From IMG/VR virus record IMGVR_UViG_3300015188_000046: DNA of 4,775 bases; one strand, written 5' to 3'. The stretch is from a virus. Its lineage: Duplodnaviria; Heunggongvirae; Uroviricota; Caudoviricetes. The notes under the pieces were generated by a model. That model was not told the origin of the DNA. It saw only the letters and a list, made by a program, of their open reading frames with translations, and did not search any database. Shown here piece after piece: positions 1 to 4,775 of the stretch. Each line of letters begins with the position of its first letter. Positions within the stretch are counted from its first letter, which is position 1. Made by a program: the position numbers and the translations under genes.

Positions 1-31
1 ACTGGAGTTCAGACGTGTGCTCTTCCGATCT
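1..31. other. Illumina TruSeq-type adapter sequence (technical artefact, not biological)
   Basis: Positions 1-31 read ACTGGAGTTCAGACGTGTGCTCTTCCGATCT, the 3' part of the TruSeq indexed-adapter / read-2 primer site. Identified from memory of the adapter sequence. Confidence 0.9.
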
Positions 32-55
32 GCCGTGCGGCTTAAGGTGGAAAGG

Positions 56-226
56 ATGAACGAGCCTCGTTGTATTGCTCAGTTATTGCGTAACGAAAGC
101 CCAAGGGCGATTGACTTCACCATTACCCACGGTAAGGGGCGTAAGGGAATCATTATCCGCACCAAAAAACAGAGTCCGTTAAAGAAGGCTCTGACCTTTC
201 TGAAAAGCCGGAGGGTCTGGAAATGA
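56..226 (+). CDS. Small hypothetical protein, 5' end uncertain (possibly truncated by the insert boundary); sits where P2 has orf78, immediately upstream of B
   Basis: The frame is open from the adapter junction (32) to TGA 224-226. The first ATG is at 56, preceded by GGTGGA (47-52). The ORF-track start at 17 is a GTG inside the adapter and is not credible. The stop overlaps the next gene's start (ATGA at 223-226). Confidence 0.45.
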   Translation: MNEPRCIAQLLRNESPRAIDFTITHGKGRKGIIIRTKKQSPLKKALTFLKSRRVWK

Positions 227-723
227 CAGTGATGACGCTCAATCTTGTTGAAAAACAGCCAGCAGCTATGCGCCGGATAATTGGTAAGCATCTGGCCGTC
301 CCTCGCTGGCAGGATACATGCGATTATTATAATCAGATGATGGAACGTGAACGGCTAACGGTTTGCTTCCATGCGCAGTTAAAACAGCGTCACGCAACGA
401 TGCGTTTTGAAGAAATGAACGACGTCGAACGTGAACGACTGGTATGTGCAATTGATGAATTGCGTGGCGCATTCTCAAAACGCCGTCAGGTTGGCGCAAG
501 TGAGTATGCATATATTAGTTTTTTAACAGTCAGTCAGCGCCGTACTTTATTTATGCATGCCGGATTGACTGAAAAAGAATTTAACCAGCCATACTGGCGA
601 ATTAATGAAGAATCATGTTACTGGCGTGATGCTTTATTCCGTGCATTACGTGAATTATTCAGTCTGTTTGAGTATGCACCGACAATTCTGACGTCGGTAA
701 AACCAGAGCAATATCTGCATTAA
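223..723 (+). CDS. Probable P2 gene-B-type replication accessory protein (166 aa); assignment by size and operon position only
   Basis: 166-aa ORF whose ATG overlaps the upstream stop (ATGA), ending at TAA 721-723. It is the second gene of an operon that ends in a gpA-like initiator. I recall P2 B as 166 aa but could not align the sequence. Confidence 0.7.
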   Translation: MTVMTLNLVEKQPAAMRRIIGKHLAVPRWQDTCDYYNQMMERERLTVCFHAQLKQRHATMRFEEMNDVERERLVCAIDELRGAFSKRRQVGASEYAYISFLTVSQRRTLFMHAGLTEKEFNQPYWRINEESCYWRDALFRALRELFSLFEYAPTILTSVKPEQYLH

Positions 724-744
724 GTAATTAACCAGAGTTTTTAA

Positions 745-776
745 CGCACTTAATCGTGCGGGGGCTTCTTTTTGCC
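745..776 (+). terminator. Short hairpin followed by a T-rich tract; possible weak attenuator or intrinsic terminator between the B-like gene and the next ORF
   Basis: CGCAC (745-749) pairs with GTGCG (756-760) around a 6-nt loop TTAATC, followed by GGGGCTTCTTTTTGCC (761-776). The stem is only 5 bp and the T-run is not immediately adjacent. Confidence 0.2.
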
Positions 777-787
777 TGGAGAAAGTC

Positions 788-1012
788 ATGCATACAGTTT
801 CTGAAAATCAGTGCGGTAAATACGCATTACTGCTGCAACAGGCCAGAACCGAAGCACAGGCCGACGCAGCGACGCGCTTTTCTTCTCATCTTGACGCCAT
901 GATTCGCCACATCACAAAGGCGGAGTTATCCCGCGTGGAGATAGTCGAGCTGCTCAGTCAGGAGTCGGAAAAATTTCACAATATCGGATTATCTCGCGGG
1001 GAGGTGCTTTGA
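788..1012 (+). CDS. Hypothetical small protein (74 aa), early-operon ORF (P2 orf80 position)
   Basis: ATG at 788 with GGAG (778-781) six nt upstream. Stop TGA 1010-1012 overlaps the next ATG (TGATG). Confidence 0.7.
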
Positions 1013-1314
1013 TGTCCTGTTCTCATTCAGTTGTATTACTGAATAACGCCTTAAAAATCGCTGTTATGAAAAATGGCGATTTGTCTCTTATTCAACTGGG
1101 TCTTGATAAAGAAAAACGCGAAATAACTGAGTCTGTTATCGCGATTTATCAGAACGAATTAAATCTCCTGTCTGATGTGGTCAATTTACTTGTTAAACGC
1201 GCTGTATTTCACAAGCAAATCTCCTCCGTGGATGAACTGACGAAATTAACGACAGAAATTGCCAGCTATTGCGCTGATGAATTTAAAAAACTTAACGACA
1301 AAAGGAGCTGGTAA
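1012..1314 (+). CDS. Hypothetical protein (100 aa), AT-rich relative to its neighbours (P2 orf81 position)
   Basis: ATG at 1012 with GGGGAGGTG (997-1005) upstream. The ORF-track start at 1009 is a TTG one codon earlier. Stop TAA 1312-1314 overlaps the next ATG (TAATG). GC is about 33-37% by eye against about 50% in flanking genes. Confidence 0.7.
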   Translation: MSCSHSVVLLNNALKIAVMKNGDLSLIQLGLDKEKREITESVIAIYQNELNLLSDVVNLLVKRAVFHKQISSVDELTKLTTEIASYCADEFKKLNDKRSW

Positions 1315-1538
1315 TGCCGGACAACGTAGATTTTATTCAGGAACAACAGGCTGAATTACTGGAGCGCCAGATTAACGCGGCAAGAGTAAAACATTGCGGT
1401 GCTTCTGCGCTGGTTTGCGAAGAGTGTGACGCGCCAATACCTGCTGCCCGTCGTGCTGCTTATCCGTCAGCCACGCGTTGTGTTTCCTGTCAGTCAGTCT
1501 TTGAAGCAAAAAACAAACATTACCGGAGAATGGCATGA
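1314..1538 (+). CDS. TraR/DksA-family C4 zinc-finger protein (74 aa)
   Basis: Protein contains CEEC (codons at 1416-1427) and CVSC (1479-1490) separated by 17 residues, the CxxC-x17-CxxC signature of the DksA/TraR zinc-finger family. AAAGGAG (1301-1307) lies six nt upstream of the ATG. Stop overlaps the next start (ATGA at 1535-1538). Confidence 0.85.
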   Translation: MPDNVDFIQEQQAELLERQINAARVKHCGASALVCEECDAPIPAARRAAYPSATRCVSCQSVFEAKNKHYRRMA

Positions 1539-1810
1539 GCATTCGTATTGAAATTGGCGAACGTTATGTCGTTACCAGTGACAGCTTTCAGTTTATTCTC
1601 CACGAGAAAAAGAGAGCGGAAAGCGGTAAAAACGCCGGTCAGGAATGGCTGGCGGTGGTTGGTTATTACCCGAAATTAAGCCAGCTCGTTTCCGGCCTGA
1701 TGCATCACGATATTCTGACCGGAAGCGCAAAGTCTTTTGCTGATTTAAACGCACAGGTTGAGCAACTCAGCAGGCGTTGTTCAGAGGCTTTTGGCTCATA
1801 TGGCCGTTAA
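1535..1810 (+). CDS. Hypothetical protein (91 aa), directly upstream of and overlapping the replication initiator gene (P2 orf83 position)
   Basis: ATG 1535 with GGAG (1525-1528) six nt upstream; stop TAA 1808-1810. Overlaps the ATG-1800 start of the next gene by 11 nt. Confidence 0.75.
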   Translation: MSIRIEIGERYVVTSDSFQFILHEKKRAESGKNAGQEWLAVVGYYPKLSQLVSGLMHHDILTGSAKSFADLNAQVEQLSRRCSEAFGSYGR

Positions 1811-4088
1811 AGCCTCCGGGCGTTTTGTCCCTCCGTCAGCATTTGCCGCAGGCACCGGTAAGACGTTTACCGGTGCTTATGCATGGAACGCGCCACGCGA
1901 GGCTGTCGGGCGCGAAAGACCCCTTACACGTGACGAGATGCGTCAGGTGCAAGGTGTTTTATCCACGATTAACCGCCTGCCTTACTTTTTGCGCTCGCTG
2001 TTTACTTCACGTTATGACTACATCCGGCGCAATAAAAGCCCGGTGCACGGGTTTTATTTCCTCACATCCACTTTTCAGCGTCGTTTATGGCCGCGCATTG
2101 AGCGTGTGAATCAGCGCCATGAAATGAACACCGACGCGTCGTTGCTGTTTCTGGCAGAGCGTGACCACTATGCGCGCCTGCCGGGAATGAATGACAAGGA
2201 GCTGAAAAAGTTTGCTGCCCGTATCTCATCGCAGCTTTTCATGATGTATGAGGAACTCTGCGATGCCTGGGTTGATGCACATGGCGAAAAAGAATCGCTG
2301 TTTACGGATGAGGCGCAGGCTCACCTCTATGGTCATGTTGCTGGCGCTGCACGTGCTTTCAATATTTCCCCGCTCTACTGGAAAAAATACCGTAAAGGAC
2401 AGATGACCACGAGGCAGGCATATTCTGCCATTGCCCGTCTGTTTAACGATGAGTGGTGGACTCATCAGCTCAAAGGCCAGCGTATGCGCTGGCATGAGGC
2501 GTTACTGATTGCTGTCGGGGAGGTGAATAAAGACCGTTCTCCTTATGCCAGTAAACATGCCATTCGTGATGTACGTGCACGCCGCCAGGCAAATCTGGAA
2601 TTTCTTAAATCGTGTGACCTTGAAAACAGGGAAACCGGCGAGCGCATCGACCTTATCAGTAAGGTGATGGGCAGTATTTCTAATCCTGAAATTCGCCGGA
2701 TGGAGCTGATGAACACCATTGCCGGCATTGAGCGTTACGCCGCCGCAGAGGGTGATGTGGGGATGTTTATCACGCTGACCGCGCCGTCAAAGTATCACCC
2801 GACACGTCAAGTCGGAAAAGGCGAAAGTAAAACCGTTCAGCTTAATCACGGCTGGAACGATGAGGCATTTAATCCAAAGGATGCGCAGCGTTATCTCTGC
2901 CGCATCTGGAGCCTGATGCGCACGGCATTCAAGGATAATGATTTACAGGTCTACGGTTTGCGAGTCGTCGAGCCACACCACGACGGAACGCCGCACTGGC
3001 ATATGATGCTTTTTTGTAATCCACGCCAGCGTAACCAGATTATCGAAATCATGCGTCGCTATGCGCTCAAAGAGGATGGTGACGAAAGAGGAGCCGCGCG
3101 AAACCGTTTTCAGGCAAAGCACCTTAACCGGGGCGGTGCTGCGGGATATATCGCGAAATACATCTCAAAAAACATCGATGGCTATGCACTGGATGGTCAG
3201 CTCGATAACGATACCGGCAGGCCGCTGAAAGACACTGCTGCGGCTGTTACCGCATGGGCGTCAACGTGGCGCATCCCGCAATTTAAAACGGTTGGCCTGC
3301 CGACAATGGGAGCTTACCGTGAGCTACGTAAATTGCCTCGCGGCGTCAGCATTGCTGATGAATTTGACGAACGCGTGGAGGCTGCACGCGCCGCCGCAGA
3401 CAGTGGCGATTTTGCGCTTTATATCAGCGCGCAGGGTGGGGCAAATGTCCCGCGCGATTGTCAGACTGTCAGGGTCGCCCGTAGCCCGTCGGATGACGTT
3501 AACGAGTACGAGGAAGAAGTCGAGAGAGTGGTCGGCATTTACGCGCCGCATCTCGGCGCGCGTCATATTCATATCACCAGAACGACGGACTGGCGCATTG
3601 TTCCGAAAGTTCCGGTCGTTGAGCCTTTGACTTTAAAAAGCGGCATCGCCGCGCCTCGGAGTCCTGTCAATAACTGTGGAAAGCCTGCCAGCAGTGATGC
3701 TTCGTTACCGGCTCCCACACCTTCTGAACACGCCGCAGCAGTGCTTAATCTGGTAGATGACGGTGTTATCGAATGGAATGACCCGGAGGTTGTGAGGGCG
3801 CTCAGGGGGGCATTAAAACACGGACTGAGAAGACCAAATCGCCAGCAAAGAAACGGAAGCCCGTTAAAACCACATGAAATAGCGCCATCGGCCAGACTGA
3901 CCCGGTCGGAACGAATGCAAATTACCCGTATCCGCGTTGACCTTGCTCAGAACGGTATCAGGCCTCAGCGATGGGAGATTGAGGCGCTGGCGCGTGGGGC
4001 AACCGTAAATTATGACGGGAAAAAATTCACGTATATGGTTACTAATGAGTGGTTCGGATTTCGAGATGAAGAGTCATTTTTCATGTAA
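1800..4088 (+). CDS. A: Rolling-circle replication initiator endonuclease, P2 gpA family (HUH endonuclease), ~762 aa
   Basis: Long ORF ending TAA 4086-4088. HUH motif P-H-W-H-M-M-L-F (HWH codons at 2994-3002). Paired active-site tyrosines in G-Y-I-A-K-Y-I-S-K (Tyr codons 3147-3149 and 3159-3161), the same Y-x-x-K-Y arrangement as phiX174 gpA. Start placed at the first ATG (1800); the ORF-track start at 1758 is a TTG without a convincing SD. The length matches P2 A (~761 aa) as I recall it. Confidence 0.9.
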   Translation: MAVKASGRFVPPSAFAAGTGKTFTGAYAWNAPREAVGRERPLTRDEMRQVQGVLSTINRLPYFLRSLFTSRYDYIRRNKSPVHGFYFLTSTFQRRLWPRIERVNQRHEMNTDASLLFLAERDHYARLPGMNDKELKKFAARISSQLFMMYEELCDAWVDAHGEKESLFTDEAQAHLYGHVAGAARAFNISPLYWKKYRKGQMTTRQAYSAIARLFNDEWWTHQLKGQRMRWHEALLIAVGEVNKDRSPYASKHAIRDVRARRQANLEFLKSCDLENRETGERIDLISKVMGSISNPEIRRMELMNTIAGIERYAAAEGDVGMFITLTAPSKYHPTRQVGKGESKTVQLNHGWNDEAFNPKDAQRYLCRIWSLMRTAFKDNDLQVYGLRVVEPHHDGTPHWHMMLFCNPRQRNQIIEIMRRYALKEDGDERGAARNRFQAKHLNRGGAAGYIAKYISKNIDGYALDGQLDNDTGRPLKDTAAAVTAWASTWRIPQFKTVGLPTMGAYRELRKLPRGVSIADEFDERVEAARAAADSGDFALYISAQGGANVPRDCQTVRVARSPSDDVNEYEEEVERVVGIYAPHLGARHIHITRTTDWRIVPKVPVVEPLTLKSGIAAPRSPVNNCGKPASSDASLPAPTPSEHAAAVLNLVDDGVIEWNDPEVVRALRGALKHGLRRPNRQQRNGSPLKPHEIAPSARLTRSERMQITRIRVDLAQNGIRPQRWEIEALARGATVNYDGKKFTYMVTNEWFGFRDEESFFM
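3651..3670 (+). other. Candidate replication origin / gpA nick region inside the A coding sequence (tentative)
   Basis: Sequence GCGCCTCGGAGTCCTGTCAA lies about 81% into the A gene. In P2 the origin is inside the 3' part of gene A, and I recall (unverified) a nick-site sequence of this kind. No hairpin or iteron structure is visible here to support it independently. Confidence 0.25.
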
Positions 4089-4101
4089 AACACTTTAAAA
4101 T

Positions 4102-4143
4102 TCAATGCAATGAAGGCATATCCATGTTGCATTGATATGCCTT
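4102..4143 (+). terminator. Two overlapping, mutually exclusive inverted repeats immediately after the gpA stop; possible operon terminator or regulatory structure
   Basis: IR-A: TCAATGCAA (4102-4110) pairs with TTGCATTGA (4127-4135). IR-B: AAGGCATAT (4113-4121) pairs with ATATGCCTT (4135-4143). They are followed by AT-rich sequence, with a T-run (TTGTTTT) about 15 nt downstream. The stems are AT-rich and the U-tract is not canonical. Confidence 0.3.
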
Positions 4144-4358
4144 TAACTTATTATATATTTGTTTTATATGAAAAAATATCATATACAGGGGGAGCAAATA
4201 CAACGGTTTACTTGTTATGATGCAAACATTGGTTAGTTAGTGAGATATATCGCCATCAATTGGGTATTTTTACCCGTGGAAAGTTAACGCTTTCTAACAC
4301 TTACCCCGCGCAACGCCCCTGCCAGCGACAGGAGTCACAGGATCAGGAGGTATGGCGT

Positions 4359-4652
4359 ATGGGTATTCGAACCCTTTGGGCGACCAAGGGTTCGTGGAGC
4401 AGGGGGCTAGTGCTGTTCAATCTCATCCTTATGAGGGCGAACCATAGTGTTGGAGCAGACATACCGTTTGCACACTATGGGCATAAGGAGCAAATCATGA
4501 AGAATGATAAATTAACCAACGAACAGCAGGCGCAGAACAAGTCAAACCTGAAAAAGTGGGCTGGTTACGCTTGGAAATTAATCAAATGGGGTATTAGACT
4601 GTTTGATTTAGTTACTCGAGCACTGGACTACTTCGAAGGGGGGGATGAGTAA
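4359..4652 (+). CDS. Small hypothetical protein: 97 aa from ATG 4359, or 51 aa from in-frame ATG 4497; first ORF after gpA (P2 orf91 position)
   Basis: ATG 4359 has AGGAGG (4345-4350) eight nt upstream. In-frame ATG 4497 has AAGGAG (4485-4490) six nt upstream. Stop TAA 4650-4652. The ORF-track start at 4260 is a TTG with no SD. The C-terminal part is Trp/Lys-rich and amphipathic (KKWAGYAWKLIKWGIRLFDLV). Confidence 0.45.
   Translation: MGIRTLWATKGSWSRGLVLFNLILMRANHSVGADIPFAHYGHKEQIMKNDKLTNEQQAQNKSNLKKWAGYAWKLIKWGIRLFDLVTRALDYFEGGDE
4368..4480 (+). promoter_or_regulatory. Two strong RNA stem-loops (possible structured leader or regulatory RNA element) overlapping the 5' part of the 4359-4652 ORF
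   Basis: SL1: CGAACCCTTTGG (4368-4379) pairs with CCAAGGGTTCG (4384-4394), giving 11 bp with one bulged T, closed by a GCGA (GNRA-type) tetraloop. SL2: perfect 9-bp inverted repeat CCATAGTGT (4442-4450) / ACACTATGG (4472-4480) around a 21-nt loop. SL2 ends 4 nt before the AAGGAG SD of the 4497 start. Confidence 0.3.
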
Positions 4653-4688
4653 TGCGTCCTCCCTAGTTTCAATAGCATGGAGTTGCCT

Positions 4689-4758
4689 ATGTTACATAAA
4701 GCCCTTCGTTTAATAAGGCAATACCATAAAGAATCAATAGTTGAGTTATCTTCATCTT
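4689..4758 (+). CDS. 5' fragment of an unknown gene that continues beyond the insert end (first ~23 codons only)
   Basis: ATG 4689 with GGAG (4679-4682) six nt upstream; an alternative in-frame ATG at 4677 has no SD. The frame stays open to the adapter junction (the apparent TAG at 4758-4760 is created by the adapter). The fragment is AT-rich, about 32% GC by eye. Confidence 0.3.
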
Positions 4759-4775
4759 AGATCGGAAGAGCGTCG
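4759..4775. other. Illumina adapter read-through (technical artefact)
   Basis: AGATCGGAAGAGCGTCG is the start of the TruSeq universal adapter read-through sequence. Confidence 0.9.

What the first reader, a model, noticed from the sequence alone, without database searches (positions are those of the whole stretch)
4089..4758. Window ends at the edge of the variable accessory locus downstream of gpA
In P2-like phages the segment after replication gene A (orf91-tin-old in P2) is a variable slot that different relatives fill with different anti-phage or accessory genes. Here gpA is followed by an AT-rich intergenic region, a small ORF overlapping structured RNA, and the start of an AT-rich gene that is cut off by the insert end. 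Any novel system would start here, but only about 70 nt of the first larger cargo gene is present, so no system can be called.
Basis: partly seen in the sequence, partly recalled or inferred. Interest (0 to 1): 0.6.

Follow-up and report, generated by a model that had tools for sequence, protein, structure and literature searches.

The report
Front end of a type VI retron
The stretch after the P2-phage replication gene is the complete regulatory RNA and small toxin gene, plus the first 23 codons of the repressor gene, of a known anti-phage system (a type VI retron), so the cargo can be named and is ordinary.

Summary
gpA ends at 4088. An AT-rich spacer follows, then a strongly structured RNA that contains a 51-codon ORF (4497-4652), then 70 nt of a further gene (from 4689). 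An untrimmed Illumina adapter starts at 4759.

The conclusion that no system can be called is wrong. Genomes identical over 4089-4758 continue with a 102-aa HTH protein and a 316-aa reverse transcriptase. These score PADLOC HTH_VI 7e-31 and RT_VI 4e-105. Three small ORFs, cos and portal gene Q follow.

The window holds the whole hybrid RNA (msr-msd-like stems plus the small toxin gene) described for type VI retrons. Covariation supports its fold: 28 pairs with compensatory changes and 96.6% pairing, against about 40% in slid controls. A covariance model of its core finds the same element in 40 distant type VI loci, including the Retron-Vpa2 locus (81 bits). The sequestered ribosome-binding site and the conserved 7-nt repeats reported for Vpa2 are both present.

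The cargo sits in the known P2 gpA-Q defence hotspot, in 100 of 5426 complete E. coli genomes. I rate it already known and of low interest. The likely mechanism is msDNA-dependent release of toxin translation, inferred by homology.

The parts
1..31 (.). Illumina adapter remnant (ACTGGAGTTCAGACGTGTGCTCTTCCGATCT); not biological
   Evidence: Read directly. The adapter identity is from my own knowledge of TruSeq sequences.
1800..4088 (+). P2-type replication endonuclease gene A (left border of the hotspot)
   Evidence: Pfam Phage_GPA 3e-124. RefSeq annotates the same frame as replication endonuclease.
4089..4206 (+). AT-rich spacer. It holds a terminator-like hairpin (4111-4145, followed by a U-rich tract) and a sigma-70-like site (TTGATA 4132-4137, 16 nt, TATATT 4154-4159).
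   Evidence: GC 0.30-0.33. Hairpin fold -19.5 kcal/mol, z = -3.5. Promoter-like site matches 10 of 12, but the count is no more than shuffles give. In E. coli the spacer occurs only in retron carriers (88 genomes). It is replaced by other sequence in Klebsiella, Serratia and Yersinia relatives. Its function is inferred only.
4207..4671 (+). Hybrid RNA (hyRNA) of a type VI retron: non-coding msr-msd-like part plus the SP coding sequence plus a 3' inverted-repeat arm. The exact 5' and 3' ends are not determined.
   Evidence: The conserved block starts near 4207 in the 19-sequence alignment. 127 consensus pairs are 96.6% paired, against 37-44% when partners are slid. 28 pairs show changes on both sides, against 7-14 in slid controls. 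There is no Rfam family and no tRNA.
4261..4295 (+). Two short 5' hairpins (4261-4266/4271-4276 and 4278-4284/4289-4295), msr-like
   Evidence: Helices 4 and 5 are 99-100% paired, with 4 pairs changed on both sides. The same two hairpins fold in the Vpa2 locus L130.
4304..4363 (+). Long stem with a variable tip; the candidate msd (reverse-transcription template)
   Evidence: Helices 6-8 (basal pairs conserved, 3 pairs with double changes). Relatives carry a 20-25 nt insertion at the tip. It folds as one stem. The assignment as template is by analogy with the 63-nt Vpa2 msDNA, which maps to the long stem (10.1101/2025.10.22.683967).
4368..4394 (+). Hairpin D, with conserved loop repeat GGGCGAC (4378-4384). 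It is the candidate for the 5' stem-loop of the full-length msDNA.
   Evidence: The stem is conserved, with compensatory changes (L025, L124, C5, Dickeya). In distant loci all 9 pairs show double changes (helix 1). The position immediately 3' of the long stem matches the 23-nt extension described for Vpa2.
4395..4406 (+). 5' arm of the long-range inverted repeat; it pairs with 4659-4671, just after the SP stop codon
   Evidence: Helix 10: 12 pairs, 98.7% paired, changes on one side only (G-U to A-U). It corresponds to the inverted repeats that close the hyRNA in both preprints.
4411..4418 (+). ncRNA strand of helix F; it pairs with SP codons 9-11 (GAACAGCA, 4521-4528)
   Evidence: Invariant in the 19 close sequences. 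In 40 distant loci, 7 of 8 pairs show compensatory changes and 98.4% of cells are paired (helix 2).
4426..4490 (+). Riboregulator arm. Helix G (4426-4433/4482-4489) sequesters the SP Shine-Dalgarno AAGGAG (4485-4490). The second repeat copy GGGCGAA (4435-4441) sits in its internal loop. The apical hairpin is 4442-4449/4473-4480 plus 4455-4460/4466-4471.
   Evidence: helices 13 and 14 have 7 pairs with double changes; helices 3-6 covary throughout. The repeats were read. Both match the '7 nt direct repeats' and the sequestered RBS of Zhang et al.
4497..4652 (+). SP: a 51-aa small-protein toxin gene embedded in the hyRNA
   Evidence: A 45-56-codon ORF with an RBS sits at the same place in nearly all of about 100 related loci. 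It matches phrog_15287, unknown function, 1.6e-38. It has no Pfam, PADLOC or NCBIfam model. The predicted structure is a single helix, pLDDT 85, amphipathic over residues about 21-47. The toxin role comes from experiments on the Vpa2 and Sen3 homologues, not from a test here.
4659..4671 (+). 3' arm of the long-range inverted repeat
   Evidence: Helix 10.
4689..4758 (+). First 23 codons (MLHKALRLIRQYHKESIVELSSS) of the type VI HTH gene, cut by the contig end
   Evidence: The DNA is 100% identical to E. coli LWY24, where the gene is WP_001310277.1. The full protein scores PADLOC HTH_VI 6.7e-31. It is 48% identical to the Vpa2-locus HTH, with R7 conserved.
4759..4775 (.). Illumina adapter (AGATCGGAAGAGCGTCG); not biological
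   Evidence: Read. The adapter identity is from my own knowledge.

Best explanation
Window 4207-4758 is the 5' part of a type VI retron, carried as cargo in the gpA-Q hotspot of a P2-like (Peduovirus) prophage of E. coli. The operon is hyRNA (containing SP), then HTH, then RT. The window contains the full hyRNA and SP and the first 23 codons of HTH. The RT lies beyond the adapter.

The likely mechanism is inferred by homology to Retron-Vpa2. One transcript carries both the reverse-transcription template (long stem 4304-4363 plus hairpin 4368-4394) and the toxin mRNA. At rest the SP ribosome-binding site is locked in helix 4426-4433/4482-4489. The HTH protein, bound to the RT and the hyRNA, holds reverse transcription down.

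Infection by phages that carry recombination or anti-RecBCD functions lets msDNA accumulate. I predict this msDNA to be about 90 nt, complementary to roughly 4302-4394. Its 5' stem-loop carries the complement of GGGCGAC. That complement can pair with the second repeat copy (4435-4441) in the riboregulator, open it, and allow SP translation. The amphipathic helical SP then arrests the cell (abortive infection).

Shown here: identity of the locus, the gene order, the RNA fold and its homology to the Vpa2 RNA. Inferred: the template limits, the trigger, the derepression step and SP toxicity.
For: Locus identity:
- 4089-4758 is 100% identical to E. coli LWY24 and 99.7-99.9% identical to ECONIH5 and O157:H7 strains.
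- In those genomes SP is followed by a 102-aa HTH and a 316-aa RT, then three small ORFs and portal gene Q.
- PADLOC scores HTH_VI 6.7e-31 and RT_VI 4.1e-105, far above other retron types.

Link to Retron-Vpa2:
- The RT is 54% identical to a V. parahaemolyticus RT (P0075).
- That locus (L130) encodes a 55-aa SP with K15, I39, F43 and F45. These are the residues mutated in Retron-Vpa2 (10.1101/2025.10.22.683967).
- The HTH is 48% identical, with R7 kept.

RNA:
- Fold z = -4.7.
- Consensus fold with 28 compensatory pairs, 96.6% paired against about 40% in slid controls, and 0 of 500 shuffles reaching the covariation score.
- A covariance model of 4365-4530 hits 40 of 55 distant type VI loci at the expected place and strand, including L130 at 80.9 bits.
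- In those hits 95.9% of cells pair and 514 cells show double changes, against 71-130 in slid controls.
- The sequestered RBS, the closing inverted repeat after the SP stop and the two GGGCGA(C/A) repeats match published hyRNA features.
- The long stem plus adjacent hairpin are 60 + 27 nt here, against 63 + 23 nt of msDNA in Vpa2.

Hotspot: retrons between gpA and gpQ are reported in PMC9122126.
Against: - The RT and four fifths of the HTH gene are not in the window. Their presence is inferred from identical public genomes. The exact parent is not in the collection; the best match over the whole window is 97.8%.
- Relatives exist in which a 97%-identical hyRNA-SP is joined to an HTH-RT only 78-84% identical. 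The 70 nt of HTH present match the LWY24 type.
- No experiment exists for this particular element, unless it is Retron-Eco12, which I could not check.
- The second characterised type VI retron (Sen3) uses a different, post-translational logic, so the mechanism cannot be transferred with certainty.
- Transcript ends, promoter and priming site are not determined.
- The alignment used was fitted to the model, which inflates pair counts.
Confidence: 0.85

Rival explanations
1. Same type VI retron, but with Sen3-type control. SP and ssDNA are made constitutively, HTH neutralises SP protein post-translationally, and inhibition of RecBCD triggers release. The RNA structure would then be scaffold only.
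For: Retron-Sen3, an enterobacterial type VI retron, works this way (10.64898/2026.04.27.721009). It also has a sequestered RBS and an inverted repeat flanking SP, so those features do not discriminate between the two mechanisms. The SP here has a strongly amphipathic C-terminal helix (hydrophobic moment up to 0.85), which that paper links to HTH binding.
Against: Sen3 belongs to the cl2075 lineage, with 75-79-aa SPs. Here SP is 51 aa. The RT, the HTH and, above all, the RNA core are homologous to Vpa2, including both 7-nt repeats proposed for msDNA-riboregulator pairing. Retron-Eco12 from E. coli gave no detectable basal msDNA, like Vpa2.
Confidence: 0.25
2. The small ORF and the structured RNA form a stand-alone small-toxin/RNA module (type I or type III toxin-antitoxin-like) that merely sits next to a retron RT.
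For: In Sen3 the HTH-SP pair works without RT or ncRNA. The hyRNA-SP block recombines separately from HTH-RT.
Against: In every one of about 100 loci examined, the RNA and SP lie at a fixed distance upstream of an HTH-RT pair (SP start about 480 nt before the RT start). This holds across Enterobacterales, Vibrio, Acinetobacter and metagenomes and across different flanking genes. No copy without HTH-RT was seen, although the loci were collected through the RT, so this is a biased test.
Confidence: 0.03
3. The segment is canonical P2 orf91-tin-old, or non-defence cargo or backbone leading directly to cos.
For: None, beyond the position after gpA.
Against: Searches of phage records return only P22H1 and Klebsiella P2-like phages that carry the same RT locus, not phage P2. 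PADLOC gives retron VI models and no Old or Tin match. The segment is absent from most genomes that have the backbone (100 against 1727).
Confidence: 0.01
4. A chance ORF in a chance-structured AT/GC-mixed intergenic region.
For: the ORF listing also reports a 130-aa TTG ORF and short antisense ORFs here, which shows that mechanical ORFs abound.
Against: The ORF, its RBS and its length are conserved down to 35-45% RT identity. Compensatory base changes occur in 28 pairs of the close set and 38 pairs of the distant set. 0 of 100 shuffles fold as well.
Confidence: 0.005

Closest known systems
Retron-Vpa2 (type VI retron of Vibrio parahaemolyticus; Zhang et al., bioRxiv 10.1101/2025.10.22.683967)
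   Same: Same operon order: hyRNA containing SP, then HTH overlapping RT. The RT is 54% and the HTH 48% identical. The RNA core is homologous (81 bits). It shares the two 5' hairpins, the long stem and the adjacent hairpin, the sequestered RBS, the two 7-nt repeats and the closing inverted repeat after the SP stop. HTH R7 is conserved.
   Different: SP is 51 aa rather than 55 and barely alignable (33% over 24 residues, E = 0.008). It is less aromatic and more amphipathic. The host is E. coli and the carrier a P2-like prophage hotspot, rather than a chromosomal site next to hipA/rpoD. No experimental data exist for this copy.
Retron-Eco12 (type VI retron from E. coli, tested in the same preprint; defends against lambda vir and gives no detectable basal msDNA)
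   Same: Same species and type, and described as phylogenetically related to Vpa2. The RT here (WP_000746343.1) is the commonest E. coli cluster among the RT homologues found (169 member sequences), so it may be the same element.
   Different: Identity could not be tested. The held text and supplements give no sequence or accession for Eco12. E. coli has at least three further variants: the L015 type, the L021/65COLEC type, and the non-P2 strain C5 type.
Retron-Sen3 and the cl2075 lineage (Garcia-Rodriguez et al., bioRxiv 10.64898/2026.04.27.721009)
   Same: SP-HTH-RT order, a structured ncRNA with a sequestered RBS, an inverted repeat flanking SP, the SP coding region under RNA structural constraint, and an enterobacterial host.
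   Different: The SP family is different (79 aa with an N-terminal extension). ssDNA and SP are constitutive and control is post-translational. According to that paper it belongs to a different RT subclade from Vpa2.
P2 old/tin locus: the gpA-gpQ defence hotspot of P2-like phages (Rousset et al. 2022, PMC9122126)
   Same: Same genomic slot, next to cos, between gpA and portal gene Q. Retrons are among the systems listed there.
   Different: The content is unrelated to orf91, tin or old.
Canonical retrons (Ec86/Eco1, Ec48/Eco6 and others)
   Same: A retron-clade RT. The parent RT contains NAKAH, YVDD and VTG, read in the translation and recognised as retron motifs from my own knowledge. The template is a structured RNA upstream of the RT.
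   Different: In type VI retrons the effector mRNA is part of the template RNA. msDNA is not abundant at rest and acts as an activator rather than an antitoxin. No Rfam retron msr family matches.

Membership tests
Type VI retron (Mestre 2020 classification; PADLOC retron VI) | Reverse transcriptase of the type VI clade | tested here: met
   The RT is not in the window. In genomes 100% or 99.7-99.9% identical over 4089-4758, the RT scores PADLOC RT_VI 4.1e-105; the next best is RT_III-A at 5e-45.
Type VI retron (Mestre 2020 classification; PADLOC retron VI) | Cro/C1-type HTH protein of 91-110 aa, immediately upstream of and overlapping the RT | tested here: met
   102 aa; PADLOC HTH_VI 6.7e-31; overlaps the RT by 23 nt. 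Only codons 1-23 (4689-4757) are in the window, and they are identical to the parent.
Type VI retron (Mestre 2020 classification; PADLOC retron VI) | Small helical accessory protein (SP) encoded upstream of HTH | tested here: met
   A 51-aa ORF at 4497-4652. The syntenic ORF of 45-56 aa is present across about 100 loci. The model is a single helix. It is not one of the four named SP clusters by length (75-79 aa). It behaves like the 'Large'-clade SPs such as that of Vpa2. Cluster assignment itself was not tested.
Type VI hybrid RNA (hyRNA; Zhang et al. 2025) | Structured RNA with an msr-msd-like arm contiguous with the SP coding sequence, closed by inverted repeats | tested here: met
   Covariation-supported fold of 4261-4671. 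The inverted repeat is 4395-4406/4659-4671. The core is homologous to the Vpa2 locus RNA.
Type VI hybrid RNA (hyRNA; Zhang et al. 2025) | SP ribosome-binding site sequestered in a stem, and conserved 7-nt direct repeats in the msd-side loop and the riboregulator loop | tested here: met
   Helix 4426-4433/4482-4489 covers AAGGA of the Shine-Dalgarno. It is invariant in close relatives and covaries in distant ones. GGGCGAC at 4378-4384 and GGGCGAA at 4435-4441 are invariant or nearly so.
Type VI hybrid RNA (hyRNA; Zhang et al. 2025) | Enriched transcript of about 470 nt; RT-dependent msDNA from the long stem; msDNA-dependent SP translation; phage defence | not testable with these tools
   Needs RNA-seq, Spacer-seq or PAGE, reporter assays and plaque assays.
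Retron-Eco12 (identity with the tested E. coli element) | Sequence identity with plasmid pMRM38 insert | not testable with these tools
   No sequence or accession is in the held text or supplements. An accession search found nothing.
P2-like gpA-gpQ defence hotspot (Rousset 2022) | Cargo lies between replication gene A and portal gene Q, next to cos, and varies between otherwise similar prophages | tested here: met
   gpA is at 1800-4088. In parent genomes Q lies 3.1 kb downstream. The backbone is in 1727 genomes and this cargo in 100.
P2 orf91-tin-old | Homology to P2 Orf91, Tin or Old | tested here: not met
   No P2 record appears among the phage hits. No Old or Tin model hit in PADLOC for any of the six cargo proteins.
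tRNA/tmRNA or a curated Rfam RNA | Match to ARAGORN or to an Rfam covariance model | tested here: not met
   0 tRNA or tmRNA genes. 0 Rfam matches at E <= 1.

The most novel reading that the evidence does not exclude
In the P2-borne enterobacterial lineage the hyRNA-SP cassette and the HTH-RT cassette may be exchanged independently. The evidence is 97% identity in the hyRNA-SP block against 78-84% in HTH-RT, with a break at the HTH start, almost exactly where this window ends. SP codons 6-13 are also locked in up to three conserved helices with the non-coding part. This could mean that recognition between RT/HTH and the RNA rests only on the invariant core (hairpin 4368-4394, the GGGCGA repeats, helix 4411-4418/4521-4528). 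It could also mean that ribosome passage through these codons remodels the template, giving a translation-reverse transcription feedback not described so far. Read-through from the P2 early operon into the retron upon prophage induction is a further untested possibility.
Probability: 0.2. Interest if true: 0.35.

Novelty: already known. Interest (0 to 1): 0.15.

Why it matters
It matters little for discovery. The family, its unusual hybrid RNA, an E. coli member and the P2 hotspot location are all published or preprinted. Identical copies sit in about 2% of complete E. coli genomes, including O157:H7.

There are three practical points:
- A truncated contig can still be assigned, because the RNA and SP part of type VI retrons is diagnostic. 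A covariance model of 4365-4530 recovers distant members.
- No Rfam, Pfam, NCBIfam or PADLOC model covers the hyRNA or SP. Standard annotation therefore shows only 'hypothetical protein' here and would miss fragments like this one.
- The mapped elements give ready-made targets for testing the Vpa2 model in a native E. coli prophage. They are the predicted template, the repeats and the RBS helix.

Tried and rejected
- Rfam at E <= 1 and ARAGORN found nothing. The tRNA-like look of GGGTATTCGAACCC / AAGGGTTCG is hairpin D of the retron RNA.
- A genome-contig scan with the single RT gave only 2 loci. The RT alignment A1 had to be used on viral and metagenome contigs instead.
- I looked for the Retron-Eco12 sequence in the preprint's supplements, by name across the paper library, and by the accession WP_000746343. 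None was found, so identity with Eco12 stays open.
- Promoter: the only consensus hit (4132-4159) lies in the lineage-specific spacer and is no more than chance gives. By eye, I could not derive a convincing -35/-10 pair from the conserved block 4207-4260. The transcription start is left undetermined.
- A leader-CDS pairing (UUGGUUA 4230-4236 with UAACCAA 4513-4519) is possible. It rests on one compensatory event shared by two sister sequences, and RNAalifold preferred a local hairpin. I do not claim it.
- The 8-nt direct repeat TGGAGCAG (4395-4402 and 4451-4458) is not conserved in relatives. It is not the functional repeat; GGGCGA(C/A) is.
- The 130-aa TTG ORF (4260-4652) and the 73-aa ATG extension are in-frame artefacts. 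They are open only in the E. coli lineage and lack an RBS.
- SP has no Pfam, PADLOC or NCBIfam family. The single-sequence AlphaFold model is one long helix, which is too featureless for a fold search, so I ran none.
Full report
**What is in the sequence**

The window is a P2-like early region. It carries a DUF2732 gene, two DUF5405 genes, a TraR/DksA zinc-finger gene and gpA (1800-4088, Phage_GPA 3e-124). Both ends of the window are untrimmed Illumina adapter (1-31 and 4759-4775). The 'insert end' at 4758 is therefore technical.

After the gpA stop, GC drops to 0.30-0.33. The segment 4089-4206 holds a terminator-like hairpin (4111-4145, z = -3.5) and one promoter-like site that is no better than chance.

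From about 4207 the sequence becomes GC-normal and highly structured. The MFE of 4225-4700 is -166 kcal/mol, z = -4.7. A 51-codon ORF with AAGGAG 6 nt upstream runs from 4497 to 4652. A further ORF starts at 4689 and is cut after 70 nt.

**What follows in identical genomes**

Segment 4089-4758 is 100% identical to E. coli LWY24. It is 99.7-99.9% identical to ECONIH5 and a series of O157:H7 strains. It occurs in 100 of 5426 complete E. coli genomes.

In those genomes the order is gpA, the 51-aa ORF, a 102-aa HTH protein, an overlapping 316-aa reverse transcriptase, three small ORFs of unknown function, and portal gene Q. PADLOC scores the two larger proteins as HTH_VI (6.7e-31) and RT_VI (4.1e-105). 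This is a type VI retron.

The backbone part of the window matches 1727 genomes. The cargo is thus one of many alternatives in this slot. This fits the published gpA-gpQ defence hotspot, where retrons are listed (PMC9122126). P2's own orf91-tin-old is not present.

**What is known about such systems**

Two preprints describe type VI retrons. In Retron-Vpa2, one 'hybrid RNA' carries an msr-msd-like template and the mRNA of a small toxic protein, SP. The SP ribosome-binding site and start codon are sequestered. HTH represses reverse transcription. Phage recombination proteins let msDNA accumulate, and that msDNA releases SP translation. Its 5' stem-loop carries a conserved 7-nt repeat (10.1101/2025.10.22.683967). 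The same paper showed that Retron-Eco12 from E. coli defends against lambda vir.

Retron-Sen3 belongs to another lineage, with 79-aa SPs. It makes ssDNA and SP constitutively and is controlled post-translationally by HTH on RecBCD inhibition (10.64898/2026.04.27.721009).

**Linking the window to Vpa2**

An RT homologue search gave V. parahaemolyticus RTs at 54-58% identity. The locus of one of them (L130) encodes a 55-aa SP with K15, I39, F43 and F45, exactly the residues mutated in the Vpa2 paper. I therefore take L130 as Retron-Vpa2.

The HTH is 48% identical and keeps R7. R7 lies inside the window.

The SPs themselves are barely alignable but share a plan. The N-terminus is polar with QQ or WQ, the middle is basic, W26 is conserved, and an amphipathic or hydrophobic helix ends in an acidic F-E-G-G-D-E-like tail.

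**The RNA**

I collected about 130 related loci from viral and metagenome contigs and by exact-protein look-up. I then aligned 19 hyRNA regions with 62-100% RT identity.

RNAalifold gives 127 pairs, of which 28 show changes on both sides. On the same structure 96.6% of cells pair, against 37-44% when partners are slid. 93 cells carry double changes, against 10-22 in slid controls. 0 of 500 shuffles reach the covariation score.

In window coordinates the elements are:
- two 5' hairpins, 4261-4276 and 4278-4295;
- a long stem, 4304-4363, whose tip carries 20-25 nt insertions in relatives;
- hairpin 4368-4394, with loop GGGCGAC;
- a long-range helix, 4395-4406 with 4659-4671, just after the SP stop;
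- helix 4411-4418 with SP codons 9-11 (4521-4528);
- helix 4426-4433 with 4482-4489, which covers the Shine-Dalgarno;
- an internal loop with GGGCGAA (4435-4441);
- an apical hairpin, 4442-4480, rich in compensatory changes;
- further helices inside the SP coding sequence.

A covariance model of 4365-4530 found the same core at the expected position and strand in 40 of 55 more distant type VI loci, including L130 at 80.9 bits. In that set, the helices that are invariant among close relatives covary strongly: 95.9% of cells pair and 514 cells show double changes, against 71-130 in slid controls. That alignment is fitted to the model, which favours the structure.

L130 folds into the same series of two hairpins, a long stem and an adjacent hairpin.

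The published msDNA of Vpa2 is 63 nt from the long stem plus a 23-nt extension on the right. By position this corresponds to 4304-4363 plus 4368-4394 here. This mapping is an inference.

**Mechanism and rivals**

The identity of the element is secure; I put it at about 0.95.

The mode of control is less secure. I favour the Vpa2-type msDNA-dependent translational derepression, at about 0.6. The reasons are that the RNA core, both repeats, the RT and the HTH are homologous to Vpa2, and that the SP is of the short kind. Sen3-type post-translational control remains possible, at about 0.25, and the two need not exclude each other.

A stand-alone toxin-RNA module, P2 tin/old, and chance are effectively excluded.

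**Novelty**

Nothing here lies outside what is described. I could not establish whether this is Retron-Eco12 itself, because no sequence is available in the held papers.

Small additions from this work are:
- the element-by-element map for the P2-borne lineage;
- the observation that hyRNA-SP and HTH-RT recombine separately;
- the fact that none of Rfam, Pfam, NCBIfam or PADLOC has a model for the RNA or the SP. PHROGs has the SP only as a family of unknown function.

Noticed in passing
window 1-31 and 4759-4775: Both contig ends are untrimmed Illumina adapter sequence. The window is an assembly product bounded by adapters, and the first and last bases should not be interpreted biologically. 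The mechanical ORF 17-226 starts inside the adapter.
   Followed up: yes
NZ_CP054556.1 (L132), and other RefSeq records whose match starts at 2290 or 2261: Several 'complete' E. coli chromosomes start exactly at the first base of the prophage gpA gene (CDS 1-2289 in LWY24). Start-fixing software probably took the phage replication endonuclease for a chromosomal replication gene and rotated the genome there.
   Followed up: partly
L015 (IMGVR_UViG_2925886489_000001) against L001: Mosaic retron. The ncRNA and SP are 97% identical to the window type and the SP-HTH spacer is 100% identical, but HTH is 84% and RT 77-78% identical. A recombination break therefore lies at about the HTH start. L007 shows the reverse pattern: HTH 100% and RT 98% identical at the DNA level, but the SP protein only 90% identical (DNA 95-96%).
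   Followed up: partly
L121 (E. coli strain C5, NZ_CP010122.1 2219256-2220685) and L127: A second, diverged type VI retron of E. coli (RT 65% identical, hyRNA 71% at the DNA level). It lies outside any P2 prophage, near yeiP, next to DUF4236 and YkgJ-family genes and a recombinase.
   Followed up: partly
L001 10962-11892 (about 1.5-2.4 kb beyond the window end): Three small ORFs lie between the RT and cos: 145 aa on the minus strand, 64 aa on the plus strand, and 89 aa on the minus strand. They match phrog_2266, phrog_2454 and phrog_6595, all of unknown function, with no PADLOC, Pfam or NCBIfam hit. The first two also follow the RT in Klebsiella phage ST147-VIM1phi7.1. Other relatives carry different genes there: an HNH protein in Serratia L126, and 246-266-aa hypothetical proteins in L125 and L122. 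A second variable sub-slot therefore follows the retron.
   Followed up: partly
L001 11917-11935: GGCGAGGCGGGGAAAGCAC lies between the last cargo ORF and portal gene Q. From memory this is the P2 19-nt cohesive-end sequence, which would mark the right border of the hotspot. I did not check it against a reference.
   Followed up: no
window 4510-4534 (SP codons 5-13, LTNEQQAQ): The most conserved part of the SP peptide coincides with RNA helices: 4521-4528 with 4411-4418, 4529-4534 with 4653-4658, and possibly 4513-4519 with 4230-4236. The QQ (or WQ in distant relatives) motif may be conserved for RNA pairing rather than for protein function. Distant relatives change the codons together with the ncRNA strand.
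   Followed up: partly
window 4395-4402 and 4451-4458: An exact 8-nt direct repeat, TGGAGCAG, is specific to the E. coli lineage. The second copy is not conserved in relatives. It differs from the conserved GGGCGA repeats, and its significance is unknown.
   Followed up: partly
L128 (Dickeya) and L124 (Acerihabitans): The same retron family sits next to QatB/QueC/TatD genes (a Qat-type defence cluster) in Dickeya. It sits next to VirB8/CagX type IV secretion genes in Acerihabitans. The retron therefore travels on several kinds of mobile or defence islands, not only on P2-like phages.
   Followed up: no
window 4677-4688 and 4716-4727: The inverted repeat ATGGAGTTGCCT / AGGCAATACCAT (83% complementary) could fold the HTH ribosome-binding site and start codon against HTH codons 10-13. 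I did not test it for conservation.
   Followed up: no

What the first reader, a model, noticed from the sequence alone, without database searches (positions are those of the whole stretch)
4368..4480. Two unusually stable stem-loops upstream of a strong internal SD
SL1 is an 11-bp GC-containing stem closed by a GNRA-type tetraloop (GCGA), starting only 10 nt after the ATG at 4359. A hairpin of that strength so close to a start codon would be expected to hinder initiation there. SL2 is a perfect 9-bp inverted repeat ending 4 nt before a near-consensus SD (AAGGAG) and ATG 4497. This looks more like a structured leader or small regulatory RNA preceding a 51-aa peptide than ordinary coding sequence.
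Basis: seen in the sequence. Interest (0 to 1): 0.5.

Follow-up and report, generated by a model that had tools for sequence, protein, structure and literature searches.

The report
Type VI retron hybrid-RNA leader
The two stem-loops are real, conserved RNA structures in the non-coding front half of a Type VI retron (an anti-phage defence system carried by a P2-like prophage), where they most likely serve as a reverse-transcription template hairpin and as a lock on the ribosome-binding site of a 51-residue toxin; this kind of RNA was described in 2025-2026 preprints, so the finding is correct but not new.

Summary
Both hairpins exist as described: SL1 4368-4394 (-16.7 kcal/mol, z -3.8) and SL2 4442-4480 (-19.3, z -5.6). 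They are not coding sequence. Homologues differ by -1, -2 or +5 nt between ATG 4359 and ATG 4497, and variation there shows no codon periodicity.

The window is the early region of a P2-like prophage, and the stretch after gene A is the start of a Type VI retron. In E. coli genomes 99.7-100% identical over 4089-4758 the order is leader, 51-aa small protein (SP), HTH, reverse transcriptase (PADLOC RT_VI 4e-105, HTH_VI 7e-31). That RT, WP_000746343.1, is already listed as Type VI 'Large' lineage, the lineage of Retron-Vpa2.

A covariance model of 4366-4530 finds the element upstream of the RT in about 50 divergent loci: 93.5% of cells paired, 41 of 42 pairs with compensatory changes. SL2 caps a helix pairing UCCUUAUG (4426-4433) with CAUAAGGA, the SD region (4482-4489). 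SL1's loop carries GGGCGAC, repeated as GGGCGAA at 4435-4441. This matches the published 'hyRNA' with its 7-nt direct repeats.

The likely mechanism, inferred by analogy, is that msDNA copied from SL1 pairs with the second repeat and frees the SD. Verdict: real, well supported, already known; interest is modest.

The parts
4216..4221 (+). Tentative -10 hexamer TATGAT with an upstream TG (4213-4214), an extended -10. It would place the transcript start near 4228.
   Evidence: Read from the sequence. The block ACTTGnTATGAT is kept in the enterobacterial relatives, and TGCTAGTAT sits at the same place in Acerihabitans L021. The consensus scan did not call it because there is no -35. Inference only.
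4240..4246 (+). 5' strand of long-range helix P0 (GUGAGAU), pairing with 4420-4426. It is the candidate canonical a1-like repeat.
   Evidence: Covaries with its partner: GAGAU/AUCUC here, GAGAG/CUCUC in most loci, GGGAU/AUCCC in L042, GGGAG/CUCCC in L053 and L073. Own-partner duplex energy -8.1 against -6.2 for partners from other loci; 0 of 5000 permutations as low.
4250..4254 (+). Conserved 5' motif UCGCC, complementary to the cores of the two direct repeats (GGCGA).
   Evidence: 5/5 pairs with the DR2 core in 16 of 18 lineages. Compensatory variants are UCGUC:GACGA (L042, L073) and UCACU:GGUGA (L053). Own-versus-cross duplex permutation 0.0014 for DR2 and 0.011 for DR1. Its function is not known.
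4262..4275 (+). Small hairpin SLa (GGGUA-UUUU-UACCC).
   Evidence: MFE. Helix 2: 3 of 5 pairs with changes on both sides, 97.6% of cells paired.
4277..4296 (+). Conserved hairpin SLb (UGGAAAGU-UAAC-GCUUUCUA).
   Evidence: MFE. On a sequence-only alignment of 18 divergent loci, 5 of 7 pairs have compensatory changes, for example GGAAAG/CUUUCU against GGAGGA/UCCUCU.
4302..4365 (+). 64-nt imperfect hairpin with a conserved base and an apex that varies in length and sequence. Candidate main msd stem-loop, the body of the msDNA.
   Evidence: MFE -27.1, z -2.9. The apex carries insertions of about 9-20 nt in the Klebsiella, Citrobacter, Enterobacter, Serratia and Kosakonia loci, and its sequence is variable. 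Assignment as msd is by analogy with the 63-nt stem-loop of Retron-Vpa2 msDNA.
4368..4394 (+). SL1 of the finding: an 11-bp stem (one bulged U) whose loop carries direct repeat 1 (GGGCGAC 4378-4384). Candidate 3'-terminal hairpin of the msd, corresponding to the 5' stem-loop of the msDNA.
   Evidence: -16.7 kcal/mol, z -3.8. All 9 basal pairs have compensatory changes across about 50 loci, 95% of cells paired. Acerihabitans has CGAAGCAUUGG-GCGA-CCAAUGCUUCG, a perfect 11 bp. The loop motif GGCGA is conserved.
4395..4406 (+). 5' strand (X: UGGAGCAGGGGG) of the long-range inverted repeat that pairs with 4659-4671.
   Evidence: MFE. 99.5% of cells paired in 17 close relatives, with G.U to A-U changes. 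In divergent loci both strands change together, for example ACACAGAG/CUCUGUGU in L055 and UAUUCAGGGGU/ACCCCUGAAUA in L073. Own duplex -14.8 against cross -11.9 kcal/mol, 0 of 5000 permutations as low.
4411..4418 (+). 5' strand (UGCUGUUC) of a helix that pairs with SP codons 9-11 (GAACAGCA 4521-4528) and closes the riboregulator arm.
   Evidence: Invariant in close relatives. In about 50 loci 7 of 8 pairs have compensatory changes, 99% of cells paired, for example UGCCAAAA/UUUUGGCA.
4420..4426 (+). 3' strand of P0 (AUCUCAU), the widely conserved 'CUCU' block just before the anti-SD.
   Evidence: See P0 above. P0 crosses the X/Y helix and the 4411-4418/4521-4528 helix, so the two sets are either alternative folds or a pseudoknot. 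This follows from the coordinates.
4426..4433 (+). Anti-SD strand UCCUUAUG, pairing with CAUAAGGA 4482-4489.
   Evidence: MFE. Invariant in close relatives. All 8 pairs have compensatory changes across about 50 loci, 94% of cells paired.
4435..4441 (+). Direct repeat 2 (GGGCGAA), in the internal loop between the anti-SD strand and SL2.
   Evidence: Present in almost all loci. Rare core variants occur in both repeats of the same locus: GACGA in L042, GGUGA in L053 and L067, AGGCGAA in L025. Matches the '7 nt direct repeats' of Zhang et al. 2025.
4442..4480 (+). SL2 of the finding: a 9-bp lower stem plus a 6-bp upper stem, the apical hairpin of the riboregulator.
   Evidence: -19.3 kcal/mol, z -5.6. 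6 of 15 pairs have compensatory changes within 17 close relatives and 15 of 15 across about 50 loci. A 1-nt indel lies in its loop.
4482..4490 (+). SD region: CAUAAGGA, paired with the anti-SD, overlapping AAGGAG at 4485-4490.
4497..4652 (+). SP gene: 51-aa small protein, the presumed toxic effector. Codons 9-11 and the 3' part of the gene also lie in predicted RNA helices.
   Evidence: Annotated as WP_001302990.1. Homologues of 46-56 aa sit at the same position in all loci: a polar N-terminus, a basic cluster, then a hydrophobic or amphipathic helix. AlphaFold2 gives a single helix over residues 2-47, pLDDT 78. No Pfam or PADLOC family. Toxicity is inferred from Vpa2 and Sen3.
4659..4671 (+). 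3' strand (Y: CUCCCU-A-GUUUCA) of the long-range inverted repeat, just after the SP stop codon. The hyRNA 3' end probably lies nearby.
   Evidence: In divergent loci Y is followed by a run of U.
4689..4758 (+). First 23 codons of the Type VI HTH gene, cut off by the end of the insert. The RT gene lies beyond the window.
   Evidence: In the 100%-identical locus L093 the HTH is WP_001310277.1 and the RT is WP_000746343.1. PADLOC gives HTH_VI 6.7e-31 and RT_VI 4.1e-105.

Best explanation
The interval 4368-4480 is the centre of the non-coding part of a Type VI retron 'hybrid RNA' (hyRNA). The retron sits in the gpA-gpQ defence hotspot of a P2-like prophage.

One transcript, roughly 4228 to about 4680, carries three things:
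- an msr-msd-like domain (5' motif, two small hairpins, a 64-nt variable hairpin, SL1);
- a riboregulator (anti-SD 4426-4433 paired to the SD region 4482-4489, capped by SL2);
- the 51-aa SP toxin gene.

The transcript is closed by an inverted repeat, 4395-4406 with 4659-4671.

Shown here: the structures exist and are conserved by covariation on the + strand. The region is not coding. The locus is a Type VI retron of the 'Large' (Vpa2) lineage. The SD is base-paired. A 6-7 nt repeat occurs in the SL1 loop and again next to the anti-SD.

Inferred by analogy with Retron-Vpa2: in uninfected cells SP is not translated because its SD (and start codon) are sequestered, and the HTH holds reverse transcription down. 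Phage recombination or anti-RecBCD proteins let msDNA accumulate. The msDNA is the DNA copy of about 4302-4394, and its 5' hairpin is the copy of SL1. The loop of that hairpin (TCGCCC) pairs with repeat 2 (GGGCGA, 4435-4440), opens the anti-SD:SD helix, SP is made, and the infected cell stops growing.
For: Context: in genomes 99.7-100% identical over 4089-4758, gene A is followed by about 400 nt of non-coding DNA, then the 51-aa ORF, an HTH gene and an RT. PADLOC gives RT_VI 4e-105 and HTH_VI 7e-31. RT WP_000746343.1 is a named leaf 'Large_WP_000746343.1' in the Type VI tree of Garcia-Rodriguez et al. 2026, the lineage that holds Retron-Vpa2. The gpA-gpQ region of P2-like phages is a known defence hotspot that includes retrons (PMC9122126).

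Structure: 4245-4700 folds with z -5.2 into a 5' domain and two further arms closed by the X/Y repeat. This matches the published three-arm description with the RBS and AUG in stem-loops. In 17 close relatives 91.5% of cells are paired, against about 41% when partners are slid, and 28 pairs have compensatory changes. Model R1 finds full-length + strand matches upstream of the RT in about 50 of 71 loci. On that alignment 93.5% of cells are paired against about 40% slid, and 41 of 42 pairs have compensatory changes. MFE folds of Colwellia, Cellvibrio and Hafnia loci, computed independently, give the same layout with different sequences. G.U cells number 93 against 28 A.C cells, which points to + strand RNA.

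Repeats: both are conserved and vary in concert, as described by Zhang et al. 2025.

msDNA: the DNA complement of 4300-4396 folds into a 27-nt and a 64-nt hairpin, z -3.95. Vpa2 msDNA is a 23-nt 5' stem-loop plus a 63-nt stem-loop.

Not coding.
Against: Nothing here shows transcription, msDNA, SP toxicity or defence for this locus. All of that is transferred from Retron-Vpa2 and Eco12.

Whether Retron-Eco12 is this locus could not be established, because no sequence or accession is in the held text.

The related Retron-Sen3, from another Type VI lineage, makes ssDNA and SP constitutively and is controlled post-translationally. The Vpa2 mechanism is therefore not universal within the type.

The msd boundaries and the priming site are inferred. 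No conserved branching G was identified. A second covarying long-range helix (P0, 4240-4246/4420-4426) would, if it is the true a1/a2, put the start of the template at about 4419 rather than 4394.

In this clade repeat 1 is partly inside two apical G-C pairs, and the two repeats share only 6 contiguous nt.

The alignment was fitted to the model's structure, which inflates pair counts. Searches are free of that bias.

Rfam has no match.
Confidence: 0.85

Rival explanations
1. Same Type VI retron RNA, but regulated like Retron-Sen3. SP would be translated constitutively and neutralised post-translationally by the HTH antitoxin. SL1 and SL2 would serve mainly as RT recognition or template elements and RNA scaffold, not as an msDNA-operated translational switch.
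For: Retron-Sen3, a Type VI retron from an enterobacterium, works this way although its SP RBS is also predicted to sit in a stem. This locus likewise has an HTH gene immediately downstream of SP.
Against: The RT belongs to the 'Large' lineage with Vpa2, not to cl2075. The SP is 51 aa like Vpa2's 55, not 79 as in Sen3. The anti-SD:SD helix covaries in all 8 pairs. The two direct repeats that underlie the Vpa2 model are conserved and change in concert. The E. coli Type VI retron tested (Eco12) made no detectable msDNA at baseline, like Vpa2.
Confidence: 0.12
2. The stretch is ordinary coding sequence: a 97-aa (ATG 4359) or 130-aa (TTG 4260) protein whose C-terminal 51 residues are the annotated ORF. 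On this view the hairpins are incidental.
For: The frame is open from 4260 to 4652 in this window. Two database entries call longer products of 71 and 80 aa.
Against: Length between the two ATGs differs by -1, -2 and +5 nt in homologues whose nucleotides are otherwise nearly invariant. There is no third-position excess. The nucleotides of 4366-4440 are more conserved than the SP gene itself. No Pfam hit for the 97-aa product. RefSeq annotates 51 aa. SD and ATG at 4497 are conserved in position in about 50 loci.
Confidence: 0.01
3. The inverted repeats act at the DNA level as operators for the downstream HTH protein or another repressor, not as RNA structure.
For: An HTH protein is encoded next door. 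SL2 is a perfect 9-bp palindrome separated by 21 nt.
Against: Stem sequences are free to vary as long as pairing is kept, the opposite of a protein-binding site. G.U pairs are tolerated far more than A.C, 93 against 28. In distant loci a different palindrome (TTCGC...GCGAA over the -35 region) is the more plausible operator.
Confidence: 0.02
4. A minus-strand antisense small RNA (type I toxin-antitoxin style) or a tRNA-like or attachment-site remnant.
For: The minus strand also folds (z -2.4; SL1 complement -15.6). SL1 superficially resembles a tRNA T-arm.
Against: No tRNA or tmRNA. No Rfam family on either strand. No promoter-like or terminator-like site on the minus strand. All model hits except one weak spurious match (E 0.39) are on the RT strand. 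G.U versus A.C asymmetry favours the + strand. SL2 is weaker on the minus strand, -14.9 against -19.3.
Confidence: 0.01

Closest known systems
Retron-Vpa2 hybrid RNA (hyRNA), Type VI retron of Vibrio parahaemolyticus (Zhang et al., bioRxiv 10.1101/2025.10.22.683967)
   Same: - Operon order ncRNA-SP-HTH-RT.
- One structured transcript of about 450-470 nt with an msr-msd arm, an arm holding the SP RBS and AUG in stem-loops, and an arm made of the SP coding sequence.
- Inverted repeats tie the 3' end back to the first arm.
- Conserved 7-nt direct repeats in an msd loop and in a riboregulator loop.
- The predicted msDNA is a short 5' hairpin plus a hairpin of about 63 nt.
- Same RT lineage ('Large').
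   Different: The primary sequence is different and the host is E. coli in a P2-like prophage. Nothing has been measured for this locus. Here the two repeats share 6 of 7 nt (GGGCGAC / GGGCGAA), and repeat 1 is partly closed by two G-C pairs. I could not compare nucleotide by nucleotide because the Vpa2 sequence and figures are not in the held text.
Retron-Eco12 (E. coli Type VI retron tested by Zhang et al. 2025)
   Same: E. coli Type VI retron, described as related to Vpa2. It defends against lambda-vir from its native promoter and makes no detectable msDNA at baseline.
   Different: Identity with this locus is unknown. No accession or sequence was available.
Retron-Sen3 / cl2075 Type VI ncRNA (Garcia-Rodriguez et al., bioRxiv 10.64898/2026.04.27.721009)
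   Same: - SP-HTH-RT order.
- Structured ncRNA within about 280 nt upstream of SP, with a small conserved stem-loop near the 5' end and a long hairpin with a variable centre.
- SP RBS inside a stem.
[quoted passage not shown]
- Two alternative conformations proposed.
   Different: - A different RT/SP lineage (cl2075 against 'Large').
- SP is 79 aa against 51.
- The internal hairpin is 166 nt against 64 nt.
- ssDNA and SP are constitutive, and control is post-translational by the HTH with RecBCD surveillance.
Canonical retron msr-msd RNA (e.g. Retron-Eco1/Ec86)
   Same: A structured RNA next to a retron RT, with short conserved hairpins followed by a long variable template hairpin, flanked by complementary repeats.
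   Different: The RNA continues into an mRNA for the effector. msDNA is proposed to activate rather than neutralise the toxin. The repeat adjacent to the template pairs with the transcript's 3' end, after a coding sequence. No conserved branching G was found. No Rfam match.
Trans-activated translational riboregulators (DsrA/RprA-rpoS type anti-antisense activation; synthetic toehold switches)
   Same: The SD is locked in a hairpin and opened by a trans-acting nucleic acid that pairs with an exposed loop next to the anti-SD strand. This rests on established knowledge, not on a test here.
   Different: The proposed activator is single-stranded DNA made by a reverse transcriptase from the same transcript, not an sRNA.

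Membership tests
Type VI retron (Mestre et al. 2020 classification) | Reverse transcriptase of retron clade 3 / Type VI. | tested here: met
   The RT lies outside the window, but in the locus that is 100% identical over 4089-4758 (L093) and the 99.7%-identical locus (L001) it is WP_000746343.1. PADLOC RT_VI E 4.1e-105, the next best family 5e-45. The same accession is a Type VI 'Large' leaf in a published tree.
Type VI retron (Mestre et al. 2020 classification) | Small Cro/C1-type HTH protein (cluster 2_1, 91-110 aa) upstream of and overlapping the RT gene. | tested here: met
   102-aa HTH, PADLOC HTH_VI 6.7e-31. It overlaps the RT start. Its first 23 codons are at window 4689-4758.
Type VI retron (Mestre et al. 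2020 classification) | Small accessory protein (SP) gene upstream of the HTH. | tested here: met
   51-aa ORF 4497-4652 with SD. Homologues of 46-56 aa at the same place in about 45 loci share a basic cluster and a hydrophobic helix. It is not one of the named SP clusters; the lineage is 'Large'.
Type VI retron hyRNA (Zhang et al. 2025) | Structured transcript with SP RBS and start codon in stem-loops, supported by covariation. | tested here: met
   The anti-SD:SD helix has 8 of 8 pairs with compensatory changes and SL2 has 15 of 15. MFE z -5.2. The start-codon hairpin 4494-4508 is predicted only.
Type VI retron hyRNA (Zhang et al. 2025) | Inverted repeats joining the transcript's 3' end (after SP) to the first arm. 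| tested here: met
   4395-4406 with 4659-4671. The strands co-evolve across lineages.
Type VI retron hyRNA (Zhang et al. 2025) | Conserved 7-nt direct repeats, one in an msd loop and one in a riboregulator loop. | tested here: met
   GGGCGAC 4378-4384 in the SL1 loop and GGGCGAA 4435-4441. Conserved, with concerted variants. That these are the same repeats as in the paper's figure is inferred from its text.
Type VI retron hyRNA (Zhang et al. 2025) | Abundant contiguous RNA covering msr-msd plus SP; RT-dependent msDNA that appears on triggering; msDNA-dependent SP translation; anti-phage defence. | not testable with these tools
   Needs RNA-seq, PAGE or Spacer-seq, reporter assays and plaque assays.
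Canonical retron ncRNA (msr-msd) | a1/a2 repeats flanking msr-msd, with a conserved branching G at the 3' end of a1. | tested here: inconclusive
   Two covarying long-range helices are candidates: P0 4240-4246/4420-4426 and X/Y 4395-4406/4659-4671. No invariant G next to either was found.
Canonical retron ncRNA (msr-msd) | Match to a curated RNA family. | tested here: not met
   No Rfam 15 match on either strand at E <= 1.
Protein-coding gene (97/130-aa ORF) | Reading frame and codon-position pattern conserved in homologues. | tested here: not met
   Frame-breaking length differences and flat variability across codon positions; no family hit.

The most novel reading that the evidence does not exclude
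Beyond the published model, the RNA may contain a built-in copy of the msDNA's active loop. The conserved 5' motif UCGCC (4250-4254) has the same sequence as the DNA complement of repeat 1 and is complementary to both repeats. It co-varies with them in three independent lineages (UCGUC:GACGA in two, UCACU:GGUGA in one).

Two covarying long-range helices also cannot both form in one nested secondary structure (they are alternative folds or a pseudoknot): P0, 4240-4246/4420-4426, a canonical a1/a2-like closure; and X/Y, 4395-4406/4659-4671, together with 4411-4418/4521-4528, the hyRNA closure.

The transcript would then be a two-state switch. In one fold it is a retron template. In the other it is a locked mRNA. 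The 5' motif would occupy repeat 2 (or repeat 1) until msDNA displaces it. I found no mention of the 5' motif or its complementarity in the text of either preprint, but their figures were not available to me.
Probability: 0.3. Interest if true: 0.5.

Novelty: already known. Interest (0 to 1): 0.3.

Why it matters
Type VI retrons invert the usual retron logic: reverse-transcribed DNA switches a toxin on instead of keeping it off. This window shows that the same RNA architecture sits in P2-like prophages found in about 100 of 5,426 complete E. coli genomes, including O157:H7 strains, and in Klebsiella, Citrobacter, Enterobacter and Serratia prophages.

For annotation, about 400 nt after P2 gene A that is currently blank or occasionally mis-called as an ORF can be labelled as retron hyRNA. 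The covarying helices and repeats mapped here give concrete mutations for testing the msDNA-riboregulator model in a native E. coli system.

For the scan itself, this is a true positive: a sequence-only reader picked out a real functional RNA.

Tried and rejected
- Rfam 15 at E <= 1 on the whole window gave no match.
- ARAGORN found no tRNA or tmRNA, so the T-arm-like look of SL1 is coincidental.
- The promoter/terminator scan found only one promoter-like site, at 4132-4159 in P2-specific sequence. It found no terminator. The extended -10 at 4213-4221 is my own reading.
- The local hairpin GGGGGGA/UCCUCCC around the SP stop codon is rejected. Its variable position is a Gly third-codon base (G/U/A/C) with no compensating change.
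- An apparent 8-nt direct repeat UGGAGCAG (4395-4402 and 4451-4458) is not conserved in relatives, so I treat it as chance.
- Pairing of GCCCCUGCC (4314-4322) with 4396-4407 is rejected. The G-to-A and C-to-U changes in the two segments are not correlated across relatives.
- A column-wise pair count for X/Y on a sequence-only MAFFT alignment failed because the registers slipped. I replaced it with own-versus-cross duplex energies.
- I tried to establish whether this locus is Retron-Eco12, and to obtain the Vpa2 msDNA or hyRNA sequence. Neither is in the held text or supplements.
- Pfam and PADLOC on the SP found no family.
Full report
**1. The observation**

- SL1 is CGAACCCUU-U-GG / GCGA / CC-AAGGGUUCG at 4368-4394.
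- SL2 is CCAUAGUGU (4442-4450) paired with ACACUAUGG (4472-4480), with a further 6-bp helix inside (4455-4460/4466-4471).
- SL2 ends 4 nt before AAGGAG (4485-4490), and an ATG lies at 4497.

Folded alone, SL1 gives -16.7 kcal/mol (z -3.8) and SL2 gives -19.3 (z -5.6). No shuffle out of 200 folds as well as either. The transcript-sized interval 4245-4700 gives z -5.2.

**2. Context**

The window is the early region of a P2-like prophage. Gene A (replication endonuclease) ends at 4088.

The stretch 4089-4758 occurs in 100 of 5,426 complete E. coli genomes. In the 100%-identical locus (LWY24) and the 99.7%-identical O157:H7 locus, the order after gene A is:
- about 400 nt with no annotated gene;
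- a 51-aa hypothetical protein (window 4497-4652);
- an HTH protein (starting at window 4689);
- a 'reverse transcriptase family protein'.

PADLOC assigns the last two to RT_VI (4e-105) and HTH_VI (7e-31). That RT, WP_000746343.1, is a labelled leaf ('Large_') of the Type VI retron tree in Garcia-Rodriguez et al. 2026. This is the lineage that contains Retron-Vpa2.

The gpA-gpQ interval of P2-like phages is a known defence hotspot that includes retrons (PMC9122126). The same module is found in other places:
- Peduovirus P22H1 (96%) and Klebsiella phages (87%);
- P2-like prophages of Klebsiella, Citrobacter, Enterobacter, Serratia and Kosakonia;
- outside any P2 context, next to yeiP in E. coli C5.

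**3. Not coding**

The open frame from 4260 or 4359 into the 51-aa ORF is an accident of this sequence.
- In homologues the distance between the 4359-equivalent and the SP ATG differs by -1 (Klebsiella, Citrobacter, Enterobacter, Serratia, Kosakonia), -2 (Acerihabitans) or +5 nt (E. coli C5).
- Variable columns are spread evenly over codon positions (13/15/17 of 46). In the SP gene they are 28/24/37 of 51.
- The nucleotides of 4366-4440 are nearly invariant across genera, while the SP gene downstream varies freely.
- The 97-aa product hits no Pfam family.

**4. RNA structure and covariation**

The MFE fold of 4245-4700 gives the following elements:
- two small hairpins (4262-4275, 4277-4296);
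- a 64-nt imperfect hairpin (4302-4365);
- SL1;
- a long-range helix X/Y (4395-4406 with 4659-4671, just after the SP stop);
- a helix joining 4411-4418 to SP codons 9-11 (4521-4528);
- a helix pairing UCCUUAUG (4426-4433) with CAUAAGGA (4482-4489, overlapping the SD), capped by SL2;
- a small hairpin over the AUG;
- an arm made of the rest of the SP gene.

On 17 close relatives this structure keeps 91.5% of cells paired, against about 41% when partners are slid. 28 pairs have changes on both sides. SL2 has six such pairs.

In Acerihabitans, SL1 reads CGAAGCAUUGG-GCGA-CCAAUGCUUCG, a perfect 11-bp stem with three pairs exchanged.

I then gathered more distant loci with RT alignments. I built a covariance model of 4366-4530 and searched 71 loci. 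About 50 gave full-length hits, all but one weak spurious match (E 0.39) on the RT strand and at the expected distance upstream of the RT.

On the resulting alignment 93.5% of cells pair, against about 40% slid. 41 of 42 pairs show compensatory changes. This includes all 8 pairs of the anti-SD:SD helix and 7 of 8 pairs of the helix into the SP gene. That alignment is fitted to the model, which inflates the counts. Three bias-free checks agree with it:
- independent MFE folds of Colwellia, Cellvibrio and Hafnia loci reproduce the layout with unrelated sequences;
- a sequence-only alignment supports hairpin 4277-4296;
- X/Y co-evolution shows up as own-partner duplexes of -14.8 against -11.9 kcal/mol for partners from other loci, with 0 of 5000 permutations as low.

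G.U cells (93) far outnumber A.C cells (28), so the structure is read on the + strand.

**5. Repeats**

The SL1 loop holds GGGCGAC (4378-4384). GGGCGAA recurs at 4435-4441, in the internal loop between the anti-SD strand and SL2. Both are conserved in nearly all loci. Rare variants of the core occur in both copies of the same locus: GACGA in L042, GGUGA in L053 and L067, AGGCGAA in L025.

**6. Comparison with the literature**

Zhang et al. (bioRxiv 2025) describe for Retron-Vpa2 a hybrid RNA of about 470 nt with these features:
- an msr-msd arm;
- an arm with two stem-loops holding the SP RBS and AUG;
- an arm made of the SP coding sequence;
- inverted repeats tying the 3' end to the first arm;
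- 7-nt direct repeats in an msd loop and a riboregulator loop.

They show that SP is toxic and translationally repressed. msDNA (63 nt, or 86 nt with a 23-nt 5' stem-loop) appears only on triggering or when the HTH is mutated. Full-length msDNA supplied in trans switches SP translation on, and this requires the 5' stem-loop.

The window reproduces each architectural element. The DNA complement of 4300-4396 folds into a 27-nt and a 64-nt hairpin (z -3.95), which parallels the 23 + 63 nt of Vpa2.

On that basis I assign:
- SL1 as the msd hairpin that becomes the msDNA 5' stem-loop;
- 4302-4365 as the msDNA body;
- SL2 as the cap of the riboregulator.

These assignments and the mechanism are inferences by analogy. 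Nothing about expression or function of this locus was measured.

Retron-Sen3, from another Type VI lineage, shows that a post-translational mode also exists. I keep that as the main rival.

**7. Open points**

The priming site is unresolved. X/Y abuts SL1, as an a2 would. A second covarying helix, P0 (GUGAGAU 4240-4246 with AUCUCAU 4420-4426), looks like a canonical a1/a2. Its variants are GAGAG/CUCUC, GGGAU/AUCCC and GGGAG/CUCCC. P0 crosses X/Y, so the RNA probably has two folds or a pseudoknot.

A conserved 5' motif UCGCC (4250-4254) is complementary to both repeats and co-varies with them. I found no mention of this in the text of either preprint.

**8. Verdict**

The element belongs to an already described kind, and this locus's RT is already catalogued as Type VI. 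Interest is modest. The value lies in annotation and in a ready-made set of testable helices in a native E. coli system.

Noticed in passing
window 1-31 and 4759-4775: Both ends of the window are Illumina adapter sequence. ACTGGAGTTCAGACGTGTGCTCTTCCGATCT is at 1-31 and AGATCGGAAGAGCGTCG is at 4759-4775. The core AGATCGGAAGAGC is matched on the minus strand at 19-31 and on the plus strand at 4759-4771, with 0 expected by chance. The biological insert is therefore 32-4758. The ORFs listed at 17-226 and the end of the HTH gene are artefactually bounded.
   Followed up: yes
window 4250-4254 versus 4378-4384 and 4435-4441: A conserved 5' motif UCGCC is complementary to the core of both direct repeats (GGCGA). 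It has the same sequence as the DNA copy of repeat 1. It co-varies with the repeats: UCGUC:GACGA in L042 and L073, UCACU:GGUGA in L053. Own-versus-cross duplex permutation 0.0014. It may be an internal decoy or a pseudoknot partner.
   Followed up: partly
window 4240-4246/4420-4426 versus 4395-4406/4659-4671 and 4411-4418/4521-4528: Two sets of covarying long-range helices cross each other. The RNA therefore either switches between a 'retron ncRNA' fold (P0 closed) and a 'hyRNA' fold (X/Y closed), or it forms a pseudoknot. U4426 is shared between P0 and the anti-SD helix.
   Followed up: partly
window 4521-4528 (SP codons 9-11) and 4529-4658: Part of the SP coding sequence is constrained by RNA pairing. 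GAACAGCA pairs with 4411-4418 and co-varies with it across about 50 loci, so the peptide there changes with the helix (NEQQ here; FWQ or YWQ elsewhere). GCAGG after it is almost invariant.
   Followed up: partly
L025, L044, L048, L053, L055, L059, L060, L064, L068, L073 (about 60-120 nt upstream of the GAGAG motif): Distant Type VI loci carry an inverted repeat of the form TTCGC(N)...GCGAA around a TTGACA -35 box. This is a plausible operator for the HTH protein. The window's clade lacks it and seems to use an extended -10 (TGnTATGAT, 4213-4221) instead.
   Followed up: no
downstream of the SP stop in L022, L025/L046, L053, L056, L060, L061, L067 and others: In divergent loci the 3' strand of the X/Y repeat is followed directly by a run of 5-8 U. 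The long-range helix may therefore double as a terminator-like 3' end of the hyRNA. The window has only UUU (4667-4669).
   Followed up: no
E. coli records NZ_CP054556.1, NZ_CP047010.1, NZ_CP065203.1, NZ_CM166344.1, NZ_CP048605.1 and others (match at 2290-2959): Many 'complete' E. coli chromosomes are rotated so that coordinate 1 is the start of this prophage's gene A (replication endonuclease, 2289 nt). Presumably a start-fixing tool took it for a replication initiator.
   Followed up: no
L002 (E. coli C5) and L024 (Enterobacteriaceae UBA5654): The same retron module sits outside any P2 prophage, between a YkgJ-family gene and a hypothetical gene near yeiP. Similarity to the window starts at about 4226-4241, which marks the left edge of the mobile module.
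   Followed up: partly
L007-L014 (Klebsiella, Citrobacter, Enterobacter P2-like prophages), locus coordinates about 1619-2075: In these prophages a 146-aa DinI-family gene lies between gene A and the retron. It is absent from the E. coli version.
   Followed up: no
L011, L014, L020 (RT gene): In three loci the RT gene is called shorter than the usual 316 aa: 147 aa in L011 and L014, and 298 aa in L020. This suggests frameshifted or decaying copies of the retron in some hosts.
   Followed up: no

What the first reader, a model, noticed from the sequence alone, without database searches (positions are those of the whole stretch)
4497..4652. Small Trp/Lys-rich amphipathic peptide with its own near-consensus SD
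From the internal ATG at 4497 the product is 51 aa: a polar N-terminal half followed by KKWAGYAWKLIKWGIRLFDLVTRALDYF, which is cationic, Trp-rich and amphipathic, then an acidic tail (EGGDE). Peptides of this composition are often membrane-active, as in small toxins, holin-like or exclusion peptides. Its position as the first gene after gpA at the start of the accessory locus makes it a candidate small effector or regulator. This is speculative.
Basis: inference. Interest (0 to 1): 0.45.

Follow-up and report, generated by a model that had tools for sequence, protein, structure and literature searches.

The report
Type VI retron small toxin gene
The 51-residue peptide is real, but it is already a known kind of gene: the small toxic effector of a Type VI retron anti-phage system carried by a P2-like prophage, encoded inside a structured RNA that hides its own ribosome-binding site.

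Summary
ORF 4497-4652 encodes 51 aa, preceded by AAGGAG at 4485-4490. Its C-terminal half is strongly amphipathic, with no transmembrane segment.

It is not P2 orf91. In E. coli genomes identical to this stretch, the next two genes are a Type VI retron HTH protein (PADLOC HTH_VI, 6.7e-31) and reverse transcriptase (RT_VI, 4.1e-105). The window stops 70 nt into the HTH gene, at an Illumina adapter. That RT, WP_000746343.1, sits in the "Large" Type VI lineage of a published tree, alongside Retron-Vpa2.

A profile of the peptide family matches the proven toxic small protein (SP) of Vpa2 over its full length (E 5.5e-6). All 32 loci holding a homolog have HTH and RT directly downstream.

The gene lies in a roughly 445-nt structured "hybrid RNA":
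- a variable msd-like stem;
- a conserved hairpin;
- a long-range inverted repeat bracketing the coding sequence;
- an invariant anti-SD/SD helix.

Covariation across 22 sequences supports the fold.

The likeliest mechanism, inferred from Vpa2, is that translation stays repressed until phage-induced msDNA opens the riboregulator. How the peptide kills is unknown, and membrane activity is unproven. Verdict: already known from 2025-26 preprints; low novelty.

The parts
4213..4221 (+). Putative extended -10 promoter element (TGnTATGAT). The predicted transcript start is near 4228, where conservation of the retron module begins.
   Evidence: The motif is conserved in 12 relatives, including those where a DinI-like gene rather than gpA lies upstream. 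The promoter function and the transcript start are inferred, not shown.
4228..4672 (+). Predicted hybrid RNA (hyRNA) of the Type VI retron: a non-coding msr-msd-like part plus the SP coding sequence, about 445 nt. Both ends are approximate.
   Evidence: MFE of 4225-4700 is -166.2 kcal/mol, z -4.73, with 0 of 100 shuffles as stable. It has three arms joined at a central node, as described for the roughly 470-nt Vpa2 hyRNA. On 22 sequences, 92.5% of cells pair against about 40% when partners are slid. 33 pairs change on both sides, against 8-15 slid and 0 of 500 shuffles. Rfam has no family for it.
4302..4365 (+). Long stem-loop with a hypervariable tip; candidate reverse-transcription template (msd).
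   Evidence: Relatives carry indels of 11-21 nt here that are not multiples of three, and the basal pairs covary (for example CG in 10, UA in 9 and UG in 3 sequences at one pair). [quoted passage not shown] The assignment here is an inference.
4368..4394 (+). Conserved 9-bp hairpin whose loop carries direct-repeat copy 1, GGGCGAC (4378-4384).
   Evidence: Nearly invariant in 22 sequences. The core 4360-4443 is 62/86 identical to the Vibrio parahaemolyticus Vpa2-like locus L035, which has GGACGAA in the equivalent loop.
4395..4406 (+). 5' arm of the long-range inverted repeat (UGGAGCAGGGGG); pairs with 4659-4671.
   Evidence: 12 pairs, 99.2% of cells paired, 9 pairs invariant and 3 varying on one side only. 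The same pairing appears in the Vibrio fold. It matches the a1/a2-like repeats described for Vpa2 and IR1-IR2 in the Sen3 lineage.
4411..4418 (+). 5' strand of the helix that closes the riboregulator arm; pairs with 4521-4528 (GAACAGCA, the GAA-CAG-CA of codons E9-Q10-Q11 of the SP).
   Evidence: 8 pairs, invariant in 22 sequences. Vibrio has UGCUGAUC/GAUCAGCA, a compensatory change that turns E into D.
4426..4433 (+). Anti-SD (UCCUUAUG); pairs with 4482-4489 (CAUAAGGA), covering most of the SD.
   Evidence: Found as an 8-nt perfect inverted repeat (I14) and present in the MFE. Invariant in 22 sequences. The adjacent helix 4442-4450/4472-4480 has 5 of 9 pairs with changes on both sides.
4435..4441 (+). 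Direct-repeat copy 2 (GGGCGAA), in the internal loop next to the anti-SD; proposed docking site for the msDNA.
   Evidence: GGGCGA is conserved at 4378 in 22/22 and at 4435 in 21/22 sequences. Zhang et al. describe a conserved 7-nt repeat in an msd loop and in a riboregulator loop and propose msDNA hybridisation there.
4485..4490 (+). Shine-Dalgarno AAGGAG of the SP gene.
   Evidence: Read from the sequence; conserved; predicted to be paired.
4497..4652 (+). SP gene: the 51-aa small toxic effector of the Type VI retron (RefSeq WP_001302990.1, annotated as hypothetical protein).
   Evidence: Profile against the Vpa2 SP: probability 85.7%, E 5.5e-6, full length. The start codon sits in a small hairpin, 4494-4498/4504-4508.
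4659..4671 (+). 3' arm of the long-range inverted repeat (CUCCCUAGUUUCA).
4689..4758 (+). First 23 codons (MLHKALRLIRQYHKESIVELSSS) of the retron HTH gene, cut off by the end of the contig. Its SD, GGAG, is at 4679-4682.
   Evidence: The full gene in L001 matches PADLOC HTH_VI at 6.7e-31. R7 is present; R7D in the Vpa2 HTH was toxic.
4759..4775 (.). Illumina adapter sequence (AGATCGGAAGAGCGTCG); not biological.
   Evidence: The genome copies read on differently after 4758.

Best explanation
The ORF is the SP gene of a Type VI retron of the 'Large' lineage, the lineage that contains Retron-Vpa2. The retron sits in the accessory hotspot after gpA of a P2-like prophage of E. coli. The cassette is hyRNA(msr-msd + SP) - HTH - RT.

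Proposed mechanism, inferred by homology to Vpa2:
1. A constitutive promoter near 4213-4221 makes a roughly 445-nt RNA.
2. This RNA is both the template for the reverse transcriptase and the mRNA of the toxin.
3. In uninfected cells the SD (4485-4490) is held by the anti-SD (4426-4433) and the AUG lies in a small hairpin, so little SP is made. The HTH protein restrains reverse transcription.
4. On infection, phage recombination or anti-RecBCD functions let msDNA accumulate.
5. The 5' part of the msDNA is complementary to the hairpin loop GGGCGAC (4378-4384). It pairs with the repeat GGGCGAA (4435-4441) beside the anti-SD and frees the SD.
6. SP, a single amphipathic helix, is translated and stops growth of the infected cell (abortive infection).

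Shown here: the gene, its context, homology of SP, HTH, RT and the RNA core to Vpa2-type systems, and the conserved, covarying RNA fold.

Inferred: transcription start, msd boundaries, msDNA-dependent derepression, toxicity, and the cellular target.
For: Context. The stretch 4089-4758 is 100% identical to E. coli LWY24, where the order is gpA - 51-aa gene - HTH - RT. PADLOC scores are HTH_VI 6.7e-31 and RT_VI 4.1e-105, with the next-best RT model at 5.3e-45. RT accession WP_000746343.1 appears as 'Large_WP_000746343.1' in the published Type VI tree, and Vpa2 lies in the same lineage. All 32 loci with an SP homolog have HTH and RT directly downstream.

SP homology. The family profile matches the Vpa2 SP at E 5.5e-6 over 47 columns. 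The Vpa2 sequence I rebuilt from a published table is confirmed by a 95%-identical database protein.

RNA. The three-arm fold has a sequestered SD and AUG. Covariation is given. The ncRNA core is 72% identical to Vibrio Vpa2-like loci, although their HTH is only 47-51% and their RT 55-58% identical. The direct repeat lies at equivalent places in both.

Published experiments on Vpa2. SP alone is toxic and K15* abolishes the toxicity. Deleting the non-coding part of the hyRNA is toxic. msDNA is needed for SP translation and is sufficient when supplied in trans. An E. coli Type VI retron, Eco12, defends against lambda-vir.
Against: - Nothing was measured for this locus. Whether it is Retron-Eco12 could not be checked, because no sequence or accession for Eco12 is held.
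- The anti-SD/SD helix and the two junction helices never vary, so they carry no covariation evidence of their own.
- A second Type VI retron, Sen3, works differently: SP is made constitutively and neutralised by HTH. That mode cannot be excluded here.
- The direct repeat matches at only 6 of 7 positions in this lineage.
- The SP-to-Vpa2 match is moderate (85.7% probability) and rests on short, low-complexity helical peptides.
- The priming site for reverse transcription was not identified.
Confidence: 0.62

Rival explanations
1. The same Type VI retron SP, controlled as in Retron-Sen3. SP is made all the time and is held in check post-translationally by the HTH protein as antitoxin. Inhibition of host RecBCD by the phage releases it. 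The RNA structure would serve reverse transcription and complex assembly, not translational control.
For: This mechanism is published for Sen3. The strongly amphipathic C-terminal helix here (moment 0.74) resembles the Sen3-type amphipathic helix, which the authors propose mediates protein-protein contacts. They describe the Vpa2 helix as less amphipathic. The HTH gene follows immediately, with conserved spacing.
Against: - The RT falls in the 'Large' lineage with Vpa2, not in cl2075.
- The SP aligns with the Vpa2 SP and lacks the roughly 25-residue N-terminal extension of cl2075 SPs.
- The anti-SD and the riboregulator repeat are conserved all the way to Vibrio.
- SP and HTH identities are uncoupled between relatives: SP 88-90% with HTH 100%, and SP 96% with HTH 83%. 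That is unexpected for a tightly co-adapted toxin-antitoxin pair.
Confidence: 0.25
2. A free-standing membrane-active peptide of the prophage (holin-like, type I toxin or exclusion peptide), acting by pore formation or depolarisation. It could be independent of the retron, or this could be the killing mechanism of the SP itself.
For: The helix is cationic, Trp-rich and amphipathic. The hydrophobic C-terminal helix is required for Vpa2 SP toxicity, and its N-terminus appears to promote oligomerisation or colocalisation. The target is unknown, so membrane action remains possible as the killing step.
Against: - Independence from the retron is contradicted by the 32/32 linkage with HTH and RT and by the gene's embedding in the retron RNA.
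- No hydrophobic stretch long enough to span a membrane is present (maximum KD 0.66 over 19 residues).
- There are no Pfam or PADLOC toxin or holin matches.
- The whole peptide has a net charge of only +2 and ends in an acidic tail.
Confidence: 0.1
3. The ORF is not translated at all. The region would be only the 3' arm of a structured non-coding retron RNA, and the open frame would be a by-product.
For: The coding sequence is heavily base-paired and its helices covary (helices 18, 20 and 21). The most conserved peptide motifs (EQQA, EGGDE) coincide with RNA junction helices. Variable sites by codon position are 19/14/19, so third positions do not dominate.
Against: - dN/dS is below 1 in all 35 informative pairs.
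- Length is held at 47-55 aa across distant relatives, with conserved SD, ATG and stop.
- The only indel is in frame.
- The upstream region, equally structured, does not keep one frame.
- In Vpa2 an early stop codon (K15*) abolishes toxicity.
Confidence: 0.03

Closest known systems
Retron-Vpa2 (Vibrio parahaemolyticus) SP and hybrid RNA; Zhang et al., bioRxiv 10.1101/2025.10.22.683967
   Same: - SP-HTH-RT order.
- A 51-aa SP here against 55 aa there, collinear, with shared [ED]QQ near the N-terminus, a basic patch, a hydrophobic helix and a C-terminal F-[ED]-G-G-D.
- A three-arm RNA with sequestered SD and AUG and a long-range inverted repeat.
- A direct repeat in a hairpin loop and in the riboregulator loop.
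- The same RT lineage.
   Different: - SP identity is only about 26%, HTH 47-51% and RT 55-58%.
- The helix here is more amphipathic and less aromatic.
- The repeat is GGGCGA(C/A) here instead of GGACGAA.
- The host is a P2-like prophage of Enterobacteriaceae.
- Nothing has been tested experimentally for this locus.
Retron-Eco12 (E. coli Type VI retron in the same paper)
   Same: An E. coli Type VI retron described as phylogenetically related to Vpa2. It makes no detectable msDNA at baseline and defends against lambda-vir from its native promoter. It may be this very element or a close allele.
   Different: Identity could not be verified: neither the text nor the supplements held here give an accession or sequence.
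Retron-Sen3 (Salmonella, SP cluster cl2075); Garcia-Rodriguez et al., bioRxiv 10.64898/2026.04.27.721009
   Same: A Type VI SP-HTH-RT cassette. The SP coding sequence is embedded in a structured transcript with IR1-IR2 flanking it and the RBS in a stem. SP is a helical toxin with a C-terminal amphipathic or hydrophobic helix.
   Different: A different RT subclade and SP cluster, and a 79-aa SP with an extra N-terminal region. SP is constitutive and neutralised post-translationally by HTH, and ssDNA is constitutive.
Type I toxin-antitoxin peptides with structured mRNAs (hok/sok, tisB/istR); from general knowledge
   Same: A short toxic helical peptide whose SD is occluded by long-range mRNA structure, so that translation needs an RNA rearrangement.
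   Different: No antisense RNA antitoxin is evident. The proposed activator is reverse-transcribed ssDNA. There is no transmembrane segment. This is an analogy only, not homology.
Accessory or defence loci of P2-like phages between gpA and the portal gene (old, tin; retron Ec67 in phage phiR67); from general knowledge
   Same: The same genomic slot: gpA upstream, portal gene downstream. The cargo is exchangeable between prophages whose gpA is only 38-44% identical.
   Different: The cargo here is a Type VI retron. The peptide has no homolog in P2 itself.

Membership tests
Type VI retron (Mestre et al. 2020 classification) | Reverse transcriptase of the Type VI clade | tested here: met
   PADLOC RT_VI at 4.1e-105 (349 bits), against 5.3e-45 for the next model. 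Accession WP_000746343.1 appears in the published Type VI tree as 'Large' lineage. The RT lies outside the window, in genome copies 100% identical over 4089-4758.
Type VI retron (Mestre et al. 2020 classification) | Cro/C1-type HTH protein just upstream of, or overlapping, the RT gene | tested here: met
   PADLOC HTH_VI at 6.7e-31, with weak Pfam HTH_3/19/31 matches. The HTH and RT genes overlap by 23 nt in L001. The first 23 codons lie in the window at 4689-4758.
Type VI retron, SP-containing subtype | Small protein gene directly upstream, in SP-HTH-RT order | tested here: met
Type VI retron, Vpa2-type SP | Sequence homology to an experimentally proven SP toxin | tested here: met
   hhalign of the 20-sequence family against the Vpa2 SP: probability 85.7%, E 5.5e-6, 47 of 51 columns. 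Support is moderate, as the peptides are short.
Type VI retron hybrid RNA (hyRNA) | Structured transcript holding msr-msd and the SP coding sequence, with SD and AUG in stems and a long-range inverted repeat | tested here: met
   Fold; covariation; the same fold in the Vibrio locus; core sequence 62/86 identical to Vibrio. The transcript itself has not been observed.
Type VI retron hybrid RNA (hyRNA) | Conserved 7-nt direct repeat in an msd loop and in the riboregulator loop | tested here: met
   GGGCGAC at 4378-4384 and GGGCGAA at 4435-4441 (6 of 7 identical), conserved in 22/22 and 21/22 sequences. Vibrio has GGACGAA at both places.
Type VI retron | SP toxicity, RT-dependent phage defence and msDNA production | not testable with these tools
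   Experimental. Shown for Vpa2, Eco12 and Sen3 only.
Holins / transmembrane type I toxins | At least one hydrophobic membrane-spanning segment | tested here: not met
   The highest Kyte-Doolittle mean over 19 residues is 0.66, against a usual threshold of about 1.6. No Pfam match.
P2 orf91 | Homology to the gene that follows A in phage P2 | tested here: not met
   tblastn of the peptide against 50,697 phage records (E up to 0.01) hits only Peduovirus P22H1 and Klebsiella phages. This assumes P2 itself is in that collection, which I did not check separately.

The most novel reading that the evidence does not exclude
The most conserved parts of the peptide may be fixed largely by RNA pairing rather than by protein function. 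These are the N-terminal [ED]QQA and the C-terminal EGGDE plus stop codon. The first lies in the helix that closes the riboregulator arm. The second runs into the helix at the base of the coding-sequence arm and abuts the long-range repeat. If so, the SP gene is a true dual-function sequence, and only the amphipathic middle is free to evolve as a toxin.

Together with the uncoupled SP and HTH-RT identities between prophages, this would mean the hyRNA/SP module is swapped as a unit, and that control in this lineage is RNA-based rather than based on an HTH-SP protein pair.
Probability: 0.3. Interest if true: 0.4.

Novelty: already known. Interest (0 to 1): 0.22.

Why it matters
This stretch is annotated as a "hypothetical protein" in RefSeq, and gene callers give it inconsistent starts (51, 97 and 130 aa). 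It is in fact the toxic effector and riboregulator of an anti-phage retron. The element is carried by P2-like prophages in about 100 of 5,426 complete E. coli genomes, including O157:H7 strains.

Recognising it corrects the annotation. The upstream 'extension' is non-coding RNA, and the window is only the 5' end of the system. The result also gives an enterobacterial counterpart of Vpa2 in which the proposed msDNA-riboregulator pairing can be tested with defined point mutations.

It adds nothing categorically new beyond the 2025-26 preprints.

Tried and rejected
- Pfam on the 51-aa and 130-aa readings gave only chance-level hits (PccH 0.085, Adcy_cons_dom 0.11).
- PADLOC has no model for the SP.
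- Rfam 15 at a permissive threshold over 4000-4775 gave only noise (best E 1.9) and no retron msr family.
- A PDB profile search with the SP family found nothing.
- The 130-aa ORF (4260-4652) and the 97-aa PHROG 5826 reading were rejected as coding. Relatives shift frame through a 1-nt indel, and the variable stem has indels that are not multiples of three.
- The promoter found by the consensus scan (4132-4159) is not conserved in relatives.
- The direct repeat UGGAGCAG (4395/4451) was rejected as the riboregulator repeat, because its second copy is not conserved.
- I looked for a canonical branching G in a UAGC context after the 3' repeat arm (G4675). It is not conserved in the alignment, so the priming site stays unassigned.
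- Searching viral contigs with the Vpa2 SP found nothing. The species-representative genome scan gave only 2 loci.
- Searching the papers for the RefSeq accessions and for Eco12 gave no sequence linking this locus to Retron-Eco12.
- No fold search was run on the AlphaFold model, since a single helix would give meaningless matches.

Full report
**1. What the window is**

The window is the early-operon end of a P2-like (Peduovirus) prophage. It holds gene B, several small ORFs and the replication endonuclease gpA (1758-4088), followed by 687 bases that include the finding. Both ends of the window are Illumina adapter sequence (1-31 and 4759-4775). The biological sequence therefore stops at 4758.

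**2. The observation**

The ATG at 4497 opens a 51-codon frame ending at TAA 4650-4652. AAGGAG lies at 4485-4490, 6 nt upstream of the ATG.

- Residues 19-34 carry a net charge of +5, and residues 35-51 a net charge of -4.
- The 18-residue hydrophobic moment peaks at 0.74 (residues 27-44). Only 5 of 5000 shuffles of that segment reach this value.
- No window of 19 residues is hydrophobic enough to span a membrane (maximum Kyte-Doolittle mean 0.66).
- AlphaFold2, run on a 20-sequence alignment, predicts one continuous helix over residues 3-48 (pLDDT 76.5).

**3. Is it a gene?**

Several lines say yes.

- PHROG 15287 is a 51-aa family that matches end to end (E 1.6e-38).
- Homologs of 47-55 aa exist in Klebsiella, Citrobacter, Enterobacter, Serratia, Kosakonia and more distant sources.
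- Pairwise dN/dS among nine loci is 0.07-0.74.
- The only length change is an in-frame 9-nt deletion.
- SD, ATG and stop are conserved in 22 distinct sequences.

The same frame is open upstream, which is why ORF callers report 130 aa (from 4260) or 97 aa (PHROG 5826). That extension is not coding. A 1-nt indel about 20 codons before the ATG puts half of the relatives into another frame, so the 'protein' differs completely while the DNA stays nearly invariant. Further upstream there are indels of 11-21 nt.

**4. Context**

The stretch 4089-4758 is 100% identical to E. coli LWY24. It is at least 99% identical to 16 complete E. coli genomes, and 100 of 5,426 genomes hold a match.

In these genomes the 51-aa gene (WP_001302990.1, 'hypothetical protein') is followed by two genes:
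- a 102-aa helix-turn-helix protein (WP_001310277.1);
- an overlapping 316-aa reverse transcriptase (WP_000746343.1).

Small ORFs and the phage portal gene come next. PADLOC assigns the two proteins to HTH_VI (6.7e-31) and RT_VI (4.1e-105; next-best RT model 5.3e-45).

The window contains only the first 23 codons of the HTH gene.

In all 32 loci I collected with a homolog of the peptide, HTH and RT follow in the same order and spacing. The upstream gpA ranges from 38% to 100% identity, and in some relatives a DinI-like gene is interposed. The peptide has no counterpart in phage P2 itself, so it is not orf91.

**5. What is already published**

Two preprints describe exactly this architecture.

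Zhang et al. (10.1101/2025.10.22.683967) show the following for Retron-Vpa2:
- The small protein (SP) upstream of HTH and RT is the toxic effector. SP alone arrests growth, K15* abolishes this and hydrophobic-core mutations reduce it.
- SP is encoded on a roughly 470-nt 'hybrid RNA' that also contains the msr-msd.
- Its RBS and start codon are sequestered in stem-loops.
- msDNA, undetectable at baseline, accumulates on phage triggers (lambda Red) and is necessary for SP translation, and sufficient when supplied in trans.

They also show that an E. coli Type VI retron, Eco12, defends against lambda-vir.

Garcia-Rodriguez et al. (10.64898/2026.04.27.721009) describe Retron-Sen3. There SP is constitutive and HTH acts as a protein antitoxin.

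Their supplementary tree contains 'Large_WP_000746343.1'. So the RT that follows this window in identical genomes is already catalogued as a Type VI retron RT of the 'Large' lineage, the lineage that holds Vpa2.

**6. Homology of the peptide to a proven SP**

I rebuilt the Vpa2 SP from Table S3 of the second paper. A 95%-identical 55-aa database protein from Vibrio confirms the reconstruction.

A profile of 20 family members aligns with it over 47 columns at probability 85.7% and E 5.5e-6. Shared features are [ED]QQ near the N-terminus, a basic patch, the hydrophobic helix with an R-[IL] core, and the C-terminal F-[ED]-G-G-D. The hydrophobic residues needed for Vpa2 toxicity (I39, F43, F45) lie in the same C-terminal helix that is hydrophobic here.

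**7. The RNA**

Region 4225-4700 folds to -166.2 kcal/mol (z -4.73). The fold has three arms around a central node.

- *Arm 1* holds small 5' hairpins, a long stem (4302-4365) with a hypervariable, indel-rich tip, and a conserved 9-bp hairpin (4368-4394).
- *A long-range inverted repeat* (4395-4406 with 4659-4671) brackets everything up to and beyond the SP stop codon.
- *Arm 2* is closed by 4411-4418/4521-4528. It contains the anti-SD/SD helix (4426-4433/4482-4489) stacked under a covarying helix (4442-4450/4472-4480), plus a small hairpin over the AUG.
- *Arm 3* is the rest of the coding sequence folded on itself.

This is the description of the Vpa2 hyRNA almost word for word.

On 22 distinct sequences, 92.5% of cells form pairs, against about 40% when the partners are slid by 1-3 columns. 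33 pairs show changes on both sides, against 8-15 when slid and 18.8 +/- 2.5 in shuffles (0 of 500 shuffles reach 33). The structure was derived from one of the aligned sequences, which inflates the paired percentage. The count of compensatory pairs is less affected by this.

The anti-SD helix and the two junction helices are invariant, so they are supported by conservation only.

Comparison with Vibrio parahaemolyticus Vpa2-like loci (L034, L035) helps here.
- The core 4360-4443 is 62/86 identical, although their HTH and RT proteins are only 47-58% identical.
- The Vibrio RNA folds the same way.
- The closing helix shows a compensatory change, UGCUGUUC/GAACAGCA to UGCUGAUC/GAUCAGCA, which at the same time converts E9 to D.

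**8. The riboregulator repeat**

Zhang et al. point to a conserved 7-nt direct repeat. One copy sits in an msd loop and one in a loop of the riboregulator. They propose that the msDNA copy of the first hybridises to the second and frees the RBS.

In this window GGGCGAC occupies the loop of hairpin 4368-4394. GGGCGAA occupies the internal loop directly 3' of the anti-SD (4435-4441). The shared GGGCGA is conserved in 22/22 and 21/22 sequences. The Vibrio loci have GGACGAA at both equivalent positions.

By analogy, 4302-4394 (93 nt) would be the template of the full msDNA, which is 86 nt in Vpa2. The hairpin 4368-4394 would correspond to the 5' stem-loop that is essential for derepression. These boundaries are inferred.

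**9. Mechanism and rivals**

I commit to the Vpa2-type model: translational repression relieved by phage-induced msDNA, then growth arrest by the helical peptide. My confidence is about 0.6.

The Sen3-type model, with constitutive SP and an HTH antitoxin, gets about 0.25.
- *For it:* the helix here is as amphipathic as the Sen3-type helix.
- *Against it:* the lineage, the SP type, the conserved riboregulator, and the uncoupled evolution of SP and HTH. For SP/HTH/RT the identities are 88-90%/100%/99% in L011 and L022, but 96%/83%/82% in L002.

A retron-independent membrane peptide is contradicted by the strict linkage and by the absence of a transmembrane segment. Membrane action as the final killing step remains open, because the target of SP is unknown.

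A purely non-coding reading is very unlikely (section 3).

**10. Novelty and score**

The element, its class, its RNA and even its RT accession are in the 2025-26 literature. This is a known kind, and very probably a known member; it may be Retron-Eco12, but that could not be checked.

Small additions from this work:
- mapping of the hyRNA parts in an enterobacterial P2-prophage retron;
- the coincidence of the peptide's most conserved motifs with RNA junction helices;
- the mosaic exchange of the hyRNA/SP module relative to HTH-RT.

Interest: 0.22.

Noticed in passing
window 1-31 and 4759-4775: Both ends of the window are Illumina TruSeq adapter sequence (ACTGGAGTTCAGACGTGTGCTCTTCCGATCT ... 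AGATCGGAAGAGCGTCG). The contig is an untrimmed assembly artefact at its ends, and the retron is cut off 70 nt into its HTH gene. ORF 17-226 at the left end starts inside the adapter.
   Followed up: partly
window 4521-4528 and 4635-4671: The most conserved peptide motifs sit on or next to RNA junction helices. E9-Q10-Q11-A12 lies on the helix that closes the riboregulator arm. The tail E47-G-G-D-E plus stop runs into the stem at the base of the coding-sequence arm and abuts the long-range repeat. Synonymous sites there are invariant or covary with their RNA partner, for example GCG to GCA with a compensating change in 3 sequences. This suggests a dual protein/RNA constraint.
   Followed up: partly
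L002, L011, L022 compared with L001: The cassette is mosaic. L011 and L022 have HTH 100% and RT 99% identical to the window's system but SP only 88-90%. L002 (Peduovirus P22H1) has SP 96% but HTH 83% and RT 82%. This implies recombination between the hyRNA/SP module and the HTH-RT module.
   Followed up: no
L003, L004, L007, L008 at about 2119-2575: In Klebsiella, Citrobacter and Enterobacter prophages a DinI-family gene (146 aa) lies between gpA and the retron. Their gpA is only 38-39% identical to the window's, yet HTH and RT are 85-93% identical. The retron cassette therefore moves between distantly related P2-like phages.
   Followed up: no
window 4168-4186 and 4213-4221: Upstream of the conserved RNA there is a conserved extended -10 (TGnTATGAT). 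About 30-45 nt further upstream lies an A-rich motif (ATGnAAAAAnnTnATA), kept even where the flanking gene differs. This could be the promoter plus an operator for the HTH protein.
   Followed up: partly
window 4102-4143: A near-perfect hairpin lies just after the gpA stop codon (TCAATGCAA...TTGCATTGA nested with AAGGCATATCCATG/CATTGATATGCCTT), in an AT-rich spacer. It has no T-run, so the terminator scan did not call it. It is possibly a gpA terminator or a boundary of the accessory slot.
   Followed up: no
L001 4251-5181; L009 4559-5929; L005 5046-6156; L010 4595-5395: The genes between the retron RT and the portal gene differ between prophages: small unknown ORFs in E. coli, a 456-aa FRG-domain protein in Kosakonia, a DUF8093 protein in Serratia, and a 266-aa protein in L010. 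This fits a variable defence or accessory hotspot. None of those tested matched PADLOC.
   Followed up: partly
window 4352-4447: A 31-aa ORF (MAYGYSNPLGDQGFVEQGASAVQSHPYEGEP) has a GGAGG just upstream in this sequence only. In relatives the SD is absent (CAGATGG). Some database 'proteins' (P0012, P0023) are read-through fusions of this frame with the SP frame. These are artefacts of translating the conserved ncRNA, not genes.
   Followed up: yes

What the first reader, a model, noticed from the sequence alone, without database searches (positions are those of the whole stretch)
4689..4758. Truncated AT-rich gene running off the insert end
A gene with a reasonable SD (GGAG) starts at 4689 and is still open at the adapter junction. 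Its GC content (~32% by eye) is far below the ~50% of the replication operon, which is typical of horizontally acquired cargo. It is likely the first larger gene of the accessory locus.
Basis: seen in the sequence. Interest (0 to 1): 0.45.

Follow-up and report, generated by a model that had tools for sequence, protein, structure and literature searches.

The report
Retron Type VI regulator gene, truncated
The cut-off AT-rich gene is the first 23 codons of a small helix-turn-helix protein that keeps the toxin of an already catalogued anti-phage "Type VI retron" in check; the retron rides as cargo in a P2-like prophage of E. coli, so the finding is real but ordinary.

Summary
An ATG at 4689 follows a GGAG (4679-4682). 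The frame stays open to the Illumina adapter junction at 4758/4759, and GC is 30% against 50-53% for the P2 replication operon.

Identical E. coli chromosomes show the complete gene. It encodes a 102-aa Cro/C1-type HTH protein (WP_001310277.1) whose 3' end overlaps a 316-aa reverse transcriptase by 23 nt.

PADLOC assigns the two proteins to HTH_VI (6.7e-31) and RT_VI (4e-105). The RT accession is already a leaf of a published Type VI retron tree, in the "Large" lineage that contains Retron-Vpa2.

Immediately upstream, inside the window, is the rest of the system. It is a conserved structured "hybrid RNA" (about 4250-4674) that contains a 51-aa toxin ORF (4497-4652) whose ribosome-binding site is paired.

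So the gene is not the first or the large gene of the accessory locus. It is the small negative regulator or antitoxin of a known abortive-infection system, sitting in the known gpA-gpQ defence hotspot of P2-like phages.

Two preprints (2025, 2026) describe how such systems work. Novelty: already known. Interest: low.

The parts
4689..4758 (+). First 23 codons (of 102) of the Type VI retron HTH gene (Cro/C1-type helix-turn-helix; negative regulator or antitoxin). Encodes helix 1 and most of helix 2, including the nearly invariant Arg7 (invariant in the 12 loci).
   Evidence: RefSeq CDS WP_001310277.1 starts at this ATG; PADLOC HTH_VI, 6.7e-31; conservation, third-position changes; five-helix XRE fold plus a long C-terminal helix.
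4679..4682 (+). Shine-Dalgarno GGAG of the HTH gene, 6 nt before the ATG.
   Evidence: A purine-rich GGAG/GGTG/GGAA is kept at this place in 10 of the 12 homologous loci (all but the V. crassostreae and V. anguillarum loci, L014 and L015).
4497..4652 (+). SP: 51-aa small-protein ORF, the presumed toxic effector of the retron. Lysine-rich polar N-terminus, hydrophobic/amphipathic C-terminal helix, conserved FEGGDE end.
   Evidence: Annotated as WP_001302990.1. A 50-51-aa ORF sits at the same place in all 12 loci. Role taken from Retron-Vpa2 and Retron-Sen3.
4250..4674 (+). Hybrid RNA (hyRNA): structured noncoding part plus the embedded SP coding sequence. Approximate ends, taken from conservation.
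   Evidence: MFE z-score -4.5. In the alignment of 12 loci, 94.5% of cells are paired against 38-46% when partners are slid; 32 pairs have compensatory changes against 7-16. No Rfam family matches.
4261..4295 (+). Two conserved 5' stem-loops of the hyRNA (4261-4276 and 4278-4295).
   Evidence: helices 1 and 2: 100% paired, with compensatory changes at 3 and 1 pairs.
4302..4365 (+). Long stem whose base is conserved while its apex varies in length and sequence. Candidate reverse-transcription template (msd-like) region.
   Evidence: helices 3-5. The msd assignment is an inference by analogy.
4368..4394 (+). Perfect 9-bp hairpin whose loop, TGGGCGACC, is conserved. The loop motif GGGCGAC (4378-4384) is repeated as GGGCGAA at 4435-4441.
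   Evidence: (I9). This fits the conserved 7-nt direct repeats that Zhang et al. propose as msDNA-riboregulator contact. That they are the same repeats is inferred.
4426..4490 (+). Riboregulator arm: TCCTTATG (4426-4433) pairs with CATAAGGA (4482-4489), sequestering the SP ribosome-binding site AAGGAG (4485-4490).
   Evidence: helix 9 (98.9% paired, 3 pairs with compensatory changes), with inner helices 10-11.
4395..4406 (+). 5' arm of the long-range closing helix (TGGAGCAGGGGG). It pairs with 4659-4671, just after the SP stop codon.
   Evidence: helix 7: 98.5% paired in 12 loci.
4659..4671 (+). 3' arm of the long-range closing helix (CCTCCCTAGTTTCA region). The conserved RNA ends 8 nt before the HTH Shine-Dalgarno sequence.
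   Evidence: This intergenic stretch is almost invariant from E. coli to Vibrio.
4132..4159 (+). Promoter-like site TTGATA-16-TATATT in the 30%-GC spacer after gpA. Possible retron promoter, not established.
   Evidence: 10 of 12 matches, but 1 site found against 2.0 expected by chance, so weak evidence.
1800..4088 (+). P2 gpA replication endonuclease. This is context: it forms the left border of the gpA-gpQ cargo hotspot.
   Evidence: RefSeq 'replication endonuclease'; Pfam Phage_GPA in related loci; hotspot defined in PMC9122126.

Best explanation
The fragment is the 5' end of the HTH gene of a Type VI retron. The retron is organised as structured hybrid RNA with an embedded small toxin ORF, then HTH, then reverse transcriptase. 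It is carried as cargo in the gpA-gpQ hotspot of a P2-like (Peduovirus) prophage of E. coli.

The 102-aa protein has a five-helix Cro/C1 (XRE) domain followed by a long C-terminal helix.

Most likely mechanism, by analogy with Retron-Vpa2, which belongs to the same 'Large' RT lineage:
[quoted passage not shown] - An infecting phage brings recombination proteins or RecBCD inhibition (for example lambda Red), and msDNA accumulates.
- The toxin is then translated and the cell aborts the infection, which protects the lysogen population and the P2 prophage from competing phages.

Shown here: gene identity, operon architecture, family assignment, conserved RNA structure with the SP ribosome-binding site paired, fold of the protein, hotspot location.

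Inferred from the literature: complex formation, repression of the RT, triggers, toxicity.
For: - Full gene and neighbours in 100%-identical chromosomes: SP 51 aa, HTH 102 aa, RT 316 aa with a 23-nt overlap, lying between gpA and the portal gene.
- PADLOC HTH_VI 6.7e-31 and RT_VI 4.1e-105; the next-best RT model scores 5e-45.
- The RT carries the NAxxH, YVDD and VTG motifs.
- The RT accession WP_000746343.1 is the leaf 'Large_WP_000746343.1' in the published Type VI RT tree. Vpa2 lies in the same lineage.
- The same SP-HTH-RT module is found in 12 further loci.
- Arg7, encoded inside the window, is invariant in the 12 loci and nearly invariant among 56 homologues. The HTH R7D mutation is toxic in Vpa2.
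- hyRNA structure with covariation and a paired SP ribosome-binding site, as described for Vpa2.
- Model of an 89%-identical homologue (P0001): mean pLDDT 81; residues 1-65 superpose on SinR/DdrO HTH domains at about 1.1 A; a C-terminal helix spans 75-100.
- An E. coli Type VI retron (Eco12) protected against lambda-vir without detectable basal msDNA.
- Retrons are known cargo of this P2 hotspot.
Against: - No experiment exists on this exact sequence as far as I could establish. Whether it is Retron-Eco12 could not be checked, because no sequence or accession for Eco12 is in the texts held.
- Within Type VI, two different control modes have been reported: Vpa2 is translational and msDNA-dependent, Sen3 is post-translational with HTH binding SP directly. 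The detailed role of this HTH therefore rests on lineage membership only.
- Pfam HTH models score below their gathering thresholds (18 bits against 23-30). DNA binding by this protein has not been shown for any Type VI retron.
Confidence: 0.8

Rival explanations
1. Same gene and same retron, but Sen3-type control. The toxin SP is made constitutively. The HTH protein neutralises it directly, protein to protein, through its C-terminal helix and independently of RT and RNA. Inhibition of RecBCD by the phage releases the toxin.
For: - Retron-Sen3 works this way. There, HTH is essential for viability and suppresses SP without RT or ncRNA, with helix alpha-6 (residues 76-91) predicted as the interface.
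- The protein here has a comparable long C-terminal helix (75-100). Its fold resembles SinR, whose C-terminal helices bind the antagonist SinI.
Against: - The RT belongs to the 'Large' lineage with Vpa2, not to cl2075.
- SP here is 51 aa, like the short Vpa2-type SP. It lacks the amphipathic C-terminal extension of the 79-aa Sen3 SP that forms the HTH interface.
- The SP ribosome-binding site is paired in a covarying helix.
- The E. coli Type VI retron that was tested made no detectable basal msDNA.
Confidence: 0.3
2. The protein is mainly a conventional XRE-family DNA-binding repressor. It would be, for example, an autoregulator of the cargo promoter or a regulator tied to P2 lysogeny, and its link to the RT would be only transcriptional.
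For: - Canonical five-helix Cro/C1 fold, closest to the DNA-binding repressors SinR, DdrO, C.BclI and P22 c2.
- Weak hits to HTH_3/HTH_19/HTH_31 and to the RstR phage repressor family.
- Mestre et al. 2020 originally proposed transcriptional regulation.
Against: - In both studied Type VI retrons the HTH protein co-purifies with the RT, and in Vpa2 also with the hyRNA.
- The gene overlaps the RT gene and co-varies with it in every locus, whatever the surrounding element: P2, a T4SS island, or a Vibrio island.
- No operator-like palindrome near the promoter-like site was found to be conserved. The repeats at 4102-4143 lie before it and look like the end of the gpA operon.
Confidence: 0.1
3. The open frame is a chance ORF in AT-rich spacer DNA, or an artefact of the library adapter, and not a gene.
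For: A 23-codon open stretch at this composition has P about 0.17 by chance. The window ends in adapter sequence.
Against: - The frame continues to 102 aa in identical genomes.
- There is a strong profile match.
- 83 homologues were found.
- Substitutions are mostly at third codon positions.
Confidence: 0.01

Closest known systems
Retron-Vpa2 (Type VI retron of Vibrio parahaemolyticus; Zhang et al., bioRxiv 10.1101/2025.10.22.683967)
   Same: - Same operon order: hyRNA with embedded short SP, then HTH, then RT.
- Same 'Large' RT lineage.
- HTH Arg7 and SP Lys15 are conserved.
- The SP ribosome-binding site lies in a stem, the 3' end of the RNA folds back onto the centre, and a conserved direct repeat sits in two loops.
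   Different: - Different host and carrier: a P2-like prophage hotspot in E. coli.
- The RT motif is YVDD here against YADD reported for Vpa2.
- SP is 51 aa against 55.
- A V. parahaemolyticus homologue fetched here (L012) has only 47% HTH and 55% RT identity. It is probably not Vpa2 itself, since its residues at SP positions 39, 43 and 45 do not match those mutated in the paper.
Retron-Eco12 (E. coli Type VI retron tested in the same preprint)
   Same: E. coli origin, Type VI, full operon with a native promoter, protection against lambda-vir, no detectable basal msDNA. This window may be that retron or a close relative.
   Different: Identity could not be tested. Neither the preprint text nor its supplements give a sequence or accession. 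Several distinct E. coli-type RT leaves exist in the published tree, and E. coli genomes hold variants down to under 90% DNA identity.
Retron-Sen3 (Type VI, cl2075 lineage, Salmonella enterica; Garcia-Rodriguez et al., bioRxiv 10.64898/2026.04.27.721009)
   Same: - SP-HTH-RT order, with the HTH overlapping the RT.
- The SP coding sequence is embedded in a conserved RNA with a long-range helix closing after the SP stop codon.
- The HTH acts as the negative regulator.
   Different: - Different RT subclade (cl2075 against 'Large').
- A 79-aa SP with a C-terminal extension.
- Constitutive ssDNA and constitutive SP, with post-translational control.
SinR/SinI and other XRE-family repressors with a C-terminal partner-binding helix
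   Same: Five-helix HTH domain (RMSD about 1.1 A over 60 residues) followed by a helical tail.
   Different: Sequence identity is only 19-33%. There is no evidence here of DNA binding. The known partners in Type VI retrons are an RT and an RNA.
P2 old/tin locus and other cargo of the gpA-gpQ hotspot (Rousset et al. 2022, PMC9122126)
   Same: Same position between the replication gene and the portal gene, the same logic of a prophage excluding competing phages, and retrons listed among the cargo.
   Different: The gene content is unrelated to old/tin.

Membership tests
Type VI retron (Mestre et al. 2020 classification) | Reverse transcriptase belonging to the Type VI group of retron RT clade 3 | tested here: met
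   PADLOC RT_VI: 4.1e-105, 349 bits, profile positions 1-278 of 279; the next model, RT_III-A, scores 152 bits. The accession WP_000746343.1 is a Type VI 'Large' leaf in the published tree. The RT lies outside the window, in genomes 100% identical over the last 669 nt (4090-4758).
Type VI retron (Mestre et al. 2020 classification) | Retron-type RT signatures: NAxxH, catalytic YxDD, VTG | tested here: met
   NAKAH at residue 107, YVDD at 198, VTG at 244.
Type VI retron (Mestre et al. 2020 classification) | Small (91-110 aa) Cro/C1-type HTH protein (cluster 2_1) upstream of or overlapping the RT gene | tested here: met
   102 aa with a 23-nt overlap with the RT. PADLOC HTH_VI 6.7e-31. XRE fold in the model. 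Definition taken.
Type VI retron (Mestre et al. 2020 classification) | Small accessory protein (SP) gene directly upstream of the HTH gene | tested here: met
   51-aa ORF at 4497-4652, conserved in position and sequence in 12 loci. It is not one of the four named SP clusters; the 'Large' lineage is defined by that.
Type VI retron (Mestre et al. 2020 classification) | Structured ncRNA/hyRNA upstream of and spanning SP, with the SP ribosome-binding site in a stem and a long-range helix closing after the SP stop codon | tested here: met
   94.5% of cells paired against 38-46% in slid controls; 32 pairs with compensatory changes; helices 7 and 9. Features as described. The alignment has only 12 sequences, and the structure was derived from it.
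Type VI retron (Mestre et al. 2020 classification) | RT-dependent msDNA/ssDNA synthesis from the ncRNA | not testable with these tools
   Needs PAGE or sequencing of nucleic acids from cells that carry the operon.
Type VI retron (Mestre et al. 2020 classification) | Anti-phage abortive infection, with SP as the toxin and HTH as the negative regulator | not testable with these tools
   Shown for Vpa2, Sen3 and (defence only) Eco12, not for this sequence.
Cargo of the P2-like gpA-gpQ defence hotspot | [quoted passage not shown] | tested here: met
   Gene order in L001 and L002. Present in 100 of the 1727 genomes that carry the early operon. Hotspot definition.
XRE / Cro-C1 family transcription factors | Sequence match to Pfam HTH_3/HTH_19/HTH_31 above the gathering threshold | tested here: not met
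   18-18.7 bits against cut-offs of 23-30. Homologues in Vibrio and metagenomes do carry precomputed PF01381/PF12844 hits.
XRE / Cro-C1 family transcription factors | Five-helix HTH fold | tested here: met
   Model of the 89%-identical P0001: pLDDT 88-95 over residues 1-60; superposes on SinR, DdrO, C.BclI and P22 c2 at 1.0-1.3 A.
XRE / Cro-C1 family transcription factors | Sequence-specific operator DNA binding | not testable with these tools
   No conserved operator was identified. Needs EMSA or ChIP.

The most novel reading that the evidence does not exclude
In this P2-borne lineage the conserved hyRNA ends only 8 nt before the HTH Shine-Dalgarno sequence. Translation of the regulator itself could therefore be coupled to the conformation of the hyRNA or to its consumption by the RT. 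That would give a feedback loop between reverse transcription and the level of its own inhibitor. Alternatively, the HTH might also bind DNA and tie retron activity to the P2 lysogenic state. Neither has been described for Type VI retrons.
Probability: 0.08. Interest if true: 0.4.

Novelty: already known. Interest (0 to 1): 0.15.

Why it matters
As a discovery it matters little. The protein is in RefSeq, the system is recognised by a standard defence finder, its RT is in the 2020 retron catalogue, and the mechanism of the family has been described in two recent preprints.

It is useful as annotation. It shows that the 3' 670 nt of this window are a coherent unit, made of the hyRNA, the toxin ORF and the start of the regulator, and not a spacer plus an orphan ORF. 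It also shows that this P2-like prophage carries an abortive-infection retron in its cargo hotspot.

For retron biology, the 12-locus alignment gives independent covariation support for the Vpa2-type hyRNA fold in the enterobacterial P2-borne branch.

Tried and rejected
- Rfam scan of the whole window at E <= 1 found nothing. The hyRNA is not a curated family.
- The genome-contig scan with the RT returned only two distant loci, Acinetobacter and Flavobacterium. I collected related DNA through exact-protein look-ups of HTH homologues instead.
- I tried to decide whether this is Retron-Eco12. The preprint and its supplements give no sequence or accession, and no other paper mentions it.
- I tried to recognise Retron-Vpa2 among the Vibrio loci using the residues mutated in the paper (SP K15, I39, F43, F45; RT YADD). 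L012, L014, L015 and L016 do not fit all of them, so no fetched locus can be equated with Vpa2.
- The promoter/terminator scan gave one promoter-like site, fewer than expected by chance, and no terminator call. The transcription start is left open.
- A long inverted repeat between 4105-4126 and 4676-4697 (73% complementary) was considered as a possible pairing that covers the HTH start. I dropped it because the 5' arm lies in the gpA-proximal hairpin and is absent from non-P2 loci.
- The predicted pairing of CGCC (4251-4254) with the GGCG of the hairpin loop conflicts with the perfect hairpin, so I left it out of the tested structure.
- The upstream ATG at 4677 (a 106-aa version) was rejected as the start. 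It is not conserved and has no Shine-Dalgarno sequence.

Full report
**What the window is**

Bases 1-31 and 4759-4775 are Illumina adapter sequence. The insert between them is the early (replication) operon of a P2-like prophage. It ends with the replication endonuclease gpA at 1800-4088. The whole insert is 97-98% identical to many E. coli chromosomes. Its last 669 nt are 100% identical to E. coli LWY24 and 99.7% identical to a group of O157:H7 strains.

**Check of the observation**

- ATG lies at 4689, and GGAG at 4679-4682 lies six bases upstream.
- The frame reads MLHKALRLIRQYHKESIVELSSS and runs to the adapter junction.
- The TAG at 4758-4760 is made by the adapter. The genome has TTA there.
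- GC of the 70 nt is 30.0%. The replication operon is 49.8% and gpA is 53.1%.
- A 23-codon open frame at this composition has a chance probability of about 0.17, so the observation alone proves little.

Three independent results show that the gene is real:

- RefSeq annotates a 102-aa CDS (WP_001310277.1) starting at this ATG.
- The N-terminus is nearly invariant across 12 loci from Citrobacter, Enterobacter, Yersinia, Serratia, Acerihabitans and four Vibrio species. Across these 23 codons, nucleotide differences fall mostly on third codon positions and least on second positions, and the invariant N-terminal codons differ only synonymously. The upstream ATG at 4677 is not conserved.
- A database search returned 83 homologues.

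**What it is**

In the identical genomes the gene's last 23 nt overlap a 316-aa reverse transcriptase gene. A 51-aa ORF (window 4497-4652) lies 36 nt upstream of the gene.

- PADLOC assigns the two larger proteins to HTH_VI (6.7e-31, full-length match) and RT_VI (4.1e-105, 349 bits against 152 for the next model).
- The RT has the NAxxH, YVDD and VTG motifs.
- Pfam gives only sub-threshold HTH hits and a marginal RVT_1 hit. NCBIfam gives sub-threshold retron RT hits.
- The RT accession WP_000746343.1 appears as 'Large_WP_000746343.1' in the Newick tree of Type VI retron RTs published by the Toro laboratory. The system is therefore already in the retron catalogue, in the lineage that also holds Retron-Vpa2.

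Mestre et al. 2020 defined Type VI by a clade-3 RT associated with a 91-110-aa Cro/C1-type HTH protein and a small accessory protein. All three are present here.

**The rest of the system is inside the window**

The stretch from about 4250 to 4674 is GC-rich (52%), in contrast with the 30%-GC spacer before it. It folds far better than shuffled sequence (z = -4.5).

I aligned it with 11 homologous loci and derived a consensus structure. In that structure 94.5% of cells are paired, against 38-46% when partners are slid by one to three columns. There are 32 pairs with compensatory changes, against 7-16 in the slid controls.

The main elements are:

- Two 5' stem-loops (4261-4276 and 4278-4295).
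- A long stem whose base is conserved and whose apex varies (4302-4365).
- A perfect hairpin (4368-4394) with a conserved loop.
- A helix pairing TCCTTATG (4426-4433) with CATAAGGA (4482-4489), which covers the SP ribosome-binding site AAGGAG.
- A helix between 4411-4418 and SP codons 8-11 (4521-4528).
- A long-range helix between 4395-4406 and 4659-4671, just after the SP stop codon.

This matches the 'hybrid RNA' described for Retron-Vpa2: three arms, the SP ribosome-binding site and start codon in stems, and a 3' end that anneals back. It also matches the extended transcript of Retron-Sen3.

A motif, GGGCGA(C/A), occurs in the loop of the hairpin and again next to the helix that covers the ribosome-binding site. 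It fits the conserved 7-nt direct repeats that Zhang et al. propose as the contact between msDNA and riboregulator. That equation is my inference.

No Rfam family covers this RNA.

**The protein**

I predicted the structure of an 89%-identical homologue (P0001) from a 56-sequence alignment, because the exact protein could not be submitted.

- Mean pLDDT is 81, and above 88 for residues 1-60.
- The model shows five helices forming an XRE-type HTH domain, followed by a long helix at residues 75-100.
- The domain superposes on SinR, DdrO, C.BclI and P22 c2 at about 1.0-1.3 A.
- The window encodes helix 1 and most of helix 2, including Arg7. Arg7 is invariant in the 12 loci and nearly invariant among 56 homologues. 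Its replacement (R7D) makes Retron-Vpa2 toxic.

**How it most likely works**

Two preprints give the framework.

In Retron-Vpa2:

- msDNA is undetectable until phage infection, expression of phage recombination genes, or mutation of HTH.

In Retron-Sen3 (cl2075 lineage):

- ssDNA and SP are made constitutively.
- HTH neutralises SP directly and is essential for viability.
- RecBCD inhibition triggers the system.

The Vpa2 mode is more likely here, for four reasons:

- The RT is in the 'Large' lineage.
- The SP is short (51 aa) and lacks the Sen3-type C-terminal extension.
- The SP ribosome-binding site is paired in a covarying helix.
- An E. coli Type VI retron (Eco12) defended against lambda-vir without basal msDNA.

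I put roughly 0.6 on the Vpa2 mode and 0.3 on the Sen3 mode, given the identity of the gene, which I hold at about 0.97. A purely transcriptional role for the HTH is a minor rival.

**Context**

The locus lies between gpA and the portal gene gpQ. This is the P2 hotspot, known to hold old/tin in P2 itself and many defence systems, retrons included, in other P2-like prophages.

- The early operon occurs in 1727 of 5426 complete E. coli genomes. This cargo occurs in 100 of them.
- Nine phage records carry it: Peduovirus P22H1 and Klebsiella phages.
- The same module also occurs away from P2: next to type IV secretion genes in Acerihabitans, next to a resolvase in Vibrio, and in Acinetobacter. This fits independent horizontal movement.

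**Verdict**

It is wrong on the gene's place in the locus: it is a small regulator that comes after the RNA and the toxin ORF, and the large gene is the RT that follows it.

The system is already known and catalogued, and its family mechanism has been published as preprints. Interest is low. The only open points are whether this is Retron-Eco12 itself and which of the two reported control modes it uses.

Noticed in passing
window 1-31 and 4759-4775: Illumina TruSeq adapter sequence sits at both ends, so the window is a single library insert. The 3' junction creates an artificial in-frame TAG at 4758-4760 where the genome has TTA.
   Followed up: yes
window 4102-4143: Nested inverted repeats (TCAATGCAA/TTGCATTGA and AAGGCATATCCATG/CATTGATATGCCTT) lie 14 nt after the gpA stop codon and are followed by a T-rich run. 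This is probably the end of the P2 early transcript. The terminator scan did not call it.
   Followed up: partly
window 4378-4384 and 4435-4441: The direct repeat GGGCGAC / GGGCGAA sits in two loop regions of the hyRNA and is conserved from E. coli to Vibrio. It may be the msDNA-riboregulator contact proposed for Retron-Vpa2.
   Followed up: partly
window 4411-4418 with 4521-4528: SP codons 8-11 (N-E-Q-Q, GAACAGCA) pair with an upstream segment in a fully conserved helix with two compensatory changes. The stretch is therefore under both coding and RNA-structure constraint.
   Followed up: partly
window 4229-4260: The block TTGGTTAGTTAGTGAGATATATCGCCATCAA upstream of the first stem-loop is highly conserved among enterobacterial loci and partly in Vibrio. 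Its role (promoter, transcription start or RNA 5' end) is unknown. RNAalifold proposed pairing of its CGCC with the GGCG of the hairpin loop.
   Followed up: no
L001 4251-5181 (downstream of the RT, outside the window): Three small ORFs of unknown function (145, 64 and 89 aa) lie between the retron and the portal gene. None hits Pfam, NCBIfam or PADLOC. Other loci have different genes there: an FRG-domain protein in L006, a 266-aa unknown in L008, and a DinI-like gene before the retron in L005.
   Followed up: partly
window 223-723: A 166-aa ORF is annotated only as hypothetical in RefSeq. Its size and its position in the operon match P2 gene B (the helicase-loader gene); this is from my own knowledge of P2 and was not tested.
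   Followed up: no
L013, L012, L016, L003: The same SP-HTH-RT module occurs outside P2 phages: beside VirB8/CagX genes in Acerihabitans, beside a resolvase in two Vibrio species, and in Acinetobacter chengduensis. The module therefore moves independently of its carrier.
   Followed up: partly
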